Positions 1-39,974 of a stretch of 39,974 bases of DNA are shown here, piece after piece. The notes under the pieces were generated by a model that was given only the letters and a program-made list of their open reading frames with translations, was not told where the DNA came from and ran no database searches. This DNA comes from Candidatus Aenigmatarchaeota archaeon (GTDB lineage: Archaea > Aenigmatarchaeota > Aenigmatarchaeia > CG10238-14): positions 1-39,974 of the forward strand of contig JAWBZR010000005.1 in NCBI GenBank assembly GCA_044343545.1, in the 5' to 3' direction. Positions within the stretch are counted from its first letter, which is position 1. Each line of letters begins with the position of its first letter. The position numbers were made by a program, and so were the translations under genes.

Positions 1-14
1 ATGAAAAAATAGTT

Positions 15-962
15 ATGATAAAACAAGCTATTTACGAATATTTCAACGAAAAGCAAGAAGAGATGAAAGATTTTTACAAACACGTTGAAAAAAGATTTGA
101 AAATTTTGAAAAAAATTACTTGAAAGAAACTACCACAATCAACAAATTTGCACTTGATGGGTTAAATGTAGAATTAGTGGGAAGTGCAAAAGTAAAGGGA
201 CGACCTATCAATCAGTTTTGCATGGATGAATATGAAGGAAAATTTAGAATAGCAACAACTGTGAGTTTTGAAGAAAATAATGTTTATGTATTCGACGAAA
301 ATCTTAAACTTTCTAGCAAACTTGAAGGTATAGCGATTGATGAAAAAATATACGCAAGTAGATTTTTAGGAAATAAACTTTATCTCGTGACATTCAAACA
401 GATAGATCCGTTCTTCGTTATAGATTTATCTGAAGAGCCAAAAATACTCGGGTACATTAAATTACCTGGCGTTTCTGATTATATTCATCCTTACGATGAA
501 AAACACTTGATTGGCTTTGGTAGAGATGTTGATGAAAAAAATTTGAGGATAAAGGGTTTAAAAATCACTATTTTTGATGTCAGTGATTACTCACAACCAA
601 TAGAACTCTTTTCTTATTCATTCGGCGGAGAAGGTTCTTTCTCAGAGGCTCTGTACGAGCATAAAGCGTTTTTATTTTCAAAAGAAAAAAATTTGCTTGT
701 CGTCCCGGCAACAGTACATAAGGGTACAAGATTTTATCCTTGGCTAGGTGTATATGTTTTTAACATAACCTTAGAAGATGGTATAAAATTAAAAGGAACA
801 ATCGAGCATGAAGAAGAGTTTTGGATGAAAGAAATAAAGAGGGCTATATACATAGATGATGTTATTTATACAATTTCTAATGATATGATAAAAGCTAATG
901 ATATGAAAAATCTAGAAGAAATAAAATCTATCAAGACTATTCAACCTGCTCCATTGAAATAA
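15..962 (+). CDS. Beta-propeller domain-containing protein (Beta_propel family), probably 5'-truncated by the window edge
   Basis: Motifs NQFxMDEY..FRIATT, EKIYASRF.G...YLVTFKQIDPFFVIDLS, KLPGVSDYIHPY, SEALYEHKAFLF. The frame is open back to the window start. Confidence 0.8.
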   Translation: MIKQAIYEYFNEKQEEMKDFYKHVEKRFENFEKNYLKETTTINKFALDGLNVELVGSAKVKGRPINQFCMDEYEGKFRIATTVSFEENNVYVFDENLKLSSKLEGIAIDEKIYASRFLGNKLYLVTFKQIDPFFVIDLSEEPKILGYIKLPGVSDYIHPYDEKHLIGFGRDVDEKNLRIKGLKITIFDVSDYSQPIELFSYSFGGEGSFSEALYEHKAFLFSKEKNLLVVPATVHKGTRFYPWLGVYVFNITLEDGIKLKGTIEHEEEFWMKEIKRAIYIDDVIYTISNDMIKANDMKNLEEIKSIKTIQPAPLK

Positions 963-1464
963 TTTTTTTTCCTTTTTCTTGAGGAACTATCATTATCTTT
1001 CCACCCTCAAATTTTTTCTTTAATTCTTCACCTTGAAAATACCAATCAAGAAAAACAGCTAAAGCCGCAACTTCGCTATGTGGCTGCAAAGAAACGGCAA
1101 CTTGGTGATCAACTATTTGATAAACTTCAGGTGGAACCTTTTCGCTTCCAACTATCAAAAGCATATGCCTTATTTCTCTCATCTTATCAATAATATCAGG
1201 TAAATTAATACCGTACATCGTCAATAAAACCTTTTTACCGTTAAAATTTTTGATGAAATTTTTCCAATTTTTTTCATAGATTACTTCAAACTTTCCTCCC
1301 CATCTTTTAACGACATCTTCAATGCTTTTTTCCATTTCAGAATCTCTTTCACCACAATAAACCATTCTTTCGCAACCGAAAGCTCTTGCTGTCAATGCAC
1401 AATGAGTCGTAACTCTTTGGTCCCTGAAAATTCTGTGGCCCAAACGCAACAGAGTTATAGACAT
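937..1464 (-). CDS. trm56: tRNA (cytidine(56)-2'-O)-methyltransferase aTrm56 (SPOUT family)
   Basis: LRLGHR..RDxRVTTHCALTARAFG, LTMYG, VGSEKVP, QPHSEVAALAVFLD. Start moved to MSITLL. Confidence 0.93.
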   Translation of the reverse strand: MSITLLRLGHRIFRDQRVTTHCALTARAFGCERMVYCGERDSEMEKSIEDVVKRWGGKFEVIYEKNWKNFIKNFNGKKVLLTMYGINLPDIIDKMREIRHMLLIVGSEKVPPEVYQIVDHQVAVSLQPHSEVAALAVFLDWYFQGEELKKKFEGGKIMIVPQEKGKKIISMEQVE

Positions 1465-1512
1465 ATACTTAAAAAGATGTAATGAAGTATTATAATATTT
1501 GTGGTGCATTGA

Positions 1513-1836
1513 ATGGGAAAGGAAGAGGATAAGAGGAGGGAGGAAGAAGAGGAAATTTTAAGAACAAGAAAACCACAAGAAGGAGAAATATTTGCCATAG
1601 TAACTCAAATGCTTGGTTCTGATAAATTAAGAGTGGAATGTGACGATGGTAAAGAAAGAATAGCGAGAATACCGGGAAAGTTGAGAAAAAAAGTTTGGAT
1701 AAGAGTAGGTGATCTCATACTTATACAACCTTGGAAAGAAATGCCAAACGAAAGGGCTGACGTTATTTGGCGTTACACGCCAACCCAAGCCAATTGGCTT
1801 CAAAAAAATAATTATTTGAAAAAATTGAAGTTTTAA
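1513..1836 (+). CDS. eif1a: Translation initiation factor aIF-1A
   Basis: MLGSDKLRVECDDGKERIARIPGKLRKKVWIRVGD, ADVIWRY. Confidence 0.96.
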   Translation: MGKEEDKRREEEEEILRTRKPQEGEIFAIVTQMLGSDKLRVECDDGKERIARIPGKLRKKVWIRVGDLILIQPWKEMPNERADVIWRYTPTQANWLQKNNYLKKLKF

Positions 1837-1861
1837 TCCTTCAAACTTAATATCTTATTAT

Positions 1862-2563
1862 ATGGAAAAAAAGGAAAGATTTAAAATAGAAAGGGGTGTT
1901 TTCGACAACCTCACTTTAATGACTCTTTATGAGCTTATGAACAAGGGTTACTTCAATGAAGTTACCAGCATTATAAAAGAAGGAAAGGAAAGCGGTGTTT
2001 TTTTGGGGAAGGGGAAGGAAAATGTGGCAATAAAAATTTACAGAACTCACGCCATAGATTTTAAAACGCGATGGCAGTATTTAATCGGAGACCCGAGATT
2101 TATGAACATAAGAAAAAATAGAGTTCACGTAACTTATCAATGGTGCTTGAGAGAATATAAAAATTTAGTTGTTGCCAAAGAAGCAAAAGTATCTTGCCCC
2201 AAACCTATTATCGCAAAAAACAACGTTCTCGTCATGCAATTCATAGGCGATGACGACGTCCCTGCCCCTAGATTGAATGAGATGGAGGTTGACAAAAAGG
2301 ATTATTTATTTATTATAAAAAACATCAAGAAATTGGTTAAGGCCGGAATTGTTCATGGAGACTTGAGTGCATATAACATTCTCTACCATAAAAAGCCTGT
2401 TTTCATAGATTTTAGTCAAGCAACGACAATAACAAACAAAATCGCTCTCGAATTGTTAAGAAGAGATGTAGAAAATATAAACTCTTATTTCAAAAAAAGA
2501 GGTGTGGACGTTGAGGAAGAGGAGCTGTTGATCGAAAAAATTTACAAAAAGGTGAAAAGATGA
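1862..2563 (+). CDS. rio1: RIO1-family Ser/Thr kinase
   Basis: GKESGVF, AIKIY, YLIGDPRF, NVLVMQFIG, VHGDLSAYNIL, IDFSQA; conserved aIF-1A/RIO1/KH context. Confidence 0.93.
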   Translation: MEKKERFKIERGVFDNLTLMTLYELMNKGYFNEVTSIIKEGKESGVFLGKGKENVAIKIYRTHAIDFKTRWQYLIGDPRFMNIRKNRVHVTYQWCLREYKNLVVAKEAKVSCPKPIIAKNNVLVMQFIGDDDVPAPRLNEMEVDKKDYLFIIKNIKKLVKAGIVHGDLSAYNILYHKKPVFIDFSQATTITNKIALELLRRDVENINSYFKKRGVDVEEEELLIEKIYKKVKR

Positions 2564-3060
2564 TAGACTATGTAAAAATTCCTTCAAAATACAAGAAAAT
2601 TCTATCAAAAAACAAGAAAATAAGAGAAGAAATTGAAAGAGCAACCAATACTAAAATAAACATAAAAGACGACATAGAGATAGAAGGTGATGGACTAGAC
2701 GTGTATATTGCAAAAAACGTGTTAAGAGCTTTTGGCAGAGGCTTTAGCGTAAAAGATGCATTGCTGCTAACTGATGACCTTTATGGAATTGAAATCATTG
2801 ATTTAAGTGATTACGCCAACACGGAAAACAGAATAAAGGTTATAAGCGGAAGGATAATAGGCAGTCAAGGAAAGACAAAAAAATATATAGAAACACACAC
2901 AAATACTAAAATTGCCGTGTCTGGTAAAACCGTATCTATCATAGGAAAGTGGGAAAATATAGAAACTGCAAAACATGCAATATTAATGCTTGCGAACGGT
3001 AGCACGCATAAGGCTGTATATAGATGGTTGGAGCAAAATGCAAAGGTGAATGAATGGTAG
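2560..3060 (+). CDS. KH-domain pre-rRNA processing protein (Dim2/PNO1-like)
   Basis: AFGRGFS, GRIIGSQGKTKKYIE, GSTHKAVYRWLE; follows RIO1. Confidence 0.88.
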   Translation: MIDYVKIPSKYKKILSKNKKIREEIERATNTKINIKDDIEIEGDGLDVYIAKNVLRAFGRGFSVKDALLLTDDLYGIEIIDLSDYANTENRIKVISGRIIGSQGKTKKYIETHTNTKIAVSGKTVSIIGKWENIETAKHAILMLANGSTHKAVYRWLEQNAKVNEW

Positions 3061-4679
3061 AAGAAATTACAAAAAAAGCAGAAGAAATGGCGAAAGAGCA
3101 AAGAGCTGTTTCTGTTTCTGAATTTTTTGAAAGAAACAGGCATTTACTAGGATATGATAATCCAACCAAAGCTTTGCTGACCGTGGTTAAAGAAATCGTT
3201 GATAATTCTTTAGATGCTTGCGAAGAAGCCAGGATATTGCCAAAAATATATATTGAAATAAAGCAAAAAGCACCTGATGTTTTTAGAGTTGTTGGAAAAG
3301 ATAATGGTCCTGGAATCGTCGACAAGCAAATACCTTATACAATGGCAAAGCTTCTATATGGAAGCAAGTTCTTTAAACTTTATCAATCACGCGGGCAACA
3401 AGGTTTGGGCATAAAGGGTTGTGTGCTGTATGCTCAATTAACAACTGGCAAACCGACGACTGTGATTTCCAGTACAGGAGATGGCAAAACATCTTATTAT
3501 GAATTAATGATTGACGTTAAGAGAAATGAGCCGCATATAATTTCCCACAGAATTGAAGAAGATGGAAAAATATGGCACGGCTTGAAAATAGAGTTGGAAA
3601 TAGAAGGAAGATATGTCGAAAGCAAAACATCTGTTAATGAATATATTAGACAAACAGCCATAGCAAATCCTTATGCCGAAATAATTTTTGACGGTCCGAA
3701 TGGCAGGATAGAATATCCGAGAACGGCAAGTGTCTTGCCTCCATTGCCTAAAGAGATTAAACCCCATCCTCATGGAATAGAGCTGGGAATGTTTAGAAGA
3801 ATGCTTGAGTCAACAAGATCAAGAAACTTGTTGGGATTTTTAACAAATGACTTTAGCCGCGTTGGTAGAAATTCTGCTGAAGAAATATGTAAGCTTGCTG
3901 GAATTGATGCTAATAAAGATCCTAAACATCTTAGCACAGAAGAATCTGAAATGTTATTCAAAGCGTTGAAGAAAGTTAAATTGATGAGGCCGCCAACAGA
4001 TTGCTTATCTCCTTTAGGCGAAGATTTGCTTTTGAAAGGTTTGCAAAAAGAAATAAAGGCGGAATTCTTTGCAGCCGTTACTAGACCTCCTTCTGTTTAT
4101 AGAGGCAATCCTTTTGTGGTTGAATGTGCCATTGCTTATGGTGGCGAGTTACCGCAAGATGGGACGATTGAATTGATGAGATTCTCAAACAAAGTTCCAT
4201 TACTTTATCAAGCAGGTGATTGTGCCATAACAAAAGCTGTGGCAACAACAGATTGGAAAAGATATGGTCTTCAACAATCTGGTAAATCTTTACCGACAGG
4301 TCCTGCTGTCATACTGGTTCATTTTGCATCTGTTTGGGTTCCGTATATTTCTGAAAGCAAACAAGCTTTGGCCGCTTATCCTGCAATAATGAAAGAGATA
4401 AAACTTGGCTTGCAAGAGCTTGGAAGAAGATTGCAAAAACATGTTTCCGGCAAGAGAAGGGCTGAAATGCAAAGGAAAAGAAGGCAAATATTTGAAAGGT
4501 ACATTCCTGAAGTTGCTCAATCCTTGCAACAATTAACAGACGTGAAAGCTGATATTATTAAAAGAAAATTATTTGAAATAATTGAAAAGAAACAGGTAAC
4601 AATCGAAGAGGAGATGGAGGATGTCGAGGAAGGAAGTGGAAGAAAAGTTAGTGAACTTGGGGAAAAAGATTCTGAGTGA
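3054..4679 (+). CDS. top6B: DNA topoisomerase VI subunit B
   Basis: SVSEFFERNRHLLGY, KEIVDNSLDACEE, DNGPGI, LLYGSKF, QSRGQQGLG, KPHPHG. Confidence 0.98.
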   Translation: MVEEITKKAEEMAKEQRAVSVSEFFERNRHLLGYDNPTKALLTVVKEIVDNSLDACEEARILPKIYIEIKQKAPDVFRVVGKDNGPGIVDKQIPYTMAKLLYGSKFFKLYQSRGQQGLGIKGCVLYAQLTTGKPTTVISSTGDGKTSYYELMIDVKRNEPHIISHRIEEDGKIWHGLKIELEIEGRYVESKTSVNEYIRQTAIANPYAEIIFDGPNGRIEYPRTASVLPPLPKEIKPHPHGIELGMFRRMLESTRSRNLLGFLTNDFSRVGRNSAEEICKLAGIDANKDPKHLSTEESEMLFKALKKVKLMRPPTDCLSPLGEDLLLKGLQKEIKAEFFAAVTRPPSVYRGNPFVVECAIAYGGELPQDGTIELMRFSNKVPLLYQAGDCAITKAVATTDWKRYGLQQSGKSLPTGPAVILVHFASVWVPYISESKQALAAYPAIMKEIKLGLQELGRRLQKHVSGKRRAEMQRKRRQIFERYIPEVAQSLQQLTDVKADIIKRKLFEIIEKKQVTIEEEMEDVEEGSGRKVSELGEKDSE

Positions 4680-5700
4680 AATCGAAGCTGGAAAAAATCC
4701 TAGCATAGAGATACCTATACGTAGCCTTTCAAATATAGTGTTTGATGAAAAGACGAAATTATTAAGGTTGGGAAATAAATATGCAAAGAGATACTTTTTC
4801 AATGTAGCTCAAGCCAAAAGTTTTATGCAAACTTTGCTTGTCGCGAGTTTCTGCAGAGAAATTGTTAGAGAAAATATTCACACAAGCATTAGAGATATGT
4901 ATTACAATTTGAAAAGAACGTTGCCCGGGAGTGACGAGAATACATTTGACGAGCAAGACGAATCAGATCCCATAATAGTAGATTTGGAGACATCACTTGG
5001 TGTTTTAAGGGAGCAGCTTCATCTCATAGCTGATAGAAAGGGTGTAGTTGTTGGAAATGTTGTTATAGAAGATAGAGGAGATGAAATAGATTGGTCTAAG
5101 CTTGGAAGTGGTGGTTGGTCCATACCTTCTGCTGTCGAGGATATAAAATTCAAAAAGGTTAAAGCAGATTTTGTGATTGTCATCGAGAAAAATGCTGGTT
5201 TTGAAAGATTGCATGAAGACAAATTTTGGAAAAAACACAATTGCATTTTGATTGGAACTGGTGGACAACCTGCTAGAGGAACGAGGAGGTTGATAAAAAG
5301 ATTAGCTGTAGAGCATAATTTACCTGTCTATGTCATGACTGACTCGGATTCTTACGGATGGTATATTTATTCCGTTATTAAAAGCGGAAGCATGGCTTTG
5401 GCTCATGCATCCGATGATCTCGGCACACCATCCGTCAAGTTTATTGGCTTGACTATATCTGACATAGAAAAATATGGTTTGCAAAAATCAACGATTAAAG
5501 CGACAGAGCAAGATTTAAAGAGAGCTAAAGAGTTGTTGGAATACCCCTGGCTTGATCATAAAGAATGGAAAAGGGAAATAAAGCTCATGCTGCAAAAAAA
5601 GATAAAAGCAGAAATAGAAGCGTTATCTGCACGAGGATTAAAATTCCTATCTGAAGTTTATTTGCCTGAAAAGCTTGAAAAAAAGGAGTTTTTACCTTAA
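4621..5700 (+). CDS. top6A: DNA topoisomerase VI subunit A
   Basis: SIRDMYY (catalytic Tyr), FDEQDESD, IEKNAGF, GQPARGTR, TDSDSYG; overlaps the top6B end by 59 nt. Confidence 0.98.
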   Translation: MSRKEVEEKLVNLGKKILSEIEAGKNPSIEIPIRSLSNIVFDEKTKLLRLGNKYAKRYFFNVAQAKSFMQTLLVASFCREIVRENIHTSIRDMYYNLKRTLPGSDENTFDEQDESDPIIVDLETSLGVLREQLHLIADRKGVVVGNVVIEDRGDEIDWSKLGSGGWSIPSAVEDIKFKKVKADFVIVIEKNAGFERLHEDKFWKKHNCILIGTGGQPARGTRRLIKRLAVEHNLPVYVMTDSDSYGWYIYSVIKSGSMALAHASDDLGTPSVKFIGLTISDIEKYGLQKSTIKATEQDLKRAKELLEYPWLDHKEWKREIKLMLQKKIKAEIEALSARGLKFLSEVYLPEKLEKKEFLP

Positions 5701-5709
5701 AAAAATAAT

Positions 5710-5901
5710 TTATTTAAAGTGAACAACTTCTTCATTTGTTAACTCTTTCAATTTTGAGATTAACTTTTCAACGTTTAAATTATATTTTTCACCCAAAATA
5801 ATTGCTTGTTTAAGTACATCTATATCAAAATCTTCAAACCCCTGATCTATAATCTCATTAAACCTACGAATAACTATTTCTGCCTCTTCTTTCTCAGACA
5901 T
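5710..5901 (-). CDS. Small acidic hypothetical protein (63 aa)
   Basis: Fills an intergenic gap, ATG start, protein-like composition; no family recognised. Confidence 0.6.
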   Translation of the reverse strand: MSEKEEAEIVIRRFNEIIDQGFEDFDIDVLKQAIILGEKYNLNVEKLISKLKELTNEEVVHFK

Positions 5902-5913
5902 ACACTTTCATTT

Positions 5914-5994
5914 TTATTTTTTCTTTTTACCTTGTTGCTTTGGCTGAGGCTTTTGTTTCTTTTTAAATAGATTTTTGATCCACTCTATACACAT
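5914..5994 (-). CDS. Putative 26-aa basic peptide MCIEWIKNLFKKKQKPQPKQQGKKKK
   Basis: Non-overlapping part of ORF 5914..6099 from ATG 5994; fits between co-oriented neighbours. Confidence 0.35.
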   Translation of the reverse strand: MCIEWIKNLFKKKQKPQPKQQGKKKK

Positions 5995-6020
5995 AAAAAT
6001 CAATATTAATTTAGAAATTA

Positions 6021-6929
6021 TTAAAAATTGCTGCCATCGATAGCTGCTATCTTTTTGTTTGGCAAAAAACTTATGTGATGAATCCTCATTCTTGCCCATC
6101 CATACTTACCTGGAGTTATAAAAAAACTGATTGGTCTTTCTTCATATCTTTCACGTGTGAGTTTTATTTCAACAAAACCTATGTATCTCCCATAAATTGG
6201 AAATATGTCTCCCCTTAGTTTTCTCCCTTGGTAAGGTCTGTATAATTTTCCATCTAACACAAATACATTACCAGCATTTCTAAATGTCCTAATTGGAGAT
6301 TTTGAATGTAATAACCACTTACCTTCGATTTTTCTTGAGGTAAAAATATAAAGATCGTGCTTATATTGAGTATATAAATTTTTGCCATTACACAGGATGA
6401 ATAAATCATCTTCGATGCGAACAAACGTGGGATCCAAAAAGCTTCCCGGTATTTTAGAAACTACCGACCACTTAAATGGAAAATCTTCTGCTTTGTAAAT
6501 ACACATCTCTCCAGAAGCAGCTGATTCTGGTATCATGTATATTTCACTATTGTAAACAAAAACACAAGGGTATGAAAGATGATATGGTTTTTCTAAAATA
6601 ACTCCCAAAAAATTCCAATTATATCCGTCATCACTTTTAGCTAAAGCTATTCTTCCCTTATCATCTTCTCCTACTGCTTCAAAAAATAACCAAAAACTAC
6701 CTTGATAATAAAGAAGGAAGGGGTCAGCTGTAGCTATGAAACTCTTGTTTTTTCCTGAGATTATAGGGCCTGATATTATAGGATTTCTTTCATAAGGGCT
6801 AAGGCTTTGTGGTTTATCGCCAAAAAATATCCCTATGCACCATGGGGGCTCTAACGGAAAGAGATTTAGCATAGGTGTTACGGCTAAAATGAAAAAATCT
6901 CTTAACAATTCTCTTCTCGTGACCTTCAT
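6021..6929 (-). CDS. Secreted five-bladed beta-propeller glycoside-hydrolase-like protein (GH43/32-clan or GINT1 N-terminal-like) with a Tat-like signal
   Basis: MKVTRRELL then a hydrophobic stretch; ADPFL....WLFFE, SDDGYNW, HLSYPCVF, YMIPES, RNAG. Start reassigned because the longer ORF overlaps tRNA-Ser. Confidence 0.7.
   Translation of the reverse strand: MKVTRRELLRDFFILAVTPMLNLFPLEPPWCIGIFFGDKPQSLSPYERNPIISGPIISGKNKSFIATADPFLLYYQGSFWLFFEAVGEDDKGRIALAKSDDGYNWNFLGVILEKPYHLSYPCVFVYNSEIYMIPESAASGEMCIYKAEDFPFKWSVVSKIPGSFLDPTFVRIEDDLFILCNGKNLYTQYKHDLYIFTSRKIEGKWLLHSKSPIRTFRNAGNVFVLDGKLYRPYQGRKLRGDIFPIYGRYIGFVEIKLTRERYEERPISFFITPGKYGWARMRIHHISFLPNKKIAAIDGSNF
6754..6782. repeat. 15-nt-period in-frame duplication (PIISG x2)
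   Basis: CCTGAGATTATAGG (6754-6767) and CCTGATATTATAGG (6769-6782). Confidence 0.7.
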
Positions 6930-6955
6930 TGCTAAAATATTTTTACAAAAAATTT

Positions 6956-7022
6956 TAAAAACAGATTGTGTTTTTTCATCAAAAAACATTTGAAATGAGG
7001 ATAAAAACAACTTGTGTTTTTT
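6956..7022. promoter_or_regulatory. Two copies of a palindromic 21-mer, a possible operator pair
   Basis: TAAAAACAGATTGTGTTTTTT (6956-6976) and TAAAAACAACTTGTGTTTTTT (7002-7022); core AAAAACA-N5-TGTTTTT. Confidence 0.4.
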
Positions 7023-7040
7023 AATAGATAAATTTTCAAG

Positions 7041-7126
7041 CGCTGAGGCAGGGATTTGAACCCTGACGTCCTTAAAGGACACCTGCTCTCGAGGCAGGCG
7101 CATTAGCCTGGTTCTGCCACCTCAGC
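7041..7126 (-). tRNA. tRNA-Ser(CGA), long variable arm, CCA not encoded
   Basis: GCTGAGG/CCTCAGC acceptor stem, CCTGC-CT CGA GA-GCAGG anticodon arm, GTCC-TTTAA-GGAC variable arm, CAGGG TTCAAAT CCCTG T arm, G73. Confidence 0.96.
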
Positions 7127-7182
7127 TTTTCAACACCATATAAAATTTAATCTTGAATTCACATTTAATTATTTGATCTTGC

Positions 7183-7959
7183 ATGGTATTAGAATGGGTT
7201 TTGATAGCAAAAAAAGATAGAAAGCATCCATTATCAATTTTTGCTTTCACATTCTTAGTTTCAATAGTTTCCATGTTCATCTCATATTTCGTTTTTAAAC
7301 AAAATTTAGGAATCTTCAACATAGTGATCACATCACTCGTGCTTGTCACGTTCATCAATTCTATGATGATACTTGAAGAAAAAGAAACGGAAACGGAGGC
7401 ACAAAAAAATTTTTTAGAGAAACACGGTGATATAATTTCGGCTTTTGCTGCCATGTTCATCGGAATGACGCTTGCAATGTCTATTGCATATATAATATTG
7501 CCAGAAAGTATAGTAGAAAAAATGTTTAACGAGCAAATAAGAGAAATAAACATTATACAAGGTAGGTTTACCTTCGGAAGTCAATTTCTAGACATTGTTA
7601 CAAATAATTTCAGTGTCTTGATGCTTTCCTTTTTACTTTCACTCTTAATAGGTACAGGAGCTATATTGATATTAGCTTGGAATGCTTCTGTTTTAGCCGC
7701 CGCTATTGGGATGATAGCAAAATCTCTTGGAGGACTTCACGGATTTCCAATAGCCGTATTGACTTTTCTACCTCATGGAGTGTTCGAAATCACAGCATAT
7801 TTTATTGGCGCAATAAGCGGTGGCTTGATTTCAGCCGCGATATCAAGAAGAAACTCGAACTTTTGGTTAATCGTCAAAGATTCGTTCGTACTAATTTTCA
7901 TAGCCTTAATTATGCTTGTAATAGGTGGATTGATAGAAACATTCATAATAATAGTTTAA
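7183..7959 (+). CDS. SpoIIM/DUF95-family integral membrane protein
   Basis: Multiple transmembrane segments, I..NN, ILAWNASV, LPHGVFEITAYF. Confidence 0.82.
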   Translation: MVLEWVLIAKKDRKHPLSIFAFTFLVSIVSMFISYFVFKQNLGIFNIVITSLVLVTFINSMMILEEKETETEAQKNFLEKHGDIISAFAAMFIGMTLAMSIAYIILPESIVEKMFNEQIREINIIQGRFTFGSQFLDIVTNNFSVLMLSFLLSLLIGTGAILILAWNASVLAAAIGMIAKSLGGLHGFPIAVLTFLPHGVFEITAYFIGAISGGLISAAISRRNSNFWLIVKDSFVLIFIALIMLVIGGLIETFIIIV

Positions 7960-8132
7960 GGCCAAATAGTATAGTGGCATTTGCCGCAATATTGTCTCGT
8001 TTTACCGTTTTTCTCTTTATGTACTGCCATGTAAACTCCTTCCCCGCATCTTGGACAGCTAGGTCTCTGCCTCTTGACATTTTCACCTTCTACTTTAATC
8101 ATTTCCCACCTCTTTACCGGCTTGTGCTTCAC
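7956..8132 (-). CDS. rps27ae: 30S ribosomal protein S27ae (eS31); missing from the ORF track
   Basis: Hand translation: MKHKPVKRWEMIKVEGENVKRQRPSCPRCGEGVYMAVHKEKNGKTRQYCGKCHYTIWP. GTG start after GGAGGAGGTGA; follows eS24. Confidence 0.93.
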   Translation of the reverse strand: MKHKPVKRWEMIKVEGENVKRQRPSCPRCGEGVYMAVHKEKNGKTRQYCGKCHYTIWP

Positions 8133-8382
8133 TTTTCACCTCCTCCTTTTTTACTGGCTTGCTCCACAATCTTGCTTTGACCTTAGATGCAGGTTTTCCC
8201 GAATAGGATAATATATAAATTATTTCTACATGATCTGTACTTACACCAAATCTTTCGCTCAATATTCTCTCGACATCAGTTTTCTTTGGCGTCGGTTGAC
8301 CTGCATGATTAAGCTCTAAAAGTAATTCTTTCCTTTCCAATAATTTGTTATCATGCTCTTTGAGCACAACCAAATCAATCAT
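8095..8382 (-). CDS. rps24e: 30S ribosomal protein S24e
   Basis: NKLLERKEL....H.GQPTPK; adjacent to S27ae. Confidence 0.9.
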   Translation of the reverse strand: MIDLVVLKEHDNKLLERKELLLELNHAGQPTPKKTDVERILSERFGVSTDHVEIIYILSYSGKPASKVKARLWSKPVKKEEVKSEAQAGKEVGND

Positions 8383-8512
8383 ATGTTATGAGATTAGTGC
8401 TGCAAAATTTAAATAAATTTACTCAAATAGTTGTAGTTTAAAGAAAAATGTTTTGTTAAACGTTTGACTTTGAACATTTTTATCAAAATTATAAAATAAA
8501 AAAATTGAAAAA

Positions 8513-8986
8513 TTACCTTCTGAAATTTTTTAAAGCATCTTCAATATTACCTCTACGCTCAAAACAATAAACAGTGCCATCATTTCCGTCAAAGCATGGA
8601 ATTTCAACTCTACCATTTACTCCTGCATCCAGAGTTCCTCCTACCAGAGCAACAGGGTTTTGAGGTTTTTTATTATATCCCCTCACATACACAAGGGGTG
8701 TTTCTCCATTTGGTATTTTAGCTCTCAACATGTAATTCATAACTTGAGCTGGTGTTGCTCTATATCTGGAGTCTAAGCAAACCTCTGCTTCAAAACCTTC
8801 AAGGTTTATACCATGCCCTCCGACACGAACTTCAATATGCATTGGTGTAAAACCATCTCTGCACGGATTAGTCGGTGTACATCCTGTCATACCTAAACCA
8901 AATAAACTTACTACTGCTATTAAATATTGAATGTTTCTTATCCATCTAACATATGGAATGTTTCTTATCCATCTATATACCATCAT
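8513..8986 (-). CDS. Hypothetical secreted protein or lipoprotein
   Basis: SD GAGGTGA; hydrophobic segment LIAVVSLFGLGMTG-C (lipobox-like); four further Cys. Confidence 0.65.
   Translation of the reverse strand: MMVYRWIRNIPYVRWIRNIQYLIAVVSLFGLGMTGCTPTNPCRDGFTPMHIEVRVGGHGINLEGFEAEVCLDSRYRATPAQVMNYMLRAKIPNGETPLVYVRGYNKKPQNPVALVGGTLDAGVNGRVEIPCFDGNDGTVYCFERRGNIEDALKNFRR
8929..8975. repeat. Exact 20-nt repeat at 27-nt period (RWIRNI x2)
   Basis: GAATGTTTCTTATCCATCTA at 8929-8948 and 8956-8975. Confidence 0.9.
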
Positions 8987-9093
8987 AATCACCTCAAAGT
9001 AACTAAATACTATTATTAAGTAATAAATATTTAAAAATTTCTATTCTCTAAAACATACTTAACCATATAAAAGTAGTTACATATAAATTCGAA

Positions 9094-10272
9094 CTATAAC
9101 CTGTATCTCAATATAGCCCCAATACCTCCCATCTCCTTAAGTGCAGCTCCCTCCCTGGAATCTTTAGAAATAATTTCAACATTACCTCCCATCTCCTTAA
9201 CTTTTTCTGACAAAATCTCTGCCAACTCTCTTTCTTCCTGAATCTTCAAAGACGAGCCACAATTTGGACAGGTGAATGTTTCGCCTTTCTTTCCCGCTTT
9301 TTCAGCCCTAAAACCACACTGGCATCCAAGCGTATATTTTGACCAATTAAATGCTTCAGAAATAAGAAGCGTATCAACAGCTCCGTATTCTATCGCCTTA
9401 ACAACATCTTCTATTTTATATACAGCCAAACCGTCTTCTTTTTGCAAATGAAGAAAGAAATTTTGAAGAATTTGTCTTTCCTTTACAAGTGAAGCTTCCC
9501 TTAATAACTCTTGTCCCCTTTCAACCATTTCCTCCAAACCTTGCATGCCTAAATAGCTTGTGTCTACCACCCCTAAAACTTTTTTTTGTAGATGATATTT
9601 CAAAAACTCTCCCTCGTAAAATTTCTCTTTTAAAGGACCAGGACCGCCAATTATGATACCCTTTAGGTTTGGATAATTGTCGAATATTTCAGATGCTTCC
9701 TCTCCGGTTTTTTTTAGATGCTCTAATTTTGCTTCTTCTCTTATTCTAGCATATCTTTGCTGGCTCCATCCACCTTTCGATGTCTTACCAGGAACCAAGC
9801 TATCTATGTGCTTCTCTATCACAATTTTTTTTCCTATTAATAAACCTATGTCGCTTCCCGAACTGTCTAAAACAATAAGACCGTATATTTCTTTTTCTTT
9901 CACCATCTCTTTTAATGGCTCTAAGACGAAACGTTGATCACACCAATACATTTTCACAGTCAATTCTTCAGGCGGCTCTATGGACCATAGCCTTATATCG
10001 CTTTCACCCTCACTTTGCGAAACATTCCCACAAAAAATAACTAACCCATTTGGAGGCGTTTCTTTAAACTGTCTCAAATGATTTGAAATCTTTTCCAACG
10101 CATCCAAGACGTTTTTTCGTGTAGTTCTAGATTTCACGTTTTGCGTAACTGCATACTCTTGCTTAAGCATGTTCAAAACTTCTTGTAAATTGAAGCCTTT
10201 AGGAATGTAAAGGGATATAAGCTCTGTATGTCTTCCTTTTATATTTTCCAACTCTTCAATAATCTTTTTCAA
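9094..10272 (-). CDS. prf1: Archaeal peptide chain release factor aRF1 with atypical GGWSQ motif; start uncertain (TTG 10272 or ATT 10302)
   Basis: GRHTELISLYIP, NVKS, PPNGLVIFCG, YWCDQRF, GGPGPLK, C-terminal Zn ribbon, GGIGAILRY. Confidence 0.93.
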   Translation of the reverse strand: MKKIIEELENIKGRHTELISLYIPKGFNLQEVLNMLKQEYAVTQNVKSRTTRKNVLDALEKISNHLRQFKETPPNGLVIFCGNVSQSEGESDIRLWSIEPPEELTVKMYWCDQRFVLEPLKEMVKEKEIYGLIVLDSSGSDIGLLIGKKIVIEKHIDSLVPGKTSKGGWSQQRYARIREEAKLEHLKKTGEEASEIFDNYPNLKGIIIGGPGPLKEKFYEGEFLKYHLQKKVLGVVDTSYLGMQGLEEMVERGQELLREASLVKERQILQNFFLHLQKEDGLAVYKIEDVVKAIEYGAVDTLLISEAFNWSKYTLGCQCGFRAEKAGKKGETFTCPNCGSSLKIQEERELAEILSEKVKEMGGNVEIISKDSREGAALKEMGGIGAILRYRL

Positions 10273-10366
10273 TTTTAATTTTGCTTCGTCGCTAAATGCA
10301 ATTCACCCTTTTTAATGAGATGAAGAAAAATATAAATATCTTTATTTTTAAGTTTAATATTTAACC

Positions 10367-10441
10367 ATGACAAAAAAATCATCCCCAACAATATTTGCTC
10401 TATTTGTAATTTTGTTTAGCTTGTTCTTGATTATTGGTTAA
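10367..10441 (+). CDS. Putative 24-aa single-pass hydrophobic peptide MTKKSSPTIFALFVILFSLFLIIG
   Basis: Hand translation; basic N-terminus plus a 16-residue hydrophobic run. Confidence 0.35.
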   Translation: MTKKSSPTIFALFVILFSLFLIIG

Positions 10442-10453
10442 ATGGGGATGATT
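10377..10453. repeat. Perfect 11-bp inverted repeat
   Basis: AATCATCCCCA (10377-10387) and TGGGGATGATT (10443-10453). Confidence 0.75.
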
Positions 10454-10544
10454 CCTTACATTGGATGACCCTATAATTGCGTTGTTTTGTGGCTAATACA
10501 ATTATTTGTTAATTAAAAAGGTGAAAGGAGGTGAAAATGAAAAT

Positions 10545-10871
10545 ATGAAAATAGTTTACGTTATATCAGTTGATGGTTTAATAAGAGTAATAGGAGATGT
10601 GTCATATCCCTCTATAGATGAAATATATATAAAATCCCGTTACCTTCAAAGAGTAGGACAATCACCGCCATTGGCAGATGTAGTTGGTCAAAAAAATACA
10701 TATGGAGTTATTTTAGATCCTGAATATAATAGAATATATAGAGTAATGGAAGCTATAAGGGAGGGAGCTATAAGGGGAGAAGCTATAAGGGGAGAAGCTA
10801 GATCAAATATATTAAATCAAATTTATAACCTTCTAGGATTGGGTTATGAAACAATAAATATATCCCCGTAG
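10545..10871 (+). CDS. Hypothetical protein with internal EAIRG repeats
   Basis: Strong SD GGAGGTGA upstream, in-frame ATG 10545, T-rich tract after the stop. Confidence 0.65.
   Translation: MKIVYVISVDGLIRVIGDVSYPSIDEIYIKSRYLQRVGQSPPLADVVGQKNTYGVILDPEYNRIYRVMEAIREGAIRGEAIRGEARSNILNQIYNLLGLGYETINISP
10749..10800 (+). repeat. 15-nt tandem repeat x3.5 (EAIRE/GAIRG/EAIRG/EA)
   Basis: GAAGCTATAAGGGAG GGAGCTATAAGGGGA GAAGCTATAAGGGGA GAAGCTA. Confidence 0.9.
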
Positions 10872-10910
10872 CCTTTTTATTTATTTTTTATAAAATTTCA
10901 TGAAAAAAAT

Positions 10911-13265
10911 TTATTCAGCAACAATGTTGTGCATCTTAATTAAATCCTTTTTAAATATTTCAAGCTCTTGAGGTAATTTAATTTTTATTTCAGCTTTCAA
11001 ACTCAAACCTTTATCCTTCTTCATTTTCCATACGAGAGAGTTAAACTCTATTATTTGTTTTGTATACTCTCTCAAACCAAAATTCCATTCAGCCTGTGGA
11101 AAACTTTCCTTATGGATGCTTTCTTTTCCGTAAACTTCTCTCCACACATAATCTGTCAAAAAAGGTATGATTGGTGCCAATAACTTTAATATCACTTTAG
11201 CGCATACGTGAAGAGTATAAAAAGCTGATTCTTGCTCCTCCATGCTAAAACCTTCACCATAGGCCCTCACCTTAACCATTTCTATATAGTGAGATGCGAA
11301 AACGTTCCATACAAAATTTCTTATTTCATTTGCCACATCACTAAATTCATAGTTTTTATAATGAATCATAACTTTTTCTATTAACGCGCTAAGCTCATCT
11401 AATATCCATTTGTCTGTATCAGTGAGCTTTGCTTTCTTCGGTTGCGGAAACATTGATATGAATCTAAAAATATTCCATAGTTTAGTTAAAAACTTGGAAG
11501 TTCCCTCGATGCGGGTGAAGGAGCATCGGATATCCCCAAGAGTTATATCTCCCTCTAAGCACGACCAAATCCTAAACGCTTCCGCGCCATATCTTTCCAA
11601 AACTTCTTGTGGATCCACAACATTACCGAGAGATTTACTCATTTTTTCTCCCTTTTCATCTACCACATGCATGTGTATCCAACATTCTTTGAATGGTGGC
11701 TTGCCATACAAATGCAAGGATTTGAGCAAAGTGTAATAAAGCCAATTTCTCACTATTTCTTTACCTTGCGGTCTCATCGTGCACGGAAAGTTTTTTTGGA
11801 AAAACTTCTTATCCCATAAATAACCCAAAATGTAAACCTCCGAGGAAGAAGAATCAAACCAAGTATCAAACGTTCTTTCCTCGCCTATAAATTCATTGCT
11901 TCCACACTTTGGGCAACTTTCTATGGGCGGCTTTTCCTTCCAAGGCTGATAGTATTTTCCCGGTTGAGGAACGTAAACATAATTGCATTTCTTGCAATAC
12001 CACAGCGGCACTTCAGTCCCGTAATATCTTCTTCTCGTCAAAACCCAATCTATGCTAATAGAATTTATCCAATCGATTAATATTTGCTTGCTTTGAGGTG
12101 CAAAAAATTTCATTTTGTTAGCCGCTTCCAAAAGCTCGGGTAAAAAATCGACTTGCTTTAAATAAAACTCCTTCAATGCAACAAATTCTATTGGATTTTT
12201 TGATCTCCAACATATAGGCTCTCTATGTTCTATTTCTTCCTGCTTCACGACTAAACCTCTTTTCTTCAACTCCTCTATAATCAACTTCCTTGCATCAGCA
12301 ACAGAAAAACCATTTAACATGCCAGCATTTTCATTCATCCTTCCATCCGTGTCAATAGCATAAGTTGGCTCCATGTTTAACTCTCTCAAAAGTCTCACAT
12401 CACCATAATCGCCAAAGCTACATATCATAACTAATCCAGATCCAAAATCTTGCTTTGCATAAGGATGTGCTTTTATTTCCACCTCTTTTTCGTATATAGG
12501 CACGATGGCATGTTTACCATTCAAGTGTTTGTATCTCTCATCATTCGGGTTAAATAATATTATCTTGCAACTGCAAAGCAATTCCGGCCTAGTTGTTGCT
12601 ATGACTATCTCTTCGTTGGTTTCTTTCACCTTGAATTTTATGTAATTCAAAAGCGTTTTTCCTTCCTTATACTCCACTTCGGCATCAGCTATCGCTGTCT
12701 TGCATACCGGACAGTAATTGGTCGGCTTTACGTCTTCATAAATCAACCCCTTATTCCACAACTCTATGAATGTTTCTTGTGTAAGCCTTCTATACTCGGG
12801 ATCATCGGTATCATATCTTCCGCCCAACTCATACTTGACTTGCCATTCGTTGCAGCTTAATCCTAAACGCTTGAAAGAATTTAAAGACACGTCTCCCGCC
12901 TTTTCCAACATTTCTTTACACTTGGCTATGAATTCTTCTCTCGGCGTTTCATGCATTTTTATGTTAAAAACCTTCTCTGCCATGACTTCTATCGGCAAGC
13001 CGTTCTTGTCTAAACCAATAGGGAAAAGAACGTTGAAACCCATCATCCTTCTACTTCTCGCCATTATATCTTGCCATACATAAGTGTATGCGTGACCTAT
13101 GTGTATGGGTGTGTTAACATAAGGTGGGGGTGTATCTATGCTATAGAGTGGTTTTTTGCTCTTCTTATTAAACTTGTATAAACCTTCCTCCTCCCATTTT
13201 TTTAGCATTAACTGCTCTATGTTTTTATCCCATTGTTTTTCTTTTAATTTTGGTTGGAATTTCAT
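10911..13265 (-). CDS. valS: Valine--tRNA ligase
   Basis: IDTPPPY, HIGH, ATTRPELL, GSGLVMICSFGD, FDTWFDSS, RPQGKEI, KMSKS. Confidence 0.96.
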   Translation of the reverse strand: MKFQPKLKEKQWDKNIEQLMLKKWEEEGLYKFNKKSKKPLYSIDTPPPYVNTPIHIGHAYTYVWQDIMARSRRMMGFNVLFPIGLDKNGLPIEVMAEKVFNIKMHETPREEFIAKCKEMLEKAGDVSLNSFKRLGLSCNEWQVKYELGGRYDTDDPEYRRLTQETFIELWNKGLIYEDVKPTNYCPVCKTAIADAEVEYKEGKTLLNYIKFKVKETNEEIVIATTRPELLCSCKIILFNPNDERYKHLNGKHAIVPIYEKEVEIKAHPYAKQDFGSGLVMICSFGDYGDVRLLRELNMEPTYAIDTDGRMNENAGMLNGFSVADARKLIIEELKKRGLVVKQEEIEHREPICWRSKNPIEFVALKEFYLKQVDFLPELLEAANKMKFFAPQSKQILIDWINSISIDWVLTRRRYYGTEVPLWYCKKCNYVYVPQPGKYYQPWKEKPPIESCPKCGSNEFIGEERTFDTWFDSSSSEVYILGYLWDKKFFQKNFPCTMRPQGKEIVRNWLYYTLLKSLHLYGKPPFKECWIHMHVVDEKGEKMSKSLGNVVDPQEVLERYGAEAFRIWSCLEGDITLGDIRCSFTRIEGTSKFLTKLWNIFRFISMFPQPKKAKLTDTDKWILDELSALIEKVMIHYKNYEFSDVANEIRNFVWNVFASHYIEMVKVRAYGEGFSMEEQESAFYTLHVCAKVILKLLAPIIPFLTDYVWREVYGKESIHKESFPQAEWNFGLREYTKQIIEFNSLVWKMKKDKGLSLKAEIKIKLPQELEIFKKDLIKMHNIVAE

Positions 13266-13422
13266 AATAATCTAACTTTATAAAAAGAAAGTTAAATTAT
13301 TAAGTTTTGAGAAAATAGTTTGTTTTTAATATTTAACAATCTTCTGACGTCAAGATTTGAAACTAAACAAAAATTAGTAGCATAGTTAAATTTTTCAAAT
13401 CAAAGTATATGTAAGATAAAAT

Positions 13423-14709
13423 ATGCTTGACATAAAATTGGTTAGGGAAAACCCAGAAATAGTTAAAAATGATTTGAAGAAAAGGCAAGAAATGGATAAA
13501 ATAAAATGGGTGGACGAGCTCTTGGAATGCGACAAAAAGAGAAGGGAAATAATTGCTCAAGTCAATGAATTGAGAAAAAAAAGAAACGATATAACAGAAG
13601 AAATAGCGAAACTAAAAAAGCAAGGAAAAGATATCAACCATTTGTTAAAAGAGGCTGAAGAAATTCCTGATAAAATCAAGCTTTTGGAAGAAGAATTGAG
13701 CAAATATGAAGAAAAAGTCAAGTGGTACTTGTTAAGGCTGCCGAATATTTTGCACGAATCTGTTCCTTATGGCAAGGACGAAAAGGATAATGTGGTAATA
13801 AGAATTTGGGGAAAACCACCAGAATTTGATTTTCCACCAAAAAATCACTTGGAAATTTTGGAAAACTTGGGCCTCATAGATATGGAAAGGGCTGCCAAAG
13901 TGGCAGGCGCTGGCTTTTATTATCTCAAAGAAGATTTAGTTTTACTTGATCATGCCATACAAATGTTCGCCATAAATCATTTGCGAAAGAAGGGTTTCAA
14001 ACTCGTCTTACCTCCTTATATGATGAAAAAGGATGCTTATTTAGGAGCAACAGATTTAGATGCCTTTCACGACATGCTATACAAAATTGAAGACGAAGAT
14101 TTATATATGATAGCTACGGCGGAGCATCCGCTAGCAGCAATGTTTAAAGATGAAGTGTTTAGCAAAAAAGAATTACCCCTAAAGCTCGTCGGGGTCAGCC
14201 CTTGCTTTAGAAAAGAAATAGGATCACATGGCAAATATACTAAAGGTTTGTTTAGAGTTCATCAATTTCACAAAGTCGAGCAATTTGTGTTTTGCTTGCC
14301 CGAGCAATCATGGCAAATTCATGAAGAATTGCAACAAAACTCAGAAGAGCTTTATCAATCTCTTGGAATACATTACAGAGTTGTGAATGTATGCACAGGA
14401 GATATAGGAAACATAGCTGCTAAAAAATATGATACAGAATTTTGGATGGCTGACGGTCAATTTAGAGAAATCGGCTCCAATTCAAACTGCACCGATTATC
14501 AGGCAAGAAGATTAAACATAAAGTACAGAGAAAAGGAAGGAAAACCGCCTATAGGTTTTGTTCATACGCTTAATAATACTGCTCTTGCCACGAGCAGGAC
14601 GATAATAGCTATAGTAGAGCAATTTCAACAAAAAGACGGCTCTGTTATCATTCCTAAACCTTTGAGAGCATATATGGATGGAAAAGAAGTTTTAGAAAGC
14701 AAGAAATAA
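13423..14709 (+). CDS. serS: Serine--tRNA ligase (type 1)
   Basis: MLDIKLVR, N-terminal coiled coil, ATAEHPL, CFRKE, GLFRVHQFHKVEQF, SNCTDYQARRL, HTLNNT. Confidence 0.98.
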   Translation: MLDIKLVRENPEIVKNDLKKRQEMDKIKWVDELLECDKKRREIIAQVNELRKKRNDITEEIAKLKKQGKDINHLLKEAEEIPDKIKLLEEELSKYEEKVKWYLLRLPNILHESVPYGKDEKDNVVIRIWGKPPEFDFPPKNHLEILENLGLIDMERAAKVAGAGFYYLKEDLVLLDHAIQMFAINHLRKKGFKLVLPPYMMKKDAYLGATDLDAFHDMLYKIEDEDLYMIATAEHPLAAMFKDEVFSKKELPLKLVGVSPCFRKEIGSHGKYTKGLFRVHQFHKVEQFVFCLPEQSWQIHEELQQNSEELYQSLGIHYRVVNVCTGDIGNIAAKKYDTEFWMADGQFREIGSNSNCTDYQARRLNIKYREKEGKPPIGFVHTLNNTALATSRTIIAIVEQFQQKDGSVIIPKPLRAYMDGKEVLESKK

Positions 14710-14710
14710 T

Positions 14711-14750
14711 AAATTCTGTTAAACATTTTGCTGTTTTAACAAAATTTTTT
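14711..14750. terminator. Imperfect hairpin plus T tract between convergent serS and prepilin peptidase genes
   Basis: AAATTcTGTTAAA...TTTAACAaAATTT followed by T residues. Confidence 0.3.
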
Positions 14751-14796
14751 AAACCACTTTTTGTATGAGGAAAAATTTCAGCTGGAAAATTTTTAT

Positions 14797-15654
14797 TCAA
14801 AAGAAAGACATCAATAAAATAATGCCATCACCTAAGAACAATGTGAATAATAAAGCCAAAGGAAAAGCCAAACCAAACCTGACACCTTCCTTTATCCACA
14901 CATACTTTACTCCGGATTTTTTTATTTTTCTGACTTGCTCTTTCGTCAACCCTTCCCAAACTTTTGATTCTAAAAGCACATCGCCTTCTCTAAGCATGGA
15001 AACAGGTATTTTCTTTTTAAAAGCAACTTCTTCGACGATTTTTGAAAATCTATAAATTATGAATAAAAGCATGATAAAAGCGAGAAATTTTATTTGCAAC
15101 AAAAAAATTTCAAGAAATTTCATCCCTAAGAGAAATTTTACTGCCAAAAAACTAGTGAAAAATAAAAACAAAAAAATTCCGGCATTAACAAGTAAGAATG
15201 TTCCAGCATTTGATTTTAAATCATGTGAAAACTCGCTCCAGATTTTCCTTTCTTTTAGAGATAGCACAACCGAATAAACAATCATGTAAATTGCGCCTAT
15301 GAAAAATACGTTGAAAAACAAACTCAAAGGAAATGGAAAATATGTTTTATCATTATTTACTCTTGCCAACAGAAAACCGAACGCCGACAATATTTTCGCA
15401 TCTCCACCTCCCCATTGACCGGTATAATACATGAAAAACCCAAAAGCCAAAAAACCCAAACCCGCCAAAAACGAGTAAATAATTGGCAAAAACGACTTTA
15501 ATATGATAGCTTCTATTATGTGAATAATTATGCCTGCAATCGACATTACGTATGGGATTTCATCAGGTATTTCAGTTGTTTTTAGATCTATTAAACCAGC
15601 AATAAAAGAGCCTATAAAAGCGATAGAAATCAAAATCCAATCGAACATTTTCAT
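14797..15654 (-). CDS. Prepilin/preflagellin peptidase, A24 family (PibD/FlaK-like)
   Basis: DLKTTEIPD and WGGGDAK aspartate motifs, multiple TMs, C-terminal LREGDV...VRFGLAF; TGATG-coupled to rps14. Confidence 0.88.
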   Translation of the reverse strand: MKMFDWILISIAFIGSFIAGLIDLKTTEIPDEIPYVMSIAGIIIHIIEAIILKSFLPIIYSFLAGLGFLAFGFFMYYTGQWGGGDAKILSAFGFLLARVNNDKTYFPFPLSLFFNVFFIGAIYMIVYSVVLSLKERKIWSEFSHDLKSNAGTFLLVNAGIFLFLFFTSFLAVKFLLGMKFLEIFLLQIKFLAFIMLLFIIYRFSKIVEEVAFKKKIPVSMLREGDVLLESKVWEGLTKEQVRKIKKSGVKYVWIKEGVRFGLAFPLALLFTLFLGDGIILLMSFF

Positions 15655-15797
15655 CAACTGTATTTTTCGAATCCTAAACTCCTTGCAACTTCTCTCATAC
15701 ATCTTCTACAATAATACAAGCCGTACTTTCTAATAATACCTCTATGCGTGCCGCATCTTCTACATCTTCTTTTACCTTTACCAAACTTTGCAGGCAT
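15654..15797 (-). CDS. rps14: 30S ribosomal protein S14 (uS14, Zn-binding); missing from the ORF track
   Basis: Hand translation: [47 protein letters not shown]. Confidence 0.96.
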
Positions 15798-15986
15798 TCA
15801 TCCACCCATGTTACCAATAATCTTTAAAAGATTCGCCTCATCATCTATTTCATCTTCCATAAGAATGAAAAAGAAATTTTCATATATTTTTGACCAATTG
15901 TTTTCCATCAAAGCTTTTTTAAAAATAACACCACCTATTTTTGTAGTCATAATAGTAGGCCAAAATTCTTCTTCACTCAACAACAT
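15798..15986 (-). CDS. Small hypothetical protein between uL5 and uS14
   Basis: Fills the gap exactly; SD GGGGTGA; stop abuts the rps14 ATG. Confidence 0.6.
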   Translation of the reverse strand: MLLSEEEFWPTIMTTKIGGVIFKKALMENNWSKIYENFFFILMEDEIDDEANLLKIIGNMGG

Positions 15987-16473
15987 TCACCCCCATTGAT
16001 TTTAACCATTCAATGGTTTCTTCCTTTGTAATTAAATGCTTTTTGCCTATTTTAGCCTTTCTTCTCCTCCTTCTCTTAACCCTGTAGCCGGGTCTCTCCA
16101 ACGTGACGCAACAATCGAAACCCATAACTCCTATCGAAGGGTCATATTTCACTCCTGGTAAATCAATATATTCTTTTATGCCGATAGAAAAATTGCCGCC
16201 ATTTATTTGTTCAACTCTCAATGTGTTTCTAACGGCTTTGAGCACATTATTAAGCATATCTTCAGCTGCTTTACCTCTCAAAGTAACCTTGGCTCCTATG
16301 ACTCTGCCTCTTGCAATACCAAACGTGTTTCTTTTGCGTGTCTTTGTAGGTATAGGTTTTCTTCCAGTAATTTTTTCTAATAGCTTTAATGCTCTCTCTA
16401 TCTTCTCTTTATCCGTAGTAGTTCCAATGTTAAGTGTGACCTTTTCGATCCTTATCTTTCTCATTGGATTCAT
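15973..16473 (-). CDS. rpl5: 50S ribosomal protein L5
   Basis: MNPMRKIRIEKVTLNIG, IGAKVTLRG, KYDPSIGVMG. Confidence 0.97.
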   Translation of the reverse strand: MNPMRKIRIEKVTLNIGTTTDKEKIERALKLLEKITGRKPIPTKTRKRNTFGIARGRVIGAKVTLRGKAAEDMLNNVLKAVRNTLRVEQINGGNFSIGIKEYIDLPGVKYDPSIGVMGFDCCVTLERPGYRVKRRRRRKAKIGKKHLITKEETIEWLKSMGVNVVE

Positions 16474-16477
16474 GAAC

Positions 16478-17173
16478 TTACACCAAAGTTATTTTAGGTT
16501 TATCTTTGCCGACAACAAACACGTCATCCTTAACTGCATCTATTTCTCTTCCTTCCAAATCACATCTCACCTTATTTGGCTCTCTACTTCTAGTGGTTAT
16601 GACTTCTTTTATTCGAACGAAACTTCCTATGTTTTGACCTCCTGTTATCAAGCCCAAATTTCCCCTTTCCATTTTTAAATGTTCCAATATCTTTTGAGTT
16701 GGCAACTCTATCAGGACGGAATCACCAGTCTTGTATTTGTTATCAGCAATTATGCTTCTCCCATCATGAGTACCTAATTGAACTTTACCCTTGTTCAATA
16801 CTTTTCTATTTATTCTGCATAACTTCATATTAGCTTCTTTTTCAGGAATCTCCAAGAGTTTCAAGCCAGAAGAAGATAATGTGACTCTGTAATTTTTGTT
16901 AAGAGTTTTAAAAGTGATGACATCCATCAAACCCACGCCAAACTTGTAATCCTTTCTAACCCTTCCGTCAACATAAACCTCTCCACTATTCAATATTTTT
17001 TTTGCCTCTTTTAAAGTGTCGCACATCTTCAAAATGTCTCTCAAAACAACTCCAAGAGGTATGCTTTCATCTTTCTTGTGAGGCCCTGGTAAAGGTCTTA
17101 TCACCCAATGTTTAGACTTGGGTGATGTCATGTAAAATTTTGGCGCCAAAAATGCTTTCATATGCCTACTCAT
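16478..17173 (-). CDS. rps4e: 30S ribosomal protein S4e
   Basis: PGPH...SIPL...LRD, VDGRVRKDYKFGVGLMDVI, HDGR. Confidence 0.97.
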   Translation of the reverse strand: MSRHMKAFLAPKFYMTSPKSKHWVIRPLPGPHKKDESIPLGVVLRDILKMCDTLKEAKKILNSGEVYVDGRVRKDYKFGVGLMDVITFKTLNKNYRVTLSSSGLKLLEIPEKEANMKLCRINRKVLNKGKVQLGTHDGRSIIADNKYKTGDSVLIELPTQKILEHLKMERGNLGLITGGQNIGSFVRIKEVITTRSREPNKVRCDLEGREIDAVKDDVFVVGKDKPKITLV

Positions 17174-17550
17174 TTAGCCTCAACCCCTTTTGTTTTGAAT
17201 CTCATTTTATCTTCATAAACATTTATAATCATCAAATTGCTCGGCTCTAACTTTACGGGAATTTCCGTTCCGGCTACTTTCTTTCGAGTTATACCCTCAA
17301 CATACACTTTGCATTCTTTTATATCAACCTTGCTTACCTTACCCGTCATTTTCTTGTATTTACCTCTCAACACAATAACTTCGTCTCCCTTCCTAACAGG
17401 TATTGCTCTTTTACCATACTTTTTTCTCAATTCCCTCGACAAGTGGACACTTAAAAACTTTCTTTTCACATGAAGCGGTGCATTATATCTATACTTTCTT
17501 TGCTTTCTTGGATTCTTGCTCGCCTTCCACTTTGATGACCATTTTTTCAT
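17170..17550 (-). CDS. rpl24: 50S ribosomal protein L24
   Basis: SKNPRKQRKYRYNAPLH, PVRKGDEVIVLRG. Confidence 0.97.
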   Translation of the reverse strand: MKKWSSKWKASKNPRKQRKYRYNAPLHVKRKFLSVHLSRELRKKYGKRAIPVRKGDEVIVLRGKYKKMTGKVSKVDIKECKVYVEGITRKKVAGTEIPVKLEPSNLMIINVYEDKMRFKTKGVEAK

Positions 17551-17559
17551 TTTCACCAC

Positions 17560-17958
17560 TCAAACAATAAAACTTGCTATTTTTCCTATCATAGAAAATC
17601 TTTCAACCGCTTCTCTCGCCGTAGGACCTTTTATTTGTGAACCAAGAGGCTCTCCCTTCTCATTTACCAATACAGCAGCATTATCTTCAAAACTTATTCT
17701 AATGCCATTTTTCCTCCTATATTCCTTTTTTTGCCTTATTACAACAGCCTTAACAACTTGCTTTCTCCATTTGACTGTTCCTTCACGAACGGAACAAACA
17801 ATCATGTCTCCCACGCCACAGGCAGGCATTCTTCTCTTCACTCCCTTGTAACCTAAAACTGCTATGACATTCAGTACCTTTGCACCAGTATTGTCTGCAC
17901 ACTCTATGAGAGAGTTTACAGGTATTCCTCTTGTTATTTTTGCCTTTATCGCCTTCAT
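17560..17958 (-). CDS. rpl14: 50S ribosomal protein L14
   Basis: ADNTGAK, AVVIRQKK, FEDNAAVLV. Confidence 0.97.
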   Translation of the reverse strand: MKAIKAKITRGIPVNSLIECADNTGAKVLNVIAVLGYKGVKRRMPACGVGDMIVCSVREGTVKWRKQVVKAVVIRQKKEYRRKNGIRISFEDNAAVLVNEKGEPLGSQIKGPTAREAVERFSMIGKIASFIV

Positions 17959-18028
17959 TCAAACCACCGAACTCTTTTAATTTAAAGAAACATATAATTA
18001 AAAAGTTTTATTAAAATTTTCAAAACAA

Positions 18029-18358
18029 TTAAACTTTTTCTATCACCACAAAGGCTTTTGTTTTTGACAAAGGCCTGCACTCTGCTATTTTTACTATATC
18101 ATCTTTTTTAGCATTTATACATGGTGGGTTATGAGCTGGTATTCTACTCAATCTTCTTTCATATCTTTCATACTTTGGAACATAATGCAGATAGTCTACC
18201 CTTACTATAACAGTATTTTGCATTCTATCAGATACAACTTTACCCTGAATTATCTTACCTCTTACAGGTAACTTGCCATGAAATGGACAAGACCTATCAT
18301 TACACACGCCTTCAGGTGGTTTTACATCATATCCTATATCTCTTGTCTTAACCTTCAT
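18029..18358 (-). CDS. rps17: 30S ribosomal protein S17
   Basis: [28 protein letters not shown]. Confidence 0.97.
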
Positions 18359-18373
18359 ACTCGACACCGCAGC

Positions 18374-18568
18374 TTAATTTTCGATCCACATATATCTTTC
18401 TTCCAATTCTTCATTTATTAATTCATCAAATATTTTTTTAACCTTTTTATTAACTTCTCTTTCGCTTATATTCATGTCATTGCTCTCGAAAATTTCTCTA
18501 AACAAGTTTGCCCTTAATTCATCCCTAAACTTTTTACTCTTTATGAGCTCTATCCTTCTATTCATCAT
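18374..18568 (-). CDS. Small charged helical hypothetical protein between rnp1 and uS17
   Basis: TGATG-coupled to rnp1; fills the gap to the rps17 SD. Confidence 0.65.
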   Translation of the reverse strand: MMNRRIELIKSKKFRDELRANLFREIFESNDMNISEREVNKKVKKIFDELINEELEERYMWIEN

Positions 18569-18849
18569 CACCATCGTGGAAGCTTTTTCTTTATTCGATC
18601 CTCAGGTCTTCCTACAAGCAAGCTACCGTCTACTTCAACTCTTTTACCATTTGGTAACCGAAATATAAATATTGTTCCTTTTTTTTGTACCTTTTTCACG
18701 CCATCCTTCGCTTCTATCTCTATCATATTAAAAGTTTCATTGACAACCAAACCTTTTATGCCGATTAAATATTTATTTGTTGCCTTTTTAACCAAAACCT
18801 TCAACCCTATAAGCTCATGTCTCACTATATTCATCGGTGTTATCGGCAT
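18568..18849 (-). CDS. rnp1: Ribonuclease P protein component 1 (Rpp29/POP4)
   Basis: ITPMNIVRHELIGL, GLVVNET, LVGRPEDRIKK; conserved position upstream of S17. Confidence 0.95.
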   Translation of the reverse strand: MPITPMNIVRHELIGLKVLVKKATNKYLIGIKGLVVNETFNMIEIEAKDGVKKVQKKGTIFIFRLPNGKRVEVDGSLLVGRPEDRIKKKLPRW

Positions 18850-18886
18850 CAAGTTATTTGTAGGCAAAAGAGTTATAAATAGTTTG

Positions 18887-19519
18887 ATGAAAAAAGACAT
18901 AGAGAAGCTTGTGAATATGCTTATAAATGAAGGTTACTTGCGAAGTCCAAAAATAATAAGAGCTATGAAAAGGGTAGATAGAGAACTTTTTATGGCAAAA
19001 GAATTTAAAAAGTATGCTTATGTAGATGAACCGTTTCCCATACCGCCTTTTATTGCTCAAACAATCTCTGCTCCACACACTTATGCGATTATTTACGAAG
19101 CTTTAAATCTACAGAAAGGCGACAAATTTCTTGAAGTAGGTAGCGGCTCTGGTTACGGCGCAGCCTTGGCAAGAGAGATCGTTGGCAAAAAAGGTTTAGT
19201 AGTGAGTATTGAAATTAACAAAGAAACATTTCAATTTGCAAAAAAGAATCTAGAAAGGGCTGGATACAAGGATATAGTGCTAATTCTTGGGGATGGCAAA
19301 GAAGGATATCCCCCTCTTTCACCTTACGATAAAATATGCGTGACAGCGGCGGCTCAAAACATACCTCAACCACTCATAGATCAATTAAAAGATAAAGGCA
19401 AGCTTATTATCCCACTAGGAGAGCATTACAAGACTCAAGAGCTTGTTTTAATAGAAAAGTCAAAAAACAAAATAAAGAAAAAAGTTATCACCCACGTTTC
19501 ATATGTGCCTCTCGTTTAG
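18887..19519 (+). CDS. pcm: Protein-L-isoaspartate O-methyltransferase
   Basis: AYVDEP, QTISAPH, LEVGSGSGY, GDGKEGY, PYDKICVTAA, LIDQLK. Confidence 0.93.
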   Translation: MKKDIEKLVNMLINEGYLRSPKIIRAMKRVDRELFMAKEFKKYAYVDEPFPIPPFIAQTISAPHTYAIIYEALNLQKGDKFLEVGSGSGYGAALAREIVGKKGLVVSIEINKETFQFAKKNLERAGYKDIVLILGDGKEGYPPLSPYDKICVTAAAQNIPQPLIDQLKDKGKLIIPLGEHYKTQELVLIEKSKNKIKKKVITHVSYVPLV

Positions 19520-19827
19520 CCTTCCTCTATCATCTCTTTTTCATATCCTAAACCAAGAAGTATTTCTTTCGCTCTCTTGGAATGGTTTCCTTGCAATTCT
19601 ATCCTTTTATCCTTATAAGAACCACCACAAGCGAGCTTTTGTTTCAATGTCTTTAATATAGATTTTGCTGAACTTTCATCAATTCCCTCAATCAATGTAA
19701 CTGGTTTGCCAAATTTTCTCGTAGTCGTGTATATCTTTATTTTTGTTGACTCTCTTTCTATGATCTTGCATGTACATATATCCGTAGGCAATCCACAAGT
19801 TGGACAAACACCAATCTTTTCAGCCAT
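19516..19827 (-). CDS. sui1: Translation initiation factor aIF-1 (SUI1)
   Basis: CPTCGLP..IC.C, KFGKPVTLIEG, LKQKLACGG, IELQGNH. Confidence 0.96.
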   Translation of the reverse strand: MAEKIGVCPTCGLPTDICTCKIIERESTKIKIYTTTRKFGKPVTLIEGIDESSAKSILKTLKQKLACGGSYKDKRIELQGNHSKRAKEILLGLGYEKEMIEEG

Positions 19828-19920
19828 TTATTACTTGACCACCTATAATTTCTTGTTTTAGAAATTTAAGTATTATAAATATAAAATTTTGTAACACTAA
19901 AATTTTGAAACAAAACCAAC

Positions 19921-20127
19921 TTAACCAGCCCTTTTATAACTTCTTTCAGTCTTTATAGTCAAAATTCGTGCTATATTTTTTCTTATTTCCCTTATTCTTC
20001 CTGGATTTTTGACTGTACCTCCCATAGCCACACTACTTTTTTCCTTCATTAAATCTAATCTCAAGTCATTCAACAGCTTATCCAACTCAGCATCACTCAT
20101 TTTTTTCAATTCTTTCTTTTTCATCAT
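19921..20127 (-). CDS. rpl29: 50S ribosomal protein L29
   Basis: NPGRIREIRKNIARILTI. Confidence 0.96.
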   Translation of the reverse strand: MMKKKELKKMSDAELDKLLNDLRLDLMKEKSSVAMGGTVKNPGRIREIRKNIARILTIKTERSYKRAG

Positions 20128-20725
20128 TAGCCACCAATTCTAACATTTTTTCATTCAACTCTTCTGGCATTTCAGTTAAAATCTTCACTTGAACACCTAT
20201 AATACCTAATTTTACAAGTGCAGTAGCATAACCCTTTTTCACAAGCGTGTCGGCATAATAACCAGAATGTTTTATATATCCTTGCCTAAACTTTTGAAAT
20301 CTTGCCCTCTCACTCCCAAGCTTGCCGCCAATTTTTATCTCAACTCCTATTGCACCAGCCTCCATTACTTTATCTATATAATAACCGGCTATTTTCTTGT
20401 AAAAACCTCCCCTTTCTATTGCTCTAGCTATTTTATTTGCTACAATATGTGCATCCAAAAATGGATTTTCAACCTCTCTTACATCTAACATGGGATTCTC
20501 AAGTTGAAATTTCTCTTTTATTTCTTCTGTTATTTCATTGATTTTTTTCCCGGATTTACCCACAACCAAGCCAGGTTTTTCAGCATAAACCAATATTCTA
20601 ACCCCTAAAGGTGTTCTTTGAATGTTCGAATGACTATAACCTGCCTTTTCAAACTTTTCTTTCAAATATTCCTCTAATTGTGTTTCCTTCACTGATTCTT
20701 TTATAAAAAATTTTTCCATCGCCAT
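20093..20725 (-). CDS. rps3: 30S ribosomal protein S3
   Basis: AGYS....RTPLG, PGLVVGKSG, AGAIGVEIKIGGKL, LGIIGVQVKI. Confidence 0.97.
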   Translation of the reverse strand: MAMEKFFIKESVKETQLEEYLKEKFEKAGYSHSNIQRTPLGVRILVYAEKPGLVVGKSGKKINEITEEIKEKFQLENPMLDVREVENPFLDAHIVANKIARAIERGGFYKKIAGYYIDKVMEAGAIGVEIKIGGKLGSERARFQKFRQGYIKHSGYYADTLVKKGYATALVKLGIIGVQVKILTEMPEELNEKMLELVANDEKERIEKNE

Positions 20726-21087
20726 TACCTCTCCTCCACCTCTATCTCAAGATGACATATCTTTGCCCTTCTACCTCTATGAGTCACCCTGCTCTTAGGT
20801 AGAGTGAATGTAAATGATTTATTTGCTACGAGCCTTTTTATAAATAACCTTTCAGTGTTCATTCCTTTTGCTTCCGCATTACTTTTAGCATAACTAAACA
20901 ATTCCAAAATAACCTTACACGCGCCAGTATAGTATTTTCCTTTTATGTTTCTTTTTTTTGCCAATAATTCCTCAACAAACCTTGTTGCCTTGTCTAACCT
21001 CTTACCTCTAAGCATTTTGAAAATTACGTTAGCATCCTTTTTAGAAATTCTCGCATTTCTTTTCTTAGCGACTGCAATCTTTTCCAT
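20725..21087 (-). CDS. rpl22: 50S ribosomal protein L22 (short)
   Basis: ARISKK, AKSNAEAKG, HLEIEVEE; immediately upstream of S3. Confidence 0.92.
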   Translation of the reverse strand: MEKIAVAKKRNARISKKDANVIFKMLRGKRLDKATRFVEELLAKKRNIKGKYYTGACKVILELFSYAKSNAEAKGMNTERLFIKRLVANKSFTFTLPKSRVTHRGRRAKICHLEIEVEER

Positions 21088-21274
21088 CAAACATCACGTT
21101 TACGCTAAACATATATGAAAAAAAGATTTTTAAATTTTTGAGCGAAAGTCATTTGCGGATTTTTTTTAAATATTTAACATTCCCATTAATATGTAATATG
21201 ACAAAAATCTTCGCTTTTTAAATGTCAAAAACTTTTTCTTAGGGGTGATTTAGGGTGGTTAAAAGCCAATTTGC

Positions 21275-21553
21275 ATGAATGAAAAGCATATTGACGTTGT
21301 CAAACTTTTATCGAAACTAAACCACACCCAAAAAATTTTGCTCACTGAGCTTTGCAATGTTGGCAGTTATGTAACGGTTACAAATTTCATAGAATCAGTC
21401 GTTTGGAAGTATGGCCTTCCAGAATCAACGGTTAGGTGGAATGTAAAAAAACTAAAGTCTTTTGGATTGTTATGCAGCGAAAGAGGCAAACCTGTCTCGC
21501 TCAACACAACTGCAATGGATATTTTAAAATACAAAGGAGGTGAAGAAAAATGA
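21275..21553 (+). CDS. Winged helix-turn-helix protein
   Basis: LNHTQKILL...YGLPESTVRWNVKKLKSFGLL. Confidence 0.75.
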   Translation: MNEKHIDVVKLLSKLNHTQKILLTELCNVGSYVTVTNFIESVVWKYGLPESTVRWNVKKLKSFGLLCSERGKPVSLNTTAMDILKYKGGEEK

Positions 21554-21783
21554 AAATTTATTATTGGGTTGTTGGAATATTGGATGGAACAAAGTTAAAA
21601 GATCCTTTAATAATTACTACTCAAGATCCCTCTAGAGAGGAAGAAGCAATAAGATATTACATGGATAGGACGGGATATACAAATCGAAAAAATATAATTG
21701 TAGGTTACTTGGGAAATTACATACCGCCAGAGTTAAACGGAAAAACGATTTGCTTGTATCCCCAACCTATTCAAGGCTATTAG
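21550..21783 (+). CDS. Hypothetical protein (77 aa), coupled to the wHTH gene
   Basis: SD GGAGGTGA; ATGA overlap with the upstream stop. Confidence 0.7.
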   Translation: MKIYYWVVGILDGTKLKDPLIITTQDPSREEEAIRYYMDRTGYTNRKNIIVGYLGNYIPPELNGKTICLYPQPIQGY

Positions 21784-21785
21784 CT

Positions 21786-22169
21786 CTACTTCAATGGCAC
21801 ATGCTTGCTTGCCCTAGTAGCACCAACACCAGGCGCAGAGTGCTTTACTCTCTGCCTGGTCAAAGCAAACTCTCCCAACCTATGGCCAATCATTTGCTCG
21901 GTTATTATAACAGGCACAAACTCCTTGCCATTATGTACACCTACTCTCTTTCCAACCATTTCAGGCAAGATGACCATATCTCTTTCATGAGTCCTATGAA
22001 ACTTTTCAGGATATTTTCTTAAATTTTCCAATAGTTTTTTTTGCCTCTCGCTCAAGCCTCTTTTTAATGTCCTCTTTATTCTACTTGTAGTTAATCTCGC
22101 AAACTCTTCGATACTCATTCTTTGCAATTCTTCAAGTGTTTTCCCCTTGTATAAAAATTGTCTTGCCAT
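21786..22169 (-). CDS. rps19: 30S ribosomal protein S19
   Basis: [39 protein letters not shown]. Confidence 0.97.
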
Positions 22170-22195
22170 AAATATCACTATCTTGTCCATAATTT

Positions 22196-22897
22196 TTATT
22201 TCTTTCTCCTGCCCATTCTCCTTGGAGATATCGCGCCAACTTTTCTACCAGGAGGTGCATGACGAGAGACGCTTTTAGGTATACCAGGTTTTGTCTTACC
22301 GCCAAACGGATGATCCACGGCATTCATAGAAACACCTTTAACAACGGGCCAAATCTTACCTCTAACAAGAGATTTGTAATGCTTTTGACCCGCCTTCAAG
22401 AAAGGTTTAGATGTTCTACCCCAGCCTGCTGGAACACCGACCATTGCCAAGCAATTTTCATTAACTTCTTTAATTTTGCCATTAGAAAACATTATTCTCA
22501 CTTTTCCTTTTAATTTGCCAATAACTGTAGCAAAGGTTCCAGAACTTCTGCAAAATTTTGGACCGGAGCCGGGGTAAGCTTCTATGCAACATATCTTCAT
22601 TCCTTCTGGAATTTTAGAAACAGGTAAAACACTTCCCAAGCTCAAATTTTCCCAATAGTTTATTTTATCACCCACTTTTATGCCATCAACAGCTATATGC
22701 AACTTTACAGTCTTATCTGGAAACTCCACCACGCTTAATGGAGCATTCCTGCCAGGGTCGTGAATAATGTCTTTAACAATGCCATAAGAAACGTCCTTTG
22801 AAAGATAAAACTCCACTTTACCTGCCCATTTGTGAGAAGGTACTCTGTATCTTGGACCGCCTTTTCCTCTTGCCCTTGATTTTATTCTCTTTCCCAC
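22196..22897 (-). CDS. rpl2: 50S ribosomal protein L2
   Basis: [23 protein letters not shown]; GTG start after GGGTGA. Confidence 0.97.
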
Positions 22898-22908
22898 GCT
22901 TATCACCC

Positions 22909-23169
22909 TTACATTATACCTAACCTCACGGCAATATCAGAAGCCGAATATTGGGGTTTTAATTTTATAATTGCTTTCTTCTTTCCTTTCCTCGTTATCA
23001 TAGTGTTAACCTTTTCGACCTTTACGTTAAAGAGTTGCTCAAAAGCATTTTTAATATCTTCCTTCGTATACCTCCTATCTACAATAAACACTATTTTGTT
23101 CTGCTTCGTGATCATTTCAACACTTTTTTCAGTCACAAGCGGGTGGCTTAGGACTTCAAACGGATCCAT
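22909..23169 (-). CDS. rpl23: 50S ribosomal protein L23
   Basis: PLVTEK, KVNT, KKAIIKL. Confidence 0.97.
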
Positions 23170-23962
23170 ACTTTCCCTCCTTCAATGCTTCTATAGCAGA
23201 CAAGCTCCAAATAGATATTCTACCCGGATGTGCGCCAGGAGCCAAGTGCTCTACTGTTAAATCTTTTAGCAAAACAGCATCAACTCCAACAATATTTCGA
23301 GCGGCACGTAAAATACCGTTATCTTCCAGCACAACTACGAGCGGTCCTTTTTTAGTCTTATACCTTCTTCCTCTCATCTTTCCCTTACCTGGCCTTTCTC
23401 TTCTTTCTCTACACCTTTCTATCTCTTTCTCCAAACCTATTTTTTTCAAAATGCTTTCAAATTCCTTCGTTTTTTTAACGTTTTGAATTTCATCATCGAA
23501 AATTATAGGTAGTTTTAATCCATCAACCTTATGTCCTCTTTTTTTGACCATTTCTATATTAAATGAAGCTGAAATTGCCGACCAAAAAGCTAGGAGAAGT
23601 TCTTTTTTGTTGATTTTCTGAGCAAATATCTTTTCTACTTTTGGAGGATGTGCCCTTCTACCCTTTACAGCTTGGGGTACTCTTCTCACTCTAAATACCA
23701 TTTGTGGTGACGTTCTATGCAATCTTGGAAGCCTTGCTATGCCTCTATTTATCATTTGATATCTCGTCCTTCTTCTTCCGTGATAGTGAGCTGATGTTCT
23801 CAAACCAGCCAACGGATCTGTGCCATAAGGTTGTCTTTTTTGGCTTTGTAACGCCAAAACTGCCCTTCTTATTACATCCTCTCTTATTGGCACAAAAAAG
23901 GATGAAGGTAAGTCTATTTGTTTTTTGACCTTGCCATCCAAACCATAAACATTAGCCTTCAT
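23156..23962 (-). CDS. rpl4: 50S ribosomal protein L4
   Basis: [28 protein letters not shown]. Confidence 0.97.
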
Positions 23963-23968
23963 CTACCA

Positions 23969-24952
23969 TCACTTTATTATTTCTTTGATTTCTACAGGTA
24001 AAAATGGAGTTTTGGGTTGCCTAACAGCATGCCTAAACATGATTAATCTCTTTTTTGGTCCTGGCACGGAGCCTTCCAATAATATCCAACTAGATTTTAC
24101 AACGCCATAATTTTTGTAGCCGGAAGGTGTGTTGATCTGCTTGGGATCTATATCGATTTTCAAGATCCTTTTGTTATACTCGGTTCTTTGGAAGAAGCCC
24201 ATTTGACCTTGCCGTGGAACAGTCCATCTAACTCTGCCAGGTGATTGCGAACCCAAGCTACCTATTTGTCGATGATGCTTCATATTCTTTCTCGGCTGTA
24301 TTTTCACCCCAAATCTCTTAACCACGCCTTCTGTGCCCTTGCCTTTGGTTATTGCAATGACGTCCACATATTCACCTTCCCTGAAAATGTCGCTAACTTT
24401 TATTTCCTTACCCAAGATTTCCCTAGCATATTTCAACTTTTCTTTTACATCTAAACCGCCGATGTCTATTTCAAAAACCTCTGGTGTTTTTTTACCAAGA
24501 CCGCTCAAGTGAGGAGATGTTGCGACAATTAAAGAAATGTCTGCAATTTTCGAAATATTTTTTTCTATTTTTGCAATCTTCTCCTCGGTTTTCACGTCTC
24601 CAATTTTTATCTTCCTTGCCAAATATCTATCTTTTTTTATGCTTTCGCTCAAAACATCTTGGAAAGCTTTGAGGCCATTATAATCTTGAGTATATGCTCT
24701 AAAACCTACGACTTTTAACGGTGGACACTCCAAAATCGTTGCAGGAATAACTATGTTTTCTCCTTTTGTCGGCGAATTCTTTCGCGTATCAGTAATGAGA
24801 AGGCTTATCATACCTACCTTGTATCCTGAAAATTCTAACGGTTTGAGTTTTTCAGAAATAGATTTACCTCTAACAGAAGGATAAATTCTTTTGGCTCTCT
24901 TTCTTGGGTAAAAAGCTAATGACCCTCTTCTCGGCCTTTTTGTTTTTGGCAT
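23969..24952 (-). CDS. rpl3: 50S ribosomal protein L3
   Basis: RPRRGSLAFYPRKRA, TKGKGTEGVVKRFG, GSVPGPKKRL. Confidence 0.97.
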   Translation of the reverse strand: MPKTKRPRRGSLAFYPRKRAKRIYPSVRGKSISEKLKPLEFSGYKVGMISLLITDTRKNSPTKGENIVIPATILECPPLKVVGFRAYTQDYNGLKAFQDVLSESIKKDRYLARKIKIGDVKTEEKIAKIEKNISKIADISLIVATSPHLSGLGKKTPEVFEIDIGGLDVKEKLKYAREILGKEIKVSDIFREGEYVDVIAITKGKGTEGVVKRFGVKIQPRKNMKHHRQIGSLGSQSPGRVRWTVPRQGQMGFFQRTEYNKRILKIDIDPKQINTPSGYKNYGVVKSSWILLEGSVPGPKKRLIMFRHAVRQPKTPFLPVEIKEIIK

Positions 24953-24983
24953 AATTAACTCACACAAAAATTTTATTGTCAAT

Positions 24984-25013
24984 ATTTATAACTTTTTTAT
25001 CAAATGTTTAAAA
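24984..25013. promoter_or_regulatory. Back-to-back BRE/TATA elements for rpl3 (minus strand) and the HIT operon (plus strand)
   Basis: Minus: AAAAAAG-TTATAAAT about 32 nt before the rpl3 ATG. Plus: TTTAAAA about 24 nt before the HIT ATG (leaderless spacing). Confidence 0.5.
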
Positions 25014-25036
25014 CATTAAAAAAATAAATAAGTTTC

Positions 25037-25540
25037 ATGGAATGTATTTTCTGTGCAATCGCTAAAAAGAGCTTGGCAAGTAGAATAGTGTATGAAGATA
25101 ATGAAACAATGGCTTTTTTAGACATAACACCGAGATCAAAAGGCATGTGTTTGGTTATACCAAAAAAACATATTGAAAATTTCAACCAAGATGTTAACTT
25201 GGCAAAAGAGTGTTTTGAAACTGCATTGATAGTCGAGCAAAAAATTTTCAAGTCATTAAAACCTTTGGCCGTCTTTATAGCTGCACTACCATCACAAGTG
25301 CCTCATGCTCATCTCAGAGTATATCCAGTGTATGAAAAGGAAATACCGTTAATAGAAAACAAACCCATACAAACAAACGATGCAGAGTTGGATGAAATTG
25401 CTAAAAAACTGAAAAGTGTAAATATTGAAAAGGCCAAAAAGAATATAGAAGAAAACAAACCTAAGGAAGAAAAGAAGGTAGTCACTGATGAAAAAAAAGA
25501 AGATACAAGCTGGATAAAAAGGTATTTTGAGGTGGCTTGA
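25037..25540 (+). CDS. HIT-family protein with degenerate triad (HAHLR)
   Basis: CIFC, VYED..TMAFLDI.P, LVIPKKH, QVPHAHLRVYP; charged C-terminal extension. Confidence 0.88.
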   Translation: MECIFCAIAKKSLASRIVYEDNETMAFLDITPRSKGMCLVIPKKHIENFNQDVNLAKECFETALIVEQKIFKSLKPLAVFIAALPSQVPHAHLRVYPVYEKEIPLIENKPIQTNDAELDEIAKKLKSVNIEKAKKNIEENKPKEEKKVVTDEKKEDTSWIKRYFEVA

Positions 25541-25977
25541 TGGAAGAGGAAAAATGCATATTTTGCGGTATTGCTTCGGGTGAAATACACTCTTACAAAG
25601 TTTTTGAAGACCAAAAGTTTTTAGCTATTTTAGATATATTCCCGATAACACCAGGACATGTAATAGTCTTTCCAAAAAAACATTACGATTCTTTCTTTAA
25701 AATCCCTGACATGGATAGAATACAACTTTTTGAGGTCGTCAAAAAAGTTGCCGAAGCTATCACTCAAGCAATGGATACTGATAGCTTCAACATAATGATT
25801 TTTGAAGGTAAAAATTCTAACAAGAACATATTTCATGACCCTCAAGTGCATATAATACCTCGATACCCTCAAGACGGTTTAAACTTTAACCTTCCTAGAA
25901 GCAGGTACGCGGAAGGGCAAGCCGAGCAAGCTTACAGAAAAATAGCAAGGTTTTTGAAGGGGGTGAATGTTAGATGA
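25540..25977 (+). CDS. HIT-family protein with degenerate triad (HDPQVH)
   Basis: [32 protein letters not shown]. Confidence 0.88.
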
Positions 25978-26456
25978 AAATGGAAGTTGTCAAAGTAAAA
26001 ATACCTGAAGGTTGCAACGTCATTTTAGGACAGAGCCACTTTATTAAAACCGTTGAAGACTTGTACGAAGCTATCGTCAACACTGTACCTCAAGCTAAGT
26101 TTGGAATAGGTTTTTGTGAAGCTAGCGGAAAGGCTTTGATAAGATGTATAGGTAATGATAAAGAGCTTGAAAAATTAGCTGCTGAAACGGCATTTCAAAT
26201 AGGTTGCGGCCATAGCTTCATCATATTTCTGAAAGATGCCTATCCTATAAACGTTTTGAATAGAATAAAAGACGTGTATGAAGTTGTTAGCTTATATGCT
26301 GCTACAGCTAATCCTTTAGAAGTTATAGTAGCCGAAACTGAGCAAGGAAGAGGTATACTAGGAGTAATAGATGGGATGAAACCTAAAGGGATAGAAAAGG
26401 AAGAAGATGTTAAAGAAAGGAAAGATTTCTTGAGAAAAATAGGTTACAAGATTTAA
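25974..26456 (+). CDS. DUF355 / 'adenosine-specific kinase' family protein
   Basis: [50 protein letters not shown]. Confidence 0.92.
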
Positions 26457-26459
26457 AAA

Positions 26460-26532
26460 GCGCCAGTAGTCTAGCCTGGCAGGACACCGGCCTTCCAAGC
26501 CGTTGGCGCGGGTTCAAATCCCGCCTGGCGCA
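26460..26532 (+). tRNA. tRNA-Gly(TCC), CCA not encoded
   Basis: GCGCCAG/CTGGCGC acceptor stem, CCGGC-CT TCC AA-GCCGT anticodon arm, GCGGG TTCAAAT CCCGC T arm, A73. Confidence 0.96.
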
Positions 26533-27095
26533 TTTTTCAATTTTTCTTCTTCCTCTAACAAATCTTCATGTTTACTCTTTGTGGCAGGATGTTTAGGTCC
26601 CAACAAATCGCAAAATTCAGGACCTATGGAAATTTCAAAAGTTCCTATCTTTTTCGCCAAATCTATTATTTCTTGCTTATCCATGGTCAGCAATGGTCTA
26701 ACTATAGGAATAGAAATTGCCTTCGTGATGCTAATTAAATTGCTTAAGGTTTGACTTGAAACTTGACCCAAACTTTCTCCAGTAACTATAAAATCGCACC
26801 CTTCACTCTTAGCTATCTCTTCAGCCTTTCTCATCATGTATCTTTTCATAAGCACGAAATAATATTTTCTATTGCATTTTGTAGCTATTCTTTCAAAATC
26901 CTCACTTGCATCTATGCAAATGAATTTTTTTATTCCCAAAAAGTTGGCGATCTTTCTTGCTTTTTCTTCTGGCTCTTTACCTGTAAACTTTTCACTTGAA
27001 AAATGCAAAGCTAACAATTCTACCCCTAAGCGTTTGACCATCCAAGCAGCAACAGGGCTATCTATTCCACCGCTTAAAAGTGCTATGGCTTTCAT
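26514..27095 (-). CDS. ThiI-family PP-loop protein, catalytic domain only (no THUMP domain)
   Basis: LLSGGIDSPVA, TGESLGQVSSQT, RPL..MDKQEII..A..IGT, FC...KHP. Confidence 0.85.
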   Translation of the reverse strand: MKAIALLSGGIDSPVAAWMVKRLGVELLALHFSSEKFTGKEPEEKARKIANFLGIKKFICIDASEDFERIATKCNRKYYFVLMKRYMMRKAEEIAKSEGCDFIVTGESLGQVSSQTLSNLISITKAISIPIVRPLLTMDKQEIIDLAKKIGTFEISIGPEFCDLLGPKHPATKSKHEDLLEEEEKLKNAPGGI

Positions 27096-27181
27096 CAAAT
27101 AAAGTTTTAAAAAGGTTAAAATATAAAAGAAAAAGGTTAAAAGTTTAATAAACTTTGGGCACATAATCTTATGTGATATCT

Positions 27182-27568
27182 ATGAGACACGATCTAATCT
27201 CAGACGTATTATCTATAATAAAGAATGCTGAAAGAGTGGGAAAGAAAGAGTGCATAACACCTGCCTCTAATTTAGCAAAACAAATGCTGCTCATAATGCA
27301 AAGAGAAGGGTATATAGGTAAGTTTGAATTCATAGATGATGGAAGAGGAGGCAAGTTTAAGATAGAATTGAAAAACAAGATAAATAACTGCAACTCCATA
27401 CGGCCGAGATATGCTACAAGTTATACTCAATTTGAAAAATGGGAAAAGAGATTCTTGCCAGCAAGAGACTTTGGAATAATAATTTTAAGTACAGATAAGG
27501 GTTTGATGACTCACAAAGAAGCTAAAGAGAAAAAAATAGGAGGAAGACTAATAGCTTACGTTTACTAG
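27182..27568 (+). CDS. rps8: 30S ribosomal protein S8
   Basis: IKNAERVGK, GYIGKFEFIDDGRGG, EKRFLPARDFG, GGRLIAYVY. Confidence 0.97.
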   Translation: MRHDLISDVLSIIKNAERVGKKECITPASNLAKQMLLIMQREGYIGKFEFIDDGRGGKFKIELKNKINNCNSIRPRYATSYTQFEKWEKRFLPARDFGIIILSTDKGLMTHKEAKEKKIGGRLIAYVY

Positions 27569-27570
27569 TG

Positions 27571-28098
27571 ATGAAAATGGAAAAAGAATTTAAAATACCT
27601 GAAGGTTTTGATGTCAAAATAGATGGAAAGGTTTTGAGGGTTGAATATAATGGTAAGTTTCTCGAAAAAAAACTAAACTATCCGTCAACTATAAAAGTAA
27701 AAGTTGAAAATGGTAAGCTAATAGTTTCTTCTGAAGTGGAAAGGAGAAAGATTAAGGCTATGATAGGTACTATAATAGCGCATACAAGAAACATGATAAA
27801 AGGATTAAAAGAGGGTTATGTTTATAAGCTCAAAGTCGTCTACACACACTTTCCAATAAATGTCAAAGTAGAAAAAGATGAAGTAATTATTAGCAACTTT
27901 CTTGGAGAAAGAACTTTGAGAAAAGCAAAAATACTAGGCGATACAAAAGTGGAAATAAACGGTCAAGAAATAATAGTTAGCGGAAGTGACAAGGAACTCG
28001 TCGGGCAAACTGCTGCTAACATAGAAAATGCAACAAGGGTTTCAAAAAAAGATAGAAGGGTTTTTCAAGATGGAATTTATATTGTGAGTAGTGAGTGA
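27571..28098 (+). CDS. rpl6: 50S ribosomal protein L6
   Basis: YTHFPI, NFLGER, GQTAANIE, DRRVFQDGIYI. Confidence 0.97.
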   Translation: MKMEKEFKIPEGFDVKIDGKVLRVEYNGKFLEKKLNYPSTIKVKVENGKLIVSSEVERRKIKAMIGTIIAHTRNMIKGLKEGYVYKLKVVYTHFPINVKVEKDEVIISNFLGERTLRKAKILGDTKVEINGQEIIVSGSDKELVGQTAANIENATRVSKKDRRVFQDGIYIVSSE

Positions 28099-28100
28099 AT

Positions 28101-28436
28101 ATGAACCCGAGAAAAAAGCCTGAATTCAAAAGGCATGGAACTTATGTAAGGAGAGCTATAAAGAGGTGGAGGAGACCGAGAGGTAGAGATAATAAGATGA
28201 GAAGGAAGGAAAAATCCAAGGGTAAAAGACCTTCTGTAGGTTTTGGAGCGCCGAAGAGTTTGAGAGGGTTGCACCCATCGGGATTCAAAGAGGTTTTGAT
28301 ATCAAACGTGGAGGAATTAAAAAAAGTGAATAAGGAAACGGAAGCAGTTAGAATATGCTCTAAAGTCGGAAAGAAGAAAAAATTAGAAATTGTGAATAAA
28401 GCTAAAGAAATAGGTATAAAAGTATTGAATCCGTGA
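28101..28436 (+). CDS. rpl32e: 50S ribosomal protein L32e
   Basis: KPEFKR, WRRPRGRDNKMR, RGLHPSG, KVLNP. Confidence 0.96.
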   Translation: MNPRKKPEFKRHGTYVRRAIKRWRRPRGRDNKMRRKEKSKGKRPSVGFGAPKSLRGLHPSGFKEVLISNVEELKKVNKETEAVRICSKVGKKKKLEIVNKAKEIGIKVLNP

Positions 28437-28441
28437 TGATC

Positions 28442-28867
28442 ATGGCTGGGTTGAGGCTTCAAAGAAGGTTGGCTGCCAGTATACTAAAAGTGGGTCAAAC
28501 GAAAATATGGTTAGATCCAGAGCATTACGAAGATATTAAAAATGCCATAACAAGAAAGGACATAAAGAAACTAATAGAAAAAGGTTATATAAAGAAGAAA
28601 AAAGGTGATATTCCTTTTCCAAAAGAAAAGAAAAAGAAAAGACAAAGAGCAGGAAGCAGGAAGGGAAAAATTGGTGGAAGGATTGATAAAAAAAGAGTTT
28701 GGATAAACACCATAAGAGCCTTGAGAAAAATGCTAAAAGAGTTGAAAGAGCAGGGAAAAATAGACAAGCAAACATTCAAAACAGCCTATAAGATGGCAAA
28801 ATCCGGAGCCTTTAGAAGCAGGGCTCACCTGAAGCTTTACTTGAAGCAAAAAGGTGTAAAAGTATGA
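28442..28867 (+). CDS. rpl19e: 50S ribosomal protein L19e
   Basis: LRLQRRLAASILKVG..KIWLDP, GSRKG, WINTIRALR. Confidence 0.96.
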   Translation: MAGLRLQRRLAASILKVGQTKIWLDPEHYEDIKNAITRKDIKKLIEKGYIKKKKGDIPFPKEKKKKRQRAGSRKGKIGGRIDKKRVWINTIRALRKMLKELKEQGKIDKQTFKTAYKMAKSGAFRSRAHLKLYLKQKGVKV

Positions 28868-29412
28868 AAAAAATGAAAGCTACGTTTGAATTACCCTTTA
28901 AAAGAAGAATTGAGGGTGTGACTAATTATAGAAAGAGGTTAAAGTTGTTAAAATCAAGAAAGCATAGACTTGTCGTGAGAAAGACTAATACAAGAATAAT
29001 TGCCGAAGTGATGGAATATGTACCTTCGGGCGATAGAGTTATAGCTTATGCTTCTTCTACAGAACTTGAAAAATTTGGGTGGAAATATAGCAAGAAAAAC
29101 ACTCCCGCAGCATATCTCTTGGGCTATTTAATAGCTAAAAAATCGCTGAAAAAAGGTGTTAAAGATGTCGTTCTCGACATAGGCTTGCATACTCCTAGCT
29201 CAAAAATATTTGCTTTCTTGAAAGGTGCCGTAGATGGCGGATTAAGCATACCTCATTCGCCTGATGTTTACCCTTCAGAAGAGAGAATTAAAGGAAAACA
29301 TATAGAAGAAGCAATAAAAAATGTAAAGAATAAAAATCAATTCTCGAAAATAAAACCAACGGACATATGCGAAATTTTTGAAAAGGTGAAGAAAGAGATA
29401 GAAGGTGTTTAA
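28864..29412 (+). CDS. rpl18: 50S ribosomal protein L18
   Basis: RRIEGVTNYRKRLKLL, RLVVRKTN, NTPAAYLLG, GAVDGGL.IPH. Confidence 0.97.
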   Translation: MKKMKATFELPFKRRIEGVTNYRKRLKLLKSRKHRLVVRKTNTRIIAEVMEYVPSGDRVIAYASSTELEKFGWKYSKKNTPAAYLLGYLIAKKSLKKGVKDVVLDIGLHTPSSKIFAFLKGAVDGGLSIPHSPDVYPSEERIKGKHIEEAIKNVKNKNQFSKIKPTDICEIFEKVKKEIEGV

Positions 29413-29413
29413 A

Positions 29414-30142
29414 ATGGAAGAGGAAAAAAATGAAGAAGAGATGAAAGAGATAGATAGGGAAGAGATAGAGGTTGCTCAAAAAAAAATAGAGGAAAGATTG
29501 TCTCATTGGAAACCAAAAACCAAATTGGGAAGATTCGTGTTTGAAAGAAAAATCACAAGCCTCGATGAAATTCTTGAGAATGGGATGAAAATAAGAGAGC
29601 CTGAAATAGTAGATTTTCTTTGTCCAAACCTCAAGAACGAGCTAATAATGATTGGCGGTAGGCCTGGGAAGGGTGGAGGAATTCAAAGAACTCCGATAAA
29701 AATCACTGCAAAGATGCATAGATCTGGGAGAAGATATACGTCTACTGCTTTTGCTGTTGTCGGAAACGGTAATGGCATAGTTGGATTTGGTAAGGGCAGG
29801 GCAAAGGAAGGCAGGGAAGCCGTCACTAAAGCCATAGAAAAGGCGAAGCTTAACTTGATCAAAGTAAGAAGAGGTTGTGGATCTTGGGAATGTGGATGTG
29901 GTGGCGAACATTCCATACCATTTAAGGTGTGGGGTCATTCTGGCTCTGTAAAAGTAAAGCTTATGCCAGCACCGAGAGGAGTAGGAATAGTTGCAAACGA
30001 TGAAGCAAAAAAAATTCTTAGATTAGCTGGCATAGAAGATGTGTGGATAAAAAGTTTTGGTGACACCGGCACGAGAATGAATCTTATCAAAGCGATATTT
30101 GATGGTTTGAGGAAGCTTCATTATTTCAAAAGCGGTGATTGA
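29414..30142 (+). CDS. rps5: 30S ribosomal protein S5
   Basis: WKPKTKLG, RRGCGSWECGCG..HSIP, PAPRGVG. Confidence 0.97.
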   Translation: MEEEKNEEEMKEIDREEIEVAQKKIEERLSHWKPKTKLGRFVFERKITSLDEILENGMKIREPEIVDFLCPNLKNELIMIGGRPGKGGGIQRTPIKITAKMHRSGRRYTSTAFAVVGNGNGIVGFGKGRAKEGREAVTKAIEKAKLNLIKVRRGCGSWECGCGGEHSIPFKVWGHSGSVKVKLMPAPRGVGIVANDEAKKILRLAGIEDVWIKSFGDTGTRMNLIKAIFDGLRKLHYFKSGD

Positions 30143-30143
30143 A

Positions 30144-30599
30144 TTGTACGCGGCAATTAGAATAAGGGGATCTGTTAGGACAAGAAAAGAGATTAACGAT
30201 ACTCTAAAAATGTTGAGGCTGAAAAAAAACAATCATTGCGTTGTTATCCCAGAAACGCCGCAATATAAAGGCATGCTAATAAAGTCAAAGGATTACATAA
30301 CCTTTGGAGAGATCGAGGAAGATGTGCTGGCTGAATTGTTGAAGAAAAGAGGAGAAATCGAAGGTGGCAGGCTAACTGAAGAAAAATTGAAAGAAATTAC
30401 AGGATTTGATAGTTTCGAAGAGTTTGCAAAGGCTTTGATTCAAGGTAAGGTAAAGCTAAAAGATTTTAAAAAAATTAAACCCATATTCAGATTAAATCCT
30501 CCAAGAAAGGGTTTCAAATCAAAAAAATTACCATTTCCGAAAGGAGACTTGGGTTATAGGGGGAAAGATATAAACGAGCTCTTGAAGAGGATGATGTAA
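30144..30599 (+). CDS. rpl30: 50S ribosomal protein L30
   Basis: AIRIRG, TLKMLRL, FRLNPPRKG, INELLKRM; TTG start after GGTGA inferred. Confidence 0.96.
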   Translation: MYAAIRIRGSVRTRKEINDTLKMLRLKKNNHCVVIPETPQYKGMLIKSKDYITFGEIEEDVLAELLKKRGEIEGGRLTEEKLKEITGFDSFEEFAKALIQGKVKLKDFKKIKPIFRLNPPRKGFKSKKLPFPKGDLGYRGKDINELLKRMM

Positions 30600-31025
30600 A
30601 TGGTTGTCAGGAAAAGAAAGAAAATATTGAAAAAGAGAGGTCATAGAACGGCAGGTTATGGCGGGCAGAAAAAGCATAGAGGTGGTGGAAGTAGAGGTGG
30701 TTGTGGTAATGCAGGATTGCACAAGCACAAAGTAATGAGAATGTTAAAATACTTTCCTGATCATTTCGGCAAAGTTGGATTTAAAAGGCATTTTGTGAGA
30801 AAACCAAAAGCGATAAACATAGAGCAACTCAACAAGATTGTTGAAGGTATGATTGAAAAAGAAAAAGGAAAGGAAATAAAGATTAACTTGAGTGAAATTG
30901 GTTATGATAAATTATTAGGTAAAGGTAAGGTAAAATACAAAATGACGGTTGAAGCAAAAATGTTTTCAAAAAATGCTTTGAGAAAGTTAGAAGAAAGTGG
31001 TTGCAAGGCAATAACAGTGAGTTGA
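30600..31025 (+). CDS. rpl15: 50S ribosomal protein L15
   Basis: HRGGGSRGG.GNAG, HFGKVGF, KLLGKG. Confidence 0.97.
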   Translation: MVVRKRKKILKKRGHRTAGYGGQKKHRGGGSRGGCGNAGLHKHKVMRMLKYFPDHFGKVGFKRHFVRKPKAINIEQLNKIVEGMIEKEKGKEIKINLSEIGYDKLLGKGKVKYKMTVEAKMFSKNALRKLEESGCKAITVS

Positions 31026-31026
31026 A

Positions 31027-32472
31027 ATGGAGTTTGATATAAAAAAGCTTGCAAGATTTTTGCCATACATAGAAAGGCCAACATATAGGCCGTCATTGAA
31101 TAAAAAAGTCGTGTGGACTCTATTATGCTTGATCATATATTTCATGTTAGCTTCTCATTTTTTCGGAGAATTGTACGGCATAAATCCAGAATTAACGAAA
31201 AGATTTCAAACTATTGAAATGCTTTTGGGCTCGAGCTTCGGTACTTTGATGACTCTTGGTATAGGGCCTATAGTTACCGGCTCCATATTGCTGCAACTTT
31301 TGGTCGGAGCAAAGATAATCGATTGGGATTTAGATGAAAAAGAGGATAGAGAAAAATATCAAATAGCGCAAAAACTTTTCTCAATATTTTTCATCATAAT
31401 AGAATCTATTGTCTTCGTCGTTTCCGGAGCAATCATTCCCAAAAGCTATACTCTTTTCAATCTTTTCATCATCATCCTTCAACTATGCATAGGAGGTTTG
31501 ATCGTGCTATTAATGGATGAGATCATTACAAAATATGGCATAGGCTCTGGTATAAGTTTATTCATAGCTGCGGGTGTAATCAACAATGTCTTTATTTCCA
31601 TATTCAGTCCTTGCAGCATAGGAGTTCAAGGGTGTGTGTTACCGAAAGGAGGTGCTGAGCCAGTTGGCAAGTTTTGGAGTTTTATAATAGGTGTTTACAA
31701 CGGCTATACCTATCAAGCTCTATCTTCAATAATACCTATATTGACCACTATACTCATAGTCATCATAGTCGCTTACGCTCAAGGAATAACAGTAGAGGTT
31801 CCGTTGACATTTTCTGCAGTGAAAGGTTTTGGTAGAAGTTGGTCCTTAAATTTATTTTACACAAGTAACATGCCTGTAATACTTGCAGCAGCTTTGATAG
31901 CAAACATAGAATTGTTTGGCGGATTAGTGGCAAAACCCTTGGCAGAAGATCCGTTAACTTCCTGTGGCATTTTAGGTTGCTTTACAAAAACAGCTAATGG
32001 AAATCAACCGACAAGCGGATTGGTGTACTATCTTGCATCACCCCGATCTAATATCATTGTAGATGCGATATCAGGGAATATCACGCCAAGATATTTGTTA
32101 AAAGTCTTTATTTACACTTTCATCCTTGTATCTATGTGTGTCATATTTTCAGTGTTTTGGGTTGCAACGGCAGGAATAGATTCTGAAAGCGTGGCAAAGC
32201 AGATAGATGCGATTGGCATGCAAATACCTGGATATAGAAAGAATCCGCAAATAATCAAGATGGTGCTTGACAAATACATACCTCCTCTCGCTGTGTTAGG
32301 TGGCTTGAGCATAGGTTTATTAGCTGCTTTGGCCGACATATTAGGGGCATTTGGAAGCGGAACGGGTATTCTTCTAACCGTGACTATATTATATGGCTTT
32401 AGGCAACAATTTAAGCAAGAAGAAATTGAAGGAGCACATCCATTAATAAAGAAGTTTGTTGGTGAGGATTAA
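31027..32472 (+). CDS. secY: Preprotein translocase subunit SecY
   Basis: GTLMTLGIGPIVT, YGIGSGISLFIAAG, YTSNMPVIL, IPGYR, GSGTGILLTV. Confidence 0.97.
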   Translation: MEFDIKKLARFLPYIERPTYRPSLNKKVVWTLLCLIIYFMLASHFFGELYGINPELTKRFQTIEMLLGSSFGTLMTLGIGPIVTGSILLQLLVGAKIIDWDLDEKEDREKYQIAQKLFSIFFIIIESIVFVVSGAIIPKSYTLFNLFIIILQLCIGGLIVLLMDEIITKYGIGSGISLFIAAGVINNVFISIFSPCSIGVQGCVLPKGGAEPVGKFWSFIIGVYNGYTYQALSSIIPILTTILIVIIVAYAQGITVEVPLTFSAVKGFGRSWSLNLFYTSNMPVILAAALIANIELFGGLVAKPLAEDPLTSCGILGCFTKTANGNQPTSGLVYYLASPRSNIIVDAISGNITPRYLLKVFIYTFILVSMCVIFSVFWVATAGIDSESVAKQIDAIGMQIPGYRKNPQIIKMVLDKYIPPLAVLGGLSIGLLAALADILGAFGSGTGILLTVTILYGFRQQFKQEEIEGAHPLIKKFVGED

Positions 32473-32958
32473 ATGATATTTAACGGTTTGTTGAATTTTT
32501 TGTTTTTGCCAATATTGAATCTTCCGCCACAACTAGGCATTTTTATCATTTCTCTCATTTTCACTTCAATAATGGTATATGTTAATAAAAAATTTCTTTG
32601 GACGAAAGAAGTGAAAGAATTGCAAAAAAACATTAAAGAAATTGACAAGAAAATAGAAATGTTGAAAAAGGAAAGCAAAAAAAAGTTTGAAAAGGAGTCA
32701 CCAAAACTTTTGAAGAAGCAATCAGATTACATGTCAAAATACATGAAACATACTATGAAGCCGTTGATTATTTCTGTGATAATAGCATTGATTATTATTC
32801 CTTGGCTGAACGAAAATTATAAAAATGCAATAATTTTTATTATACCAAGCTCTATGCCTCTAATTGGAGGCAAGAGTGTTGGATGGATATGGTGGTATGT
32901 CGCTTGCTCTCTTACCATAAGCATAATAGGTAAGCTTTTGGTTGGTGGTGTAAAGTGA
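32473..32958 (+). CDS. DUF106 / EMC3-TMCO1 (Oxa1 superfamily) membrane protein
   Basis: TM-coiled coil-TM layout, MKPL, GWIWWY; conserved position after secY. Confidence 0.88.
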   Translation: MIFNGLLNFLFLPILNLPPQLGIFIISLIFTSIMVYVNKKFLWTKEVKELQKNIKEIDKKIEMLKKESKKKFEKESPKLLKKQSDYMSKYMKHTMKPLIISVIIALIIIPWLNENYKNAIIFIIPSSMPLIGGKSVGWIWWYVACSLTISIIGKLLVGGVK

Positions 32959-33209
32959 GATCGAGAAATTGGAAAATAATAAAAGTCAAAACACCAGGAG
33001 GAAGATTGGCTATTCATTACAGAAAACCGAAACCAAAACCTGCTAAATGTGGAAAGTGTGGAAAAGTCTTGCATGGTGTTCCAAGATTGAGAGGATCAAA
33101 AATGAGAAAGTTGTCAAAAACCGAGAAAAGGCCTGAAAGGCCTTTCGGCGGTGTTTTATGCTCAAGATGTGTGAAAAAATTTTTTGCTGAAAAAGCAAGA
33201 AGTGTTTAA
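32955..33209 (+). CDS. rpl34e: 50S ribosomal protein L34e
   Basis: VKTPGGR, CGKCG..LHGVPR, RPERPFGGVLCSRC. Confidence 0.96.
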   Translation: MRSRNWKIIKVKTPGGRLAIHYRKPKPKPAKCGKCGKVLHGVPRLRGSKMRKLSKTEKRPERPFGGVLCSRCVKKFFAEKARSV

Positions 33210-33993
33210 GTGCAATTTCTTGTATTCTTATTTCTTGTATTCTTTGATAGCAATATTCTGACAAAAGATTTAATGCTCTTACTAATCTCTCATATAAACC
33301 CGTCCACACATCTATCATTTGCTTATATGTTCCGTTTTTTATCGCGTCTTGTATTTTCAAAAACCAGCCATAATCAAACTGCTGAGGTGCGTTTATTTCC
33401 ACATCACCAACTAGCTCAGACATAGTGGTATAAGGAGATACACAAAGTTTCAAATATGATGCTGCTTCTACAACCGCATATACCAAACTTCTAATATTAG
33501 TGTGGATGTCCCATGCGATTGGAGAATTTAATGGCAACGCTCCTACCGGCAAGCGTTTAGTTCTGAAATACTCATAAGCACCCTTGCCTCTCTCAATGGA
33601 ACAAAATATATGATATAATTGAGCAACCGTAGTAAATAAATCTATATCTGTGGGGGGTAGACCCAAATATGTAGCATAATCTCTAGCTCTTTTAGCCTCA
33701 TAATGGCATTCCATATAAATTTCTCTTAATTCATCTTTTTGCGGTCTCGGTTTTTCTAACCTTTTATATAACCTTTCTTTCATTCTACTTAAAGGGTCGA
33801 ATGGAAATCTTTCAGCCAAAGCACTAACTAGGTTATAAGATGCTACCAAATCACGATCTAATCTATACATTCTTCCAAGTGTGTCACCAATGCTTTTAAC
33901 TGCTTTTTCAAGACATCTTTCATACGCACCTAAGACTAAATCATCAACAGAGGTAATGGGTATACCAGAGTTTTCCGCCATCCTTTTAGCCAT
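33043..33993 (-). CDS. Orphan, probably helical protein; 3' end runs antisense into rpl34e
   Basis: Long open frame filling 33210-33993; no family recognised; start set at MAKRM. Confidence 0.65.
   Translation of the reverse strand: MAKRMAENSGIPITSVDDLVLGAYERCLEKAVKSIGDTLGRMYRLDRDLVASYNLVSALAERFPFDPLSRMKERLYKRLEKPRPQKDELREIYMECHYEAKRARDYATYLGLPPTDIDLFTTVAQLYHIFCSIERGKGAYEYFRTKRLPVGALPLNSPIAWDIHTNIRSLVYAVVEAASYLKLCVSPYTTMSELVGDVEINAPQQFDYGWFLKIQDAIKNGTYKQMIDVWTGLYERLVRALNLLSEYCYQRIQEIRIQEIALKHFLLFQQKIFSHILSIKHRRKAFQAFSRFLTTFSFLILSILEHHARLFHTFHI
33215..33244. repeat. Exact 15-nt tandem duplication (RIQEI x2)
   Basis: ATTTCTTGTATTCTT ATTTCTTGTATTCTT. Confidence 0.9.
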
Positions 33994-34170
33994 TTCCAAA
34001 TATATTATAGTATTAAGTTGAATTCGACAAAGCCAATTTATACACATTTTTAAATACTTTTCTCGCAAATTTTATATAAAGGTGTAAATGGTGTCAGGTG
34101 AATATCTTTGCTAATTCTCCAAAAATTCTAAAATTTATTTATCCTTCTTGCAAAAATTTAATATTCAAAA

Positions 34171-34294
34171 GCGGAGTTGGCAGAACGGCTATGCAACCGA
34201 TTGCTTTCAGCAAGTTGAAGCTGCAGAACCGGTGTGCTGATGAAAATGATGGTGCTGACACCGGTGGAAGAGGGTTCAATTCCCTCACTCCGCT
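34171..34294 (+). tRNA. tRNA-Cys(GCA) with two introns: 34200-34219 (position 30/31) and 34227-34259 (canonical 37/38)
   Basis: Removing both gives a 71-nt cloverleaf: GCGGAGT/ACTCCGC, ACCGG-CT GCA GA-CCGGT, GAGGG TTCAATT CCCTC, U73. BHB-type motifs at both introns; lies directly upstream of cysS. Confidence 0.88.
34227..34259 (+). ncRNA. Putative intron-encoded minimal box C'/D' guide RNA
   Basis: Guide ACCGGTGT(G), CTGA (D'), TGAAA, ATGATGG (C'-like), TG, CTGA. The guide is complementary to 34258-34265. Confidence 0.5.
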
Positions 34295-34315
34295 TTTCTA
34301 ACAGGTGAAAGAAAA

Positions 34316-35797
34316 ATGCTATTCCTCTATAACACATTAGGAAGAAAAAAGATGCCTTTCAAGCCTATAAAAGATAAAATCGTAAAGATGTACAGCTGCG
34401 GCCCGACTGTTTATGATTATACTCATTTAGGCCACTTTAGAGCTTATGTTTTCGTTGACGTGTTAAAAAGAGTTTTAAAGTACAACAATTACAAGGTAAA
34501 GCATGTTATGAATATAACTGATGTGGGTCACTTGACATCAGATGCCGACACAGGAGAAGATAAAATGGAAAAGGGTGCGAGAAGAGAAGGAAAAAGTGTT
34601 TGGGAAATAGCTGAATTCTACACAAAGGACTTCTTTGATGCGATGGAAAAGTTGAATGTTGAAAAACCTGATATAATTTGCAAAGCTACAGACCACATAA
34701 AGGAAATGGCTGAAATGGTCCAAAAAATAATAGACAACGATTATGCTTACGTGATTTCAGACGGAATTTATTTCGATACAAGTAAATTGAAAGATTACGG
34801 AAAGCTTGCTGGCTTCAAACCCGAAGAATTAAAAGCGGGTGCGAGGGTGGAATTTAATGAAGAAAAGAGAAACCCCACCGATTTTGCTTTATGGAAGTTT
34901 ACAGCAAAAGATCAAAAGCGACAGATGGAATGGGAAAATGAATTCTTTTTCAGGCCAAACCAAATAGATGTGGGTAAAATCATTGCCTACGCGCAGGAAA
35001 ATCCAAACATCAAGATAGAAAAAACAGGAAAAAAATTCAAGTTAACAGTAAGGGGTTTCCCTGGATGGCACATAGAATGCAGCGCCATGAGCACAAAGTA
35101 TTTAGGTAAGGTTTTCGACATTCATACTGGCGGTGTCGACCACATACCAGTTCACCATACTAACGAAATAGCTCAATCTCAAGCAGCATTAAAAAAAGAA
35201 AGTGTAAAGTTTTGGCTGCATAATGAATTTGTGTTAGTTGAAAATCAAAAAATGAGCAAATCTTTGCAGAACTTTTATACTATGCACGATATAATATCAA
35301 GAGGTTTTGATCCGCTTTCCTTAAGGTATCTATTTTTGACCGCACATTATAGATCAAAAATAAACTTCACGTGGGACTCGTTAAAAGCTGCAGAAAATGC
35401 GTACAAATCACTGAAAGAGAAAATAGCGTCCCTGGATGCGAGTAAAAAAGGCGAAAGAAAAAAAATCAAAGATTACAAGAAAAAATTCTTGGAATTTATT
35501 AACGATGATCTTGATACGCCGAGAGCACTTGCACTTTTATGGCAAATGTTGAAAGATGAACAACTTGGAGACAGAGAGAAATACGAGCTTGCCTTAGATT
35601 TTGACAAGGTGTTTGGATTAAAATTAGACCAAAGCAAGATTGATATACCTAAAGAAATATTGGATTTGGCTGAAAAAAGATTGAAAGCAAGAAAAGAAAA
35701 GAATTGGAAATTGGCTGATGAGTTGAGAGAGGAAATTAAAAGAAGAGGCTATAAGATTGAGGATACCGAAGATGGATATAAAATTTTCAAACTTTAA
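34316..35797 (+). CDS. cysS: Cysteine--tRNA ligase
   Basis: YSCGPTVY, HLGH, NITDVGH, DFALWK, GFPGWHIECSAM, DIHTGGVDH..VHHTNE, KMSKS. Confidence 0.98.
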   Translation: MLFLYNTLGRKKMPFKPIKDKIVKMYSCGPTVYDYTHLGHFRAYVFVDVLKRVLKYNNYKVKHVMNITDVGHLTSDADTGEDKMEKGARREGKSVWEIAEFYTKDFFDAMEKLNVEKPDIICKATDHIKEMAEMVQKIIDNDYAYVISDGIYFDTSKLKDYGKLAGFKPEELKAGARVEFNEEKRNPTDFALWKFTAKDQKRQMEWENEFFFRPNQIDVGKIIAYAQENPNIKIEKTGKKFKLTVRGFPGWHIECSAMSTKYLGKVFDIHTGGVDHIPVHHTNEIAQSQAALKKESVKFWLHNEFVLVENQKMSKSLQNFYTMHDIISRGFDPLSLRYLFLTAHYRSKINFTWDSLKAAENAYKSLKEKIASLDASKKGERKKIKDYKKKFLEFINDDLDTPRALALLWQMLKDEQLGDREKYELALDFDKVFGLKLDQSKIDIPKEILDLAEKRLKARKEKNWKLADELREEIKRRGYKIEDTEDGYKIFKL

Positions 35798-36548
35798 AAA
35801 TCCTTGATAGAAATATTCTCAACATAGGCGGCTCTTTGTAATGCTCATTAGCCATGTATGCGGCTATTTTGAATATCTCTCTGCTTGCTTTGCTATACTC
35901 ATTGTAAGCAACTAGGGGTGTTTTGTTCGAAAGGCTTTCTGAAAATTCCGGAGTGAAAGGTATTTTACCTATTATAGGCAATTCCAAGGTTTCTTCTATT
36001 TCACTCACACTTAACTCGAATTTTTTCCCCATAACTTTGTTAACAACCACGCCGTTTATGCTTACATTCATTTGATTGAGAATGTTTTTAGCTTTCAACA
36101 CATCAGTCACAGATGGAAGGTCAGGGGTTGTTATTAGCAAGGCTTCATTGCACGCCCTTATCGCAGACAAAGCTTCCTTACCAAAACCAGGCGCGGTATC
36201 CAACAAAATAAAATCATTCTCAGGCAAACTTTGCAGTTTTTCTCTTATCTCGAAAATGTTTATGCCGACTAAATCTGAAACATTTAAGGATGCAGGCAAT
36301 ATGTTGACGCCTGTTCCATGAGGAAATATCACATCATTTATCTCTGCAACTCCTTTTAAAAAATCGTTAAATGTTTTTGGATAAAAGAAAATGCCAAAAT
36401 GCATACCAAGGTGCGAAGTAGTCAAGTTGCAATCGACAACGGTAACTTTCTTGGAAAATTTAGAAGCAAGAGCCACGCTAAGATTGGCTGTTAAAGTTGT
36501 TTTTCCAACACCACCCTTGCCAGAGATTATTCCAACCACTCTCGACAT
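35787..36548 (-). CDS. minD: MinD/ParA-family P-loop ATPase (archaeal MinD-like)
   Basis: SGKGGVGKTT, DCN, LDTAPG, GVVVNK, C-terminal amphipathic helix FLSRIF. Confidence 0.85.
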   Translation of the reverse strand: MSRVVGIISGKGGVGKTTLTANLSVALASKFSKKVTVVDCNLTTSHLGMHFGIFFYPKTFNDFLKGVAEINDVIFPHGTGVNILPASLNVSDLVGINIFEIREKLQSLPENDFILLDTAPGFGKEALSAIRACNEALLITTPDLPSVTDVLKAKNILNQMNVSINGVVVNKVMGKKFELSVSEIEETLELPIIGKIPFTPEFSESLSNKTPLVAYNEYSKASREIFKIAAYMANEHYKEPPMLRIFLSRIFKV

Positions 36549-36594
36549 AATCATCTTTATTTTCGAGTTTCAGAGTTTTATAGTTGTTTTCTCT

Positions 36595-37713
36595 TTAACT
36601 TTCTTGCAATTTTTCTTCTATTCTTATGAATTCGTTTATCTTACAAATTCTCTCGCCACTTATGCCTATTTTTGCCATCTCGCACTCCAATCCAACTCCC
36701 AAATGAGCTATCAAAGCATCTTCTGTTTCTCCAGACCTATGTGATATTACGGTAGTTATGTCATGCCTCTTTGCAAACTCGACAACTTTTTTCACATCCG
36801 TAATAGTACCTATTTGATTTGGTTTCACTATTATAGCATTAACAGCATCTCTCCTTATTGCCTCCTCTAATCTTTTCAAGTTAGTTGCTATGAGATCGTC
36901 TCCGCATATAAGAGTATCTTTGCTGCTTCTTTTAAGAGAGGCAAATAGTTGAAAATCATCTTCCTTGAATGGATCTTCCACATATTTCAACTCATACTTA
37001 GAAATCAACCTGGAAATAAAGGTGTATTGTTGTTTCGGTTTTCTGTTATTATAATTACCTGCAACATCTACACCCAAACGTATGTTTCTTCCATGAAAAT
37101 GTTTATGCAACAAATCCAAAATTTTTTCGGTTTTTAAAGAAGTTGTCCATGCTGACTCTAAATTTTTTCCGTGCAAAAATTTTTTATCCTCTCGCTCCAA
37201 TAATTTTTCAAATTCTAAATAAATGTTTGCAATGTTAAATATCTCTTCTTTAAAGCTTTTTTGTTTTTTTGGAAAAATCAAGAATTCTTGTATCTCGCTT
37301 CCATGCCAACCGCCAGCCACATTGCATAAAGGCAAGGGCATCAACCTGCCACCCAAATATTCGAAAACTTCCATATTACTTTCAGCTGAAAAAGCTTTTA
37401 AGAAAGCTGAAGAAATGGCTAAGGCTAAATTGCCGCCAATATTTCTAAAATCTTCTGTTCCGTCTAATTTCTTCAATTCTGCATCTACTTCCTCCTGGCT
37501 TGAAAAGTTTTTTGACAGAAAGCTGTTTTTTATTAGGCTAAATGATTTAACTATATGCTCATAAGAGTAGGATTTTACTTCATACTTACCTTTGCTTGTT
37601 CCCATAGGAACCCCGAATCTTGCTTTAACTCTACCGGTATCCACCTCCACCTCTATACTTCTCTTAGAATTAGAAGCAAGTATTTCTCTCAATTTTATTT
37701 TTCTTATTCTCAT
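36595..37713 (-). CDS. eno: Enolase, short and divergent
   Basis: IQEF, GVDVA, VEDPF, GDDL, IVKPNQIGT, SHRSGETED. Confidence 0.88.
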   Translation of the reverse strand: MRIRKIKLREILASNSKRSIEVEVDTGRVKARFGVPMGTSKGKYEVKSYSYEHIVKSFSLIKNSFLSKNFSSQEEVDAELKKLDGTEDFRNIGGNLALAISSAFLKAFSAESNMEVFEYLGGRLMPLPLCNVAGGWHGSEIQEFLIFPKKQKSFKEEIFNIANIYLEFEKLLEREDKKFLHGKNLESAWTTSLKTEKILDLLHKHFHGRNIRLGVDVAGNYNNRKPKQQYTFISRLISKYELKYVEDPFKEDDFQLFASLKRSSKDTLICGDDLIATNLKRLEEAIRRDAVNAIIVKPNQIGTITDVKKVVEFAKRHDITTVISHRSGETEDALIAHLGVGLECEMAKIGISGERICKINEFIRIEEKLQES

Positions 37714-38543
37714 CTTATCACTCTCGGTATTTCGTTTATCAAATCGCTCGCCATGACAGATTCGCCATACTTTTTACTTGCCTTTTCACCTGCAAGACCG
37801 TTTATGTATGAGGCAGCACAAGCTGCCGTGAATGGCTCTACGCCTCTTGCAAGAAGGGCACCGCATATTCCTGCCAACGTATCACCAAACCCTCCCTTTG
37901 TCATGAAAGGAGAACCTGTTTTATTAATGGCTGTTTGCGACGGTGAAGCTATCACATCAACATGACCTTTTAAGATGATTGTCGCCTCCAACCTCTTTGC
38001 AGCTTCCTCCACGTACCTTATTCTTTCATTCAAATGGATCGTTGGATGAATACCTGTCAAAACAAAAAATTCCCTTGAATGGGGTGTGATTATGTGATTT
38101 TTTGCTATTTCAGGTTTCAGTTGAAGAGCATGAATTGCATCAGCATCTATCACGCACGGTAAGCCGCAATTGCAAATAAATTCTATAATTGCCAAAAGTG
38201 TTTCTTTTTCTCTACCCAAACCGCCACCTATGACGCAAGCGGTTTTTTTGTGTGACAATTTTAACAATTCTTTTACATGCTTTCTTGTCAAAAAATCTCC
38301 CTTTAAGGGATATGTTATAATATCTGGAGAAAAGGAAGCTATGATATTGGCTGCCCTTTCTGGAGATGCCACGGTAACCAAATCCACGCCTGCCCTGTAT
38401 GCTGCTAACGCATTAAATGCGGGAGAGCCTGAATATATCTTGCTACCGCCAATAACAAGTAAATTGCCAAAATTGTATTTTCTTGACCATTCATCCCTCT
38501 TTTTGTAAATAACCTTTAACAAGTTTTTATTTACGACAAACAC
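37710..38543 (-). CDS. nnrD: ADP-dependent NAD(P)H-hydrate dehydratase
   Basis: GNLLVIGGS..YSGSP, IGGGLGR, VIDADA, ITPHSREF, LKG, GGFGDTLAG. Confidence 0.92.
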   Translation of the reverse strand: MFVVNKNLLKVIYKKRDEWSRKYNFGNLLVIGGSKIYSGSPAFNALAAYRAGVDLVTVASPERAANIIASFSPDIITYPLKGDFLTRKHVKELLKLSHKKTACVIGGGLGREKETLLAIIEFICNCGLPCVIDADAIHALQLKPEIAKNHIITPHSREFFVLTGIHPTIHLNERIRYVEEAAKRLEATIILKGHVDVIASPSQTAINKTGSPFMTKGGFGDTLAGICGALLARGVEPFTAACAASYINGLAGEKASKKYGESVMASDLINEIPRVIR

Positions 38544-38601
38544 AATAATTAATTATAAAATCTCTTATTAAATAGTTATTAAATAGTAGGTGCTTTTGCA
38601 T

Positions 38602-39636
38602 ATGGTAGTAAGAGTTTGTGTGAATGGTATCGGAACGATTGGCAAGAGAGTCGCCCATGCGGTGAAAATGCAAGATGACATGAAGCTTGTTGCCATATCA
38701 ACTACATCTGCATCCTACACACTAAGAACTCTTTTAGAGCCGAACGGACCCCTTTACGGAACTGATCTTTGGTGTTCTGTTCCTGAAAAGCTAAAAGCAA
38801 TGAGAGATGCTGGAATGTATGTAAATGGTACGCTAGAAGAACTACTCGCATCCGGAAAGGTGGATATAGTAGTCGACTGCACGCCAGAAGGCGTGGGAGC
38901 ACAAAACAAGCCGATGTATCAAAAGTATGGAGTTAAAGCAATATTTCAAGGCGGAGAAAAGGCTGATGTGGGCGAAATGACATTCAATTCCTTTGTAAAT
39001 TATGAAGAAGCTTTGGGAAAAGATTATGTAAGGGTGCCTAGCTGTAATACTACATCTTTGATTAGAACCTTAAATGTGCTGGACAAGATAGCTGGAATAG
39101 AAAGTGTTTTTGCAACCATAATAAGAAGAGCGAGCGATCCTGCAGATACTGAAAAAACTATAATAAATACTATAGAGCCGACGATGACGGTGCCATCCCA
39201 TCACGGACCTGACGTTCAAACAGTGTTAAAACACATAAACATAAAAACAATGGCCTTTAAGGTTCCAACCACACTAGCGCATGTTCATGCTGTTAGTGCC
39301 AAAATCAAAAAACAAATAAATAAAGAAGATTTAGAGGAGGCATTTGTGAAAAATACACGAATAATTTTAGTGAGTGCGGAGCAGGGTTACAAAAACACTG
39401 CTAACGTTATTGAAAGATTTAGAGATCTTTGCAGACCAAGAAATGATATGCCTGAAGTTGCTGTGTGGAGGGAAACTATTTGCATCGATGGAAGTAACGT
39501 TTATTGGAGTCACATGGTTCATCAAGAATCGATTGTAATACCGGAAAATATTGATTGTATAAGGGCTATGTGTAATCTGGAAAAAGATGCCTGGGTTTCT
39601 ATAAGAAAAACGAACAAATCATTAGGAATAAGTTAA
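38602..39636 (+). CDS. gap: Type II (archaeal) glyceraldehyde-3-phosphate dehydrogenase
   Basis: NGIGTIGKRVA, DCTPEG, FQGGEK, VPSCNTT, PSHHGPDV, VHQESIVIPENID. Confidence 0.96.
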   Translation: MVVRVCVNGIGTIGKRVAHAVKMQDDMKLVAISTTSASYTLRTLLEPNGPLYGTDLWCSVPEKLKAMRDAGMYVNGTLEELLASGKVDIVVDCTPEGVGAQNKPMYQKYGVKAIFQGGEKADVGEMTFNSFVNYEEALGKDYVRVPSCNTTSLIRTLNVLDKIAGIESVFATIIRRASDPADTEKTIINTIEPTMTVPSHHGPDVQTVLKHINIKTMAFKVPTTLAHVHAVSAKIKKQINKEDLEEAFVKNTRIILVSAEQGYKNTANVIERFRDLCRPRNDMPEVAVWRETICIDGSNVYWSHMVHQESIVIPENIDCIRAMCNLEKDAWVSIRKTNKSLGIS

Positions 39637-39690
39637 TTTTCTACAAGATAGAAAATTAAAGATTTAATATTTTTTTTAATTAACTTTTCT

Positions 39691-39974
39691 ATGAGAGAAA
39701 AGTACTATGGATTAGATGACTCTCAACAAACACTTGAAATAGATGGTAAAAAATTATATCTAACAGTTCATTGTCTTTATTCTCAAGACGGAAAATACTG
39801 TTGTATATGTATTTTTGAACCACCAAGAACATCACATGGAAATATTATTGCTGATCTTCTTAATAGAGCATGTCGACCTAATAGTGTGGTAGTTGCTTGT
39901 CCACACTATTTAATGTATAGAGAAGTACTAGAAATATTGCCCATAACAATAAAAATGGGAAATTTCAACACAGG
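39691..39974 (+). CDS. Hypothetical Cys-rich protein, 3'-truncated by the window edge
   Basis: Hand translation MREKYYGLDDSQQTLEIDGKKLYLTVHCLYSQDGKYCCICIFEPPR...; open to the window end. Confidence 0.55.
   Translation, partial: MREKYYGLDDSQQTLEIDGKKLYLTVHCLYSQDGKYCCICIFEPPRTSHGNIIADLLNRACRPNSVVVACPHYLMYREVLEILPITIKMGNFNT

What the first reader, a model, noticed from the sequence alone, without database searches (positions are those of the whole stretch)
9760..9774. aRF1 carries GGWSQ in place of the near-universal GGQ catalytic motif
Seen: minus-strand codons GGT GGA TGG AGC CAG CAA give PGKTSKGGWSQQRYAR in an otherwise complete three-domain aRF1. Gln to TGG needs at least two base changes, so a single sequencing error is unlikely. 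Established: the GGQ Gln positions the hydrolytic water and is the methylation target in class I release factors, while shifted-Gln GGxSQ/GGSQ loops characterise the VLRF1 (Vms1-like) clade and some baeRF1 proteins. Inference: either a canonical terminator using a shifted Gln, or a ribosome-rescue or tRNA-cleaving variant that keeps a decoding domain.
Basis: partly seen in the sequence, partly recalled or inferred. Interest (0 to 1): 0.8.

Follow-up and report, generated by a model that had tools for sequence, protein, structure and literature searches.

The report
Release factor without its catalytic glutamine
The only translation-termination factor of this tiny archaeon, and of a large group of its relatives, has tryptophan or methionine where all known release factors have a supposedly indispensable glutamine, and the enzyme that normally methylates that glutamine was not found in their genomes.

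Summary
Window 9094-10272 (-) encodes a complete three-domain aRF1 (TIGR03676 454 bits, cut-off 234.7). Its loop reads KGGWSQQRY, with W169 (TGG, 9766-9768) aligned to the Gln of GGQ in solved aRF1/eRF1. Contigs of three other runs from two studies show the same letters.

It is the only aRF1 found in this 651-kb, 90%-complete Aenigmatarchaeota genome. All three stop codons end long frames.

The change is lineage-wide. The motif was read in 156 related genomes: 94 lack Gln (W 52, M 38, Y 2, A 1, F 1), including 61 of 61 in the window's order. No genome showed a second aRF1. The decoding motifs and GG stay invariant, and dS is saturated while dN is 0.09-0.26.

The aRF1 Gln methyltransferase Mtq2 (TIGR00537) was found in 1 of 83 non-Gln genomes (borderline) and in 56 of 62 GGQ genomes. 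This may reflect a single evolutionary event.

Best reading: a working canonical terminator whose Gln side chain became dispensable. A Gln two residues on (GGxSQ, as reported for aVLRF-1/acVLRF-1) is enriched but not obligatory. The rescue or tRNA-cleaving reading has no support. My library searches found no report of this. New variant of a known kind; high interest.

The parts
9094..10272 (-). aRF1 gene, 392 aa, TTG start, the only class I release factor found in the genome
   Evidence: ORF. TIGR03676 454 bits against cut-off 234.7. Best PDB sequence hits are aRF1/eRF1, E 1e-70. AF2 model pLDDT 89.9. Foldseek top hits 4af1 aRF1 and 5lzt eRF1, TM 0.81. Only aRF1 match in G000.
9901..10269 (-). 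N (stop-codon decoding) domain, residues 2-124
   Evidence: Pfam eRF1_1, 69.9 bits.
10129..10140 (-). NVKS, the NIKS-type decoding motif (residues 45-48)
   Evidence: N45 and K47 are invariant and S48 nearly so, in both the 76 non-Gln and the 56 GGQ rows. The motif name NIKS is recalled.
9928..9948 (-). YWCDQRF, the YxCxxxF decoding motif (residues 109-115)
   Evidence: Y109, C111 and F115 are invariant in both groups and in alignment A1. The motif name is recalled.
9499..9885 (-). M (peptidyl-tRNA hydrolysis) domain, residues 130-258
   Evidence: Pfam eRF1_2, 118.5 bits. Same coordinates.
9760..9774 (-). GGWSQ loop, in place of GGQS(A/S)
   Evidence: G167, G168, S170 and R173 are invariant in 60 sequences.
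9766..9768 (-). TGG codon of W169, in the column of the catalytic or methylated Gln
   Evidence: Alignments to 4af1, 3agk and 8ip8. Contigs of 3 other runs are identical. TGG in 52 relatives, ATG in 38.
9760..9762 (-). CAG codon of Q171, the Gln two residues downstream (candidate shifted Gln)
   Evidence: Gln here in 70 of 76 non-Gln genomes against 4 of 57 GGQ genomes.
9097..9486 (-). C domain, residues 263-392
   Evidence: Pfam eRF1_3, 96.1 bits.
9259..9324 (-). four-Cys insert (C317, C319, C335, C338) in the C domain, a probable zinc ribbon
   Evidence: C317 and C335 are invariant, C319 and C338 are in at least 90% of 60 sequences. The zinc-ribbon reading is inference.

Best explanation
This is the organism's single, functional, omnipotent class I release factor. 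A large clade of Aenigmatarchaeota has replaced the Gln of the GGQ loop with Trp, Met, Phe, Tyr or Ala.

Shown:
- The gene is the only aRF1 found.
- It is under purifying selection.
- It keeps the stop-codon decoding motifs, the two glycines and the downstream Ser and Arg residues.
- All three stop codons are used.
- The Gln N5-methyltransferase Mtq2 was not found where the Gln is gone.

Inferred mechanism:
- aRF1 still enters the A site with aEF1-alpha and triggers peptidyl-tRNA hydrolysis.
- The GG turn and the backbone NH of residue 169 position the water in the peptidyl transferase centre.
- The side chain at 169 only has to fill the pocket that methyl-Gln normally packs into. Trp or Met do this without methylation, and Ala leaves it empty.
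- Co-varying changes at +2 (Ala/Ser to Gln) and +5 (Phe to Tyr) remodel the start of the following helix. They may supply a polar group near the water.
- Once the target Gln was gone, Mtq2 had no substrate and was lost. The reverse order is equally possible: Mtq2 was lost first, and a residue needing no methylation was then favoured.
For: Identity and integrity:
- TIGR03676 scores 454 bits and all three eRF1 domains are present.
- The fold matches aRF1/eRF1.
- dN is 0.089-0.262 while dS is saturated or about 3 against six relatives.

Sole factor:
- G000 holds only this aRF1 plus a pelota on C1.
- No RF-1 domain was found in G000. It was found in 1 of 41 relatives, G019, which is 72% complete.
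- No acVLRF1 hit other than the aRF1 itself.
- No genome of the 149 with a match shows a second aRF1 at E <= 1e-20. Two matches occur only where an intein splits the gene.

Standard code: of 413 frames of at least 200 aa, TAA ends 200, TGA 149 and TAG 64. None of the 26 tRNAs found is a suppressor.

Lineage-wide:
- The motif was read in 156 genomes: Q 62, W 52, M 38, Y 2, A 1, F 1. In the window's order, 61 of 61 are non-Gln.
- The best 120 of 4919 homologous clusters are W 89, A 15, M 12, F 3, Y 1, Q 0.

Decoding motifs and GG are equally invariant in non-Gln and GGQ rows.

Mtq2:
- TIGR00537 is over its cut-off in 1 of 83 non-Gln genomes. That one is G007, at 87.5 bits against 87. It is over the cut-off in 56 of 62 GGQ genomes.
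- The best hit in the own genome is 32.9 bits.
- PrmC is nowhere over its cut-off.
- The NPPF methyltransferase on C7 is a different family.

Literature, passages read:
- The Gln side chain has a packing role, methylation adds van der Waals contacts with U2506, A2451 and 2452, and the water is held by the main-chain NH, the side-chain carbonyl and the A76 2'OH (PMC5799190).
- Recalled, not read here: Shaw and Green 2007, in which most Gln substitutions in bacterial RFs keep much of the hydrolysis rate.
Against: - There is no biochemical, transcript or proteome evidence. No RNA run was listed.
- Classical mutagenesis describes the GGQ Gln as essential in vivo in yeast and E. coli. I saw only the titles of Frolova 1999 and Mora 2003, in reference lists; the content is recalled.
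- Each genome is an 85-97% complete MAG, so a second factor cannot be excluded in any single one.
- The Mtq2 association may rest on one event. There is only 1 independent pair on starred branches, 4 on all branches. A single origin of all 78 non-Gln rows is not rejected (p-AU 0.70).
- Weaker HemK2-like hits of 74-88 bits exist in non-Gln genomes G007, G020, G043 and G113.
- Ala at 169, in 15 of 120 clusters, does not fit a bulky-packer role.
- The AF2 loop is of low confidence: pLDDT 67 for residues 161-170.
Confidence: 0.72

Rival explanations
1. Shifted catalytic Gln. The loop has been re-registered to GGxSQ, as in aVLRF-1 and acVLRF-1. Q171, not residue 169, now coordinates the hydrolytic water and is essential. 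W or M is only a spacer.
For: - Gln at +2 occurs in 70 of 76 non-Gln genomes against 4 of 57 GGQ genomes.
- Over all 201 tree rows, non-Gln rows are SQ 76 and SA 8. GGQ rows are SA 65, SS 27, SQ 23 and SH 2.
- Phylogenetically independent pairs: 8 pairs, same direction 5.3, opposite 0.4, median p 0.06.
- Outlying GGW proteins (P0067, P0091, P0129, P0032) also read GGWSQ.
- Burroughs and Aravind 2019 give GGxSQ as the catalytic motif of aVLRF-1 and acVLRF-1 (passage).
Against: - Six of 76 non-Gln genomes (GGWSAN, GGWSAS, GGMSAR) lack Gln at +2, as do the clusters GGASHARY (2 clusters) and GGWSAQRY (1 cluster).
- There is no insertion in the loop relative to solved aRF1/eRF1. The same paper says VLRF-1 loops are longer.
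- SQ also occurs in ordinary GGQ aRF1s, 23 rows, so it could be an inherited background.
- In the AF2 model, Q171 lies in the first turn of helix 169-198 (low-confidence region).
- The sign test does not reach 0.05.
Confidence: 0.3
2. aRF1 has become a decoding-only factor. It recognises stop codons, but the ester bond is cut by something else: another protein, or a ribosome-intrinsic activity of the unusual peptidyl transferase centre of this phylum.
For: - The 23S rRNA of the phylum departs from the Rfam archaeal consensus at highly conserved PTC positions: GAUAAC to GAUAAU, and ACcUCGAUGUC to CCGUCGCUGUC in G001. It varies among genomes.
- A PTH2 gene is present.
Against: - The PTC departures are shared by GGQ and non-Gln genomes and do not track the motif. 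For example, G101 (GGQ) reads GCCG like its GGW kin.
- PTH2 is the ordinary archaeal off-ribosome hydrolase (recalled) and rings in all four archaeal control genomes.
- GG, S170, R173 and R176 remain invariant. That is not expected if the loop no longer reaches the PTC; pelota, for comparison, has lost it (passage).
- No other eRF1-like or RF-1-like gene was found.
Confidence: 0.06
3. A Vms1-like, rescue or tRNA-cleaving variant: the loop acts as a nuclease on the CCA end, or works only on stalled ribosomes.
For: The motif resembles GGxSQ of the VLRF-1-related families. The Pfam acVLRF1 model matches at 51 bits.
Against: - The acVLRF1 match lies under the much stronger eRF1_2 match, and the same model rings in all four archaeal control genomes.
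- NCBIfam acVLRF1 scores 47.6 bits against a cut-off of 125.
- The protein has the full decoding domain with NIKS-type and YxCxxxF motifs.
- It is the only aRF1 found, so normal termination would have no factor.
- A separate pelota covers rescue.
Confidence: 0.03
4. Artefact or decaying gene: a sequencing or assembly error, or a pseudogene whose function is supplied by an unassembled canonical copy.
For: The genome is a 22-contig, 90%-complete assembly.
Against: - Letters are identical in contigs of three other runs from two studies.
- The same state occurs in 94 other genomes, including assemblies of 3-9 contigs such as G072, G037 and G104.
- The frame is intact and dS is saturated at dN 0.09-0.26.
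- No second copy appears in any of the 149 genomes with a match.
Confidence: 0.01

Closest known systems
Canonical archaeal aRF1 / eukaryotic eRF1 (TIGR03676; PDB 4af1, 3agk, 5lzt)
   Same: Same three domains, same decoding motifs, same GG turn, same loop length, and the same Ser and Arg residues after the loop. It is orthologous by HMM score and by tree, and single copy.
   Different: The Gln of GGQ is Trp here (Met, Phe, Tyr or Ala in relatives). The +2 residue is Gln instead of Ala/Ser, and the +5 residue is Tyr instead of Phe. The modifying enzyme Mtq2 was not found.
aVLRF-1 and acVLRF-1 (Vms1-like release factors of archaea and of actinobacteria/chloroflexi; Burroughs and Aravind 2019)
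   Same: The catalytic-loop pattern GGxSQ is letter for letter the pattern reported for these families (passage).
   Different: Those families lack the aRF1 decoding domain and act, or are predicted to act, in ribosome rescue. Here the architecture and best HMM are aRF1. NCBIfam acVLRF1 scores 47.6 bits against a cut-off of 125. The pattern here is a convergence, or an inherited SQ background.
Pelota/Dom34 and Balon-type aeRF1 homologues
   Same: They are members of the same superfamily that have lost the catalytic Gln.
   Different: They have also lost loop conservation and the decoding domain, and they are non-catalytic (passage). Here the loop stays invariant apart from one residue, and the genome has its own pelota.
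Laboratory GGQ Gln mutants of bacterial RF1/RF2 and of eRF1
   Same: A class I release factor with another residue at the Gln position. The published view is that the side chain mainly packs in the PTC and that the backbone NH helps hold the water (PMC5799190).
   Different: Those are engineered and reported as harmful or lethal in vivo (recalled). Here the substitution is natural, fixed, and kept across a deep clade as the only release factor.

Membership tests
aRF1/eRF1 (class I release factor of archaea and eukaryotes) | Whole-protein match to the equivalog model TIGR03676 over its curated cut-off | tested here: met
   454 bits against 234.7, covering model positions 5-402.
aRF1/eRF1 (class I release factor of archaea and eukaryotes) | Three domains eRF1_1, eRF1_2 and eRF1_3, and the aRF1 fold | tested here: met
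   Pfam 69.9, 118.5 and 96.1 bits. AF2 pLDDT 89.9. Foldseek 4af1 E 4e-41 and 5lzt TM 0.81.
aRF1/eRF1 (class I release factor of archaea and eukaryotes) | Stop-codon decoding motifs (NIKS-type, YxCxxxF) | tested here: met
   NVKS at 45-48 and YWCDQRF at 109-115. Both are invariant in non-Gln and GGQ relatives alike.
aRF1/eRF1 (class I release factor of archaea and eukaryotes) | GGQ catalytic tripeptide | tested here: not met
   GGW at 167-169. For this reason I file it as a divergent variant of the aRF1 orthologue group, not as a canonical GGQ release factor.
aRF1/eRF1 (class I release factor of archaea and eukaryotes) | Peptide release activity at stop codons | not testable with these tools
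   Inferred only, from its being the sole copy, from purifying selection and from use of all three stop codons.
aVLRF-1 / acVLRF-1 | GGxSQ loop | tested here: met
   GGWSQ. The motif definition comes from the passage.
aVLRF-1 / acVLRF-1 | Family model over its cut-off, and an architecture without the aRF1 decoding domain | tested here: not met
   NCBIfam acVLRF1 47.6 bits against 125. The eRF1_1 domain is present. The Pfam acVLRF1 hit lies under the stronger eRF1_2 hit, and the model also rings in the archaeal control genomes.
Pelota/Dom34 | Match to TIGR00111 over its cut-off | tested here: not met
   101.3 bits against 177.65. The genome's pelota is a separate 348-aa frame on C1.
Mtq2/HemK2 (aRF1 Gln N5-methyltransferase), as partner system | A gene matching TIGR00537 over 87 bits in the same genome | tested here: not met
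   The best hit in G000 is 32.9 bits. It is over the cut-off in 1 of 83 non-Gln genomes and in 56 of 62 GGQ genomes.

The most novel reading that the evidence does not exclude
A deep clade of Aenigmatarchaeota terminates all translation with a release factor that has no catalytic Gln and no Gln methylation. The 'universal' GGQ glutamine would then be dispensable in vivo. Trp or Met would act as a genetically encoded stand-in for N5-methyl-glutamine, possibly made tolerable by this phylum's unusual peptidyl transferase centre (U at the 2452 equivalent; C, U or A at the 2503 equivalent).
Probability: 0.45. Interest if true: 0.88.

Novelty: new variant of a known kind. Interest (0 to 1): 0.82.

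Why it matters
GGQ is described as universally conserved in class I release factors of all three domains. Its Gln methylation is described as present in all archaea (van Tran 2018, passages).

This clade would be a natural experiment on a long-running question: what the Gln side chain really contributes to peptide release. The candidates are water coordination, packing, and exclusion of other nucleophiles. In the clade, the only release factor carries Trp, Met, Phe, Tyr or Ala instead, and Mtq2 was not found.

The clade supplies ready-made variants (GGW-SQ, GGM-SQ, GGA-SQ, GGW-SA) for release assays and structures. It also warns against using GGQ as a filter when annotating aRF1. One 2026 study separates Balon from aeRF1 by absence of the NIKS and GGQ motifs (passage).

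Tried and rejected
- The Rfam LSU search over the phylum failed. I used a DNA query instead.
- I tested whether 23S rRNA PTC nucleotides co-vary with loss of the Gln. I read 41 PTC stretches (own genome plus 20 non-Gln and 20 GGQ genomes; several unreadable because of inserts or contig ends). The unusual PTC letters are shared by both groups and do not track the motif. Rejected as an explanation specific to the non-Gln clade.
- The NPPF methyltransferase at C7:15035-15709 was tested as a possible divergent Mtq2. It scores 30.5 bits on TIGR00537. G074 has both this gene and Mtq2, and G001 lacks it. Rejected.
- Independent origins outside the phylum: P0067, P0091 and P0129 (GGW), P0027 (GGF), P0134 and P0140 (GGE), P0115 (GGS). 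Each is a 90% cluster of one or two sequences, and I could not place them taxonomically. They are kept only as leads.
- Expression: no RNA holder was listed.
- Multiple origins inside the phylum: the free trees need 7-10 changes. But the tree with all 78 non-Gln rows held as one clade is better by 28.9 lnL, p-AU 0.70. Multiple origins inside the phylum are therefore not shown. The group was named after seeing the trait.
- Shaw and Green 2007 is not held. Searches for mutagenesis papers gave only listings, apart from PMC5799190.
- A TGG-read-as-Gln code change was considered and rejected. Relatives carry ATG, TTT, TAY or GCA at the same codon.
- One search failed through my own wrong frame. It was repeated without that reference.
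Full report
**The observation**

On the minus strand, GGT GGA TGG AGC CAG occupies 9774-9760. It lies in a 392-aa ORF, 9094-10272, that reads ...VPGKTSKGGWSQQRYARIREE.... The ORF has the three eRF1 domains. It scores 454 bits on the aRF1 equivalog model TIGR03676 against a cut-off of 234.7. Pelota (101 against 177.65) and acVLRF1 (47.6 against 125) stay below their cut-offs.

HMMER alignments to solved aRF1 (4af1, 3agk) and eRF1 (8ip8) place W169 exactly in the Gln column of GGQ, with no indel in the loop. An AlphaFold2 model built on 60 sequences has pLDDT 89.9. The long helix starts at residue 169, and the loop block 161-170 has pLDDT 67. Foldseek's best matches are aRF1 4af1 and ribosome-bound eRF1 5lzt, TM 0.81.

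Contigs of three other public runs from two studies cover the motif without a single difference. The run that may be the source was left out.

**The organism and the gene's status**

The window is contig C18 of a 651,488-bp, 22-contig genome, 90% complete, GC 33%. Record titles of its relatives name Candidatus Aenigmatarchaeota.

- The genome holds only this aRF1 plus one pelota on C1.
- It holds no bacterial RF-1 domain.
- It holds no other acVLRF1-like gene.
- It holds an ordinary PTH2 and a Trm112.
- Of 413 frames of at least 200 aa, TAA ends 200, TGA 149 and TAG 64. None of the 26 tRNAs found reads a stop codon.

The gene must therefore serve normal termination.

**How widespread the change is**

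I read the motif in 156 related genomes. These were 28 of the 29 loci, plus 128 regions fetched for the 150-genome phylum sample.

| Residue at the Gln position | Genomes |
|---|---|
| Q | 62 |
| W | 52 |
| M | 38 |
| Y | 2 |
| A | 1 |
| F | 1 |

- All 61 genomes read in the window's order (families f1-f7) are non-Gln.
- Outside the order, families f10, f14, f15, f22 and 11 of 13 members of f20 are GGW.
- Seventeen other families are GGQ.
- Five genomes of the sample could not be read.
- No genome shows a second aRF1 at E <= 1e-20. Two matches occur only where an intein splits the gene.
- Among the best 120 of 4919 homologous 90% clusters, none has Gln: W 89, A 15, M 12, F 3, Y 1.
- Codons at the site are TGG, ATG, TTT, TAC/TAT and GCA, against CAG/CAA. 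The site has changed several times by multi-step paths, mostly to large hydrophobic or aromatic residues.

**Selection**

Against six relatives, dN is 0.089-0.262, while dS is about 3 or too saturated to compute.

In 76 non-Gln and 56 GGQ rows, the following are equally invariant: G13, T16, E17, N45, K47, N54, V55, Y109, C111, F115, K163, G167, G168, S170, R173, R176 and R178.

Two neighbouring positions co-vary with the loss:

| Position | Non-Gln rows | GGQ rows |
|---|---|---|
| +2 | Q 70, A 6 | A 29, S 23, Q 4 |
| +5 | Y 68, F 8 | F 50, Y 6 |

The motif has changed as a block, from GGQS(A/S)xRF to GG(W/M)SQxRY.

**The methyltransferase**

- TIGR00537 (HemK2/MTQ2) is over its 87-bit cut-off in 56 of 62 GGQ genomes, typically at 100-196 bits and full length.
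- It is over the cut-off in 1 of 83 non-Gln genomes. That one is G007, at 87.5 bits, matching model positions 6-148 in a 384-aa frame.
- In the 41 relatives including the own genome, it is over the cut-off in 1. The own genome's best hit is 32.9 bits.
- PrmC is nowhere over its cut-off.
- A 225-aa NPPF methyltransferase on C7 is a different family. G074 has it beside Mtq2, and G001 lacks it.

Results against a clean picture:
- Six GGQ genomes lack a hit.
- Weaker hits of 74-88 bits occur in non-Gln genomes G007, G020, G043 and G113.
- The association may be a single event. There is only 1 independent pair on starred branches, 4 on all branches.

**Origins**

Both trees were built with the trait's own columns removed. 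A FastTree of 201 rows and an IQ-TREE of 143 rows place most non-Gln rows in one group of 76-77 rows. That group is sister to a 48-row all-GGQ clade.

- Two GGQ rows of f20 (G101, G127) sit inside the non-Gln group with weak support.
- The f5/g14 GGW group sits apart on a long branch.
- The free trees need 10 changes and 7 changes.
- Holding all 78 non-Gln rows of the phylum together gives a tree 28.9 lnL better than the free quick tree, p-AU 0.70.

One origin inside the phylum is therefore not rejected. The group was defined by the trait after the tree was seen.

Non-Gln aRF1s that fall outside the phylum are P0067, P0091 and P0129 (GGW), P0027 (GGF), and P0134 and P0140 (GGE). Each is a 90% cluster of one or two sequences. 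They are leads only.

**Mechanism**

The Gly-Gly turn, Ser and the arginines that dock the loop are invariant. The protein is the only release factor found. I therefore read it as an active terminator.

Published structural work (PMC5799190, passages) gives the Gln side chain a packing role in the PTC. It has methylation adding van der Waals contacts with U2506, A2451 and 2452. It has the water held by the main-chain NH, the side-chain carbonyl and the A76 2'OH.

On that basis, Trp, Met, Phe or Tyr could fill the pocket without methylation. The backbone NH of residue 169 would remain available. That would make Mtq2 superfluous. The steps from 'fills the pocket' onward are inference. The Ala forms, 15 of 120 clusters, show that bulk is not required.

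The main rival is that Q171 has taken over. GGxSQ is exactly the motif reported for aVLRF-1 and acVLRF-1 (passage). The enrichment of Gln at +2 is strong in counts and suggestive in independent pairs (5.3 against 0.4 of 8, median p 0.06). But natural GGWSAN, GGWSAS, GGMSAR and GGASHA forms lack it, and the loop is no longer than in canonical aRF1.

I rate the other readings as unlikely: decoding-only, tRNA-cleaving, and artefact. The reasons are given under the rival explanations.

**The ribosome side**

The own 23S rRNA is at C22:7779-10954. Against the Rfam archaeal consensus, the close relative G001 reads GAUAAU for GAUAAC and CCGUCGCUGUC for ACcUCGAUGUC. By the E. coli numbering I recall, these are positions 2452, 2497, 2499 and 2503.

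Across the 37 stretches readable there (19 non-Gln, 18 GGQ), the two letters before GUCGG are CU, AU, UU or CC in both groups. They do not track the motif. G101 (GGQ) reads like its GGW kin. The unusual PTC is a property of the phylum. At most it is a permissive background.

**What is known**

| Search terms | Result |
|---|---|
| aRF1 / GGQ / DPANN | Listing seen |
| GGQ motif / Woesearchaeota / Pacearchaeota / Nanoarchaeota / Mtq2 / release factor | Listing seen |
| Aenigmarchaeota / Aenigmatarchaeota / release factor / aRF1 / GGQ / termination factor | Listing seen |
| GGW + GGQ + eRF1 | 0 papers |
| GGQ + DPANN | 3 papers |

Of the three GGQ + DPANN papers, I read passages of two, and neither describes this. 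The third, a 2025 preprint on archaeal ribosome hibernation factors that looks like an earlier version of the paper read (my inference), I saw only as a listing and abstract.

van Tran et al. [quoted passage not shown] Supplementary alignments of these papers could not be seen and might contain such sequences. The library does not cover most subscription journals.

**Verdict**

This is a real, lineage-wide, selected variant of aRF1 that breaks the GGQ rule, in genomes where Mtq2 was not found. It is a new variant of a known kind. Interest is high, because it contradicts a textbook universal and makes the role of the Gln side chain directly testable with natural variants.

Noticed in passing
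relatives: L034 (G028), L148-L153, L155-L170; protein P0001: Many relatives carry an in-frame intein inserted exactly between GGx and the following Ser (GGx|C...HN|S). This is seen in 23 of the 156 genomes read: M 14, Q 5, W 4. Inserts are about 130-580 aa. P0001, 82% identical to the window protein, has the Intein_splicing domain and two LAGLIDADG_3 domains. Of the 19 papers holding 'aRF1' and 'intein', the 10 listed had unrelated titles.
   Followed up: partly
own genome G000:C22:8255-8388 and 8398-8430 (23S rRNA gene, minus strand; outside the window): The own 23S rRNA gene has a 33-nt and a 134-nt insertion on either side of the CUCGGGGAU(AA) strand of the peptidyl transferase centre. Both are absent from same-genus genomes G001 and G003. 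They are probably small introns; the boundaries are ambiguous by a few bases. G001 has a different insertion after GCUGGGU.
   Followed up: partly
L206 (G001) 1100-1401 and 23S stretches L206-L245: The PTC strands of this phylum depart from the Rfam archaeal LSU consensus at upper-case (highly conserved) positions: GAUAAC to GAUAAU, and UCGAUGUC to UCGCUGUC. The A of CGAUG (E. coli A2503 by my recollection) is kept in only 4 of 19 non-Gln and 3 of 18 GGQ genomes read. The others have C or U there, and some have C at the next position.
   Followed up: partly
window 9751-9753 (Y174 codon) and relatives: The residue five positions after the Gln column co-varies with the loss. It is Tyr in 68 of 76 non-Gln rows and Phe in 50 of 56 GGQ rows.
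   Followed up: no
own genome G000:C7:15035-15709: A 225-aa NPPF class I methyltransferase (MTS/PrmA-like, 52 bits) is present here and in G074 (49% identical). It was not found in same-genus G001, nor in G101, G132 or G150. Its substrate is unknown.
   Followed up: partly
G007:C23:4650-5078, G020:C10:3382-3858, G043:C1:543045-543548, G113:C7:35460-35876: A few non-Gln genomes hold HemK2-like genes that score 74-88 bits on TIGR00537, around or below the cut-off. Some lie in long frames of 384-397 aa. They may be a paralogous methyltransferase or a relic of Mtq2.
   Followed up: no
protein P0134: An aRF1 with GGE instead of GGQ is named by NCBI as aRF-1 of a bacterium, [Eubacterium] cellulosolvens. 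It is a singleton cluster. Contamination or transfer was not examined.
   Followed up: no
window 9740-9777: In runs X2 and X3, a second, deeper-covered contig of another organism matches only these 38 bases of the GGW loop, with 5 differences, and then diverges (records 2 and 6). This suggests a related non-Gln aRF1 in the same communities.
   Followed up: no

Follow-up and report, generated by a model that had tools for sequence, protein, structure and literature searches.

A candidate single-K-loop box C'/D' guide for position 39 in a 33-nt intron of an archaeal tRNA-Cys gene

The tRNA-Cys(GCA) gene of a tiny hot-spring archaeon (genome of about 0.65 Mb) is interrupted by two introns, and intron 2 is probably a natural guide built on a single C'/D' K-loop. 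It is predicted from sequence comparison to direct 2'-O-methylation of C39 while the precursor is still unspliced; refolding would have to follow before splicing could occur. The gene lies in the stretch of DNA analysed here (the window, 39,974 nt), and its features are listed in Table 1. A sequence-only reading of the window had taken the intron for a small single-guide version, in tRNA-Cys, of the guide known from tRNA-Trp introns, and both the orthologs and four other introns of the same genome support that proposal.

Table 1. Coordinates of the tRNA-Cys(GCA) gene, its introns and the elements of the predicted guide
Feature	Position	Strand	Basis or comment
tRNA-Cys(GCA) gene, 3 exons and 2 introns	34171..34294	+	Rfam tRNA model and intronless orthologs
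Exon 1, tRNA positions 1-30	34171..34199	+	By-eye alignment with intronless orthologs
Intron 1, 20 nt, position 30/31	34200..34219	+	Textbook bulge-helix-bulge
Exon 2, positions 31-37 (G31, C32, U33, anticodon GCA at 34223-34225, G37)	34220..34226	+	
Intron 2, 33 nt, canonical 37/38 position	34227..34259	+	
Guide element ACCGGUGU, second to ninth base upstream of D'	34228..34235	+	8/8 Watson-Crick pairs with 34258-34265
Unpaired spacer, 1 base, first upstream of D'	34236..34236	+	Exactly 1 base in 20/20 aligned orthologs
Box D', CUGA (UUGA in families f5 and f2)	34237..34240	+	TGA in 19/20 aligned rows
Apical part of the K-loop	34241..34245	+	Sequence and length vary among orthologs
Box C', AUGAUG	34246..34251	+	R-U-G-A in the 19 rows with a K-loop
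Intron strand GCUG, predicted to pair with positions C32-C35 (34221-34224) in the central helix of a relaxed bulge-helix-bulge	34254..34257	+	
Target strand ACACCGGU: last two intron bases, A38 and positions 39-43	34258..34265	+	
Exon 3, positions 38-73	34260..34294	+	

The Rfam tRNA model scored 39.6 bits across 34171-34294 in a lax search (gathering score 29). The exon boundaries were placed using intronless orthologs (L015, L016, L017, L021 and L023), whose mature tRNA-Cys reads ...ACCGG-CUGCAGA-CCGGU... and carries U73. Because these orthologs fix the mature sequence, 34260 is A38 and 34261 is C39; position 39 pairs with position 31 at the top of the anticodon stem. After removal of both introns, the mature sequence folded into a cloverleaf with the anticodon GCA and with T34294 as the discriminator U73, CCA not being encoded. 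No second tRNA-Cys was found elsewhere in the genome using ARAGORN. Intron 1 (20 nt, at 30/31) was absent from the sequence-only reading. Its central helix of 4 bp joins CAAC (34194-34197) to GTTG (34214-34217) between two 3-nt bulges that are cut internally, CG|A and AA|G; the inner hairpin is TTGCT/AGCAA. The central helix covaries in L009 and L011 (CGAC/GTCG), where the hairpins differ and still pair. Removal of intron 1 results in ACCGG, matching the intronless orthologs. Both ends of intron 2 carry an A, so 34228-34260 is an equivalent placement.

Intron 2 (34227-34259) reads A-ACCGGTGT-G-CTGA-TGAAA-ATGATGG-TG-CTGA-C, exactly as had been written out box by box. Read as its reverse complement, ACCGGTGT (34228-34235) matches ACACCGGT (34258-34265) exactly; the duplex that the two would form contains the 3' splice junction (34259|34260). 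Counting upstream of the first CTGA (34237-34240), the bases are G34236 (1), T34235 (2), G34234 (3), T34233 (4) and G34232 (5). The fifth base pairs with C34261, and the intronless orthologs confirm the earlier assignment of this base to tRNA position 39, the predicted site of 2'-O-methylation. By our own arithmetic, a 33-nt intron compared with about 20 nearby target windows would give a perfect 8-bp match in about 1% of random cases, so the single sequence is weak evidence.

Orthologs were collected using a covariance model, which detected the element in 20 of the 117 genomes of the order, and were aligned as 20 rows (19 distinct) from four families. The 8-bp duplex was 99.3% paired across the alignment, compared with 30-40% when the partner was slid by 1-3 columns, and 0 of 500 column shuffles matched the observed duplex pairing or covariation score. 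Covariation of guide and target in orthologous introns had been named as a check that could go against the guide, and three duplex pairs vary on both sides (AU 13/GC 3/GU 2; CG 16/UA 3; AU 8/GC 7/CG 4), these being few events among related genomes. In family f2 a duplex C-G pair opposite position 42 is changed to U-A, following the family's own anticodon stem; in G004 the guide pair G-C39 is changed to C-G39, again following its own stem. A further covarying pair runs from intron to intron, between the eighth and the last intron base. With one covarying pair inside the intron and two that follow the anticodon stem of the same gene, the alignment indicates that the substrate is the unspliced RNA. 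The column pair formed by the fifth base and position 39 (13:53) is G-C in 19/19 distinct rows, and none of these 19 rows departs from the spacing to D' that sets the fifth base opposite position 39. Because the 5' strand of the anticodon stem is inevitably repeated in five of the eight guide bases, the complementarity could partly reflect the origin of the intron. Chance is ruled out for the duplex by the orthologs.

The segment CTGA-5 nt-ATGATGG had been read as a D'/C' K-loop, and the orthologs bear this out. A D' box of the form YUGA and a C' box of the form R-U-G-A-N-N are present in 19/20 rows, and base 1 of D' changes together with base 6 of C' (9 rows have C-G and 9 have U-A). Following the K-loop consensus described in PMC7994747, from which the sheared geometry was taken, the boxes would be joined by the sheared pairs G34248-A34240 and A34249-G34239, then by U34250-U34238 and G34251-C34237. 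The boxes drift in f5 and f2 (UUGA with GAUA, GAGA or GAAA), and the row L039/G017 keeps the duplex and has no K-loop. A terminal K-turn of box C (RUGAUGA) and box D was not found in the 20 aligned rows: 5' of the guide there is just A or exon GCUGCAG, nothing box C-like, and the 3' CTGA, which lies 2-3 nt from C', is conserved in family f1 only. Since the terminal box C/D is absent, just one K-loop is available. The guide duplex of 8 bp is also shorter than the 10-12 nt of archaeal guides (PMC7994747). Both features had been raised as caveats at the outset, and both hold throughout the alignment. A K-turn closed on the 8-bp stem, with CTGATGA (34237-34243) serving as box C and box D supplied by the second CTGA, was considered as well and was rejected because TGATGA (34238-34243) is not conserved and the second CTGA is replaced outside f1.

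The second CTGA, spelled by GCUG together with A34258, is the one element for which the earlier assignment as a box did not hold. GCAA in f5 and GCAT in G008 occupy the GCUG site, so CUGA is not conserved there, and the strand is complementary to anticodon-loop positions 32-35. From this pattern of replacement, the second CTGA is no D box; its strand would instead form the helix with the anticodon loop that splicing needs. In the resulting central helix of intron 2, 76% of the cells are paired, with 3/4 pairs in most rows and a mismatch that shifts between families; its exon side never varies, so covariation is impossible there. The inner helix is of 1-4 bp only. As had been proposed, the guide pairing and the splicing-competent bulge-helix-bulge fold are mutually exclusive, since the duplex occupies positions 39-43 and covers the 3' splice site. 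The same mutual exclusion of folds applies in pre-tRNA-Trp. In the minimum-energy fold of the precursor, the guide duplex forms and the anticodon stem does not; with intron 1 removed, the guide conformer was at -42.8 kcal/mol and the tRNA-like conformer at -38.4 kcal/mol.

In the proposed mechanism, the guide of the unspliced precursor would pair with the last two intron bases and positions 38-43, displacing the 5' strand of the anticodon stem. L7Ae would bind the K-loop and recruit Nop5-fibrillarin, and fibrillarin would 2'-O-methylate C39, the partner of guide base five, acting inside a single precursor or across two precursors held together by a Nop5 dimer. The RNA would then refold, the anticodon stem forming and the 3' GCUG pairing with 32-35, and the relaxed bulge-helix-bulge would be cut by the splicing endonuclease, so that methylation would come before splicing. 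The refolding step is assumed in view of the central-helix mismatch in most rows. Whether the genome encodes L7Ae, Nop5 and fibrillarin had been listed as a second check that could have gone either way, and all three are encoded. The Nop5 has N-terminal and Nop domains, its gene adjoins a SAM synthetase gene, and among named organisms the protein points to Aenigmatarchaeota as the nearest relatives. Fibrillarin is present in 114 of the 117 genomes of the order. No RNA run was listed for the locus; in a related study the one RNA run gave 0 contigs and three DNA runs gave identical contigs, a result that does not bear on expression.

Four further tRNA introns of this genome share the design. The fifth base lies opposite C34 in the introns of tRNA-Trp (6/8 guide pairs), tRNA-Met (7/8) and tRNA-Leu(CAA) (8/8), and opposite U39 in the intron of tRNA-Thr(UGU) (8/8), in which the D' box is NNGA. 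The Leu intron sits at 30/31 and the Cys guide intron at 37/38. Among full-length or nearly full-length ortholog hits (17 Leu, 19 Met and 10 Thr), the guide design was kept in 17/17 Leu and 19/19 Met orthologs; in Thr it was recovered in 8/10 by script and in the remaining two by eye, and both inner K-loop pairs covary in the Thr introns. A loose K-loop pattern gave 219 matches on both strands of the 651 kb genome, and tRNA introns, approximately 430-650 nt in all, contain 5 of these against an expectation of about 0.07-0.11. The pre-tRNA-Trp intron guides the same two positions, 34 and 39, and in Pyrococcus C/D targeting is predicted for the wobble bases of Leu(CAA), Met and Trp (PMC7994747, PMC4033218). 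The lineage may have a family of single-K-loop guides in at least five tRNA introns, directed to position 39 in Cys and Thr(UGU) and to position 34 in Trp, Met and Leu(CAA); we place the chance of this a little short of even.

Some orthologs lack the complete element. A 13-nt remnant is found at the intron 2 site in G012 and G019, and G221 has an intron of about 10-11 nt without a K-loop. L015, L016, L017, L021 and L023 have no intron at the 37/38 site; L020 also has none there and carries an intron elsewhere in the gene. Given these orthologs, the K-loop intron is evidently dispensable. Its K-loop could be an L7Ae-binding structural element that has no role in methylation, with the duplex as the stem beneath it, an explanation that we consider unlikely but that fares best among the rivals. 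Such an element might stabilise the RNA in heat, time or check the splicing of a weak bulge-helix-bulge, or order the removal of the two introns. It would agree with the binding of K-turns and K-loops by L7Ae alone (PMC7994747), with the relaxed bulge-helix-bulge of intron 2 (3/4 central pairs), with the poor performance of a single motif in specific methylation in vitro, and with the duplex without a K-loop in G017. It leaves unexplained the one-base spacer in 20/20 rows and the fifth base facing 39 or 34 in five tRNAs whose introns differ in position. The duplex, moreover, buries the 3' splice site and hinders rather than helps splicing, and the existence of orthologs lacking the K-loop or the intron makes splicing independent of the K-loop.

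The excised intron, linear or circular, could instead be active in trans on another RNA, guiding its methylation or regulating it in some other way, with the pairing within its own precursor being incidental. The pre-tRNA-Trp intron RNP has been described as trans-acting (PMC4090602, PMC7994747) and the tRNA-Met intron of Nanoarchaeum equitans is a stable, abundant RNA (PMC3491384), which would be in line with such a role. We nevertheless regard it as improbable here. The covarying pair of the eighth and last intron bases and the pair adjacent to it require the unspliced precursor, spliced tRNA-Cys leaves only 6 bp, and the guide follows changes in its own anticodon stem. A chance resemblance, or a decaying relic whose duplex was left by an insertion that duplicated a strand of the anticodon stem, would suit the shortness of the boxes, the 219 genomic matches to the loose K-loop pattern and the repeated loss of the element. 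This explanation is highly improbable against conservation in four families with compensatory changes in both duplex and K-loop, against the enrichment in tRNA introns (5 observed, about 0.1 expected) and against the recurrence of the design in 17/17 Leu and 19/19 Met orthologs; recent transfer of one sequence is argued against by the divergence of the orthologs.

The tRNA-Cys gene was missed by ARAGORN with default settings, and with introns allowed it was called as tRNA-Val(GAC) with one 55-nt intron. This call, which would place a single intron at 30/31 and make the second CTGAC the anticodon loop, has a negligible probability and was discarded on the ortholog evidence: the intronless orthologs are unambiguously tRNA-Cys(GCA) with U73, the clean bulge-helix-bulge of intron 1 cuts 3' at 34219|34220 whereas the 3' junction of ARAGORN has none, and GCAAAC or GCATAG replaces the second CTGA in other families, which would destroy a Val anticodon loop. 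At the gathering threshold, Rfam found only the two intronless tRNAs of the window, and the lax Rfam search of the window gave no credible C/D family (snoR79 at 13.7 bits, E 3.8). In practical terms, the gene is mis-assigned by standard tRNA finders, and snoRNA finders demanding C and D boxes will overlook guides of this kind.

At roughly 60-105 nt, the pre-tRNA-Trp intron includes C, D', C' and D boxes. In Euryarchaeota (Haloferax volcanii, Pyrococcus) it is a C/D guide that directs Cm34 and Um39 (PMC7994747, PMC4090602, PMC4033218), and it is treated in reviews as the one clear case of an intron guiding modification of its own tRNA (PMC4090602). The predicted Cys guide has in common with it the location in an intron of the targeted tRNA, the targeting of position 39, the fifth-base rule, L7Ae-Nop5-fibrillarin as the presumed enzyme and the unspliced precursor as the substrate. 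The Trp intron amounts to a complete two-guide box C/D RNA, whereas the Cys intron has one guide and one K-loop, an 8-nt guide element, no terminal C/D and a total of 33 nt, and is hosted by tRNA-Cys in a DPANN-type archaeon.

For N. equitans, the 66-nt intron of elongator tRNA-Met was proposed to contain a C/D box sRNA (PMC3491384); it is likewise a non-Trp tRNA intron of a DPANN archaeon with box C/D-like elements, and the tRNA-Met intron of the present genome has a guide opposite C34. The N. equitans intron has a box C and a box D (a terminal motif) and is twice as long as the Cys intron; the accessible text of PMC3491384 gives no target position for the proposal and no tRNA-Cys case. The Cys K-loop resembles the C'/D' K-loop of archaeal sRNAs (PMC7994747) in that a short loop connects D' with C', the guide directly precedes D', and tandem G-A pairs are followed by U-U and then by a Watson-Crick pair. 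In the known sRNAs, as described there, the K-loop always accompanies a terminal C/D K-turn, whereas that of the Cys intron stands alone. Synthetic 'hemi' RNPs likewise have one C/D-type motif and one guide, together with L7Ae, Nop5 and fibrillarin (Hardin and Batey 2006, PMC1635284). Single-motif RNPs showed very little activity under standard conditions, site specificity required both motifs, and the two-motif architecture was called absolutely conserved in nature (PMC1635284). Those RNPs were engineered, needed unusual salt and lost site specificity, whereas the guide and target of the Cys intron share one natural RNA, an arrangement that, on our own inference, could replace the tether supplied by the second motif. 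Relaxed bulge-helix-bulge introns, several per gene and some at non-canonical positions such as 30/31, are known from DPANN and TACK archaea, where such motifs are cut by broad-specificity endonucleases (PMC5829648). The tRNA-Cys gene likewise has more than one intron, one of them at 30/31, but ordinary relaxed introns have neither a K-loop nor a competing second fold, and Cys intron 2 has both. In open-access full text, no C/D-type guide was found described in a tRNA-Cys, Thr or Leu intron, and no natural single-K-loop guides were found described.

If the guide reading is true, self-guiding introns occur in tRNA-Cys as well as in tRNA-Thr, tRNA-Leu and tRNA-Met of this genome, and the guide shrinks to a single K-loop and 8 bases, a design deemed barely functional in vitro (PMC1635284). 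If the guides are active, a single motif would suffice for the C/D RNP once guide and target are tethered or a Nop5 dimer bridges two precursors, and the view that two motifs are obligatory would be overturned. Activity would also offer a selective reason for tiny genomes to retain many tRNA introns, namely as guide RNAs that stabilise the anticodon arm in heat. How little RNA the archaeal C/D enzyme needs, why reduced DPANN genomes retain many tRNA introns, and how methylation is timed relative to splicing in a 33-nt RNA with two exclusive folds would all become testable questions.

The genome was also searched for other C/D guides. Strict patterns for full C/D sRNAs gave 1 and 3 matches genome-wide, all within long ORFs, a result that is not evidence of absence. 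Nine-base guides beside YTGA gave 245 matches to the assembled 23S rRNA and no signal, since five shuffled 23S controls gave 229-255 and the reversed sequence gave 226; the 16S rRNA is missing from the assembly. One candidate C/D sRNA with variant boxes lies on C1 at approximately 24335-24400, on the minus strand.

The tRNA-Cys locus was missed by default ARAGORN and by the Rfam search at the gathering threshold. With introns allowed, ARAGORN called positions 34170-34295 of the window a tRNA-Val(GAC) with a 55-nt intron, a reading with next to no chance of being right: the intronless orthologs are plain tRNA-Cys. Using BLAST on 61 genomes (G000, the genome of the window, and 60 relatives), the locus was found in 18, and orthologs intron-free at this place (loci L015, L016, L017, L021, and L023) have the anticodon loop CUGCAGA, a stem ACCGG/CCGGU or variant, and discriminator U73. 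The structure with two introns is close to certain, and under it 34260 is A38 and 34261 is C39. Intron 1 has the central helix CAAC/GTTG, which covaries (CGAC/GTCG in L009 and L011), bulges CG|A and AA|G, and an inner hairpin. Orthologous genes have up to three introns, with extra ones in the D-loop (L010 and L011) or the variable or T region (L009 and L044). ARAGORN apparently miscalled several further split tRNAs of G000: Leu(CAA) (C13:2319-2435) came out as Ser(cga), and a probable Gln(UUG) (C11:54516-54608) as Val(aac).

Features of the tRNA-Cys gene, related tRNA introns, and methylation genes (positions without a contig are those of the window, forward strand; C, contigs of G000)
Feature	Coordinates	Details
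tRNA-Cys gene	34171-34294	Rfam tRNA model 39.6 bits with lax filters
Intron 1	34200-34219	20 nt; position 30/31; textbook bulge-helix-bulge
Intron 2	34227-34259	33 nt; position 37/38; site of guide-like element
Guide element ACCGGTGT	34228-34235	reverse complement of target strand
Spacer	G34236	one base, between guide and first CTGA
D' CTGA	34237-34240	
C' ATGATG	34246-34251	
Second CTGA	34255-34258	
Target strand ACACCGGT	34258-34265	reverse complement of guide element
tRNA-Trp, intron-bearing	C2:19212-19331(-)	guide pairs 6/8; fifth base opposite C34
Elongator tRNA-Met, intron-bearing	C16:15701-15820(+)	guide pairs 7/8; fifth base opposite C34
tRNA-Leu(CAA), intron at 30/31	C13:2319-2435(+)	guide pairs 8/8; fifth base opposite C34
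tRNA-Thr(UGU), intron-bearing	C2:21231-21338(-)	guide pairs 8/8; fifth base opposite U39
SAM synthetase, Nop5, fibrillarin	C19:9399-13715	loci L001, L002; head to tail, one strand

The sequence-only reading had proposed intron 2 as a minimal self-targeting box C/D guide for Cm39. The 8-nt intron/exon complementarity is exactly as written there, and G34232, the fifth base upstream of the first CTGA, pairs with C34261, which the gene structure fixed by orthologs places at tRNA position 39. A covariance model built from the alignment of eight orthologs and run on the 117 genomes of the order matched the intron element in 20 genomes from four families (f1, f2, f5, and f7), and a second model, applied to 151 genomes from across the class, matched 13, adding G004, G045, and G055, with four weak matches outside the order among the additions. 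In the intron 2 alignment (20 rows, 19 distinct), the 8-bp duplex is 99.3% paired, falling to 30-40% when the 3' partner is slid by 1-3 columns. Guide and D' are separated by a single base in every one of the 20 rows, and the fifth base upstream of D' lies opposite position 39 in all 19 distinct rows. Guide and target also covary, a check that the proposal had named, with three duplex pairs changed on both sides (AU 13/GC 3/GU 2; CG 16/UA 3; AU 8/GC 7/CG 4), on the basis of few events among related genomes. Family f2 has the anticodon stem GUCGG/CCGAC and intron UCGGUCU, the intron tracking the tRNA change; G004, from the same genus, has the stem GUCGC/GCGAC and intron CGCUCU, and its fifth base C faces G39. 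Selection acts on the unspliced RNA because one covarying pair joins the eighth and last intron bases.

After the spacer, 19 of 20 rows have YUGA, a variable-length loop, and R-U-G-A-N-N; the first D' base covaries with the sixth C' base (C-G in 9 rows, U-A in 9), and the G-A dinucleotides and the U preceding the C' G-A are invariant. The pattern matches the C'/D' K-loop described in PMC7994747 and bears out the assignment of CTGA and ATGATG as D' and C'. We are highly confident of the conserved alternative duplex and K-loop, and intron 2 would quite probably bind L7Ae. As further boxes, TGATGA (34238-34243) was rejected, being confined to this genome and G010, as was the second CTGA, conserved in f1 only (GCAAAC in f5, GCATAG in G008). 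The first four bases of the second-CTGA strand pair with anticodon-loop positions 32-35 at three of four places, the mismatch sitting at different places in different families, as expected of a relaxed bulge-helix-bulge central helix. Given this pairing and the drifting second CTGA, the 3' end of the intron probably serves splicing, and a terminal C/D motif is absent. The element was lost in several relatives (G017, G012, G019, G221, and others without the intron). L039 (G017) is a decayed Cys intron with the duplex kept and a plain hairpin replacing the K-loop, L018 and L019 (G019 and G012) are 13-nt remnants keeping only AUGAUG and the splicing strand, and L081 (G221) has shrunk to about 10-11 nt.

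The arrangement of guide, one base, NUGA, loop, and UGAUG also occurs in four other tRNA introns of G000. Counting full-length or nearly full-length matches only, the design is kept in 17/17 Leu and 19/19 Met relatives and was confirmed by script in 8 of 10 Thr relatives; in the misses, G005 and G014, the guide begins at exon base A37, and inspection by eye still places the fifth base opposite position 39, the guides forming 8 and 6 pairs, respectively. The Thr D' is only NNGA, and both inner K-loop pairs covary (D'/C' combinations AAGA/UGAUU, AGGA/UGACU, UCGA/UGAGA, and GUGA/UGAUC). In Met, D' AUGA accompanies C' UGAUU, and UUGA accompanies UGAUA. Searching both genome strands with a loose K-loop pattern gave 219 matches, five of them inside tRNA introns, which total about 430-650 nt and would be expected to hold 0.07-0.11. 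The positions faced, 34 and 39, are the same pair that the pre-tRNA-Trp intron guides (PMC7994747, PMC4090602), and in Pyrococcus C/D targeting is predicted for the wobble bases of Leu(CAA), Met, and Trp (PMC7994747, PMC4033218). In G197, from a different family of the class, the tRNA-Trp intron at locus L080 has GGUCU-G-UUGA-loop-GAUGAUA, the fifth base facing C39, and a second UUGA upstream whose fifth base faces C34; this layout resembles the known Trp design in a form with two targets.

In the minimum-energy precursor fold, the guide duplex was formed and the anticodon stem was not; once intron 1 was taken out, the guide conformer was at -42.8 kcal/mol versus -38.4 with the anticodon stem forced. 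The guide duplex and the splicing fold are exclusive, as had been argued from the sequence, and since the 3' splice junction lies buried in the duplex, splicing would require the RNA to refold. The reading we favor, with some reserve, is that intron 2 is a natural half-sized box C'/D' guide that would methylate C39 in the unspliced precursor, with refolding and then splicing to follow; productive methylation is itself somewhat probable. Against this reading, intron 2 has a single motif, whereas the study of Hardin and Batey (PMC1635284) describes the two-motif architecture as absolutely conserved in nature and single-motif RNPs as having little activity under standard conditions, with site specificity lost. 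The duplex is also 8 bp versus the 10-12 nt given for archaeal guides in PMC7994747. Loss of the element in several relatives, drift of the boxes among orthologs, and the small number of events behind the covariation likewise count against it. The missing second motif might be replaced by guide and target lying in one RNA or by a Nop5 dimer bridging two precursors. That the K-loop is an L7Ae-only structural or timing element is unlikely and leaves the fixed spacing across five tRNAs unexplained. Action of the excised intron on another RNA is improbable, the intron-to-intron covarying pair arguing against it. A relic or chance is very improbable; none of 500 column shuffles matched the observed duplex pairing or covariation score.

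Reviews call the tRNA-Trp intron the unique case (PMC4090602), and a C/D RNA was proposed for the tRNA-Met intron (66 nt) of N. equitans (Randau 2012, PMC3491384). Searches of open-access full text yielded no account of natural single-K-loop guides, and none of a guide of this kind within an intron of tRNA-Cys, -Thr, or -Leu; relative to that literature, the putative Cys, Thr, and Leu intron guides and natural single-K-loop guides would be new.

The C/D machinery that the guide proposal presupposed is encoded in the genome (L7Ae, Nop5, and fibrillarin), with L7Ae placed apart from the fibrillarin/Nop5 pair. Fibrillarin was found in 114/117 genomes of the order and in all 34 high-quality ones, so its presence cannot tell the readings apart and conflicts with none. 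G010 has the intron and no fibrillarin match in a genome only 73% complete. The closest named records to Nop5 are Candidatus Aenigmatarchaeota MAGs (64-72% identity). The window corresponds to contig C18 in an assembly totalling 651 kb over 22 contigs, estimated 90% complete, with a G+C of about 35%. Identical contigs occur in DNA runs labelled hot springs metagenome, and the assembly may derive from one of these runs.

Other C/D-like candidates were seen in G000. A box C/D-like element (GAUGAUA-14 nt-CUGA, C22 about 11104-11135(-)), which precedes the 23S rRNA gene by about 150 nt, has nine bases complementary to 23S near 2848; it is one isolated match from a scan whose total did not exceed that of shuffled sequences. 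One candidate C/D sRNA, free-standing and with variant boxes (C AUGAUA, D' UUGA, C' UGAUGA, D UUGA), lies at C1 about 24335-24400(-). Its terminal stem is GCGGC/GCCGC and its guides are roughly 13 and 15 nt long; the assembled 23S offered no 9-base target, and 16S rRNA is absent from the assembly. In the tRNA-Ser(UGA) gene (C1:91118-91266(+)), a 65-nt intron combines a CUGA-GAUG-UGAUG K-loop with outer boxes that are degenerate and a terminal stem, UCGGU/ACCGA, and this intron may be a full-size C/D RNA.
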